A stretch of DNA of 63,813 nucleotides, counting the filler. It is 11 parts of 11 records of this genome, joined end to end, with 100 filler letters (N's around TTAATTAATTAA, not from the genome) between each part and the next. Parts side by side here need not be neighbours in the genome. Positions count along the whole stretch, not along the records: positions 22,665 to 29,788 come from SRR9670534_1081; 10 more parts are not named here. The stretch is one strand, 5' to 3'. This document shows positions 1 to 63,813 of this stretch, piece by piece. The first letter of the stretch is position 1. Each line of letters opens with the position of its first letter. The notes under the pieces are model-generated. The model was not told the origin of the DNA. It was given only the letters and a program-made list of their open reading frames with translations, and searched no databases. Position numbers and translations under genes: made by a program.

Positions 1-332
1 GATCACGTGATCCCGTGACTGGAAACCCTAGTACATACATACCTCTTACATCGTACATAGGTAATAGGTATGCTACATGCTGTAACCTTTTATGTACTAT
101 CAATGTATTATCAGACATAGCATGTAATAAGTTGATAGATAACAAATGATGTAATATCACAATAAATCGACCCCCATGTGGTACAATTTCATGATAAATC
201 GATCGTGGGGGGAGGTTGATCTGTTGTGACGGAAATACCGTACCTACTTATTAAGCTGGGTCCGTTGAAAGTGACTATGACAGGGTTTCACTGGTACATA
301 ATGCATATCATATAGTCAGCAGTGGTGTTGAA

Positions 333-1304
333 ATGTCCTCTAACCGCGTGGTTTGGTTGAAGAATCCACATTTGATGCAACATATTGCACAACGCTGGAA
401 GCTGCTTAATAATGAAAGCAATGCACTCAATTATGCCTTCAGTCATTCTGGAATTAGGGCAAAGCGAATAGATGATGTTGTGAGAGGGTTGTCAATGTTC
501 TTAGAGGCACATTATAATTTGGAAAAGCATAAGAAACCTGTGGTGGTTACCAATAAACAATCATTGTTCCACGTTAATAATTCTACAGAGTTCAACTTTT
601 TACGAATTAATCCAAAACAGTTTCTTTTTCATTTGGATAACAAGTTGACTTGGACAATTGCTAACTATAATCCAATAGGCCTAAACCATGTTCTTATTTT
701 ACCATATGTTTACCGATTATGTCCACAACATGTTACACTCGAAAGTTTAGCCATAATCCTAAAATTGCTCAAGAAGTTCCCAGTAACCTTAAAAAATCAC
801 TACAATTGGCTAATTGGGTTCAATGCTTGGTGTGCGAATGCTTCTGTTAATCATCTGCATTATCAACTTTTGCAAACTAACAGATTTGTGTATTTTATGA
901 CGGAAGCACCTTCATTAAAATTATCTAAGCACGTTAGCATCTTTGAAAACTACCCTGTTTCTAACGTTTGCTTTTCTTTTAGTAATCTGTTATCAGGTGC
1001 AGAAACCATCATATTCAACTTCATTAAGCTAATATATACTATGGGTTACACTTACAATATGGTGTTTTTCCGTTCTCTATTTGGTGACTATCGAATTCTT
1101 ATTTTTCCTCGTGAAGTTGTTTTTCCTTCTCCTTTTCAGCAAAATGATATTCAACCAGGATTTGCAGAATATTTTGGCATTTTTTTAGCACGTAATGATG
1201 AACAGTTCTCTAAAAGTATTGACTATTACTATAATATTTTAAACAAAACATCTCTTCATGGTGAAAGATTTAAACGCTTAATTTCAGCATACCATCTTTC
1301 ATGA
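333..1304 (+). CDS. GDPGP1: GDP-D-glucose phosphorylase 1 / VTC2-family HIT-like nucleotidyltransferase, intronless
   Basis: FNFLRINP, NYNPIGLNHVLILP, PQ and GFNAWCANASVNHLHYQ match the family pattern GFNSLG..ASVNHLHxH/Q. Confidence 0.85.
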   Translation: MSSNRVVWLKNPHLMQHIAQRWKLLNNESNALNYAFSHSGIRAKRIDDVVRGLSMFLEAHYNLEKHKKPVVVTNKQSLFHVNNSTEFNFLRINPKQFLFHLDNKLTWTIANYNPIGLNHVLILPYVYRLCPQHVTLESLAIILKLLKKFPVTLKNHYNWLIGFNAWCANASVNHLHYQLLQTNRFVYFMTEAPSLKLSKHVSIFENYPVSNVCFSFSNLLSGAETIIFNFIKLIYTMGYTYNMVFFRSLFGDYRILIFPREVVFPSPFQQNDIQPGFAEYFGIFLARNDEQFSKSIDYYYNILNKTSLHGERFKRLISAYHLS

Positions 1305-1657
1305 ATTGCCAAGTGGACCTATTATGTATACTTATAATTTTAATAAGACCACTTGATACCATTGTACAACAAGGATATTATACCAAATATCCTTGTTGTA
1401 CATGTACTTTGTACCATGTACGTATATGTACGTACTACGTATGTACCACATTTGTAATATTCTTGATTGTACGTAATACATATGTACCGTATTAATAGTA
1501 TTATTATATTATCACTGAAGGCATTGATAATATTCAGTGAATGCTTAGAATTTTAGGATTATTATTGATAATAATACATATGTAATAGATTCTTACCATT
1601 CAATAATATTTTTAAAATTACTGTTTCTTTCTTTGTTTTTACAGGCTTCTTATTAAA

Positions 1658-3396
1658 ATGTCCTTTTCGGAGGAAATCTTGATTTCCAAATTGAAGAGTA
1701 TCAACGGTAGTCAGGAGAGCATCCAGACTATGTCACTATGGATTCTTCACCATAGAAAGAATGTCAAAATTATCGTTAAAGTTTGGAAAAAGTTATTCGA
1801 TAACTACGAGGGCTCGAAAAGGCTAAATTTATTATATTTAGCGAACGATGTAATACAAAATGGTAGGAAAAAAGGTAGTGAATTTATCGACCATTTTGGT
1901 CACGTACTGCAAGACGTTTTTTTCCTGGTCGCTAAAGAAAGCCATCCTGCCGTCTTAAAAGGTGCTGATAGGCTAATCAAGATTTGGCTGGAAAGATCTG
2001 TTTTCGATGTATCTTTGATTGAAAAATTTAGATTGGCAATAGGCCAAGTAATAAACCAAATATTTAATATTTAATAATTACCATTTACATCATACTCTGC
2101 TTACGTATGTGTAGGTACTTAATAGGTACTACCTATATTATGATATGTGTTCACAGGGTACATTATGATATGCACTTTATATGCATATGATAATGTACCT
2201 ATGTGTATCATAATGTATTACACTGCATACGTATTATAGTATACTATACTGTATGCACAACATTAGCATATAATACATGTACCGTGTAAAATTTACACTG
2301 TAAGTGTAACAGTTACAACTATTGTACAGTACATCTGCAACTATTGTACAGTACAGTTTGCACTACATACCACATTAATAAGTTACACTGTATATATTTA
2401 TTATACAATGTACAGAACAATGGTGTAATGCTGATACTGTATGGTGTAGTAAAAATAAACTTTTCCATAATGTACATATAACGTTGTCATTGACATACAC
2501 AACATTATTTATACGTACATTATGGAAAATTATGTACGTAGTTTACTTTTACTTTGCTACGGTGCGTTCTATGCATATTATAACTTATAATTTATAAGGT
2601 TACTAGCTAAAAGATTATGTACTTTCGATTATTACTCTGTGATTAATAATAAGGTTATTTAATATCCTATATTATTAGTATACTATATTATTAATATACT
2701 ATATTATTAGTAATAATATTCTATGTATATGATGAGGTAATTGTGACATCTTTTTGTATGATTTTTTTTATGTAAATAGGGCCATATGAAATTCACATTG
2801 TGAATATGTTGCATTTCTTTTAGGGAAAATCTTCTACTCAGCCGCCTAAAGTGCGCTCGGCCTCCTCTGCAAAAATCAGAAAAACTGATGATGAACATTT
2901 GGGACTCCTAGACATCGTTGAAAGAATGCCCTCACAGCGTCCAGTAAGCACACCTGAGTTGTTAACCAAATTATCTGACTTGGGAAGCACTGCATCAAGC
3001 GATGCTACAGTTCGTCAAAAAATTGCTTCTTTTCCTAGAGAGGTTTCCGATATTCGATTCTTGGACTCTGTATTGGATAAGGTTCAAGGAGACGCTTTAT
3101 TACAGAATGTGGAAGAAGCAGTCAAGATCGTTAGTGAATATGATGAGCGTTTGAAGGAAGAATTAAAACAGAGAAGGATTACTGGAGGTATTTGTAGAGA
3201 CTTTTTTAATGCTCAAAAGGAAGAATATTTTAATTGTGAAGAAAAATTAAGGCTTGCTAAGCAAAGACACTCAAGGTTTTTAGACATCGCTCGAGAAGCC
3301 AAGGCTCATGGAGAAAGCCTTCCAGATTTGAATAACGTTTTAAATAAGATAAATGTACAATCAGCATCCACTCCTAATATACCCGAATTCCTTTGA
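1658..3396 (+). CDS. RPRD1B: RPRD1A/B (CID-domain, Pol II CTD-binding) protein. Exons 1658-2047 and 2824-3396.
   Basis: SQESIQTMSLWILHHRK and LLYLANDVIQNGRKKG (CID). ASSDATVRQKIASFPREVSD coiled-coil C-terminus. Phase-0 GT(2048)..AG(2823) intron joins the two ORFs in frame. Confidence 0.9.
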
Positions 3397-3881
3397 TTGA
3401 TTTTTAATTGGCAATGATGTAAATTTTTAACATAAGCAAGAATCTTGTTCCAAGATTAAATAATATGCGTTACCATCTGTAACATTATTATTGTACTATT
3501 GATAATGTAATTGCCAAAATATTTTATAAATACCATGATGTTAGATTGATATGCCTACGTCTTTTCTAAATGTTCCCCGAATTGTTCTCTTATAATGACT
3601 CAGATACATTTTGGCAAGTGCGGATATATCAAAAAATCTGATTTGCCGGTGAATATTATCTATCTATAATTATTAATAACTCAATAACAAGTGATCCGCC
3701 TTATCTTTCGGCTGCTCAGTTTTCAGTAGTCTTACGACGTATTTAATACGTAGTACGTCCACGTTTTACAGGATTATAATAATCTGTATAAGTCATATGA
3801 TAAGGACTGAGTTCTATTAATGCCATTATTATTATTAATACATATCATAATTTCTGATTATGATTGCCGTGAATAATTCAA

Positions 3882-6800
3882 ATGAAAAAGGCAGGGTCTA
3901 AGAGCGTAAATCTTTCTGTACCCAAAGTTCTACCACATTCGAGAATATCTCCATCACCATCAGTTGATGTTGGTAATTTTGGTTTGCAAATAGATCGACG
4001 AAAGAGATCTACGATTATTTCATTTATAGAAAGTCCTGGAAATTCTCACGTGGAGTCCGAAGAACGCGAAAGAGCGGAAACTCAAGTAGAACCCAGGAGA
4101 GGATGTTTTAAATGCATTCCACCATTATTCCATAGGTCAAGTCCTACAAGTTGGTATAATCCAAGTTTCATTGACAAAGACTTAGAAAAAGAATATAAAG
4201 AATTTTCAGCGAGCCATTTTTTACGAAAACGCAAAACAGCATTTTTGTATCTTGTAGCGTTGAGTATCATATGGTTGATATACGAATTGCTTGTTCATTT
4301 CCATTTCCTGAAAGATGTCAAAAATAAACGTCAAAGTCATTTTTATATGAGGATTGGGATTACCTTGATGGTTCTTGTTGTTAATTTAATTGCTGTTATT
4401 TTCACGCTTTTAATCAGACGAGATAAAATAGACAAAAACTGGATCATTCAATCAGGTGTAGCTATTCAAATATGGATCGTTTGTTTAATCTATACAGCTG
4501 TAATGTCTTTGGAAATACAGTATGAAAGGTTTGACCATAAACTTCGCAATAATACAAATTCTTCACTAAATGAGGAATCAATCATAGCGATTGATAAAGG
4601 AGAAGTTAAAATTATTGTTTTAAACATGTGCGTCATTTGGCTCTTGTACATTTTTTTCAGTTTTCATCTGCAAATAACGATTCTCCTTGCTTTAATTCAA
4701 TCAGCATTGATCGAAGTGTTTACACATATTGATATCGATAATGACGGTAATATGACTCTTTCACATTGTCCACCTATGTACATGGGAACGGCCTTTTTGG
4801 GCCATTTAAGCATGCACCTTATGGGCATCCATTGTTACCTGATGGACCAGGTACGACAAAGGACAGCATTTTGGAAGATCTTACAGTCCTGTATCATTAA
4901 AAAGAATCACGAAGCTGAAGCGTCTTTGATCAAAGATTCATTACATTGTGTTCTTCCTGACACCATTGTTGATGAGTTGCAAGACAGAGAGTACTTTCAG
5001 GAACTTTGTAGAGAAAACGTTACATTTGAACCAGATGAATTTGTAGGGCGTGTTACCATTAAGAAACCAGCCAGACCCAGGAGTTCAACTTTCTTCAAAA
5101 ATACTGTTTTAAACACTATGTCCAGTGAAATTACCAATAAATACATCAAAAAGATTGAAGATGTTTCTATTCTTTTTGCGGATATAAAGAATTCAGTGAA
5201 AATGATGAAGAACAAAGATCCAGCAGATGTGGTCAAACTCTTGAATGATTTATATGGTAGGTTTGACACCCTGTGTGTTCGAAGTGGATGCGAAAAGATT
5301 GCCACATTGGGTATTTTTTACTTTTTTTAATTATGCAGTATTCAATGAATACTATTCATAGATAAACTTTATCTGATAAAGTTGCTTAGCATCATTCTAA
5401 TTCATATGGTATTTTTAGTAAAATCTGATATTACGTAATAATAGAAGAACGTTCTTCTATTTAATAGAAGAACGTTTGAAAATAACAATCTATAATAATT
5501 CAATAATCATAATGTTTTCATTGATATATGTTCTTATTTTACTGGTTATTAATAATAATAGTAGAGATTATTTCATGTATGTACTAATTGATACATTGGT
5601 ACTCATTCAAGGTACATGGCATGTATGTACGTACATGCCCCCTGGATTTTCATCTTGTCTCTCATTTAAGATTGGCTGATCTTTGCATAAGCTTTTTATT
5701 AAAATAAGCATTGATACGGTATCTATTTGATACTTTAATAATAGTAATAAAACATAGAAATTAGTGTCGATGTATTGTAATAATACATGATATCATTTAT
5801 AGCAAACAACAATGAAAAATATAACTAACAACAATAAAAACATGTTCATTTGATAATAATAATACCAATTAAAATAATGTGATAGCATAGCGAGAACAAG
5901 ACGCAAGAAATTGTTATTAGAATACTAATCTATTACCTAATATTAATAGAATAATAATAATACTAATAATACATAACAAGGTAATAAAACCGTAACAAAA
6001 TAACACAGTGATAAAGCAAAACTTATTTTTCTTATTACCATATTATACAGATTTTTTACACCAAAGTAGTTAGTAAAGTCAAGATTCTTTAGGTGATTGT
6101 TACTATTGTGTTTCGGGTTGTCCAGTTCCAAAGAATGACCATGCATTTTGTTGTGTAAATTTTGCTGTACAAATGATCAAAGTTATTGACGAATTTAACT
6201 TTGATCATGAACATGAAATGAGTGGAAAAATTGGTATGAGAGTTGGGATTCACAGTGGTGTAGTATTTTGTGGTATATTTGGCGACAGAAGATTTAAATT
6301 TGATGTTTTCTCTGAAGATGTCAACATAGCGAACGAGACGGAAAGTACCGGGATGGAAGGCAAAGTTCATATAACCGAAGAATGTTTAATGTATTTAGTC
6401 AAAGATGCAGAAAAATTAGACCGTGAGTATGTTGTCGAGGAAAGAGCTGAGAATGTTGATGAAGGTACATTATGTACATATCCGTATTATTGTAATACAA
6501 TATACTGTATGGCATACATGAAAGCGTCAACTATAATAAAGTACGAACGACAGCGACATCTTTTTTGGAATTTATCATATACGGTATCTATGTATGATAG
6601 TTCTATTTTTAGATCGCAACACTTATTTCATACGTCCGAAGAGACCCTTTTTGTCCAGACTTCTTACTCAACGTGATGATGATTTCGATATGGACATCAT
6701 TGAATACTATACACAAGATGATATGGTATTTTGCCCTGACAATGAAACTATTGCTCAAGTTAACATAGACAATCATGATTTATCCACAGAAAGGCGTTAC

Positions 6801-7873
6801 TCTTCCCCTTCATCCAACCAATTAGAATCTGATGATGTCGATCACAGACGGAAATCAGTTCCACCTACATGGCAGCCACTCTCATTGAGTCCAATAGTCG
6901 AGGTTACATCCTGTTCAGGTGTCAATGACAGTAACCTATCAAGACAAGATTCAATCATGGAGTTAGGAGGGGATTCTATAAGCGACTTGCCTCCAACTTC
7001 AAGAAGAAGACCTCCTTTGGAGCGGCAGGATTCAATAGCTAGCTTAGCACCTAATACAATATGGGTAAAAAAGTTTAGCCTTAAATGGCGAAAGAGAGCC
7101 AATCAATTAGAAGATAAATGTGAGGACTCGTTTATGGCAAAATTTGCTGAAGATAATGCTGATGAAATTACAAAAAATTATGTAAACTGTCCCTTTAACG
7201 AAATCTCACTTGGATACACTGAAGAAAAATACGAAAAATCCTATCGAAAGCACGTGTTAAGGCATTATGATGCCATAAAGCCCACAACATTTGGAGCTCC
7301 TGCAGTGAGCTTCCTTCTAAATGCCTGCAAAGCATTAATGGTAGCAACTATTATTGGCACGATTATTGTTATATCGGAAGAAGAAGAAACTCCAATTGCA
7401 GATATCATCCTAATATTCATATCAATTCTTTTCTCAACTGCATTATTGACACTTGGTATAATGAGGCTGATCAGAGTCAAATCATTAAAAATTTTAAGCA
7501 AGTCAAGGAGGGTTGAAGTCTTTTTATTTTATGCAATTTATACATTGGCAATTATCATGCCAGTTTCGGTTGCTGTAGCTCATCCATACTGTTTTTTAAA
7601 CAGGTGTAAAGGGAGCCGTGATGCTAACACGAATGCGTACATTTACTCAGTGGGAATCTTTTACATGACTAATTACAGCTTGGTAAAATCAACTATAAAG
7701 TCAGTGATATGCTTTCTTATGGTGGTAATTTTAATGATACCAGAAATAATTGGTTCATGTAGTTATCAAATAGTTCCAATAATTTTGATTTGTTTGTTGT
7801 GTATTTTAACGAACAGAGAATTTGAAAAGAGGCATAGATTGGCGTATTATGGTTATAAAAAAGCTTTAAATGA
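3882..7873 (+). CDS. ADCY9: Transmembrane adenylyl cyclase, type 9-like, 3' partial. Exons 3882-5310, 6093-6464, 6613->7873.
   Basis: First TM cluster, then C1a: VSILFADI..EKIATLG|DCYYCVSGCP..MRVGIHSG..KFDVFSEDVNIAN. Second TM cluster follows. SWYNPSF..DLEKEY resembles the AC9 N-terminus. Splice phases are consistent. Confidence 0.88.
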
Positions 7874-7973
7874 NNNNNNNNNNNNNNNNNNNNNNNNNNN
7901 NNNNNNNNNNNNNNNNNTTAATTAATTAANNNNNNNNNNNNNNNNNNNNNNNNNNNNNNNNNNNNNNNNNNNN
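7874..7973. other. Artificial contig spacer N44-TTAATTAATTAA-N44. Identical spacers at 22565-22664, 29789-29888, 34590-34689, 37773-37872, 41365-41464, 49151-49250, 53763-53862, 57281-57380 and 61200-61299.
   Basis: Ten identical 100-nt blocks with a core giving stops in all six frames. Genes are cut off at the block edges. Confidence 0.98.
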
Positions 7974-8051
7974 CACCCAAATCCGGACGTCTGGACAGCC
8001 TATCATAATCGGAATTTTATGTTTTTGCACTATATCAGTCAAAAATCTTAG

Positions 8052-9019
8052 AGAAGGAAAGAACCGTCATCAAAAAAGCATCGGTCTCATAGCAGTGATC
8101 ATCATCATCATCACCACCACCGCCATCACCATCATCATGATAGTCATAGTCATGAACACCATCATCGTCGAAAACCTCACAAGGGAGAAACCAAAAGGGA
8201 AAAACCTAACAAGAGCAGGAGTTATCGTGATCGTCATCGAGATCGCTCATCTTCTAGAGATAGATCAAGGCGAAGGCATACCAGTGACAGGGAAAGATAC
8301 GATGATCGAGACAGGAACTGGCAGCGCCGTTTTCAGATATCTGAAGAGGATCTAATTGCAAAGAGACGAGTAGAAGCTGAAGAAGTAATACTTACAATTA
8401 GCGTCTTGAAAATAAAATATAGACAGCATTCATTACGTATGAATTAGATAATGAGATAAATATAAAGTAACACGAATACTACTGTGTGGAATAAGTACAT
8501 CACTTCCATAATGAAAGTTTCATTTCTTGCAATTGTTAGATCGAAAGACGAACTGGTATCGCTTTACCGAAATATTTGAATCTTGCCACTATAGATCCTG
8601 CTAGATACGTAGACAACCTCATGAAAAAGAAACTGCTGTGGGGTAAAACAAATGAAGCTATGGGGACAAACAAACCAAGTTCATCATCTACTATGGCAGT
8701 AGTGGCAACATCTACGGTGACAGACAACGAAAAAGCTGAAAAATTCCGCAAATTAATGGGAGCTGCGACTGTAGCAGATGATATCAATGACGACAATATG
8801 AAGAATACAATTGAAAGTGAAACGCATAAACAACAAGAACTTTTTGCGTCGCTTGACAAACAATATGCTTTTGCACGTGCTCAAACACACACCCTAAGGG
8901 GTGCAGGATTAGGTGCCATGAAGTCATTATCTCACGTGCAGTCTGTACCAGCAAAAGCCACTTCTAAGCCAACAACTTTTGTACCAGCATCACAGGCGTC
9001 AAGCACCAAGAAAACGTAG
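8052..9019 (+). CDS. RSRC2: Arginine/serine-rich coiled-coil protein 2 (SMAP domain), 5' partial. Exons 8052-8384 and 8540-9019.
   Basis: TGIALPKYLNLATIDPARY..KKKLLWG, KFRKLMG and QQELFASLDKQYAFARAQTHT.RGAGLG. The upstream exon is His/Arg/Ser-rich and joins through a phase-0 intron. Confidence 0.88.
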
Positions 9020-9300
9020 ATATGCACGTTATTTATTGTTTTATCTAACTGTAAGTTACTTATTAATAAGTATGTCGTAATTCATAGCGTAGCAAAATAT
9101 CACTTAACATTGCTTCAACAATAATTTTCATTAATTGAATATTCTTAATTAATAGCAAACAATATATGCTGATTTAATTTAGTACATGGATAAGTGATCC
9201 ATAGGATCACGTAACATAATTATTTTGCAATTTTTTGGATACATAGTAGGATTCATAATAATAATACATGTATTGTAACAGGGCATTGTAAATATTCCGT

Positions 9301-10397
9301 TTATTCAGATGCGGGTTCCATTTGTACCTTATACTTTTCGGTTACGAAAACTGTGTGATTATGTTCCATTTCTGCCTTATGACTATCAAGCATAGTTTTA
9401 CAGCCAACTTCATATTCCCATCCAAACACAGATCTGTGAGTAAAATATATTTTTAGATTTTTCAACAGATATGAAATCACCATAATTTTGTAAATTAATA
9501 TTTACCTAACTCTTGCTTCATATCTGGTACAAATGGAGTGGTTTGTTTTGGTATGAAGTAGAATTAGAGGTTCATTGGCGCTTGCTGGCATTCCTTCATA
9601 CTCCATTCTCATCAATGGATCAAAAAATGCCACATGCCAAGCTGTTTCTGGTACTTGCTTTTCATCAAAAAATATTTTTTGAATTCGACTTTTCTTTGTT
9701 AGATCATTGCCATTAAGTGTTGGTGCTTTACTTGCCAAATACATCTAAAATCTTCATTTTATAAATCTTCAGTTTATAGTAATTTTAAAAGCTCAAACCT
9801 CATTAGCCAGTGATTGGAGACAAAAAGTTTGAGCATAACGAACGGGTTGCTCATCTGGTGTACCATCACAACTGTAGTAATGGAAAGGATGTTTTTATTA
9901 ATAATTCTTATTGATTACCCGAAAATATTGTTACCTAACGATTCTAAAACAGTTTCTTAGTGCTGGATCTGCCAATGTTGAGCCACTGACCGTTGATGCA
10001 GTTTCTTTTATGTCATCAGAGAAAATGGAATTTGGTTCTAGAAAAACTGTAAGTACATTTGGTTCTCGTCTTTCTTTGGTAGCGGCTGCATCATTTTGAG
10101 GTTTTGGGACGTTCATAATTTGAACAATATCCCCAAAATGGATAAGCTTATCATTTACTGCTGTCAAATTGACTTTTTGAAGAGCAGCTCCAAGTAATTT
10201 CCCAGATTTTTGCGACAAAAGTTCTCCTTTGTCTTTTTTATCCAAGAAATCCTTAATGACATCCTAAAATTTGATTTTGTTTATTAATAATAGTAATGGA
10301 AACTGAGAAGACTAGCCGACTTTCTATTTACCTCTTCAAGAGCGACGTCTTCATACCAATTTCCAATTCTTACGCGAGGATTATATATGTTGGTCAT
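9301..10397 (-). CDS. CFAP161: Cilia- and flagella-associated protein 161. Exons 10397-10332, 10263-9935, 9871-9799, 9744-9506, 9433-9301.
   Basis: N-terminus MTNIYNPRVRIGNWYEDVALEE|DVIKDFLDKKDKGELL. Also DPLMRMEYEGMP and FGWEYEV. Four short GT-AG introns keep the frame. Confidence 0.88.
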
Positions 10398-10444
10398 TGC
10401 AAAGTTGAAACGTATAATGAATGCCGCCATGTTGGTTTATATTT

Positions 10445-10458
10445 GCAACCATGACAAC
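10445..10458. promoter_or_regulatory. Probable RFX X-box upstream of ciliary gene CFAP161, with a YY1-like AACATGGCGGC on the minus strand at ~10423-10433
   Basis: GCAACCATGACAAC (rev. GTTGTCATGGTTGC) is close to the X-box consensus GTTGCCATGGCAAC and lies ~50 nt upstream of the ATG of an axonemal gene. Confidence 0.6.
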
Positions 10459-11448
10459 GGAGACCTTAGATAGGTATTAGAAATTAGATAGGGACATCTG
10501 TTTATCTTTTTACCGCGTTTTTGTACAATATTTGATTTTGCAATACTATTGTAGTAGTTACAATAGCTATTGCATCCAAGCCACATTATTGAATCCTCGA
10601 CTCAATGGTCGTAGATACCTTATGGCCCATGAACCTGAAAGACTAATTTTATTATTATTAAAAGACAGTTTTGTCATCATTGGCAAGATACTTACTAAAA
10701 ATTAATAATAATAATTCCTATCACATTGGGTGACTCGCATACTAATAAGCATGTACTAATTTATACAATAATATACGTATATTATTATATAGATTAATAT
10801 TTAGTTATAGAGTATAAAATTATTTATTAAAACCTACTAAATAATTATATATTATAATCTTAAATTATAGGTTAATTATAGATTATTAATCTATAATTAA
10901 CCGTTAATATGTTTGCTGAATTATTTTACTTTCCAATTTATTGAAATATTCACATTGAAAGTTATCTTTATTGTTACATATTCTACTAACATTTCTACTG
11001 TCGTATAATAGAAATAGCATATGATATTAATAATAAGTTAATTAGGGTATACTAACTATAGTTAATTATCACAGAGCAATAGTTGTTTATTGCTCTGTCA
11101 GTTATTATATGATATATTATACACTATGGTTATTATAAAGTATTATACTTTATACTTTATAAAGTAGTATACTATACTAATAACACTAATAACCTATGAT
11201 ATTAAATGTTATTAATAATATAATATAATAATTTAATATAATAAATGTTAATTAACTTAATTGTTATTAATAATAATAATTTGAATCAAATTATTTGATT
11301 ATTATTTTGACGTCATTTCAATTTTTTGTAGCCTACAAATTGTAGGCCAAAATTTGTTAATTGTATAGCCTTACATGCATGTAAAACGCTTTTAAAATGT
11401 CAAAAGTTAAATAAAAATCAAACATAAATAACGGAATAAATTATTGTC

Positions 11449-12231
11449 ATGGAGCCTACAAAAAACGATTCCAATAAAGATGAGAAAGAAAAAGAGGAGG
11501 AAGAAAAGCAGACGTCAGAGCGATTGCAAGGTGAAGCACTGTTGCGCAAACAAGCAATGAATTTTCTGATAGCAAAAGAGCTAATGAAGGGTATTGTTAC
11601 CGTGAAGAACTTCAGTGAATTGGGCAAAGCAGACCATATCATAATGAGGGGAAAGTACTACAGTCATCATTTCCTTATCGTTGGAGTGGATATTGCAAGT
11701 TCTTCTTTGGATATAGTTCATTTTGCTGAACCTAGAGCAAGAGCGGATGAAACAATTGAGGACCATAGAATTTTGCTGATTAAAAGATTATTTTACGGAG
11801 AAACAAAAGCTAATGTGATCAGAGAATGGACAACATTCTACCTTGATAAAATTACCTCCAAACCTGTCCTTTTTAGAGGGAAAGGGATTATACCACCGGC
11901 TAACTATCTGAGGAGACCCAAAGGTGAAATTAAATATGACACACGACCAATGTTTAAAGTAATCTATGAAGAGAAATACTGTTTCCCTCCAGAAGCTGTC
12001 ATAGAAAGAGCGACATCTAGAGTAAGTGATGCTGGCTATCATCTTTTGGACAACAATTGCGAACATTTTTGCGTATGGGCGAAAACTGGGCATGCGATTT
12101 CCTTGCAGGCGTCTTCGACATATTTTCTGATAAATATGGCAGATAGCGCTTTTGCTGCCATTGAAACATATGAAAAAGACAAGAAGCAAGCCAAAAAGGA
12201 TTCAACTAACAAACTTGATAAAAATCAATAA
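11449..12231 (+). CDS. LRAT/HRASLS-like (permuted NlpC/P60) protein, intronless
   Basis: YSHHFLIVG..IVHF His motifs and YHLLDNNCEHFCVWAKTG (NCEHF catalytic Cys box). Confidence 0.85.
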   Translation: MEPTKNDSNKDEKEKEEEEKQTSERLQGEALLRKQAMNFLIAKELMKGIVTVKNFSELGKADHIIMRGKYYSHHFLIVGVDIASSSLDIVHFAEPRARADETIEDHRILLIKRLFYGETKANVIREWTTFYLDKITSKPVLFRGKGIIPPANYLRRPKGEIKYDTRPMFKVIYEEKYCFPPEAVIERATSRVSDAGYHLLDNNCEHFCVWAKTGHAISLQASSTYFLINMADSAFAAIETYEKDKKQAKKDSTNKLDKNQ

Positions 12232-14199
12232 ATCAAAAGTGATTTATATTACGTATAATATACTACTATGTTGTAGACCTATTATTCCCAGATGATTTTA
12301 TAAGAGAACCGGCTACGGTACCTAGTTTTCTATAGAATCACCTTAGAAATGAGTCTTATTGTTTGCATTATGAGGACCTATACAATAATCAAAATGCCAT
12401 AGGGATTTATTTTTCTTACCTGTTGAACACCTTTATTTCTGTTGTAATATTACCATCAAGACTATAAACGGTTTGGGTTACCAAGTTCATTTGTATTGTT
12501 ATCGATTACCACCTAGAGCGAATGAAGATGAAGTTTGGCAATTGATTGGGATAACATCATATTTATTGCATTAGCAGAAGGAATTTCAAGAGGAACAGAT
12601 TAAAATTGAGAGGTTAGTTGCTATTAGATATCATAAATTATGGTATGTAGTTAATACATACGTAATTACTTCATTATTAATATTACGTTATTACATTACA
12701 GAAGCCATATTACTTGGCCCTAGTAGCAAAAGGGTCAAACGATTGAAACTAATGAGGGCATATTTTATGCTTTTGCATGCTATGGGGGACAACTGGATTT
12801 TTGCTTGATTGATGGAAGTAATTATGTGGCCATTTTTGGCCATTATTATTATCTTCACCAACATCAAGGATGTAATGTAACGTCGTCGTTGATGACATTT
12901 AAATGAGTATTTTATTATTAATAATAACTTTAAAGGAAGTAAAGCTTGACCATCTTCGCAGTGATAAAACCAGACTAGGGAAAACGATCCCCATTAGTAA
13001 CATGTTGATAGCTATTATTAATAATAATACCAATAATAATAACGATAGCAAGTGTTATTAGTGATCTTGTTGTTAGCGTAAATGGTAGACGTTCTACCAT
13101 AGAACTCAGTCCAAGTTGTAATATCACGACTTCGACTGACAAGTTGCTCCCAAGTCCCTATTGCTGGTTCAACCAGGTTGCTTCAGGTATTATAAATAAT
13201 AATAATAATGTGATATTACAACGAATTTTAGCTCATCTTCAATGTTCAAATGTTATTATTATTAACATTAAAAACTCCGACAAATTATTAAACCTATAAT
13301 ATCAAGTACTTCTTGACATAATTGTGGTTTGATAATGACTTATCTGTAAATTATAGCAGTAAAAATTATCTCATAAATGCAGTAGCTAGCCATTAGGCCG
13401 CTCTTTCCAACCCATCCTTTACCACGCAAGTTATTATTAAGTTATTATTATTATTAAGAAAAATCATAATTGAGAATCGCTAGACAAATGTAAATGTTTG
13501 GTGAAATTGTTGTTTGTTCAGAGCAAACAATGAACTCCCTGTGAGTTTTATCAATTTGGGTTGGTTGCTAATCACTTCACAAAAATATTTATTACATTTC
13601 TACGTCTAAAAAAGTAGTACACTACATACATCATATTCGAATAATAAAATACATACCATTAGCATTACATCAAAACAAGTGAGAAAACATATATCAAACA
13701 AAGAGTATTATCATGCATTTGCTACAATCTGCGTTCATTTACAATTCTAATTAGAAGTAAAGTTGTAAATAGTTGCAAGAACGTGATTTTGTTAACATTT
13801 ATCAAAGGTTGTGAAACTACTCAATTTAAGTTTAAAATATTAAAAATTGTGAAACCTAAGAATTACTAAATTTAAAATCAATTTTAAATTTGGTATCAAC
13901 TTGCACCTATTTACAACAACAACATTCATAGTGAAACTTCTTATGTTACACAAGTTCATTAACGCCGTTAAACGGTCAAGTATTATCATTTTTAATAAGC
14001 ATATGTAAATGTATTATCATATATTAAAACTACACCGTTGATACAAAGCACTAACTGTAAAAAAGTTTATTAATAATAATAATAATAACCATGTTATAAA
14101 AAGATATGTTTGGTTGTACAATCACGATTAACGTGCACCAATTTCTGGAATATGTCATGATGGTCGGTGAAACCAAGACATGGTAATAGTGATTGATGA

Positions 14200-16353
14200 C
14201 TATACATGATCTCTCGGCAGTGTTGAAGAGTAGAAAGTGTCATAAATTGTAGCATTCTGCTGACGAATAGGACGATTGTAATATGGGGATGTATCATAAG
14301 GTTGCTGTGGCATGAACCCCATACTGTTGTTAACAGGTGGCAGCATAGTACCATAACCAGCATTGTAGTGATGGTGCTGATGTCTAACAGCATTACTCAT
14401 GGTATTGGCATACCTATGGCCACTGCTCACTGTACTGTCCACTTTGGGAGGTCTACCCAAAGCAACATAGTTAACTTGGTGCTGTTCTGATGATGGTTGA
14501 GGATTACTGTCCCTTTCATTATTTTTATTCCTTCCACTCCAATTGTATGAAGGTGGGGGAACACTTTGAGGGGGACTATTTAAACGAGGAACAGATATGT
14601 TAGTGCTAACATTTCTGGGTGTTCTTGAATGTGATTTTTTCTTGCAACAAAAGCAAAAGGTAATGCAGGCACATAAAATGAGTAAGACCAAATAGGTGCC
14701 AACTGCAAGGAGTATGAAAATTAAGGTTCCATTTTCACCTTGAAAAAGTTGAGGTAATTCCCATGTGTGAAATGTTAAGGGTCGTTTCCACTTATTATTA
14801 GCTGATGATGCAGTTGAGGGATGAATAGATTTTTGTTCGTTGACAATTTTTTCTAATTGCTTCTCATAGGGATTTAGAGCATCTGATATTTTTGTTCTGA
14901 CTCTGGTACAGTTTCTGACCACATATGGTTGGATCTCATTAGCAAACGAGAAGCTATTTCCTGCTATTTTCATCGTTGCATCCATCGTGAGACAAAATTC
15001 ATATTCTGTATCTGGTTTTAATTCCCTTACTTTAACTGCATTTGGAATCTTATCAAGGTCTTTTAATTTCTCCTGTGGTGGTTTGTATTGTTTGTAAATA
15101 ATCCTAATGTTGCTCATTACATAATTGTCATGGTTTTCTTTAGTCACGTTCAAAATCAGCTCCCTTGCTTCCAATTTTGCAGCACTGATGATAATTGAGG
15201 GTTTTTTCTCACAATCCAAGTCTTGATAACTTAGCAAATTAAGGCTTTTAGATGTCAAAAACGGAGGAGAAGCACAATTAACTTGGCTATTACTAAGGAA
15301 CTTGGCTTGAACTATCCAGTAAATCCCACAGTCACAATGTAAAGGATTGCCCTGAAGGAGGAAATAGCGCGGTTGTTTGATAATTCCTTCCATACATTCT
15401 TCAGTTAATTCAGTAATTTGATTGTTTCTCAGATCCAGTGTTGATTCTTGTCCAGCGGCAAAACTCAGGCCTGAAAAACTACCACCACTTAATGTAACAA
15501 ACTTATTACTTTCCAAGTTGATATATTCGATATGGTTGTTAAAATGTCTGAAGGCTCCCTCTTCAATTGAATCAATTCGATTTTGGGACAGGTCCAAATA
15601 TTTAAGGTTATTCAATCCCGAAAACATGTTACGTTTAATTGTTTTAAATAAGTTTTTATCCAAGTACAATTCTTGTAAGGTGGACATTTCTGTAAAAGCA
15701 CCCTCAAACACTTCAGGAATCATGTTATCTGACAAATGGAGACTTAAAATATTGTTTAAGACTTTGAAAGCATAATCGGGGAAATTGTTCAGCTCGTTAT
15801 GACTTAAGCTGAGTGTTTCTAGTCTTTTCAGCTGTCCAAAAGCTTCACTGACAATGTTATTGATACTGTTGCCAGAAAGATTCAAATACTTCAGAAATTT
15901 GAGGCCATCAAATGCCCGCTTCTCAATTTCTACCAACTGATTATCACCCAAGTGTAAGTGTTCTACGCGTAGAGTTACTGTCAGATCATTGAACGTTCTT
16001 GGTGATATTTCCATGATTTGATTTCTGTTCAAGTAGAATGAAGCGTGAACGTTTGATGCTGCTGGAAGTTGTCTAAAAATATCTAAAGACCTTTTATTCA
16101 ATGACTGAATACTATTTCCTGCAAATTGAAAAGTGACATAAGAACGATCTTGAATTTGGTACAAGGGGTTGAAAGGTACTTCTGAAAATGTTGTAATACC
16201 CCGATTTGCACACTCTGCTACGATATGATCATGCTTTTCATCATATATCATGTATTGACAGTGGCAGGTTGTGTTAGCACAAAAGTCCTCTTGACCATAT
16301 GTATAAAAAAACGTCAATACGGCTTGCAAAAAAATGTACCAAATCAGTACCAT
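14200..16353 (-). CDS. LRR-LRRCT-FN3 single-pass membrane protein (FLRT/ELFN-like architecture), single coding exon
   Basis: Signal peptide MVLIWYIFLQAVL and LRRNT cysteines. About ten LxxLxLxxNxI repeats, then NPLHCDC (LRRCT) and ELKPDTEYEFCL (FN3). TM LIFILLAVGTYLVLLILCACI, then a cytoplasmic PPPSY motif. Confidence 0.85.
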   Translation of the reverse strand: MVLIWYIFLQAVLTFFYTYGQEDFCANTTCHCQYMIYDEKHDHIVAECANRGITTFSEVPFNPLYQIQDRSYVTFQFAGNSIQSLNKRSLDIFRQLPAASNVHASFYLNRNQIMEISPRTFNDLTVTLRVEHLHLGDNQLVEIEKRAFDGLKFLKYLNLSGNSINNIVSEAFGQLKRLETLSLSHNELNNFPDYAFKVLNNILSLHLSDNMIPEVFEGAFTEMSTLQELYLDKNLFKTIKRNMFSGLNNLKYLDLSQNRIDSIEEGAFRHFNNHIEYINLESNKFVTLSGGSFSGLSFAAGQESTLDLRNNQITELTEECMEGIIKQPRYFLLQGNPLHCDCGIYWIVQAKFLSNSQVNCASPPFLTSKSLNLLSYQDLDCEKKPSIIISAAKLEARELILNVTKENHDNYVMSNIRIIYKQYKPPQEKLKDLDKIPNAVKVRELKPDTEYEFCLTMDATMKIAGNSFSFANEIQPYVVRNCTRVRTKISDALNPYEKQLEKIVNEQKSIHPSTASSANNKWKRPLTFHTWELPQLFQGENGTLIFILLAVGTYLVLLILCACITFCFCCKKKSHSRTPRNVSTNISVPRLNSPPQSVPPPSYNWSGRNKNNERDSNPQPSSEQHQVNYVALGRPPKVDSTVSSGHRYANTMSNAVRHQHHHYNAGYGTMLPPVNNSMGFMPQQPYDTSPYYNRPIRQQNATIYDTFYSSTLPRDHV

Positions 16354-16433
16354 CTTGCGACAAGATTCTTGTCTTGACTGAAAATACGCAGTATACAAAA
16401 TACAGTAGTTACATACCGTAATTTACGATACGT

Positions 16434-16537
16434 AAATGAATTACGTAATTCTATTAGGTACGATAGGCAGAGTACAATAGTACAGAGTACAAATGAATTA
16501 CGTAATTCTATTAGGTACAATAGGCAGAGTACAATAG
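16434..16537. repeat. Tandem direct duplication of 47 nt (16434-16480 and 16491-16537) containing the palindrome GAATTACGTAATTC
   Basis: The two copies differ at one position (CG vs CA). Confidence 0.9.
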
Positions 16538-18646
16538 ATACATCGTACATATACACAAACTTTGAAAGAATACATACGTTGTTATTATGCAATAATGGAA
16601 AACAGGAATCATCCTACTTATTATTTATAGGATATTCTTGTATAACAACATTGCACATTGCCCACCCTAACCATCTCAACTACTCAAATATGAGGCACAA
16701 TTGCAACCAGATGTAGATTTTTAAGGTTGCGCGTGTAAATAAACAAAAGCATTGAGAGTGCAACCTCGGTTGAGCCTGCTCAATTTTATGGCATTATTGG
16801 AGTCATAAATTGGGGCAGAAATATTGTTGATAATGAAAAACTTTACGATACATGGGGAAAATAAAAGGAGCAGTGGCAACTGTAGCAGCAATAACCATTA
16901 TTATAATACATGCTATATTATTATGTATACAGCTACAGAAGCAAACCTGTACAGTCAAATGACCCATAATGTTATTAATGCAATGAAAGAAAGAGCGAAA
17001 CTGCCTAGTTTCTTTATTCTTTGTGTTGAAAATATTCAAGCAATAGGACTATAAATGTAGAACTACAGAATTATCATAATTAATACACATGCCACCTATC
17101 TAACAAAGTACAGCATGGTATGTATCTGAAAAATTACTCATGCTAATTGTTATGAGTAATGGTAATTCTTCTATAACTCTTCCTGAAATAATCGATCGTA
17201 GCCGCATATGTGCCAGTCCAGATTAGCCTCTTATGTAAAAAGTTCGTGTGTGAAAACATTCATTTATAATAGAATACATGGGCTATCTAGATGTTATTGA
17301 TAATAAGGAATCATACCTACTTTACAGGTTCATTACAAATCGTAATTTCAGACTGTCATATGATATTGGCCCCTTTTTAATTAACATATCTATCCTGCGA
17401 TATGATATTTATTTTATGCAATTTAAATCTAAATGAGTAAGAGATTATTCATACTAACAATAAGTAGAATCAACTTGCCAGTTCAAAAATTGAGAAATAT
17501 CCCACTTTGCCTATAAATAGGTAATCTAGTGCTTCAGAAGCACAAGTACTATTCATATTATTATTAATAATAACTACTACATATACTACAAACAATTTTG
17601 TCAGCCAGATGCTCCAACTGATTAGAGAATGAAATTTCATTCTCTTATTTGTATGTGTGCGAGGAACATTGACTTTCTATTTATAACAGAATGCATAAAA
17701 ACGGGTAAATATGTAAACAGCAATCAATACTAGCGCCATCTTTTTTAGGCTAAATATCTTTGTTTTTTGGTCATGCATCTAGAAGATCATAACAATACTA
17801 TAGCCTATACATAGCCTATACTATAGGCCCTATAGCTATTGTTTATAGCGGCAGCTATAAAAGCTAAATATTTTTTTCTTATTATTGATTTAATTACTGG
17901 TGATTAATTAATCGGCACATAGGTAGGCTTATTGAATGGATTTAATAATACCTTTTCTATTGATAGAAATTTGAATTTAGATTTATTATTCTCATTAATA
18001 TTTATAGGTTTATTATGTTAAGTTACTATACACTGGTATTGCTACTAGGTAATTATGTATGTGAGTTGTTGGTGTATAGTAATTACTTATTTTGTATTAA
18101 TAAGCTTGGGTTGTTTGTAATTATTCAATCATTTTTTTTGCCACTTCATACCATGTCACTTTCTTTCATACTCTTAGTAATTTATATTTATTTCCTAATA
18201 TTACTTGGCTGCTGTAACAAAGCTTTATAAATAATAACATTTGTTGTGCCAATATTAGTATTATTATGAATAGTTCTTTTGCAATAAGGCTAATTTAAAA
18301 TATGGAATAGCGTAAAGTGCTTTTTTCTATTAATGTACTAATACTATATATAATATACATTGCATATAAGGAGACTGTACTTTTTCTCTGGGTTATTTGC
18401 CTATTGACTAAGCCGCATACAGGTTTCTGACTATATTAAATATTTGCTCTATTAAATGATTTTATTATTTAATAATATTTCAAAGTTATAATGTTATTAA
18501 TAACAAATATAAATAGTATTATGTTTTAGTTATTTTGTTTATGGAAGACTTTATTAATTTTAATTTTGCAATTCTATTTGTAGGAGTCGACAAATCTATT
18601 TACGACAACGTTGAATTCTCAGGCTTCCGGCAAAATCACGCCAATC

Positions 18647-22520
<3,874 letters not shown>

Positions 22521-22731
22521 TAATGTTTCTGACAGTCATTATTATTATTATTATTATTAATAATNNNNNNNNNNNNNNNNNNNNNNNNNNNNNNNNNNNN
22601 NNNNNNNNTTAATTAATTAANNNNNNNNNNNNNNNNNNNNNNNNNNNNNNNNNNNNNNNNNNNNGGAAGGCCTTGTCAGGCCTTCCTGATACAGCTTCAC
22701 CATTGCCAATCGTGATGTTTTTCAAATTGTT

Positions 22732-25726
22732 ATGAAAATAACTCCGGAATTTTTGAGAATTAAAAGTGAGATGGCTGATGGTCGTTTTGATGTTTCTATC
22801 ATGAAACGGATTAATGTCTTGAGAGATATGATTATTGGCTGGCATGAATATTCTTTTGGTGGTTCTGATTTTGAGCAGATTTTCAAAACCTATGTTAAGA
22901 AACATTTTCAGCATATTTCTGGTGGTACTGAACTATGTTATTTGTCCTACGAGCAGCTGAAAAGATTGATGGATAAAATTCGTGACAATTACATACATAT
23001 GAGAATGATACCAGATCGTGAAGGTCATCAAGATGAGATAGATGGAATGCAGATGATAATTGACGATGAGATAAGACATTTTGTGGATGAAAATAATCTA
23101 AGGTATAATTACTATGTATGTAAACACATAGGTAATTATGTCTCCTTTTCAGGATTGATAATGAAGGTACCTAAATACATAACTAGGCCTTGGTATGTTG
23201 ATGTATTGATGAGAAATAAAAATTTGCTTGAAAATCTAGGTGTTAGCGTTGAAAATTCGATGCACCTCTGTAGCGGTGCCTTTTGCGTTTCTGTAAACCA
23301 GTTTTTGAATGTACGTCACAGCAATTGCTTTTTGTGTAAAGCAATTGCAAGAACCGGTGTTATATATCATGATATAAAAGCAAAACTTGTTGCTTTTTCT
23401 CCTCATTTTTCTTCTACTTTATCGTTGGCAGGTGAATTTTGTAAATCTCCTAAATTTGATTTTGCGAAAATGTCTAACATAATTCTTGGAGATACTACAC
23501 GTCGCTGGCAAAAAGTAGAATTCTTTAGATTACGAGAGCACATTTGCTGCATTCTGAATGCATATTTAGTACGCAACCAAAGACTGAAGCTTGAGAGTAG
23601 GTCAATGAAATTGGATGGTCTGGTTGAAGACCTATTGGATGATTATTCTGTAGCTTTGAAGAAAAATATTCCAGGCATAAAATTATATGATTTGAATATC
23701 CACATAATTTCTTGGTATGAGACAACATACAGTTTAAAAGAAAAAGAAATTGCCTTTCATCAGTTTGTTTTGAAATTGGCTAATGCTGTTTATGGTTCTG
23801 GCAATGAACCGGTATCAATCAAAGCTGAAGATTTTGAGACGTTGAAGAATTTGTTGAGATTGTCATATAAAGAATATGTATTGTACAAGTTACGAACCTC
23901 TCTTAAAGCAATGGAAGAGAAAGACAAAATTGAAAATGAAATGAAAGAAATGATTGAAGGCTGGTTATGCGAAAATGGCATAAGGTATGTTGCCAATTAT
24001 AAATTATTTACTTATTTATCTCAAGATGTCTTTCAGGGGCAAGATTGTGTCGGTTTCACCGTCTACATCTCAATGAATGATGGTACTGATTGGAATGACT
24101 GTTGGTGTTGTCCAATACATATTATTAGCAATAGGGACATCTACTTGTGTTTTATAATAGGTGAACATGTCAACTTTGATGACGTCAATAAGGATAGCGA
24201 CAACTTTTTGCTTTTTATTAATTTTTTCCATCGAGGGTTTTTTGATGATTGTAAACTGGGCTTTGAAACTTATAGGAGTTACTTCAATGGACTATATGTT
24301 ATGTTTCTTAGATCTAAAATCAGTTTGGTGCTGTTGAAAACACAAGTGGAAGATGTCTTTTTCGAAATCTGGAAGTATATTTCCATTCATAGTTTGTTTA
24401 ATAACATGTGTTTCTTGTTAGGTGATACCGAAATGGATGGTGAAACGAACCCTAATCCTGCTAAAGCCCCTAAAGTCAATTATGATCCTGATGCTATTTT
24501 GGATGAGGACGAAGAAGGTGAAGTGCAGGCAAAAGTATTTATTAAAGGTTAGTTCATTCCTGTGAATGAAATGGCGATTTTTTTCGTTGAAAATCCAGAA
24601 ATTTGGCATGTTCTTTCACAGAAGACTGGTATATCGATGCTGGTCAATGCTATGAACAAGAAAAAGTCACTGAGTAAGCTTATGAAAAATAATCTTTATG
24701 CTTATAATCCCTTTATAGATGATTATCGTGTGAGTGACATAACCATGTACTTCAATTCTGGCAAAGCATATGATAAGGTTCGTCTCCAACCTGAGGTGTT
24801 ACCTGGTGAAGAATTGAAAGAACCTTTGTTTGTGAAGTATTTTAAAGAAATTTTTCCTGCTGAAGATATTGAAGCTGCAAGAGAGTCGATTGCTAAATTT
24901 ATGGTTTGTTATCAAAAGAGAGATGAGAAGGGTAACCTTGATACAAGCTCAGAAACAAGAATGAAAAAATGGAAGTCGGTGGTAGATGCTTCTGGTATCT
25001 GTTCATTTAGTATTACGATCACTGATGGTAAAGACGGGTGGGATACTCAAATTTTAACTCATTATAACATATGTAGCGATGTCGATGCCATAATCATAGC
25101 TGATACATGGTTACAAACTAAGAAGATAACAACTACCATGTCTCAAACAAAGGTTTCGAAGTTGGCTGTGCATTGGAAATTGCTAAGTATTCTTTTTGCT
25201 AATATGCACATTGAAAATGTAGATGTCTCCTCTGTGTTTTTGATTACGCCAATTACGCTGATTCATGATGAGGTCGAAAATAAGATGCTGGTGATTAGAA
25301 AGATGGTTGATGCATTGAATATTTTTTTCAACCAACATTCCATCTTCAAATTCAAACTTTATATCTTCGAAGGCTGGACCATTGCGCAACCTAAGGCTAT
25401 TGCTGACCCTTTTATCAGGGCAAATAATATTTGGGCTGAAATTGTTGAAAGTGTTAGACAACGTAATAGAATTCGATTGGTTCCTCTTGATGATACCAAA
25501 AAAGCTGAATTGATTGATCAAGGATGGTCAAAGACCATATTCTTTGGTGACAGGTTGGGCATGTTTCGTTTTTATCGAAACTACCCTTCCAATGGTAGCC
25601 TGTTTCAAGAGTTAAGTAATACTTGCTGAAAAATGATTGCGAATATTTCAACTCTGGCTAAAGAGGAATTGGGAAAGAAGGAAAGTAGAATCGATGAATA
25701 TCTGTATGGACCCATCACTAAGAAGG
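22732..25726 (+). pseudogene. Very long ORF1-like region of the LINE (~1000 codons) interrupted by single in-frame stops TAG 24550 and TGA 25627
   Basis: Track ORFs starting at 22732, 24562 and 25633 share one frame (offsets 1830 and 2901 nt). The region looks compositionally like the EN-RT region. Function is inferred from position only. Confidence 0.65.
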
Positions 25727-26068
25727 GTAAACATACTTATATATTTGATTTTTTAAATTTGAATTTAAATTTGAATTTAATTTTGAATTCAATTTTTAAT
25801 TTAATCTTTCCCTTTAGTGGTGAAAGGTACGTGCAAGAGACTGAAGAAATACTGAAGCAATCTGGTGTAATTTCCTGCTGTCATTATGAAGGTGTTTTTT
25901 CTCAGATTATGGTTTGTAGTTCTTTTTATTATATGCTTTTTTGTTGGTATTTCTATATTTGTCATTTAATAAAATTTTTCATAGGCTGTTTTACTCAATT
26001 TTGTACCTTGTACACCCAATATTGCCTTACATATTCGATTTTTTCAAATTTTTCGTTTTTTCATACAG

Positions 26069-29000
26069 ATAAATTGCTCTGTTTCTTAAATTTTGATTTT
26101 TTGAATTCTTTAAATTACAATGGAATTAATAAAGGATTCGCTGTTGAATTTGACAAATACAGTACTGTTTCTGGAATGAATCTGTTACAGTATCATGTTA
26201 AAGTAGGGCTTAAAGTTAGAAAAACTAAGAATGATATAACTGTTAAAGCTATTGATGCTGATGAAATAAAGGAAGAACTTAGTAAGCTTCAGCGTGATTC
26301 TACGGGTAGGATAATAATTGATGTTTCTAGCAATAACCCTCAAAGGAAAATCGAAATTCAATTGGGTAAAATTAGATTCTTCTATGTCAACATAAGGAGT
26401 GTTCGTAAAAAAATTGCTAAATTTATAATGGACATTTTGCGTAAAGTTGATGTTTTAATGTTAACTGAAACTTGGTTGACTGAAGAGTTTAATTTTAAAT
26501 CAAAGGAGTTTACTTTTTTCAATATTAATAGGAAAGATGGATTTGGGGGGTCAATGATAGCAGTACATAAGCATTTGGGAAAAAGCACACAATTAACTGT
26601 AACGAATAATGATGTTATGCAAATTCTGAGTATTGAGGTACCTGACTTTTATATAACAGTAGGATATAGCAAGCCAAAAACTGCGATTAACATTATTGAA
26701 AATGAGTTATTTAAACATATCAATAATGTTAAAGACTTGAACAAAAGACATATCATCATGGGTAATTATAATTATTGTGCTATTACTGATCCTATAACTA
26801 CAAATTGCATTGCTCATGCTTGTAGTTCAGGTTTTGAAAATTTCACATTTCCAAGTACAAGGCCAGGGTCAAAGGGTATTGACTGGTCACTGCTTCAACT
26901 TGATACTTTTGATAAGATTGAGTCTTTCAGAAGTTATTCATTATCATGTACAGATCACTACTGTTATGATATGGTTTTAAAATGTTGTATGGAAAGACGA
27001 GGCATTATTGAAAATATTAATCTCTGGAGGAAGATTAATTTCCAAGAATTTAATGAAGAATGGAAGACAATTCTGACAGATAAAGCTCTTACTTTTCTTT
27101 TCGATAATAATCTGGATATTCATTCAGATCATTTCTTTGACGTGATTAACTGTAAACTGCATAACAATTTTATTCAGGCTGCTTTACAGGTAACTACACA
27201 AAGGGTTGTACCCTTAGTGAAGAAAAATTTGTTACAAACTAAATTCAGAGCGCTTCCTATATTTAGAGAAGATGAGAGATTATGCTTTCTAAAAAGACAG
27301 AACAAGCTTTTAAAGAAATCACTTAACAAATTTAACTCGATTGAGCTGAATGAAGCAATTAATGGGAAGATGAAGAAAATTGGCTTGAAAATGTATCAAC
27401 GTAAGAGTTTTTTGAGATTCTGTTATCTGAACGAATTACAGCAAAGTGATAGTGGTAAGTTTTTTGCTACTATTAATCAGCTAAGCTTAAATCAGAAAAA
27501 ATCTAAGCAAGAAATTTTAGAACTGAAAGTTGATGGTGGTATAACTACCAATAGCAAAGAAATGGCTGAATACATGAATGTTTTTTATATGGATAAGGTT
27601 GAACAATTATGCTTGGCAGAAGGATGTCCTTTTGTACCATTGCAGGAATATCATACTAAAATTCCTTTTACCATTATTGAGGATTATGAATTTGATTTGA
27701 AATCAGCATTACAGAAATTTTCAATTAATAAATGTGTTCTCGATCAAGAAATGTCAAGAAGGATTTGGAAATCCTTGATTCTAGGTAATTTAGACTTCTT
27801 TAATAATTTCTTTCAAAAAATTATGTAGTCTGGTGATATTCCAAGTGATTGGAAAATCAGCGAGATCAGGCCACTTTACAAAAAGGGGTCACCCTTATTG
27901 GCAAATAATTATAGGCCAATTAATATAATAAGGCCACTTGCTATAATCTTTGAAGAATTATTATTACAGGTCATGGACAACAATAATTGGTTAGAAGTAA
28001 GCAGTAACCAATATGCTTACCAAAAAAATGTGGGATGCCAAGATGCACTACTTTTTCTTGAAGTAAAAAAGGCAGCTTTTTTGGATCGAAAAATGCATTT
28101 TGCTGTTTGTTGTCTTGACGCAACTAGCGTGTTTGACACGATTACTGGTAGTAATCTGGTGAAAGATTTAGAAGAAAGAAAGGTATCTAATCATATTAAG
28201 CATGTGCTTGTTAACTATCTTCATGATAGATACTCCTATACTAAGATTCAAAATGAACATTCAACAAAACGCTCAAATGTAATTGTGGCCCAGCAAGGTT
28301 CGAAGCTGGGCCCAAAGCTGTTTACGCTGCACATGGATCCAATCTGTAAGATGACGGAATCATGTAATGACTGTTTAAATAGGATTAACAGTACATGTAA
28401 CTGTATTCACATTAGCATTTACGCTGATGATATAGCACTTTTTTGCAGTGCTGCAAATATTAATCAGGTGCTTTCAAATTTAGAGCATAAAGTTGCACTT
28501 GTGAAGGAGAAGCTTGACGAATTAGGAATCTTTCTGAATGCTGGAAAGACTGAACTAGCTGTTCATTTGGCTGGTGCTAAAATTGACTCAAACATCTATA
28601 GAATAAAAGTTGGATCACAATATGTTTACAATAAGGATGTTGTGAAATACTTGGGAGCTGAGATGTCTACAAATGGTACTGAAACTACCATTTCCTGTGT
28701 CAAACGAAGGTTGTACGTTGGTATGCAATCTATAAATTCTTGTAATAGCTTTCTATCTCTAAAATCTCTTCAGATTTTTTATAAATCATACATACTGAGT
28801 GTGTTTGGAAACAACAGCTTAATGTGGAATCGTAAAGATTTCAAGAAGTTGATGGTTCTTGCACATGATAAAATGAAAGCTACTTTACAATTTCCTCGAT
28901 GGATGAGTAATACACTTGTTTGTTCTTTATTAGGTATAATGCCTGTAGATGATTGGATGATTAGGAATAAAGTGATTTGGCTTCTTAAAGGGCTATGTAT

Positions 29001-29421
29001 GGAAAAACAAGTGCCATTCTTTCAAATTCTGAGAAATCAATTGGCAAATCAACATGGATGGCAGATACCAAGAATGGTATATGACAATGGCCATATCTTG
29101 GAGTTGGCAAGAACTAAAGCCAATCAAGTTTTGGGGAGAGAATTGGGGTTCAATGGCTGGCTTGGCTTTTGGAACTCTGACGATGACAGGAAAAAGACAC
29201 AAGTCTTTAAGAAGATGCTGCAAATCCTCAATGAGGAAAAAAATGAATTGATGCAACAAGACACAGTTGACGCTGAAAGAATAGCAGGTATAAAACGAAA
29301 TGTTCTTCATGCTATCTTCTCGAGAATTCCAGGTTCTATGAGATTTTTTGAATGGGATAAAGATCTTTCAAATAAAAGAAACTGGAAAGCATTTATTAAT
29401 CAAGCTAATATGCACAAATGA
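26069..29421 (+). pseudogene. APE endonuclease + reverse transcriptase (ORF2-like) with a nonsense TAG at 27826-27828
   Basis: The conserved RT segment GDIPSDWKISEIRPLYKKG..NYRP continues in frame right after the TAG. The catalytic GDFN motif reads GNYN. Confidence 0.9.
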
Positions 29422-29762
29422 GTGTGGACGAAAAGGTGGAGAGATCAGAATACCACGATTGGCAGTGAAGATGACTCTGTCACGTAGTACATACTATTAT
29501 TGAGTCTATTATCACTTTCTTATAAAATATGCGTTTTGATTATTTTTTATATAAGTGTTGTAACACTTTTTTGATGATATAACATATGTTATACTATTCC
29601 TAGTATTATCTAGTGATTATATAATGCATGAATTTGCATTTGATTGATGACTGAAATGATTAACTTGCATATTTAATATAAGATATTTTGTTTGTTGTAA
29701 ACTGCCATTTTTATTATAAAATTCCCCTTTTTATGTGTACGTACTTCCTCAGTAATTGAGCC

Positions 29763-29788
29763 AATAAATGTTATGTTATGTTATGTTA
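29763..29788 (+). repeat. LINE 3' end: AATAAA followed by (TGTTA)4, truncated by the contig end
   Basis: Directly visible. Short tandem-repeat tails are typical of CR1/L2/RTE-type elements. Confidence 0.85.
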
Positions 29789-29888
29789 NNNNNNNNNNNN
29801 NNNNNNNNNNNNNNNNNNNNNNNNNNNNNNNNTTAATTAATTAANNNNNNNNNNNNNNNNNNNNNNNNNNNNNNNNNNNNNNNNNNNN

Positions 29889-31503
29889 GTCTGTATGGTT
29901 TTTGTACATGGGTGGCATATCAACATGTAATGTCTTCATTCTTTTATCTATTCCCAGTTCATGTAATAACTTGGGGCTTTCTTTATCTAAAAATTCTACC
30001 TTATTAATAATCCTGTCAAATCCTGTTCTACATGGAACACAGATATCTCTGTACAACATCCAGTGGGTATCATCTGGATATTCGCCAACCAAGTATTTGA
30101 AGAATTCTTCAAAACTTGGAGTTTGATCAGCATCCAATGAGTCATTGGCTGCTCTGAAGGATTGATGATATCTGACACTTTCAAAGTCCAACTTTCAGAG
30201 TCTCTCATGTTAATAATTTCTTGTGAACATTATATTTTTGGTTTTGATAAGGGGTTTCCTATAGTAAACGTCATCATGCAAAGTCCGAAGGACCAAAAGG
30301 TTTTCCAATAGAGATTTTTGAAAAATTAATTCTTAACTTAACAAGTGTTACACTTCATGGCGACATCTATATATGATTGGATAGGTCTTATTGTCTACTT
30401 TCACATGGCTTCCACTAGGCGACACCTTTTTCCAGTTAGTAAGGCGCATTTGAAATTAATAACATATTGTCTATTTGTCTATGGGGTTTCTAATAGAAAC
30501 TTTCTATGGTAAATTTTCAGTTGGGATATTTTGGGCATTTTTTCATGAAAAATTCCAATATTTTATGGAGAGTATTTCTGCACTTAGCCCTACCAAAAAC
30601 ATCTAAGTTTAGCTGAAATTTCAGAATGTTTTTTGAGACACCATATAGTGGCAGTTATCACAGTGTCAGTTATCATCACACCTTTCTATATTTAGCTTTG
30701 ATGTGACGGCAGGTTTGGGCAAAGACGCAGTTTTCTATTTTATTTCTGCAAGCAGAAAGAAGTCTGATAAATGGATGTCTAACAAGGAGGAACTTAAAGA
30801 ACTTTGAGGCAAAAGTTTGTCTCTGAGTTTCATTATCATAATGAAGTTGAATATGTTTAATAATGCTGCTAGGGCTGTGAACATTTTCTAAATGCATCAT
30901 TGACTTATTTCGTTCCAGCGTAATCATCAGACGTCTCCAATTTGCTGAACCGACTTTATTGATGTCACAGAAGATGAAGTGGAATTCTTCATTTACAATC
31001 ATTTGTCGTGTGGTGTTTGGTTCTCCTTTTCTGAAGCTAGCCTCTGAACATGTTTGCTCCAACAAATGTTTTCGGTTTTTTTGTAATCTCATATAGTCAG
31101 AATGGTCAAATTCTGGAGGCTCATTAACTAGCTAAATTAATTGGTAATTTTTATCGTATTTTCAATAATTTTTAATAAATAACCTTTAGTTCAAATTCAT
31201 TGTGTTCCAATTCATCAACGTCTTTGTCATTTGGTACTTCATGATGAAAAATTATCGGCTAAAGAGAGAATTTTTGCAATGTTCATGTATTGTGAGTACT
31301 TTTTAAAATTTTGGAACAATCAATTAAATTAGTAACTCTTTTACATCGTCTTTGGTTATTGAAATTCTAGTTTGGCCATAAAACGTCAAAATATGTTGAT
31401 GAAAAGTAGAGAGTTTCAGAATATTACAAAGGAAAATGATTGAAATATAGCCAATTATGAATATGCTCACAATAATCGTTGATGCACATTTAGCGTTTTT
31501 CAT
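29889..31503 (-). CDS. Golgi carbohydrate sulfotransferase (Sulfotransfer_2, CHST11/HNK-1ST family), 3' partial. Exons 31503-31345, 31258-31184, 31131-30682, ~30191-<29889.
   Basis: N-terminal TM. 5'-PSB motif FCDINKVGSANWRR and 3'-PB motif KFLLVRHPFIRLLSACRNK. PSFEEFFKYL..HW....C.PC follows. The last acceptor is weak. Confidence 0.85.
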
Positions 31504-32246
31504 TTTTACAATTAAATAGCACAATTAATAAAAAATTTTTAGAGCCAAATGACATTTATTAGTGCGTTTAGCGTTTATTGTTTTTGCACATAGATATCGC
31601 TATTAACAATTTTTAATTTTAAATTTCTGACCAAAATTACATTTATCGTCTTTCATATAGATGGTGTTATGCTCATTTTTTGGAATTTTTCAATTTTTAG
31701 TAGTAAAGCAATTTAGTAGTTTTGTCCTACTGGATTCTTTATATTATTAATAATAATAAACTTTAACCTTCAAATTCCCATAGGACCAAAAATGCAATAG
31801 GTTTCCCATATAAATAATAACTTTACTGTTTGATTATTATTAATAATAACATATGTTATAATAACATTGTTATAGTACTATAATACTATTGTTAGTAACA
31901 TTTCTTATTTCCAAACATTAATATTATAACAACTTATTGAATAAAGGAATGACTCATAACTCATGACAATGCCAATATATTAATAGTAAAGATCCTCTCT
32001 ATAGTAAGATATGAATAATGTACATTATAAATGTACCATATCATACAAAGGTATGAATGAATCAGTCCCTGCTAATGCTCAAACATACAATAAGGTAGGG
32101 TATATTATGCTTACTCAGGTGAATAAAGTACAAAAGGCCTTACTTATATGACTTTATTGTGATGATAAGGCATTACCTTACCTGTTTAGACACCCTGGTT
32201 TAACCCACCCTTACCCAGTAGTTTTTATTTACAATAGTGGCTGCAC

Positions 32247-34129
32247 ATGAAAATTTCGAAAAGCATGGGAATAATTTCGATCATGGTTCCTTTAGCCCTT
32301 CTTGGATTCTTTCTGATTGCTGTTGCTAATGGATCTGATCATGTGGGATTTTTTGAAAACTATAATTCCCAATACAGATATGAAAACTACCCTGATTGCA
32401 CCACTTGGTATGTTGAGCTGGGAAATAAATTGATTAATTATGAATTAAATGCTTCTGCTTCTGTGGATGATTTCTTTGTTTGGAGGTAAGCTACAATAAT
32501 AACTAAAGTTAATAATTATTGTCATAATAAATTTAACAAATCAATATTATTATGTTGTCTATAATTATATATGATAATTTAATAATTAAATAATAAGTTA
32601 AAATTCATATGATAATTTAATAAATTATTATTTTGAATTATTATATGAAGTAAATTTTTGGGACATTTTTTATTGTAATTAATTGATAACAATTGATATT
32701 CATTCCTAGGCATTATTACTCAATGAATTTTGTGCACTACTGCTATGCTATTGCCAGTGTTTACAAATGGTTCTCAAATTTTTACTTTGGAGCTAATTCT
32801 ATAAATATGGCTGATGTTTCAATTGGCTTGTCCTCTGACTGTCCTATCAATAAAAAGTTCATTGATCACAGCTATCTGTTCCCATATTACTGTTCAAATT
32901 ATTTTGCCCAAGGTGACAATTTTTTGCGACTTCTACAGACTTCTAAACACTATACAAAAAATGATTACTATGAAAAGTTATAAGCATTGCTTATTGTGCA
33001 TTACTATAATAGCATGTACTAAAATAGCATAAATGGTACACATTATTAAATATACTTATTGAAATATGATAGTGCTACTAATACTATATAATACTAATAC
33101 TATATACTAATGCTAATACTATAATAATACTATGCTAATACTATAGTATATATACTATTACTATGCCAATAATAGCATAGTATTAATACTAATACTATGA
33201 TATTATGATACCACTAATATCATATTATGATACTAATGCTATGTAGTATTATATATTTATATATAATACTAGTACTATTATTACTATAGTAGTATTAATG
33301 GTACTAGTATTATATAGTATTAGTATCATAATATGATATTAATACTATATAATACTAGTACTATTAATAATACTATAGTAGTATTACAACAATTATTATT
33401 AAGATAAAATAGTGATCACTCATGAGTATTATAAATCTAATATACTTTGTATTTTAAAAATGATAATATTTCATTTTATATGATAGATTATGATATTTCT
33501 TCTTGATTTTTAGACTATGGACCTGCATTTTTTGATTATGCTTCTGTAAGATCATCTCGATTTTCAAACTATGGTATAGAAAACATATAATATACTATTA
33601 TAGTATACCATGTTATTATATACTATACTTTGACTATATTGTAGTAAATCCAATGGTTTGCTCTAATGGAGAAACAATGATAACAAACATGCAACTATGT
33701 GATCTATATCCTGATTGCCCTAATAATGCTGATGAAACAACCAATTTATGTGAACGTATGTCAAAGTCATCAAAGCTTAAATTTAATTTCATTTATTTTT
33801 TCAAAAAAATGTTGTATATAGAAAATGGTCAATATATTGGTGCATTTGGAGTTGTATTCCTGGAAACCTATTTGGTTAGAATTACTGCACTATGTAATGG
33901 AATTCAAGAAGTTGCTAATAGTACTGATGAAGAAATTCCAGCAAGCCTTGGAATATCATGCCCTATTCCACCAGGTAAAAATTTAATAATAATCTAAAAA
34001 AAAATCTCAAGTTAATTTTTAGAGGTAATAACTGAGTTTAAGACCTTTTCAAGTAAGATTGAATTTTTATCCACAGGCAACATTACCTTATTTTGTAATG
34101 ATGAATCCAGATCTGCTGCTGAACTTGCT
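32247..34129 (+). CDS. Secreted or membrane protein with LDL-receptor class A module(s), 3' partial. Exons ~32247-32485, 32710-32912, 33514-33573, 33645-33755, 33822-33974, 34023-34129.
   Basis: Signal peptide. CSNGETMITNMQLCDLYPDCPNNADETTNLC is an LDLa module and LCNGIQEVANSTDEE a degenerate second one. GT-AG introns are phase-compatible. Confidence 0.65.
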
Positions 34130-34343
34130 GTAATACCTATTATTTTAAAAAATTGCTAAAATATTTGATTATTTGATACACAATAGCAAAGTATTTAAAA
34201 TTATATATTAAATCTATAAAATGAAATTTCATATATGAATAAATATATTATTAAGTATATAAGATATATATTCTATGATGTATATTAACACATTAATAAT
34301 GTATCTTGTAATGCAATAATGCATTTTGTAATACATAAATGTT

Positions 34344-34565
34344 TTTATGACACATTAATGTATTTATGATATATTATTTATAATTATTAGCTAATACATA
34401 GAATGTAAACATTATCATTAATTAATTAGTAATTAACTCATTAATATATTTATTATAATTACATTTATGACACATTAATGGATCTATCATATATTATTTA
34501 TAATTATTGGCTAATAAATAGAATGTAAATATTATTATTAATTAATTAGTTATTAACTTATTAAT
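34344..34565. repeat. AT-rich tandem duplication, ~102-nt copies with 120-nt period
   Basis: 34344-34445 aligns to 34464-34565 with about nine substitutions. Confidence 0.85.
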
Positions 34566-35087
34566 TAATTAATTATTAACTCATTAATTNNNNNNNNNNN
34601 NNNNNNNNNNNNNNNNNNNNNNNNNNNNNNNNNTTAATTAATTAANNNNNNNNNNNNNNNNNNNNNNNNNNNNNNNNNNNNNNNNNNNNATGTACCTATA
34701 GATAGGTACATGATGTACCGTACATATATGCAATACATAGTATACAATGCATACTATACATACAGTACATCCAAGGATATATAACACTAATATATGTGTA
34801 GTAACATCATTGAGTACATCTATGCATCATCAATGCATAGCCTTATTACTGTACAATAAAGATAATATTGTACAATAAGTGTACAATTTTTGTACACTCA
34901 TTGTACAATATTGTTTTTACCTCAATGGTTACATTGCATTAATGATAGTATTTAATTTAATTGTATTAATAGTAATGAATTTAATACGGCTGCACGCTAA
35001 ATACTCAAATATATAATAATACATGTATAGTACAGATTGTACAGTACTACTGAGTGTACAATACGTATGAGTATACAAAATTTGTAC

Positions 35088-35299
35088 CGGTTGCCTCTTC
35101 TAATTCTAATCCTGTAAATAACATATCCTTGTTTGGCTTTGTAGCCCAGTCTACGCGCTTTTTCGGGTCTGGTTGGTTTTGAGGCTCTGTGCATCGCCGC
35201 CATTTGCCGATACTGCCAACATCGAATACGCAAAAGGTAACGCATAACGTCACTTTGCTTATGACGGTAAATTTCATTCAAATATTTCGACGCTCCCAT
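35088..35299 (-). CDS. RPL15: 60S ribosomal protein L15, first coding exon (3' partial)
   Basis: [64 protein letters not shown] donor after 35088 and an AG acceptor 6 nt before the ATG. Confidence 0.96.
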
Positions 35300-35448
35300 C
35301 TTGCACTGAAAAGAATACATAATATATTAAACGAAAAAATGAGGAATTTTTAACCAAAAACCAACAAAAAAGCTCAAATTTTAAGTAAATGTAAAGGTAA
35401 AGCGTTTTCAAGAAGAAACGACGCAATTGGACACACATAGGCATGTAT

Positions 35449-36684
35449 TTAATGATCCAATAACGGAAAAACTGTTTCATTCCATGTAATGTCCCATGTG
35501 TTTGGTACAAATTCTTTTAGCAAATTATGGCGAAAAATGTCCAGTTTAGAATTGTTCTCACCCAGCAATGACGTTAGCAATGCAAACAGTTCGTGCGAAT
35601 TGCGAAAATGAGAACCAAAATGATTGTTGATAACGAGCTCGTCAAGTGTTTGGAAATAGATGGCGCAAACAGGTAGGCCACATCCGAACATATCGATAAC
35701 CTTCATCGGCAAATCTACACCACTACTGCTTGTATGCAAACAAACGCCTAAATCTGCACTACCCAAAAGCTTTGCATACTCTTCAAAAGATAACCAACAC
35801 GTAGTTATCTTAATTTTGTTGAAATGTGTTGTTTTAAATTTCTCTTCATAACTCTCACGCTGTGGTCCCTTGCCAGTTATAACCAAACAAATCTGAACTG
35901 TCGAAGCCTCATTGTTATCATATTCTACCATAGCATCATAAAAAATACTAAAGTCTTCGTCTGGTGTCCAGCTAGTACTCGATACAACTATTTTTATATC
36001 TTCTTTCGTGTTTAAATTACTTTCTGAAATCTTGCATAAATCATACAAATACTTGCGAAATTCCACCTGTTCTTCTAGTTTTAGTGGCTTGAAAATGTCA
36101 GCGGGACGATCATAGAAAGTTTCTGCATTAATGTTCCATTGACTTAACAAATCTGTTTTCATATTTTTACTAACACATAAATTTAAATCACCAACCCCTG
36201 AAAAGGCAAATTCAAGTTTCTTATATAATTTGGCTGAAATGGAATTTTTCGGCAACAGAGTATAACCATAGTTATGCCAATCCACAATCAACTTAAACTT
36301 TGCACAACCAAACTTTCTCAAAAACCATACAGCAATAATCACGGGAAAACCAGGTGGGTTTTGCACTAAACAAATATCTAACCCTTTTGCAAACGAACGC
36401 AATAGTGTAAACAATACTGATAGAAACATCCATAGAAATTTAAATACATGTGAAATTCCTTTGAAAGCTTTATCAATAGATTGAGGTGGTGGCTTAATTG
36501 GTATGATATGAAATTTATCACTAGGATTTATTAAATAACGTGGCAAATCTGTTAAATGAAAGCCAATTAAGTATACCTTGTAACCATGATTTAGTAAAGA
36601 CCGACAATGGTAAAGCATACGTGGACTTCGTCCAATATCACCCAATACAATCACACAAGCACTGCTATTTTTGTTCATTGCCAT
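35449..36684 (-). CDS. ALG1: Chitobiosyldiphosphodolichol beta-1,4-mannosyltransferase, intronless
   Basis: VLGDIGRSPRM.YH, VQNPP, IVDWHNYGY, VSSTSWTPDEDF, ITGKGP and LGVCLHTSSSGVDLPMKVIDMFGCGLPV. Confidence 0.96.
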   Translation of the reverse strand: MAMNKNSSACVIVLGDIGRSPRMLYHCRSLLNHGYKVYLIGFHLTDLPRYLINPSDKFHIIPIKPPPQSIDKAFKGISHVFKFLWMFLSVLFTLLRSFAKGLDICLVQNPPGFPVIIAVWFLRKFGCAKFKLIVDWHNYGYTLLPKNSISAKLYKKLEFAFSGVGDLNLCVSKNMKTDLLSQWNINAETFYDRPADIFKPLKLEEQVEFRKYLYDLCKISESNLNTKEDIKIVVSSTSWTPDEDFSIFYDAMVEYDNNEASTVQICLVITGKGPQRESYEEKFKTTHFNKIKITTCWLSFEEYAKLLGSADLGVCLHTSSSGVDLPMKVIDMFGCGLPVCAIYFQTLDELVINNHFGSHFRNSHELFALLTSLLGENNSKLDIFRHNLLKEFVPNTWDITWNETVFPLLDH

Positions 36685-36760
36685 GCGCTACTATGGTTTT
36701 GTACGAACTTTTAGTGAAATACCAAAAGAATTTTTCAGTTAATAATAAAACTCCGCCCTA

Positions 36761-36778
36761 CCAGCCTACAAAGAGGAA
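36761..36778 (-). promoter_or_regulatory. Candidate TCT/5'-TOP start (TTCCTCTTT) followed by a splice donor CTG|GTAGGG; possible non-coding first exon of RPL15
   Basis: The minus strand reads AATTCCTCTTTGTAGGCTG|GTAGGG. Ribosomal protein genes start at polypyrimidine TCT motifs. Assignment to RPL15 is inference. Confidence 0.4.
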
Positions 36779-37018
36779 TTTACTAAATTTACTACCTAAG
36801 ACAACCATATTATGTATATCCTCGAAAATGAATGATATTTTATAAAACAAAACTACATAGGTAAATGTTTGTTAAATATAATAAAAAGTTATCACACTTT
36901 TTAATATTAATACTATTAAATTTAAATATATATAAATTTAATTACATATATGTATTTTCAAAAAAATATCAAATGATAATTTTTTAATAAACTATCAAAT
37001 ATATTATTATTTATATAT

Positions 37019-37304
37019 AAGATTATACAGTATTAGATATTTTTTAAAACAAGTAAAATTTTGTTGTATTTTTGGATAACCAGATCTTAATTTTATTTAA
37101 TATATATCTAGTAATAGTATAGCTATTCAGTATTTATAAAATTAGAAGTTAAAAGATAATGTATTAAATAATAGATAATTTATTAAATAATAATTGTTTA
37201 ATAAATTATCAAATATAGGTATTATTTATAAACAAGATTATACAATATTAGATATTTTTAAAATAAGTAAAATTTTATTGTATTTTTGGATAACCAGAAC
37301 TTGA
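37019..37304. repeat. Direct duplication of ~70 nt (37019-37090 and ~37234-37304)
   Basis: AAGATTATACA.TATTAGATATTTT..AAGTAAAATTTT.TTGTATTTTTGGATAACCAGA occurs twice. Confidence 0.85.
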
Positions 37305-37439
37305 ACATGAATTAAAAAAATTACAAACATACTTCCATTGTAATAGTTTACATATTAATTTGGAAAAAACTAAATTAATTATTGTTAAAAAATGAGCCTA
37401 TTAACACTGGTCTCTACTTCTATGATAAGCTAATAAAGA

Positions 37440-37657
37440 GTAACATTTTTTTACCTTATAAAACTGAAATTAAATATCTAGAATACATTATTAATAAAAA
37501 TCTTACTTTTCTATCAATTAGTAAACACTTTAAAAAAATTATTGAAAATAGCTTTACAAAAATCAAATATATGGATAAACTTGCCACTAAAGGTACAATT
37601 TACTCTTACAATAAAATTAATGTTATTGGAAAATTTATATATTACTTTTCTTTATAA
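37440..37657 (+). pseudogene. Heavily AT-eroded remnant of a LINE RT C-terminal (thumb) region
   Basis: EIKYLEYIINKNLTF..SKHFKKII resembles the LINE consensus E.KYLGv.iD.nLtf..Hi..i with G>A changes. Confidence 0.45.
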
Positions 37658-39095
37658 AATTACTTATTTACTACTTAATTAAAAGAAGAAAATTGAGATT
37701 CTTTTTAGAAAACTTCTTAGATATTCCTTTAAACTTAATAAAATAATTGGAAATAAATTATTGTATATCTGTNNNNNNNNNNNNNNNNNNNNNNNNNNNN
37801 NNNNNNNNNNNNNNNNTTAATTAATTAANNNNNNNNNNNNNNNNNNNNNNNNNNNNNNNNNNNNNNNNNNNNAATAATAAAACTAATAAATACTAATATT
37901 TAATCATAAATAAATAGATGATTTTATGACTAAAGTTATGTTATTTAATGACTTGGCATTATTGACAAGTCATTGACGTGTGAAGATGGTAACACCTGTG
38001 ACAGATATTCTGCCAAATTACACCGAAATTAAATTTAATTGATAAAATAATACATTTCAAGAACATCACTCAAAGTTACAACAATATTGCACTTATTGAA
38101 CTTCTTACTTTTACCTGAGTTACTTTTCATCAAGTAGTAACACTGATGTATAGCCTACTATATTATACTAATAACTATTTTTCATAATTTAATAACTTAA
38201 TAAAAAATTTTGATTTAATAATATGACATATATATTCAGTACATTTTAAAATTTTCATTTTTTATCATTCCAACGTTTTGAATTAAATTTTGTGATTTAA
38301 TAAAGCATTACTTTGTAACAAAATTTTTCTTACATTATTTAATTATTATTAATTAATCTAATTATTTAACTTACAATACATACTGAACCTAATTTGTTTA
38401 AACTATTATTTATTACATATTCTTATTAGTAATAATGAATTAATAATGATATCCTAATAAGTATTTATTATCATATTTATATAATCTCATTATTCACATA
38501 ATATATTCTTATAGTGTATTATATAATGTCATTATTAGGTATATTTTATTAATAATAATACATTATTATTAATATAAATATATTAAATATTTAATAAAAG
38601 GTGCTAACATGTTATTTTATTATTAATAATAATATCTAATAATCTTTAAATGCCAGTAATAAATCACTTACAATTGTTAGTCCTATTTTAATTGCAAACA
38701 TCGGAATCGGAGTTTAATTTTTTTAATTTTTAACTGTGTTTCAACTTGAAACTTTCATGTTCACAAAATGATGACAAAAATTCACTACTAGCTTCCCGCC
38801 CGAGAGTACATAGCAGGTGTCCATGCTATGGATGCCCACAACCAATTTGGTTCTATAACAATAGAACTTTGTGTGCCACATGCAGTGCATGAAGCGCTGT
38901 CATGGCAATGCAGCTGTACAATGTACAGGTACAATCAATAGCGAGTGATCAACAGCTAATATAGTATATAATATAAGTACTTATATATTTCTATTGGTGG
39001 GTGAGGGATACAATACAGTTGTCAATAATAATAGTGCTTACATCTACCTCATTAATAATATAGATCAACAGAGAGTCAGAGTGATTTATTAACAA

Positions 39096-40694
39096 ATGGC
39101 TTCCAGTTCCAAAATTCATGATCAACTAAGCTGCCAAATTTGTTTCAACTTTAGCAAAGATCAGAGAAACTGTTCTAAATGTGGAAAAAGGGTATGCAAT
39201 GCTTGTTTACGTAATATAAACGTAAATATGAGAGGCATGAAAATGTGTCCGTTCTGTCGACAAGAAACAGCCTTTGTCAGAGACTCAACATTGGAAGACA
39301 TCAGCCAGGGTTTGAATTCAGCATGCCAAATCCATGTTCTACAAGAAAGAAAGTTTTACTGTGAATCTTGTAATGATGTCATATGTTCAGGTTGTGCATA
39401 TGAATATCACTATGACCATGATCCAAAACCATATGATCTTCTTATCAAAAAGGAAGTTGTAGATGAAGTTATCAACCAAATAAGAAAAAGGGAAGAAGAT
39501 GCAGTTACCCTCATTGATGCAAATGAGAAAAAAATAAAACCTTTGGAGAAGAAGATTGAAAATCTCATAGCTGAATGCGATAAGCTAAAGGTTTGGTTGC
39601 AAAATATTGAAGATGGGAATTTGTCAAATTTTGCTTTGACAAAAACTCATTTGTCCAGAACGTTTGATGAAAATGAAGGAGGTTGGCTTATTATTATTTA
39701 TTAATATATAGAAATTGATAATAATATTATATATATAGCTTAGCTTACATATATTACATTAATAGCGTGGTCCAAAAAGTACAGGCTTTAATAATTTCAG
39801 CACTTCCCCTAGCATTATATATAATACGCCATAGTTATTTGGCAAATAACACATTATTAATTAATTAATTAGTAATTATTAATCAAAAATTGAATAAATA
39901 ACTTTGCCAAATAATCAAATAAACCCTAATTTAACATTAATAAACCCTAATTAAACATAAGTTATTTGATTAATTAGTTGTTAAGGTATTAGTAGGCTAA
40001 CTAATTAACCAAATAACTTATGTTTAATTAGGCCTTATTTAGGAATTAATTGTAATTAGGGTTTATTTATGGATTATTTGTAATTAGGGTTTATTTAGGG
40101 ATAAATTGTATTTGGGTTTATTAATAATGTTTATTAATTAGGGTTGATTTGATTATTGTGCTACGGCGTAGCATTGTATATAAACATAGTAATAGTTTAG
40201 CATATGTATAATATTTGCAATGCAAATTTTGCATTCTCTATGGGATTCCCTTAGGTTTTCAAAACCTACAGTCAATTTCTCCCTATGGGAAAATTTGTAC
40301 GAAATTATGTGATCTTCCATTGAGTAATTTTTTTAATGAAAGTCATGACATGGCTCATTTATGATGTATTTGTTATGCTAGGGTGTTATTATTCCTAAGA
40401 TAATATTTACTATTATTAATCATATTGAATAATTATTTCATAGTTTAGTAATACTAAATTTGTAAGACATCAATCATAAAATTATGTGTCTTTTGGAGTC
40501 CAAAATTTGGATCGCCAAAGTATTACATACATGTCTTCTGAAATCAAAATTTAGTTGAAAAAATTTACACAGAAGCTGAAGTTAAAGAGAAAATCAATGA
40601 TGAACGCCAATACTATCTAAAATGTATTGTCATTATAACTATAATATCGGCTGGACTGGTAGTATTTTATCGTTGCAAATCTGATGGCTACTAG
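39096..40694 (+). CDS. TRIM/RBCC protein (RING, B-box, coiled coil) with C-terminal TM anchor. Exons 39096-39681 and 40555-40694.
   Basis: CQIC..CSKC..CNAC..CPFCR RING-like and CQIH..FYCESCNDVICSGCAYEYHYDH B-box. A phase-1 intron joins exon VEKIYTE..CIVIITIISAGLVVFYRCKSDGY*. Confidence 0.75.
39910..40157. repeat. Foldback / MITE-like inverted repeat inside the TRIM intron
   Basis: Inner arms 39946-39980 and 39998-40032 are 33/35 complementary. Outer arms 39910-39931 and 40136-40157 are 21/22. AAACCCTAA units sit on the left and TTAGGGTT units on the right. Confidence 0.8.
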
Positions 40695-41983
40695 CACGTA
40701 GTATGTCAACGCGTGGCTTGGAGAGGCATGGACCAGCGTGGTGTGACTTTCTCGATTGACAAATAGTAATTAAATGATGTCATGACCTTAGGTGCACCTT
40801 AGTTTTATTAATAATAAACCATATTTATTTCGCTCAAAAAGGTTATTATTTTTTAAACATTATACTTTTATATTTTGATAAATATGTTGCCTAAAACATG
40901 TATTGCGCAGCGTTATATCATAATATGATAATCATATTACTAATATGGCGTATATACTTAGACAAGTTATTCATAATAAGCCTTTACTAATTAATAATAT
41001 ATTGTAACCATATTATGGTTAATAACTAATAATAGTTATGACGTATGCACAATAAATTTTGTTTATTGGTTATTTATAAACTTTGTTTATTTATTATATT
41101 ATTATTAGTAGTAACAGTGTTTTTTGATAATAACATTATTCAGATAACATCCCAAGCTTTCAGTGTGTTGACACACCTTCATCAGGCTTATTTACATCAT
41201 TTGGCGTTTATTAACTTGATGATACAATAATTGTATTACAATTGATAATATTTAGCAAGAAGCAATTATTATTAATATCATTGATATAAACTTTATGTTA
41301 ATTAAGTTTTGAAATCAGATCATCTTAATAATACTAATATTTTTAAGGGCAATGAACAAGTTTTNNNNNNNNNNNNNNNNNNNNNNNNNNNNNNNNNNNN
41401 NNNNNNNNTTAATTAATTAANNNNNNNNNNNNNNNNNNNNNNNNNNNNNNNNNNNNNNNNNNNNAATAATAATAATAGGGTGTGGCTAAAAATAAAGTTT
41501 AGCCGCCACAAATTGAATATTATTGTAATATTAATTATTAATGAAATTAATTATTTTGAAATTTATAATTTAATTAGGTATTTATCGATTTAAATTGCAA
41601 AATTTAGCAGCAAGATTGTAATAAAAACAAACAAATATGATCACTTAGTGACTAATAATTATTATTAATATATGATTTTGTGATAAAATATAAAACTGTT
41701 AAAGTGTATTAATTTCTTTAACCTTTCTCATTAACTTTCATAGATTATATCTAAAATTGCAACTATTAGACAATATAATTTAGAATAAGGCTACTTTTAT
41801 TTAATAATATTTAATAATATTTTATTTAATAATAATATTAAAAAAATTAGGATGAAATTTTAGCTAAAATAACAAGAATGTTGACTATATTCATTCTGCT
41901 TGTTGTAATATCTATGTTGCTATAGCATTCTGCTTGGTGTAATATCAATATTGAATAAATGTATGCTTTTTGTAACATGCCAA

Positions 41984-44900
41984 CTAATCCTGATGATCTT
42001 CTTGCTGTTTAGCAAATCGGATGAATATCTGTTCTAGAGTTGTTTGACTAAAGCTGTAATCTAAAATACCCAATGATTTTTTGTTGTTTTCTAACCACTC
42101 AAAAACTTTCCCAATAAATGGTATATCATCCTTTGGTATTCTATACATTACTTGAGAAGTAAAGATTTCATCTTTTATTGAGTTTGGAAATCTTTTCGCA
42201 ACTTCAGAGTCGAGGATATGAGTAAATCTGCTATTGATTTTAACTTCTAGGGTATATTCTTCACCATACTTGCTTTTTAGATGTTGTACTGGGCCAATGC
42301 ATCTCAATTCGCCCTTAATTAAAATGCCAATTCTTGTACAAAGAGCTTCTGCTTCTTCCATTGAGTGTGTTGTCAAAATTGCCCCTCTTCCACTTGCCGA
42401 ATCACAACTTGAAGAAATCGCATCCCAAAGGAATCTCTTCGACTTCGGATCCATTCCAGTTGAAGGTTCATCCAGTAAAAGTATCTTTGGAACTCCAAGA
42501 ATGCTTATTGCAAACTACATAAAACAATCATCAGTAATAATATATTATTAATAATATATCAATTGATATGATATATTATATATTATTGATATGATATATC
42601 AATATGAATATAAAAATTCAATTTATTAATAAATTATTTTAATTTACTAAATCGACATATTCAATAGGTATGCAAAATTATTTATGAATATCAATATTAA
42701 ATGCTTGACCAAAGGTAAATATTAATAATAAGTTCATACCGAAAGTTTTCTTTTAGTTCCACCACTTAAATTTTTAGCCCATTTTGAACGGTATTCTTTT
42801 AATTTCAAAGCTGCCATGATTTTTTCTATCAAATCAGAAGCAGCTTCTTTTGGCAGACCTCGTAATGATGCATAAAGTTGCAAATGCTCTTCCAATGAAA
42901 CATTTTCGTAAAGAGAATCATGTTGTGGACAATAACCGGTAAGATCAAATGCTTTTCTTGAATCTTTCCTAATGTCATAACCTCCAAGGAATATTTCACC
43001 AGATGACATGGGTACTTCAGATATTAACATTGATAATGTCGTTGTTTTTCCCGCCCCATTAGGACCAAGTAATCCAAACATATCTCCACTTTGGACGTGA
43101 AAGTTTAAATCTTTAACTGCTGCTTTAGGCTGGATTTTTTTTGTTATTTTATTTTCAACATAAAACAGCTTGTACAGTTTGCTGACAACGACTACTTCCT
43201 ACAAACATATCATGATTTTAACCAAATCTAATAATTTGATAGTGCTGCTATGAAAAAAAAATCCCACATTTTCAGCTGGTTTGTCTTCTACAATTTCTGC
43301 AACTATATCCTTCTCTGTTTTGCAATCTTCATCAACTTCAAAATCCTTTTCAATCTCAGCGACATCTTTCCCTACCGCAGCCTCTATTTCCTCTGATGCC
43401 ATTCTAGTTTTATGAAACTGTTTTCTATCCAAAAAAACCAACAGAATGCAAAAGACAATGATATGAAATATCATCTAAAACACGCAAATAGTAACTGCAA
43501 GAACTACTTATCGAAAATATCATTTAATATTGTAGGGTATTGTTTATTATCAATAATAAAAATACCCCAAGAAGTGAAGGTAGAACACCATGTTTAAAAA
43601 TGAAATAATCTTCCCAGGTTGGAGTTTTGTTCTCAATGAGGTGTTTTTTTGTATAAAGTGTCATCATGTAATACAAGTAACCGAACCAAGTATATGGTGG
43701 CACAACAAAACACGCTACGTAGTGAATAATTAAAACGAATTTGATCTGATACATATCCAGAAATGCTATCAACAAGCCAGCAATTGTTGAAACCTAAAAA
43801 TTCATATCCTGTGAATATGGTCAATAGGACCCCTAATTAATGTATTAATAATTTCATATACATATGATTAATAATAATTACCATTTGCAAGATTATTGGC
43901 ACAAAAATGTGAACAGCTTCATAAGTTGAAAACAAAAAGCTCAAGCATAGGACAAAACTTGTATTTGACATAAAGAATAGTAAATAGGCAATTGTAAGGC
44001 AAACTATCGCAGCAGCAGATTTTAGACCATCGATATTGAAGGCAAAAATAACAATAATTATGGTGATGTAAGGAAGAATGTAATTTGTTAATTGATAGAT
44101 GTACACTGTCAGCCAATATATGATTGATTTACAGCCATTCACTTTGAGCATCGTTGTAATTTTAAACTATAAACAACAATGGAAAGGTTCTTAGGTACAA
44201 TAGCATTTTCAAAACGAAACAGGTAAGCGAAAAAGGTAACAAGTTAATCATAATTATCTATAAATATAAAATTCACTACAAATAAATAAGAACATATGTA
44301 TATAACTCGAAAAGTTTTGCTAGTTTAGGCTGATTATTAATAAAACAGACATTATGAGGAGTGATTAAATATCCCAAAACACATCATGTAACCTATATAG
44401 AAAATCATTGTTGAGAACAGGCGGAGTTATACTATGGGCGGAGTTTAGCGACAATCTACAATAGCGACATCTACCCCGTGGATCATTCACACCATTATGA
44501 AACATTCAGAACTTTATATCTTTTCGTTTTAAGAAAACAATAGATAATAGACCTACTAGGTATTATTAATAGTTAATTAATAACTATCATAATTATGATA
44601 TCACTGCGAAAATGCTGTAATAGTGATTCATCAGGATAAGGTCTAATGTCTTTTGTGGGATCTTTGCTATTAATATATTATAATAATAACCGTTAATAAT
44701 AATAAACATGTGACAATAAAGAGCTATCAAAACGATATCATTACGTAACGTAATTTAAGTACGTTATTATTATTAGGATTGACTAACCTGTCTATCTTTT
44801 ACCACATTTGATGCCGCTGCTATTGGCAATAAAATGATGCCATAAGCAAGAAATAAAGCAGAAAAAATGACATTTACATTTATCTCCACCTTAGGCTCTA

Positions 44901-47900
44901 TATTTGGGAAAGGATAGGAAAGCGTTGTTATTGATGAAGCATTACTGGCGTTGGCTCGTTTGTCAATAATTTGCATCCATAGAAAGATATTGTCAAGCAA
45001 GTTAGTAATGGCAGGTAAGGCATGATATAGCGTTGCGTTCCACATTATGTTAAATTTTATACCAAAAGGATTTATCTTTTCCTTGGATTTTAAACTAACA
45101 TAATGTATAAGATAATAGTATATTTTACCAACTTGATCCAATAATTCCGTTGATTCCTTTGGAAATTCAGCTGTTTTCATCATTTTTAACAACAACTTTA
45201 GATGATGTGGTTGTTTAGCAATACTGCTATTCCATAAAATTTCAGGATTATCTGGAGAGTATCGATTATTTTCATTAGCATAGTCATGTGTATAAAAAAT
45301 TTTCTCGGGTAAATGTGTATGGGAAGCATTTTTTGCTAATGTACTGTTTAAAGGGAAAAATGATATACCAGCATCAGGAAATTCAACCTTTTGAACTTTT
45401 TTGCTGTAAAGAAGTCCAAGGAATGCTCCAACAAGGATGAAGATTACAGGCATTAGCATTATGCAAAAACAACCAATAGGATGTCGTAAATTATCTTTAT
45501 GCTGAGTGAGAAATAGTGATTTGAAAATTTGTCTGTCACGCTCGTGACCGGTTAAAAGTTCAACATCATCAGGCACTTTTAGAACTTTTGATGCCTCATT
45601 TTCTTCTTCAGTTTTTATGGAACCTGATAGATGACTGGGTCCTTCTTCTGAATCTTCTTCATTTTCTTGTGATAATGAATGATTATTATTAGTAGTAATA
45701 TTCAATAAGTTATTATTATTAATGGACTGGTTATGCTTGGTAGACTGTATCTCTTTCTTTTCAACATCGCCCAACTTTAAAAATACCTCTTCTAATGTGG
45801 TAACAGAAATCCCATAGGAAGCCAATCGCAGAGATTCTTTGTTATCGTCAAGTTTTTGAAACAAATTTGAAAATGAAGGAGCTGCATTGAGAGGCAAAAG
45901 TATAGTGCATTCGTTGGCATGATACCTCAGCATTTTGGCTGTATAGATGTTAGCGTCCTTTTTCACAAATTTCACAATCTGATTTGGATCAACGTTTTTA
46001 TCTTCAAGGGTCAAACTAAAAATACTACTTATAGCCACGCCCACTTTCATAGAAAAAATAAATTTATCGTTAAGCTATAGCCTTATTATTAGTCCACCAA
46101 AATTATGCATGTTATTCAAATACTGCATTTACAATATACTATAATGTCGTTTAAGATCTAGGGTGTAGTTTTGGAGCAAAAATAGATGTCGATATATACC
46201 AGAGGGTTAAAGTGATGGATAAGTGCCTAACTAGATGTCGACATTATCTATTTTGATCCCCAAAATAGGGCTACTCCCAATTGATGGCAGCCACTACTGT
46301 GGTCCTTGAAACCAAAACTAACCCGACTAACTTGCGTGTTTATGCAGCCCGGCCATAATAGGTAATCTACATAATATTCAGTATCTATTGAAGAGTACAG
46401 ACAATCATGATAAGCCTACTTCAAGTGATAACCAAGACCAAACTTATTCTTTAAGAACAGTGATGTTCCACAGCAAGTTAAGCGTCCTCCGCTTAGAAAA
46501 GCTTTTCGGTCAGCAAGAACATCAGCTTCATCCATGAAGTGAGTTGTCAGTATGATTGTGCATTCTATATAGACATAAGTATTCAATAGATATGTCATAT
46601 GGGTCACAATGGTGTTGCAATTGCAAACAAGTATATTACATCTATTACAATATTTACATCTATTAAATGTAATTTGCCGAATTTTCCAAGTTACTATTTG
46701 AAGCTACACAAACCCTTTTTAAGTTCTTGTAGGAGTGACCAAAGATTTCGTCGTGATACAACATCAATACCAGCAGTGGGTTCATCTAAGAATAGCAACT
46801 TTGGCTTACCAATTAAGGCCATGCTAATGGATACTTTTCTTTTCTCTCCTCCACTTAAAAATTTGCATTTTGATTTTTCAACTTCTTCTAACTCTAGCTT
46901 TCTAAGTAACCTTTTAATCTAAATAATTTTCAAAATGGAAAAAGCAATTCGATTTATTGAACCACAGCAATGATCAAATTAAAAATAAAAGCATGTTAAG
47001 GTGATCATTATTATTAATAATATGATAATAAATCCCAACATACGCATACCTGAGATTTAGCCTTTTCATTTGAGACGCCTTTCAGCTTTGCTACAAAGTT
47101 TAAATGTTCTTTTGGTGTCAGCATTTCGAATAAGAAATCATCTTGGGGACAATATCCTGTCTTGTCTTTAATTTTTATCATATCTTTGGTGTTTGAGATC
47201 ATCTAAAATCCAATTAGTTTATAGCATAGTACCTAGCTCTTGATTCGCATAACATAAGTTGAAATTGAAATTGAAATAATAATTGTGTAAAAATGTGCGA
47301 CATCTTTTTTTAATATAACTCTTCTTACATGTATTAATAATAATAATCAGCTGTTATAAAGATACTCAATACTGACATAATTATGTATTTTAGAAGTTCC
47401 AGAGGTGGGGTTGATTAATCCCATAAGCATTTTAAATAATGTCGTCTTTCCTGCACCATTATGACCCAAAATAGCTGTAATTTGTCCTTCATAAATATCT
47501 AGTGAAAAATTATCCACTGCAATTAACGTTTTCTTTTTTTGCTCATATATTTTTGTCAAGCCCCTTATTTTAACAGTTTCGTGTCCTATCAATTCCTTAT
47601 CTGGCTTTTCTAGGTAGGTATTATCATAAGTATCACTTTTAAGGCTTTCTTCGTCCTCATCAGATGAACTCCGACTCCTGTTCCAGTGTGAACGCATGCA
47701 ACAAAAACAGCAATGCAGACGTTGCCCAACTGCTCCTGGATTGATTGATGTATTGACAGTAAAATCAAACTTATTATCCATAATATATTAATTATTAACA
47801 TTAATATTAAATATATTAATAATCAAAATGCTTTACAACTGTCTTATTAATAATGATTACGCATATTAAAAATTTCTTATTAATAAACATACCACAAGTA

Positions 47901-48869
47901 ACTTTTTCCAAGTAAAATGACAGCAGCAAGTACAAAACAGTATCAAAACATAGTATTAGGAATATGCGACCTGCACAAGCTATATCATTGCCTTCCCTGA
48001 TCAAATTTTCTTTATCGTTGTAATTTACATCCACCAGCTAAAATTAATAACAATAATGACAAGAGTAGTAAAGCTTTGCTTCTATTTTATTTCATATTAA
48101 TTTTCTATAGGTTTAAACTAAAATAGAAGTAATTGGTATAAACTGAAATACAAGTAGTTGTTAATTAATGATTAGTAATTAGTAATTAATAATAGTAATT
48201 ATTAGTTAACTTATTAATAAGTTTACCCTATAATAAAACAGCACACCACCAAATGGACTACCAATTATTGCAAAAATGTACTGGTAGATTGTTGGTATTT
48301 TTCTTGTTGTGGTAACAGCAATTGCAGGAAGCACCAAAAGCATGTACAACATACTCGAAGCTATTCCAGCAGGTTTGGCTTTGGTGAAAAGTGTTGATAT
48401 CAAGAAGGATAGCGTCATAACACTCAAACCATAAACAAACGTTCCAAAAAACACGAATGGAAAGCTTATGTTTTCCATGACATTACCAACAATCAGAAAA
48501 ATTGTTAGAAAAACAGAAAATATTAATATGAAGACGCTATATATAATGGCCCATGAAATCCTACAAAAATTCATATCATATCATATAGTATTAATATAAT
48601 TATAATACTATAATAACACTATTATGCAACCAATATGCTGAATCCATCATGCCAATGATATTTAATGTTTCTCTCATTTTCAATTCCTTTTCAGTGACTA
48701 TTGCAACGCAAAGACCACTAAACATCGGAACAAATGCAAAAACAACAAACAATGAGACTGTGTTAGCTAGGAATTCAAATTTTGTTTGCGGTATTTCTTC
48801 TGGTTTGGGAAACTGCTCAATAGTAGATGTTTCATAAGGAACGGAAACAGATGAAAGATTCGATTTTAT
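41984..48869 (-). CDS. ABCA-subfamily full transporter, 5' partial, many short introns
   Basis: [13 protein letters not shown]...AYW. NBD1: [38 protein letters not shown]2: [33 protein letters not shown]-terminal [19 protein letters not shown]. Confidence 0.95.
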
Positions 48870-49252
48870 CTGAAAATACTATTTTATAGTACCTATAGTA
48901 TTACATATTATTACATTGTACATACTACAAAATGTAAAAGTATACTATTACACTGTATTGTACAATGTTACATACTACCTATAGCATATACCGTGTTATA
49001 TAACATATTACTTATACTATAGTATTATATAATATATTATACTAACAGTATTCCATTACTTATAGCATAACTTATTATGACGTATTATAATATATATTAT
49101 AGGCTAAATCACTATTGTACTATACCAGCCTAATAACAATTGCAATGTACNNNNNNNNNNNNNNNNNNNNNNNNNNNNNNNNNNNNNNNNNNNNTTAATT
49201 AATTAANNNNNNNNNNNNNNNNNNNNNNNNNNNNNNNNNNNNNNNNNNNNCG

Positions 49253-51325
49253 GGAGTTACTCCTTATGACCCTGTTGATGATAGTGGATTTTTTCGAGGA
49301 ATTGATTTTATTGAGGGCATGAATATTAAAGATGCGGATAAAGTTATCATTAAAAGATTAAAAGAGGAAAAAAAGCTTTTCTCTCACAAAACTATTGTCC
49401 ATTCTTATCCCTTTTGCTGGAGAACAGACACTCCTCTTATGTATCGCGTAAGAAATACTTGGTTCGTCGCTGTAGAAAAAATAAGAGATCGTATGATCAC
49501 CTTAAATAAAGAAATTAATTATGTTCCTAAGCACATTAAAGAAGGACGATTTGGTAAATGGCTTGAAGGAGCAAGAGACTGGGATATTGGAAGAAATCGC
49601 TATTGGGGCACTCCGCTTCCTGTGTGGAAATCTGAAAATGGTGCCATTAAAGTCTTTGGCAGCATTCAGGAGCTTGAAGCTGCATCTGGATTGAAAATTG
49701 ATGATATCCATAAACATGTTGTTGATGATATTGAATTAACTATAGATGGCGTAAAATATAAACGAATTGAACAAGTTCTTGATTGCTGGTTCGAATCTGG
49801 TGCTATGCCTTATGCGCAAATTCATTATCCATTTGAAAATGAGGGGCTAATTCATGAGCAAGTTCCAGCAGATTTTATTGCCGAAGGATTGGATCAGACG
49901 CGGGGGTGGTTTTACACACTTCATGTAATATCTACGGCTTTAGAAGATAAAAAAGCGTTTAAAAATATCATTGTCAATGGCCTTGTTTTAGCAAGTGATG
50001 GGAAAAAAATGTCCAAAAGACTGAAAAATTACCCTGAGCCAAGTGCTGTCCTTGATAAATACGGAGCAGATGCGGTAAGGCTTTACCTTGTGGGCTCTCC
50101 TTTGGCAAAAGGGGAATACTTGCGATTTAAGGAAAAAGCTCTTGAGGAAATGCTCAAAAGTATCCTTCTTCCCTTATGGAATAGCTTGTCATTTTTTACA
50201 GCTTATGCCAATATCGATGATTTTCATTATGAAAAATCCCAAGAATCTCCCATTAAAGACGAACTTGACAAATGGATTTTATCGCGTTTGGAAAAGACGA
50301 GCGAGGATATGCGAAAGCTTTTAGAAAGTTATGAGCTTTTCCATGGCGTTAAGGTAATGAGAAATTTTATAGAGGACCTTTCCAATTGGTATTTACGAAG
50401 GAGTAGAAGGCGATTTTGGAAAAGTGAAAATGATGAGGACAAGAAAACTGCGTATGAGACCCTATTTAAGGTACTTTTGCAATTTAGTATTCTCATTGCT
50501 CCATTTACTCCCTTTATCAGCGAAAAGATTTACCAAGTGCTAAGTCAAGGAAAAAGAAAACTTTCCGTCCATCTTGAAGATTATCCTATCTATAATCAGA
50601 AAAATCGCGAAAAAGAATTGGAAAACGAAATGAGTCTTGTAAAAAAAATTGTCACTTTAGGAAGGAAATTACGCATTGACCATAAGATTAAAGTACGAAC
50701 TCCTTTAAGAAAAGCAATTATTGTATCAAGGAATCAAGAAGATTTGGATAGCATTTTCAAAAAAGAAGCCCTCATTCTTGAGGAGCTTAATATCAAAAAA
50801 TTAGAATTAAGCACAGAAGAGGGAAAATACTTTCACTTTAGCATCAAGCCCAATTTCCCCTTACTCGGAAAAAAACTCGGAAAAATGCTTCCCCTCCTTG
50901 CAAAAAAATTATCTACTTTAAGTCAAGATGAAATAAGAAATATTGCCCAAAATGAGAAATTTAATTTTGAGATAGACAAAAAAAAGATTTCCTTATCCAA
51001 AGAGGAATTAGAGATAAGACGAGAAAAGAAGAAAGGATTTGCCGCCCTAAGTCGCAATGAAATTGCCATTATCCTCGATACTCACCTTGATGAGGATCTC
51101 CTTCAAGAAGGAAACATGCGAGACTTTGTCAATCTCGTTCAAAAAGAGAGGAAAAATCTCAATTTAGATTATACGGATAAAATTAACATTTACTACGAAG
51201 CTTCGCCTCTTACGAAAGAGGCGGTATTGCATTATGGAGAATATATTCGACGTGAGACTCTAGCAAAAGAGATTAAATTTCAAAGAGAAAGCGAGGAAAC
51301 TTCTATTTCCATAGAGAAAATTTAG
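49253..51325 (+). CDS. ileS: Bacterial isoleucyl-tRNA synthetase, type 2 (eukaryote-like), 5' partial
   Basis: HSYPFCWR, DWDIGRNRYWGTPLPVW, VLDCWFESGAMPY, FIAEGLDQTRGWFY and KMSKRLKNYP. No introns; operon-like spacing to the next gene. Confidence 0.96.
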   Translation, partial: GVTPYDPVDDSGFFRGIDFIEGMNIKDADKVIIKRLKEEKKLFSHKTIVHSYPFCWRTDTPLMYRVRNTWFVAVEKIRDRMITLNKEINYVPKHIKEGRFGKWLEGARDWDIGRNRYWGTPLPVWKSENGAIKVFGSIQELEAASGLKIDDIHKHVVDDIELTIDGVKYKRIEQVLDCWFESGAMPYAQIHYPFENEGLIHEQVPADFIAEGLDQTRGWFYTLHVISTALEDKKAFKNIIVNGLVLASDGKKMSKRLKNYPEPSAVLDKYGADAVRLYLVGSPLAKGEYLRFKEKALEEMLKSILLPLWNSLSFFTAYANIDDFHYEKSQESPIKDELDKWILSRLEKTSEDMRKLLESYELFHGVKVMRNFIEDLSNWYLRRSRRRFWKSENDEDKKTAYETLFKVLLQFSILIAPFTPFISEKIYQVLSQGKRKLSVHLEDYPIYNQKNREKELENEMSLVKKIVTLGRKLRIDHKIKVRTPLRKAIIVSRNQEDLDSIFKKEALILEELNIKKLELSTEEGKYFHFSIKPNFPLLGKKLGKMLPLLAKKLSTLSQDEIRNIAQNEKFNFEIDKKKISLSKEELEIRREKKKGFAALSRNEIAIILDTHLDEDLLQEGNMRDFVNLVQKERKNLNLDYTDKINIYYEASPLTKEAVLHYGEYIRRETLAKEIKFQRESEETSISIEKI

Positions 51326-51387
51326 CAAAAAAGCTTTGGATAATTCCTCTTATCATGATAGACTTTTTGAAAGTTAAGGAGGATTTT

Positions 51388-52686
51388 ATGTCGGAACAAA
51401 ATCGAATTTTAGAGGAAAAAAATAAGTCTTTCTGTGATTTGTTAAGTGATTATGGGAAAAAATTAGTTTTACCTAAAGGAATTTTATTTCAGTCTCAACA
51501 AGCCAAAGAAAAAGCAAATAAAATCAATGCGACCATTGGAGTTGGAGTAGAAGAGGGAAAAATAATGCATCTAGAAGCGGTGCGAGAATTTTTCACAGAT
51601 AAATTAACCAATCAAGAGATTTTTTCTTATTCTCCGGTAATGGGTGTCGGGAATTTACGAAAACTTTGGAGAAAAAAAATCATCAAAGAGAACCCTGGAC
51701 TTTGTGAGAATTGCATGTCTTTACCTGTTGTTATGGGCGGATTGACTCATGGATTGGCCATCACAAGTGCTGTATTTTTTAACAAAGGTGATGTCCTTAT
51801 TTCTCCTAATAAATTTTGGGGAAATTACTCTGGAATATTCTCTAGGAATGGAGTAGAGATTAAAACATTTGAGCTTTTTAATGAGAAAAAACGCTTTAAT
51901 CTTGAAGGCCTTCAAGCGATAATTGAAGCGGAAAAACCCAAAGGGTATGCCAAAATTCTCTTTAATCTTCCGAATAACCCTACCGGCTATGCTTTATTGG
52001 AAAAAGAAGCTTATGAAATTAGAGATATGATAAAGAAATACGCGGATGAGGGAATGAAAATCTTAATGATATTTGACGATGCATATTACGGATTTACTTA
52101 CGAAGAAGAAGCCTTAAAAGCCTCATTTTTCTCCTTTTTTAAAAATCTCAGCACTAATATTACCGCTATAAAAATTGATGGAGGAACGAAAGAACTCTTT
52201 GTATGGGGATTTCGAACGGCCTTTTTGACAGTCCATGTTAAGGGATTTGGCAAAGAAGAATATACTATTGTAGAAGAAAAAATTGGAGGTGCCATCAGAG
52301 CCAATCTTTCCAATCTCTCCTCTCCTGCACAAAATATTATAGCAAAAGTTCTTGAGGATGATTCGTGGCATAAAGATCATAAAAAGCATTATGAAACTCT
52401 CAAAGAAAGAGCGCAGATATTAGGAAAAGTTCTTGAGGATAATGAAGAAAGATATAGTAAATATTTTGAACCTTTACCCTTTAATTCTGGATATTTCATG
52501 CTTATTTTATTGAAAAATGGCATCACTGCAGAGGAATTACGCGTTCGTTTATTAGAAAAAGGAGTGGGTACCATTGCCATGAAGGACAATGAATTACGCC
52601 TTGCCTTTTCTTCTGTGGACAAGGAAAAACTTCCCCTTTTACTTGAAGCCATTTATGATGAGCTAAAAGTAATGAACAATGATTAA
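51388..52686 (+). CDS. Class I/II PLP-dependent aminotransferase (bacterial)
   Basis: INATIG, NLPNNPTGY, DDAYYG and KIDGGTKELFVWGFR (PLP-lysine region). Shine-Dalgarno AAGGAGG lies just before ATG 51388. Confidence 0.9.
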   Translation: MSEQNRILEEKNKSFCDLLSDYGKKLVLPKGILFQSQQAKEKANKINATIGVGVEEGKIMHLEAVREFFTDKLTNQEIFSYSPVMGVGNLRKLWRKKIIKENPGLCENCMSLPVVMGGLTHGLAITSAVFFNKGDVLISPNKFWGNYSGIFSRNGVEIKTFELFNEKKRFNLEGLQAIIEAEKPKGYAKILFNLPNNPTGYALLEKEAYEIRDMIKKYADEGMKILMIFDDAYYGFTYEEEALKASFFSFFKNLSTNITAIKIDGGTKELFVWGFRTAFLTVHVKGFGKEEYTIVEEKIGGAIRANLSNLSSPAQNIIAKVLEDDSWHKDHKKHYETLKERAQILGKVLEDNEERYSKYFEPLPFNSGYFMLILLKNGITAEELRVRLLEKGVGTIAMKDNELRLAFSSVDKEKLPLLLEAIYDELKVMNND

Positions 52687-52703
52687 TGAAAACCGTATCG
52701 CTA

Positions 52704-53720
52704 TTATTCCAAAAGAGCGCTAACGGATAATCCCTTATTTAAGGAATAAATGACCTTGGCAAAGAGCTTGGCAACGCTAAGTTCTTTGTACCAAGAATGT
52801 TCTTGAGAAAAAGATTCCCCCCAAAACACCGCATCGGTTCCAATGACTTGAGTAAAGAGGCGCTTTTCATAAGCCTTATCAAATGCACGATAAGCCTCTT
52901 GATTAAAGTAAGGCAAAGAAGCAGAAATATAAATTTTCTTCGCACCCTCTTCTTTGAGCAATTCACACGCTCGCAAGATGGTGCCACCCGTAGCAATCAT
53001 ATCGTCATTAATGAAAACGTCTTTTCCTTTTACATCCCCAACAAGAGTCATTTTTTTTATGGTAGAGCTTTTATTGTAATCCCGTTCTTTATGAACAATG
53101 GCAAAGCTTGATTTAAAGGCTTTAGCAAAAAAGCTTCCACGCTTAGAAGAACCAATATCAGGGGCAACCACAACGAGTTCTGTTTCGCTATTTTTTATTA
53201 ATTTCTCCACATAAGGTTTAATAATAGCTCCTGCAAAGAGATTTTCCATATTCGCGCTTTGGAAAAATCCCTTAATTGCCACAGCATGAATATCCAAAGT
53301 AATCACGCGCTTAATTCCCGCTAACTCCAACATATTTGCAAAGAGTTTTGCAGTAATGGGTTCTCGTCCCATGATTTTATCTTGCCTAGCATAGGGGAAT
53401 TGAGGAATAATGAGATTGATACTTTTTGCATCTGAATATTTTGCTGCTTGAATACAAGATAAAAGGGAGAAAATATTATCGTTAATGCTTTTTTTCGAAT
53501 AAGGATCATCAAATAATTGAAAAACATAAACATTTTTTCCTCTGACACTTTCGTGAATGACATATTTCACCTCTTTGTTGGAAAATGTCACTTCCTCCCC
53601 CTTTGCAAGCCTTAATCTTTTCTCTTTTTTATCTTCTAAAATTTCATTAAAATGATGCAGCACCCTTTTGGTAAAAGGCAATCCCGAATTAAGGGAAAAA
53701 AATTTAATATCATTATTCAT
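52704..53720 (-). CDS. prs: Ribose-phosphate pyrophosphokinase (bacterial)
   Basis: ESVRG, PYARQDK..GREPITAK, TLDIH, VVAPD.G and PRPP-binding DDMIATGGT. A purine-rich SD (GAGGGGG) lies upstream. Confidence 0.95.
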   Translation of the reverse strand: MNNDIKFFSLNSGLPFTKRVLHHFNEILEDKKEKRLRLAKGEEVTFSNKEVKYVIHESVRGKNVYVFQLFDDPYSKKSINDNIFSLLSCIQAAKYSDAKSINLIIPQFPYARQDKIMGREPITAKLFANMLELAGIKRVITLDIHAVAIKGFFQSANMENLFAGAIIKPYVEKLIKNSETELVVVAPDIGSSKRGSFFAKAFKSSFAIVHKERDYNKSSTIKKMTLVGDVKGKDVFINDDMIATGGTILRACELLKEEGAKKIYISASLPYFNQEAYRAFDKAYEKRLFTQVIGTDAVFWGESFSQEHSWYKELSVAKLFAKVIYSLNKGLSVSALLE

Positions 53721-53862
53721 AGCCCCATCCCCCTCTTTAAGTATTCATTTTACAAAAAATCCNNNNNNNNNNNNNNNNNNNNNNNNNNNNNNNNNNNNNN
53801 NNNNNNTTAATTAATTAANNNNNNNNNNNNNNNNNNNNNNNNNNNNNNNNNNNNNNNNNNNN

Positions 53863-56667
53863 ATGAGTACTTGTGGTATGCTTGGTGGTTGTACCATTTG
53901 TTGGTATAGGAGTTGACTTTGTTGTACGAGTACTTGTCGTTTTAGTCGTTGTAGTGGTTTTTGTTGATTTGGTACGTGTAGTAGTATTATGAGTTGGAAG
54001 ACTAGTAGTAGTTTTGGCGACATTTGCCAAAGGCACCGTTGCAGTATTAAACAGGTTACATGTCGTTACATCTACATATTCAAAAAATTTTATTCTACCA
54101 TAAATATAAAGTTAAATTTAAACTCTTTAAATTAAAGATCATACTTTTAGAAAATGTGTTATTTTCAACAAAAAAGGGTTGAATCTGTAAATCTTTCAGG
54201 CAGGCAGAAAAATCGCGAAAATTACCGCAAATGTAAGGGCAAAAAGTTGCCTCATGAACATCAGCACCAACAGGAGTAGGTGTCAGGTATTGAGCAGTAA
54301 CATTGGTACCAACTGGTTCACTGGCATTTGGGAAGTATGATTTGTCAATGACGTAATAAACAGTAAATTTATCCATTAAGGCAATTTTATTTCCGGAATT
54401 TCTAAAGTGGAATGTTACGTTGAATTCATAAGCATATTTTGGTGGTTTAAAGGTCAGAGATAGCTGTGAGTTCAAGTTGGACAAGCAATAGCCATCGAAC
54501 GTAACCTTTTCTGGTATTTCAACATGGGACCAACCCTAAACAAATAAAGTTTACACGTATTATTAATACGGAATATAAAAGGTTTCATAGTAATTTGGAC
54601 TCCTCTACAAAAGTCAGGATATATTGGTATGGTAAAGAGAACAATATTTCTGTTCGTGGTGCTAGGATTTGTTTTGGTATTTGTTGGTGCATTACTTGGA
54701 TACTTTACGATACCAAAACTTGGATCTTTGGGAGATAAAACCATCGCTGAAGCTTATAATGATCAACCTCCTTTATTACCAGTAGATGCTCTGTGTTCTT
54801 CAGAGTTAGCTTTGACGTTAAATAGAAACTTCAGCAAAGATCCCGCGTTTCAGTATTGGGTGAAACTAACTAATAACGGGTAACGAGCGACCTGCGAAGC
54901 GATACCGAAATTAATAATAGATGGCGCTCTATTTTGTTTTCACTTTCAGAGCTCTGAAATCCTGTATGGCAGAACTGTGTTCAACCAATGGCGGATGCAA
55001 TGTTCAAACTCCAAGCTCTTATTTAGCACATCATCTTGATAGTGACATGACAAAAATTACAGTTGATGGTAAAACTGACGAACAAGCATGGAAAAATGTT
55101 CCTTGGACTAGTGATTTCAGAAGTAAACGCAAAAAAATTCAAAACTTAATTCATAGTATGTACCTATTTGCCCTTTTTAGACAATGAAAATAGTACGGAA
55201 TTGGAAATGCACAAAATAAGAGCAAAAATTAGATATGATGACTACTGGTTATATGTAGCTGGACAAGTCAATGAATATTCAGACGATGAAAAGAACATTA
55301 CTACTGAAACTTTTATCAATGTCAGAAAAGACGTTAACAATGAAAAGAAAGTTTATGATAAAGGTGACCTTGTTCAGGTAAAACAACAACTTCGTTGCAA
55401 ATCCATTACATACCAACAAGCATATTAGGACAAGATTAATAATAATTATGTGTGTAGATACTTCTGGATACAGACTGGTCTGGAAGATGGTACAAAGAAA
55501 TAACAATTAATTCAAACGGTTTATACGCAGATCAATATATTGACAAGGTGATTTTCGATTTTTGCGAGTGAATTGCTCATAAACAGCCTCCTTTTAGCCT
55601 TACCTTAACAATGGCAAAGGAAACCTAACATGGAACATGAAGAATCTAAAAGCAGCCATATTCAAGAATGAATCATTTCAATTCATTCTTGATAAAAAGT
55701 TGAAAGTAAAATCCTGGGAGGTCGAAATTGCTCTACCAATGATCGATTTAGCACAATTTACTAAAACTTCTCTGATACCACCAAGTGTAAAAGCACAATG
55801 GCGCTTGTCGTTAGCGGGTTTATTGAGAAATGGCAATGAGATAACTTCTGCATCATGGAGTCCAACTTTAGCTAAAACTTTACACGTTCCAGAAAGGTAT
55901 TGCGTGCGCATGCGAAAGTCCAGGCCGCCATCTTGGATTTCACACAACTTTTTAGATTCGGAATAATACAGTTTACGAGAAACCATCCAAAGTACATTTC
56001 CAAGCATCCAGAACCTATCAAAACCACCAAGTGGCTTCTGCAATTTACAGCATATGAAATTTACAAAGCTCAGAGGGTTAGCCTATGCATCACTAAAACT
56101 TTTCACTAAAAGGTATTGTTGTTTTTAGGAATTCTACCCGAACCGAAGATTTTATGCAAAATCACTCATAGAACTGGGACGGTATCTGCCGTTGTCTGTC
56201 GTTACCGAAGCTTGTGCAAAAGTGAAAGCAATTCATTCTGATGATAATTTCCATAAATTTAACATATCGTTAACGGATTTTCAAGGAATATTAGTGGTGA
56301 TAGTAAATAATTTTAGAGAATACAAATACGTCTAGTACAAATTGTACTGTTACAGTAGCTTATTAATTATTGTCACAACTTACGAATAGGTAATTTCACA
56401 TGTAGCATGTAATTAAGTACCTAATAAATTATACCTAGTAGGTGTGTAATGGTTAATATCATAACATGTTCTGTAAGCTTACCAATTCAGCTAGGTACAT
56501 ATGTAATACAAATATAATTAACAACAACAGTAAGCTTACCAATTCAGTTGAATTGATGACTGGATAAGACAGGTTTAGACTTAGATCAAAATATGCCATT
56601 AAACAGATTTCGTCTTTATCCCAAACAGTATAGTGATGATAAATGGACAAAACGTCATACAACATAA
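53863..56667 (-). CDS. LAMP-family glycoprotein, partial. Exons 56667-56540, 54535-54145, 54071-<53863 (Thr-rich hinge).
   Basis: The joined sequence ICLMAYFDLSLNLSY..|GWSHVEIPEKVTFDGYC..LSLTF..YFPNA..C..LKDLQIQPF..FSK|NVTTC fits the LAMP luminal domain. It has many NxS/T sites and a following mucin-like hinge. Splice phases match. Confidence 0.75.
54629..56335 (+). CDS. Type II membrane protein with a CBM9-like (DOMON-like) carbohydrate-binding domain. Exons 54629-54879, 54950-55122, 55181-55377, 55458-55547, 55598-55896, 55956-56076, 56129-56335.
   Basis: N-terminal TM. ITVDGKTDEQAWKNVPWTSDF, AKIRYDDYWLYVAG, ILLDTD..YKEITIN..DKPY, WEVEIALP and SWSP..LHVPERFGIIQF. Six GT-AG introns keep the frame to TAG 56335. 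Confidence 0.75.
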
Positions 56668-57569
56668 CTAAAACAGAAGATGCATAAACATATACATGTA
56701 TAAAATTTATATTATAAATTTACTGTATCTAATAGGTACAGTAATGAATTCTTAGTCAGAATTCAGTAAGAATTTCTTACATACTAATAGTATGATACTA
56801 TGCATTAGCATGAAATATACTGTATGATACTAATACCTAATACCACTGTACTGTACATGTGTTTACCATGGATACATATAATTTAACTGCATTTGGTATA
56901 GTACTATTATAGTACATTATGTACCGTACACACGTTACGCTGCGTAACTTTCGCACCAAATAGGTATGGAATTGTTTATTTCGTGAATAGACGAGAATGA
57001 GCGATGAAAGTTGTCTATTCCACGGAATGAAGAATTCCACATTTGGTGTTTTACATACACGTAGGTACATAATGTACCGTACATTATGTATTGGTAGTAC
57101 CAATTTGGTAGTTCATACCACTACATATACTACATACTACACAAATTGTGTAACACAATACTATAGTACAATATGTACCGTACATACTACTGGTATACGT
57201 AAGTAGGGGCGTAATACGCACCTACGTATTAATATGCATTGTCGTCAAGGATATTACCTACCGTATTTACTCGATTAGAGNNNNNNNNNNNNNNNNNNNN
57301 NNNNNNNNNNNNNNNNNNNNNNNNTTAATTAATTAANNNNNNNNNNNNNNNNNNNNNNNNNNNNNNNNNNNNNNNNNNNNATTATGCTACCGTTTGCACA
57401 TAAAATAGTTGAAAATCTAAATGGGACAAAAAACGCTCTTAAGCACAAGTTTAAAATACGCTATTTTTGCAAATTTAATATGCTCTCAAAATATTTTGAT
57501 TACATCCTAAAAATATTTGATTACTATTATAATTATTAGTTTATAAGTAATAGAAGACAAGTGCAATTG

Positions 57570-59732
57570 ATGAAGTGGAAGATATTGCTTTTTTGTTTGT
57601 TTTTTGGCATTATAGCAATGATAAAAGGAACTTTTGTTACACTCCGGGTCTTGTGCTTATGTACAAAAGATTATTCTGATGATTATTACTATGCATATTC
57701 ATACAATCAAGCACCTAATTCAGTATCAAGCAATGAAAGTTTCGTCAATTGGTTAGATGAATTCAAAGATAATTCTCGCAGGCATATAACCTGCAACAAA
57801 GTTGATTACACACATTACACAGACAGCCACGAACTACTTTGCAATGAACTACTACTACATTTAGAGTTTCTTAAAAAAACAAATGGTCCTATAAAACTAC
57901 CTGTGCTCTTGTTTTCCATTATTTCTGATTTTCGTAAAACAAGTCGTGTCTACAAAGGGATTAAAGTGGAGTTTCCTTGGATAACAATGCCACTACTCGT
58001 TCCAACACCTAATTCAAGGTCTAAAGCTGCCATTATCACATCTCCAAAGGCAACACTCCTTCTTTCCAATTTTGAATTTATTTATCGTGCTTATGGTAAT
58101 TCACATAGCACCCAAACGTTTTATCATCTTCTACTACTACATGATGTTAAAAAGGTTATTTTTGATGAAAAAGAAGCAGATGTGTTGCCAACACGTGTTA
58201 GGAACAGTGCCAATTTTGGTAATTTAAAGATGATGTTTGTTATAGAATTGAAATCTGTATATGAAACTATTTTGTTGAATCCTAAGCACATAAAAACGCT
58301 TCCAACGCAATTAAGTAACCTAATCATATTCCAAGATGTTCAGCTCAGTGTGGCAAAATTCACCTTTTCCGATAAAAATCTTCATCTTCACAAAGAAATG
58401 CATGTTATATTAAAAAAGAAAGTAACATTTAAAAAAATTGGAAAAGACGCTTTTTCATCCTCCGTGCATTTTGGTGTTAGCGTCAACTTAACAATACAGA
58501 AATTTGTTTATTATGCATTTGAGACTATATTATATTTTACTGAATCTTACCACAACTACCACTATGAAAGTTTTGGCAATATTAACTCCATAAAATTCTA
58601 CTTTGATAATACCTATTGCTCTCTGAAGGGTCAGGATAACTGTTCACATGCAGTCAAAATTGTTGCATCAAAAATAAAAAGATTTCATCCTGCATTGGTC
58701 AAACTATACTGTCTTTTACAACTTAGTAGTGCATCACTTAATATTCATTATAATCATAGCTTAGTATTTTTTAACAGGAATGAATTAGATTGCAGACTGA
58801 TGGACATTATGGATAGCTTAAAACTTAGTCTAACAATTAATAAGAATCGTCAACGTAGCTCCTGTAACTTCCATAATCTCAAGTATTCATGTGCCTCACT
58901 AAATGTTTCTATACCTGATGTATTAACCTCAGTTCCAGAAATGAAAAAGGATGAAATTAACTCTGCTGCAAACATTTGGGCTACTATGGAAAGACATTTT
59001 ATCATTAACGATCATAACGGAAAAAATTTGTATTTGTATGGCGAAGAAGCATTTAGTCTTTGGCTCATCAAGGATGTCAATAGTATTATCTCAGGTAACA
59101 TAGGGTCAATTGAAACACGTTGCTTAACAAAAAATGGACATCTGAAGAACGTTGCTGCTGCTTTGGTACATACAGTGGGTATCTCTGGCTTGCATACTAT
59201 GCTTTTTAAAATAGAACATGGTAAAGCGTTTATTGACACCTTTGCAAGAGATCCCAGCCAAACACACCAGGACATAAAAACGGCCATTGACAATAGCATA
59301 TTTTCTGAATTCCGTAAAAATCCCATTAAAAAGGGTGATTTTAAGACAGATTCAATTGGTTTAATATCAAATGATGTATTATATTTATTTTTCATTGCAG
59401 AAAATAGTGCAAGAGAAAAACGTTCAAAAGATCAGAAGACAAACCTTTTGGACACTATCATGAACTTTATCTTTAGGCTTGCTGGTGAATTTAATTTAAG
59501 AGAGATAAAACTAAATTCAACGATTTCCTTGCAGATTCTCTGTGAATGTGAAAATGTGTTGACAATGTACAAGATTGTTAGCGAAATAATAACTTGTAAA
59601 CATGACAGCAAACTTACAGTTAAGGATTTCTTTGACAAATGCTTTATTAAAAAACCTTCCCCCAGAAATGGCACTACAGGGTTTATCATAATAATGATTG
59701 TTAATTTATGCCAAATTACCCCGAAAAATTAA
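57570..59732 (+). CDS. Large uncharacterised protein with signal peptide; possibly a receptor ectodomain exon
   Basis: 720-codon open frame in AT-rich DNA, with hydrophobic N-terminus MKWKILLFCLFFGIIAMIKG and several NxS/T sites. No family recognised. Confidence 0.6.
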   Translation: MKWKILLFCLFFGIIAMIKGTFVTLRVLCLCTKDYSDDYYYAYSYNQAPNSVSSNESFVNWLDEFKDNSRRHITCNKVDYTHYTDSHELLCNELLLHLEFLKKTNGPIKLPVLLFSIISDFRKTSRVYKGIKVEFPWITMPLLVPTPNSRSKAAIITSPKATLLLSNFEFIYRAYGNSHSTQTFYHLLLLHDVKKVIFDEKEADVLPTRVRNSANFGNLKMMFVIELKSVYETILLNPKHIKTLPTQLSNLIIFQDVQLSVAKFTFSDKNLHLHKEMHVILKKKVTFKKIGKDAFSSSVHFGVSVNLTIQKFVYYAFETILYFTESYHNYHYESFGNINSIKFYFDNTYCSLKGQDNCSHAVKIVASKIKRFHPALVKLYCLLQLSSASLNIHYNHSLVFFNRNELDCRLMDIMDSLKLSLTINKNRQRSSCNFHNLKYSCASLNVSIPDVLTSVPEMKKDEINSAANIWATMERHFIINDHNGKNLYLYGEEAFSLWLIKDVNSIISGNIGSIETRCLTKNGHLKNVAAALVHTVGISGLHTMLFKIEHGKAFIDTFARDPSQTHQDIKTAIDNSIFSEFRKNPIKKGDFKTDSIGLISNDVLYLFFIAENSAREKRSKDQKTNLLDTIMNFIFRLAGEFNLREIKLNSTISLQILCECENVLTMYKIVSEIITCKHDSKLTVKDFFDKCFIKKPSPRNGTTGFIIIMIVNLCQITPKN

Positions 59733-60692
59733 TATGTGCAGTGTCAATTTTAAATTTTGTTGCAGTCGCAAAATGAAATAAGCTGATAGTACCAAACTAG
59801 CACAGTACGAGTGGTACTGCCAGTCTGGTTGACTTATTATGGTTATTATAAATAATAACGGTATATTGCAATAACATGTTATAAAAAATACTGTAATTTG
59901 CGAACAAATTATGAAAATAGACACGGTCTACTGTCACAGTTACCCTAACAAATAAGAAACCATGTACAACATATTCAATGTATTCTTACTTGGACAAAAC
60001 AGAGCAAAAGCTTTTCTGATTTAAATCAGAAGAACTGAATTCTTAGAATTCATTAATACAAGATAGGATTCTATTTTTGCATTAATGCTTCGAGAAACGA
60101 TGTCGCTCTGTTTTGAGCAACTTGAAGAATGATGACAATTGTATTGCATTTAATGACAAATTCCCTTATTATGCAGCAGTGTATCTTTGCCAATGATTCA
60201 TTGGTAGTACCAATTTGGTACTATCATAGTGATGATCAATGAATCGTTGGCAATCATACCATGTAGCATTTGATATCATTTTACTGCATCTACCAATGGT
60301 GTTTTATAACATGTAATAGGTATAGCGACGCTAGCACTGCTATCATATGATATGATCAATTAATAATATTTTGACACCTATATTGCTTACTTGAGACATG
60401 TTATACTATAAGGTTCAGTTTACCCACTCAATGTTTAGCATATGCTTAGCTTAGGTATACCTCTACTGTAGGTGAAATCCAGCATCATCGTTATCTATAA
60501 TAGATAATCTATTAATAATTTATTAATAACAGTATTAATAAGTTGTTATTAATAATAATCATTATGGTATATAGCAAGTTGGCATGGAGTGATGATAATA
60601 CGCAATGCGTATTACGCATTATTGTAAAACTAAGTTGTCTGCGCTTAGCAGAATTCATGTTTACATCTTTTAAATGCTGTTTATATTGCAAA

Positions 60693-61199
60693 GTTTATGA
60701 TAAGCCCTGCGTTATGTCAACCATATCAAAAAGACCTGCAGGAAGTGCCGAAATTACTCATGACGGATTTACAAGAAACTTTTCAAATAATAAAGATGAG
60801 ACACCAACAACGACCAAAATATACTCTTCTACCAAAACGGACAGCGGAATTGAAAAAACTTCCAGCCCACAACCAGATGATGACCATTCTCAAGAATCAA
60901 TGGAAGATAAAAAGGGAAAGTCCAAATTAGGATTGATTATTGGCATAGTTGCTGCATCAGTTGTCGCACTGGGAGTTATACTAGCTATTTCCATTTGCTG
61001 TATAAAGAGAAAGAAGAATCTAGATAAAGCCAAGAAAAAGTTAGTGACTGGAAAAAAAGATCATTGCCATCGTTACGACCATGGTAGCATTCCACCACCA
61101 GTTATTAACTTTTCTGAAACAATCAAGGAAATGCCGATTGATTTAAATTTTGAGAGAAGAACTCTTGGCGAAGGCATTGGTGGTAAAAACTTTATTGTT
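60693..61199 (+). CDS. Exon encoding an S/T-rich stalk, a TM helix and the start of a protein kinase(-like) domain, truncated by the contig end
   Basis: TM LGLIIGIVAASVVALGVILAISICCI and basic stop-transfer KRKK. LNFERRTLGEGIGGK resembles the kinase Gly-rich loop LGEGxFGxV. The 5' boundary is uncertain. Confidence 0.55.
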
Positions 61200-61299
61200 N
61201 NNNNNNNNNNNNNNNNNNNNNNNNNNNNNNNNNNNNNNNNNNNTTAATTAATTAANNNNNNNNNNNNNNNNNNNNNNNNNNNNNNNNNNNNNNNNNNNN

Positions 61300-63813
61300 T
61301 ATTCCATTTCATAAATTGGTAGGCCATGAGTATTCCATTCCAATTAATGATTGTGCCATATTAAACACAAGCTATTTTGTATCGTCCAATGTTGGGCCTA
61401 TTATTGCCAAAAGCTCGATTCCAAAACCAGATCCCAATTTAAACCCTGAAGTTTTGGCAAATCCTAAGGATTTGTCAAAACTCAGGGTATTCCAAATGAA
61501 TGTACATAAAAATTTGCATAAAAATTTCGAACTACAAAATTCACTCGCAAAAGAACAATGCCCAGTAGTTGCCCTCACTGAAACACATTTGCGAAAACAG
61601 GACCTGTACGTTCTACCTGATTATCAAGTATTCAGGGCCGACTGTAAGATAATGCCTAAAAAGTCAAAAGATGGCGGTGTGCTCATCGGTGTGCACAAAT
61701 CACTACATGTAGTGTGATCTTGTGTGCGCCGATGAAGTTAACGAATTTGTCGCTGTTAAAATTTTTAACAAACTTTTTAACATTTTGATAATGGTCGTAT
61801 ATCGCAGACCAGATGTCGACCCTGAGAAGAATGATCACTTATTCTTGGCAATGAAAAATTGTATTTTAAATTCTTGCAGGGACCATCTAGTTGACTTTTA
61901 TTCATGTAATATATTAGGTGACTTCAATATGAAAGAAATTATCTGGGATTCCTATGTTTTTCCTAAGAAACAACAAGGTATTCTAAGGACATTTATGGAC
62001 GAACTTATGTTTCAGAACATACCAGAACATACAATTTTTTGTAACACGGGAAAACAGTGTCCTTAACCTGTTTTTGACATCACGACCAGATAGTATATCT
62101 TCAAATAAGGTTATCCCATCCCAAGTGAAAAGTGATCATGATGCTATTGTTACAGAAATATTTTGCCTCCTAGATAAAAATATACAATTTACCAACAGGC
62201 ATTGTTGGAATAAGGTTAAGTGGGAAGATTTCAGTTTTGAACTAGATTACTTAGCATTGACCCTAACGTTGAATGATCTAGACTTTTCTACACAGGAAAA
62301 CGTCAATAGAAAATGGGGTGAAATTAAGAGTATAATTGATAAGGTTATTGTTTTACATGTACCTACATGTTCGCTTAAAACAAATTGCTTTCATTTAAAT
62401 CATATTGACGAAAGTGACATTCTTAAGGCGATGAAACATGATCAGAACAAAATTTTTGCTGAATGTAGACGTTTGAAAAATCCTTCTACCCTAAAAGCTA
62501 TTTTAAACAGGGCAAATAAGGATGTTCGTAGAAGGCTGCGCATTGAAGGCATACAGCAAGAACTGCAGGAGTCAGAGTTAGCTGACACTGATATGCCTAA
62601 ATACTGGAAAAATGTGACCAAAAAGTGGAAACCAGTTAATACCATTCCGGATATAGTCACTGAATCTGGGGAAATTTGTAAGTCAGATAAAACTGAAGCT
62701 GAAAGTTTTAATGCTTATTTTCAGTCTGTGTATACTCAGGATCCAAAAACTGAATTCCCCAGTACTAAGGCGAGGGCACCTTATTTAGATTTGACAAACT
62801 TCACAATTCTGGAATTAGACAATGCATTGAGTAAATTTAATTCTTTTTCAGCCCCAGGCATAGATGGTTATCCTCTAGCTATCTATAAATATGCAGGATA
62901 TGCCTTTAAAAGTTTTTTACTGGATTTTATAAATGGAATTGTTAGTAGGGGGTTCTATGTATCTAAATGGAAACGTAGTTGTATTAGCCCTATTTATAAG
63001 AAAGGCCCAAAAAATGCAATAGAAAATTACCGCCCCATGTCACTGACATGTACATGTTCAAAGATAGTAGAATCTCTATTGAGATGCCGTATTGAGAGCC
63101 ATTGGGAAACTCATAATTTCCTGTACAGCTCTCAGTACGGTTTTGTTAAAAACCGCAGCTGTATTACACAACTTATTGACTATATTAAATTTATTCTAGA
63201 ATTGTATGAACAAGGGGATCCAGTTGTTACAGTATATACAGATTTCAGGAAGGCTTTTGAGTCAAAAGTTTTGACTCAGTGAGTCATAATGCCATCCTGA
63301 ATCTGTTACTGACATGTGGCATTATGGGGGGCCCCTCTTATTTTATCAAAAATTTTCTTATTGGCCATCAACAATGCATTAGAATAGGAAACTATACCTC
63401 CGAGTACAAGGGCGTCTAGAGTGGTGTCCCCCAGGGTTCTGTCCTGGGGCCCCTGCTCTTTGTACTTCTAATTAATTCGGTTGATGAGGTATGTGATTCC
63501 AGCCATCTTTGGAAGTACGCAGACGACATGAAATTAAGTGCAATTTTAGCAAAGTATGAAGAGTTGCAAAAAGATGTCGATGCAGTTGCCGGGTGGGCAC
63601 ATGAGTGGCTTCTCAGATTCACTGAATCAAAATGCCACTCAGTGTTCTATTTTTGTAAGGAAGAATTAATCCCTGATACCCCTATCACTATTAATAATAT
63701 ACCTATTGATCGCATTGAGAAAGAAAGGGACCTAGGTGTTGTCATTGACGGCAAAGCCTACCAGTTCATGAATAGGTTACCATTTCATGAACTGGCCTAC
63801 CAGTTCATAAATT
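61300..63813 (+). mobile_element. Degenerate CR1/Jockey-type LINE ORF2 (APE + RT) with frameshifts near 61720, ~62060 and 63261 and a stop at 63416
   Basis: VALTETHL, YQVFRAD, GGVLIGV, VYRRP, ILGDFN, SDH, APGIDG, NYRPMSLT, QYGF, DFRKAF, SGVPQGSVLGPLLF, YADD and ERDLGV. Confidence 0.92.

Follow-up and report, generated by a model that had tools for sequence, protein, structure and literature searches.

For any splicing of the LINE described here, the closest working analogy would be the cryptic splicing of human L1 RNA (SpIREs). In the passages of that report cited here, splicing inhibits L1 retrotransposition and spliced copies are generally dead ends (PMC5860796). In both cases a LINE transcript contains splice donor and acceptor sites, which work in L1 and are candidates here, and a dead-end fate would be likely for any spliced form of our element as well. 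In contrast, the L1 sites treated in these passages lie in the 5′UTR and in ORF1, and their splicing was shown by RNA and by genomic copies, whereas the candidate sites of our element follow the upstream ORFs and precede the APE domain, in a tract of intron composition. In a limited search of open-access full text, no APE-type LINE was reported to have a functional internal intron.

An earlier note on this DNA had proposed that a spliceosomal-intron-like cassette at 25727-26068 could switch between an ORF1-only product and a fusion of ORF1 to APE-RT, and had named two precedents. The first is the setting of Gag:Pol ratios by splicing. In Ty1/Copia elements alternative splicing yields a GAG-only subgenomic (shGAG) RNA, for which the cited part of the source gives experimental proof and conservation across elements, in plants (PMC5580714). 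This resembles the logic of a designed cassette, since one long coding unit gives more structural than catalytic protein by splicing and the unspliced RNA is the full-length one. Unlike our LINE, however, Ty1/Copia as treated there are LTR elements of plants, and in our element TGA 25627 already terminates the upstream ORF. The second precedent is found in Penelope-like elements (PLEs), which keep introns through retrotransposition, a trait that is termed 'highly unusual among retroelements' in the cited portion of the source (PMC8557442). PLEs use a GIY-YIG endonuclease and a mechanism different from that of an APE-type LINE.

Two systems acting at translation were also compared, both as described in sections of PMC3894237. 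In the LINE SART1, stop-start coupling takes place at -UAAUG-, where the stop and start codons overlap and downstream RNA structure matters. Similarly, the upstream stop of our element adjoins a downstream ATG (TGA-AAA-ATG), and ribosomes could pass into the spacer and the APE-RT ORF. In contrast to SART1, 3 nt separate the stop from the ATG here, both codons share one frame, and the downstream 120 nt fold no better than shuffled sequences. The second system, 2A/StopGo recoding, is described in these sections for APE-type non-LTR elements with the motif DxExNPG/P and is a further known route from a single long LINE frame to separate products. The nearest motif in our element, DGETNPNP, differs by having N in place of G and is found 1.3 kb ahead of the cassette.

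The LINE contig and its long reading frame

The window, i.e. the whole stretch of DNA that was analysed (63,813 nt, GC ~0.30-0.35), contains ten linkers of the form N44-TTAATTAATTAA-N44 (e.g. 7874-7973, 22565-22664 and 29789-29888) joining ~11 short contigs. Thus, the window consists of separate contigs that were concatenated, and neighbourhood across linkers is meaningless. The other contigs carry animal-type, intron-bearing genes (guanylate cyclase, CID/CREPT, C2 domains, ABCA-type transporter, RPL15e). The contig considered here (7124 nt) holds a single LINE-like element and no other content. Its main features are the following:

22665..29788, plus strand: LINE contig, one element, with an N44-TTAATTAATTAA-N44 linker on either side
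22732..24549, plus strand: ORF-A, 606 aa when started at its first ATG, an orphan with no recognisable ORF1 domain
24550..24552, plus strand: in-frame TAG, with the next in-frame ATG at 24571
24571..25626, plus strand: ORF-B, 352 aa, an orphan
25627..25635, plus strand: TGA-AAA-ATG, where the upstream ORF ends at an in-frame stop and a same-frame ATG follows 3 nt on
26176..26178, plus strand: in-frame ATG, alternative start of APE-RT, ~60 codons ahead of the endonuclease, with G at −3
26425..26814, plus strand: Exo_endo_phos (APE) domain, Pfam PF03372, E 5.8e-06, residues 266-395 of 25630-27825
27826..27828, plus strand: in-frame TAG directly ahead of the RT domain
27880..28662, plus strand: RVT_1 reverse transcriptase domain, Pfam PF00078, E 4.3e-22, in the same frame and downstream of APE
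29419..29421, plus strand: terminal TGA, end of the long frame
29768..29788, plus strand: (ATGTT)n tail, 4.2 copies, at the 3′ end of the contig

One frame is open over 2244 codons (22690-29421, ~6.7 kb) and is interrupted only by TAG 24550, TGA 25627 and TAG 27826. No frameshift was found in it, and the remaining two sense frames contain 167 and 306 stops. The RT assignment is supported by 23823 library proteins at E ≤ 0.001 and by R2 RT chains at 1.3e-11. With an APE domain, a downstream RT in frame and a simple-repeat 3′ tail all present, the element is an APE-type LINE. At the start of the contig (22665-22686) a perfect 8-bp hairpin, GGAAGGCC-TTGTCA-GGCCTTCC, was observed. Furthermore, 19 nt near the 5′ end (22701-22719) are 84% complementary to 29449-29467, just past the terminal stop, so that the ends of the RNA could pair.

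Database comparisons mark the element as a new orphan LINE, the closest protein found being ~31% identical. A query with the RT alone gave 21 matches, the best of them 31% identical and all named 'hypothetical protein' at most, and the top matches of a 1200-aa query against the representative library were multi-RT chimeras of 25% identity. The best library match, P0001, carries IELNPGP near its N-terminus. Among proteins of near length no relatives of 25630-27825 were found, no locus with a related RT was confirmed in metagenome, genome or viral collections, and an exact 23-mer adjoining the cassette had 0 matches in metagenome contigs. An Rfam search of the LINE contig gave nothing at E ≤ 0.1. 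There is no further copy of the element within the window, where the sole other RT is a distant one (62131-63611) with ~22% identity to that of the first element. It belongs to a second, unrelated LINE fragment (61300-63813) whose APE and RT pieces do not share a frame.

The protein encoded upstream of APE-RT had been labelled 'ORF1-like'. Its position fits this label, whereas no ORF1 domain, motif or homologue was found, and the label can thus be kept from position alone. The upstream 965-979 aa gave no Pfam family, no PDB sequence match and no CCHC or GDSL/esterase-type motif. For the 965 aa of 22732-25626 no homologue was found in an index of 5.8 billion proteins, and an ESM Atlas search with ORF-A and ORF-B gave no usable match. 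AlphaFold2 single-sequence models reached a mean pLDDT of 36.8 for ORF-B and 35.6 for ORF-A. These searches point to an orphan LINE-encoded protein of a kind not recognisable from Pfam, PDB, the protein index or the Atlas. The sequence NPGP is absent from all sense frames, and with it the DxExNPGP motif of 2A/StopGo; the nearest sequence, DGETNPNP (24436-24459) with LLGD ahead of it, lies ~30 codons before TAG 24550 and is the sole such motif in the frame.

In-frame ATGs are located near the three stops, at 24571, 25633 and 27823. The 120 nt following each TAG (24550 and 27826) fold better than shuffled sequences, with z-scores of −2.44 and −3.38, respectively. A stable RNA structure was not found in the 120 nt after TGA 25627 (z −0.49), where 53 of 200 shuffles fold equally well. 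The three in-frame stops are possibly leaky stops or sites of stop-restart, or they reflect plain decay.

Splice-like signals between the upstream ORF and the endonuclease

The region between the TGA-AAA-ATG element and the endonuclease is built up as follows:

25633..25726, plus strand: coding-like block in frame 1, GC 0.37, 0.23 bits/codon compared to an element mean of ~0.27
25727..25817, plus strand: tract I1, intron-like, 91 nt, AGG/GTAAAC...CTTTCCCTTTAG/TGG (slashes mark the borders), GC 0.14, T 0.53, frame 1 stop-free
25728..26133, plus strand: maximal AT/T-rich compositional segment of the element, 406 nt, 19.6 bits
25752..25804, plus strand: 12-nt tandem repeat TTTAAATTTGAA, 4.4 copies, within I1, its period being a multiple of 3
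25818..25911, plus strand: E2 island, 94 nt, GC-normal (0.38), only frame 1 open, ends in ATG
25853..25855, plus strand: TGA that is met if 25727-25817 alone is removed
25912..26068, plus strand: T-rich intron-like tract, 157 nt (73 nt to the acceptor at 25984), GC 0.25, T 0.53, frame-specific coding signal absent
26069..26175, plus strand: AT-rich yet coding-like block in frame 1, 0.21 bits/codon

The anatomy of the cassette given in the earlier note was borne out by a check of the sequence, which found all GT/AG sites, lengths and coordinates within 25727-26068 to be correct. The 91-nt intron-like piece starts with GT (25727-28) in AGG/GTAAAC and ends with AG (25816-17) after CTTTCCCTTT, and the further donors AAG/GTACGT (25827) and ATG/GTTTGT (25912) as well as the acceptors ending at 25984 and 26068 are present. 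The frame arithmetic is equally sound. The unspliced frame is open, removal of 258 nt, of 342 nt or of 91 + 242 nt leaves it open, and in-silico removal of 25727-25817 alone shifts the frame to ...VVKGTCKRLKKY, followed by the TGA at 25853-25855. The product ascribed to this last event, an ORF1-only protein, does not fit this copy. TGA 25627 and ATG 25633, which had gone unmentioned, sit 100 nt upstream of the cassette, so that the upstream ORF and APE-RT are already separated in this copy. As the upstream ORF ends at TGA 25627, removal of the 91 nt would just shorten the downstream ORF, which would then stop after 44 codons, and the product would be a 44-codon downstream peptide.

For comparison, 18 host introns were hand-picked from the window via noisy ORF-joining screens (48-189 nt, GC 0.12-0.28, T > A in most). 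The catalytic domain of the guanylate cyclase (5311-6085) is split, one ORF ending at 5327 and the next beginning at 6077, which shows that host intron sizes span ~50 nt to at least ~770 nt. The 18 introns served to train a crude score composed of a donor, an acceptor and a composition model, which is partly circular because hand-picking favoured pyrimidine-rich acceptors. Under this score the pairs 25727-26068, 25727-25817 and 25912-26068 rank 1 (27.6 bits), 2 (24.8) and 4 (22.7) among the 6954 GT..AG pairs in the frame that span 40-400 nt; host introns reach 5.4-26.4 bits under leave-one-out. The outer sites are among the best of the frame (donor 25727 is number 5 of 344 GTs, acceptor 26068 number 3 of 383 AGs), and the inner ones are ordinary (acceptor 25817 is number 30 of 383, donor 25912 number 67 of 344). 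The donor AGG/GTAAAC recurs at a host candidate intron (48226), the CTTTCCCTTT tract at the 3′ end of I1 is free of A/G, and both tracts are like host introns as regards length, GC, T-excess and end motifs. According to the ranks and scores under the host-trained model, the resemblance to host introns is real. The extreme AT-richness noted for 25727-25817 is confirmed.

The composition of the region is exceptional within the element. GC is 0.14 in I1 and 0.19-0.25 in the second tract (0.19 for 25912-25984) versus 0.37-0.38 in the flanks, and 75-nt windows with GC ≤ 0.20 occur within the 6.7-kb frame solely at 25709-26138. The compositional score of 25728-26133, 19.6 bits, compares to ≤ 6.6 elsewhere in the frame, and this segment is the sole noncoding-like one of the 2244 codons. 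The AT-rich tract extends 65 nt past the best acceptor at 26068. Minimum GC per 75 nt is 0.093 in I1 and the lowest value in the other long ORFs of the window is 0.173. An Asn-rich coding tract with a GC of 0.17 is present on the minus strand (45649-45723) in a large exon ORF of the ABCA-type transporter gene. Thus, the host does have AT-rich low-complexity coding sequence, although this host tract is A-rich and not T-rich and is less extreme than the LINE cassette.

One explanation of these signals is a designed alternative-splicing cassette, in which 25727-26068 would be an in-frame intron of 342 nt enclosing an inner exon of 94 nt that breaks the frame. The template would be the unspliced RNA, which would encode APE-RT in cis, and splicing would set the ratio of upstream protein to APE-RT, tune APE-RT or yield dead-end forms. 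The candidate introns score in the upper part of the host range or above it and fit host introns in length, GC and T-excess, removal of the 91 nt alone leads to a stop, and the cited part of PMC5580714 provides a precedent in LTR elements. An open frame would also be expected, since under cis-preference the unspliced genomic RNA must encode APE-RT, and a retained intron would therefore have to stay stop-free. Against such a design, TGA 25627 ends the upstream ORF, so that the spliced product would be the 44-codon peptide instead of an ORF1-only protein, and the protein upstream lacks any ORF1 hallmark or homologue. The frame-keeping options are also as frequent as expected by chance: of the seven donor-acceptor combinations formed by the three donors and three acceptors, two are in frame. 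Removal of the 91-, 73- and 157-nt pieces, singly or paired, leads to stops, so that joint removal of the pieces most like introns (the 91-nt one together with the 73- or 157-nt one) would not leave the frame open. Moreover, an in-frame spliced RNA with a working APE-RT would presumably copy itself and erase the cassette from the lineage, and L1 splicing is a dead end according to the passages cited above (PMC5860796). Together with the ordinary rank of the inner sites, these points make us lean against a designed ORF1-only/fusion switch, and we consider a designed cassette unlikely.

Comparable splice-like signals are found elsewhere in the ORF, which also speaks against a design. At least six canonical-looking GT..AG pairs of 45-53 nt with a GC of 0.24-0.28 lie in clearly coding parts of the LINE, one of them within the RT. 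Among them are 23985-24036 (AAG/GTATGT...TCTTTCAG/G), 24674-24718, 23103-23152, 28721-28773 and 24375-24421, and use of four of these six pairs would disrupt the frame within 1-13 codons. These short pairs could be cryptic splice sites or chance occurrences. Splice signals are cheap in this AT-rich ORF, which holds 344 GT and 383 AG. Introns spanning the in-frame stops were considered as well and rejected. The two candidates, 24548-24598 (51 nt) and 25616-25663 (48 nt), would both keep the frame, but have a GC of 0.35 and 0.33 and rank only 326 and 1235 of 6954. A duplication inside the cassette was likewise discarded, as its best local alignment was equalled by 5 of 300 shuffles and is of low complexity.

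The same composition and end motifs might be expected of constitutive introns of the host type, always removed from the transcript of a LINE-derived host gene. Taking out the two natural introns breaks the frame, however, and the open frame would be left unexplained. The 3′ repeat tail of a LINE and three in-frame stops are retained at this locus. Constitutive introns are not kept in a retrotransposed LINE copy. We regard constitutive introns as extremely improbable.

Open frame and coding signal of the cassette

Between 25630 and 26176 frame 1 contains 0 stops in 182 codons, and the other frames contain 16 and 18. In dinucleotide-preserving shuffles the probability of a stop-free frame is 0.0002 for the cassette, and none of 5000 shuffles kept all 182 codons open. 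For the two intron-like tracts alone, local shuffles gave modest values (P = 0.065 and 0.10), partly owing to the 12-nt repeat in I1 and to the T-richness of the second tract. Stops in the 18 host introns amount to 0.090 per codon; out of 54 frames just 4 are open, and these belong to introns no longer than 72 nt. At this rate 30 + 52 codons would be open with a probability of ~4e-4. Stops at background rate, as usual inside introns, do not occur in the cassette. Furthermore, 33 AT-rich segments (≥ 15 bits, 136-2095 nt) were collected from both strands of the whole window, and a stop-free frame was found in a single one, 25728-26133, where it is the element's own frame. A segment that is the only open one of 33, and open in this particular frame, is probably translated.

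The coding signal itself is uneven. The blocks at 25633-25726, 25818-25911 and 26069-26175 are coding-like in frame 1, with 0.21-0.23 bits/codon compared to ~0.27 for the element. In the two tracts G at codon position 1 amounts to 0.06 versus 0.26-0.35 in the flanking blocks, and 25912-26070 has a coding signal of ~0 bits/codon with no frame preference. The second tract would give a 53-residue stretch rich in Phe, Tyr, Cys and Leu, which is odd for the N-terminus of an enzyme, and nowhere else in the frame are 19-mers as hydrophobic as in 25912-26068. A test of codon-position periodicity is underpowered at 31-53 codons, where even a true APE block gave P = 0.14. Taken from its composition and frame, the tract looks like sequence constrained only to stay open.

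Noncoding-like composition could also mean that the region is an untranslated spacer between two ORFs, the upstream one stopping at 25627 and APE-RT starting at ATG 26176, with the open frame a coincidence. This ATG is in frame, has G at −3 and lies 546 nt past TGA 25627 and ~60 codons before APE. Among the 150 matches listed, the best-scoring stretch starts no earlier than query residue 239 (~nt 26350), and the ~240 codons after 25630, cassette included, have no counterpart in the other LINE ORF2 proteins among these 150. Such a start site fits these matches, but an open frame that no shuffle of the 182 codons reproduced, that is unique among the AT-rich segments and that runs through three coding-like blocks would be hard to ascribe to coincidence. 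We consider lack of translation quite unlikely.

Alternatively, the tracts may be junk specific to this copy, i.e. repeat expansions or insertions in an already dead copy, which would be uninformative on the family. The three in-frame stops of the copy and the 12-nt tandem repeat in I1 would agree with this. Nevertheless, expansion after the death of the copy would escape any filtering of stops, yet both tracts are open, and 2244 codons have been kept without a frameshift. This possibility is, in our opinion, very unlikely.

A translated spacer and its meaning

The explanation that we prefer, to which we would give an even chance of being right, is that the cassette is a translated, drifting spacer and that its splice-like signals have no designed role. 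The spacer would span 25728-26133, following TGA 25627/ATG 25633 and preceding the endonuclease (~26350). To make APE-RT, ribosomes would cross the tract either after a restart at ATG 25633 or on reading through from upstream. Since this crossing would be needed for APE-RT, stops and frameshifts would be purged and the residues would be free to vary. In the absence of amino-acid constraint the tract may drift to the AT/T-rich composition of noncoding host DNA, and frame-neutral 12-nt repeats may accumulate in it. Such a composition would suffice, in this genome, to give the look of an intron. Minor dead-end cryptic splicing is possible and would be unnecessary to the explanation. What the sequence shows directly is the composition, the splice-like sites, the open frame and the places of stops and ATGs; we infer translation of the tract, the site at which it would begin, and a lack or minor extent of splicing.

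A translated spacer is favoured by the open frame, the coding-like blocks, the TGA-AAA-ATG element, the frame-keeping period of the repeat, the low-GC coding tract of the host and the commonness of splice-like pairs in the ORF. The stops met on removal of the 91-, 73- and 157-nt pieces and the 65 nt by which the AT-rich tract exceeds the best acceptor count in its favour as well. Evidence against it comes from the top-ranked outer sites, the in-frame 342-nt pair, the A/G-free acceptor tract, the donor recurring in the host and the extreme GC of I1. The G-poor codon position 1, the ~0 bits/codon of the second tract, the modest probabilities for the lone tracts and the odd Phe/Tyr/Cys/Leu stretch also count against it.

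If the cassette were designed after all, LINEs could, like Ty1/Copia, balance their products via the host spliceosome, and no APE-type LINE bearing an intron and a built-in control of splicing would have preceded this one. Cis-preference would in that case leave a readable footprint in the form of a stop-free intron. The test for a stop-free frame against host introns is applicable to any similar candidate. If, on the other hand, the preferred explanation of a translated spacer holds true, the element is an orphan LINE with a translated junk-like spacer and illustrates how an AT-rich genome can give rise to intron-like sequence within an open frame. This would call for caution with gene finders and with intron calls made from sequence only.
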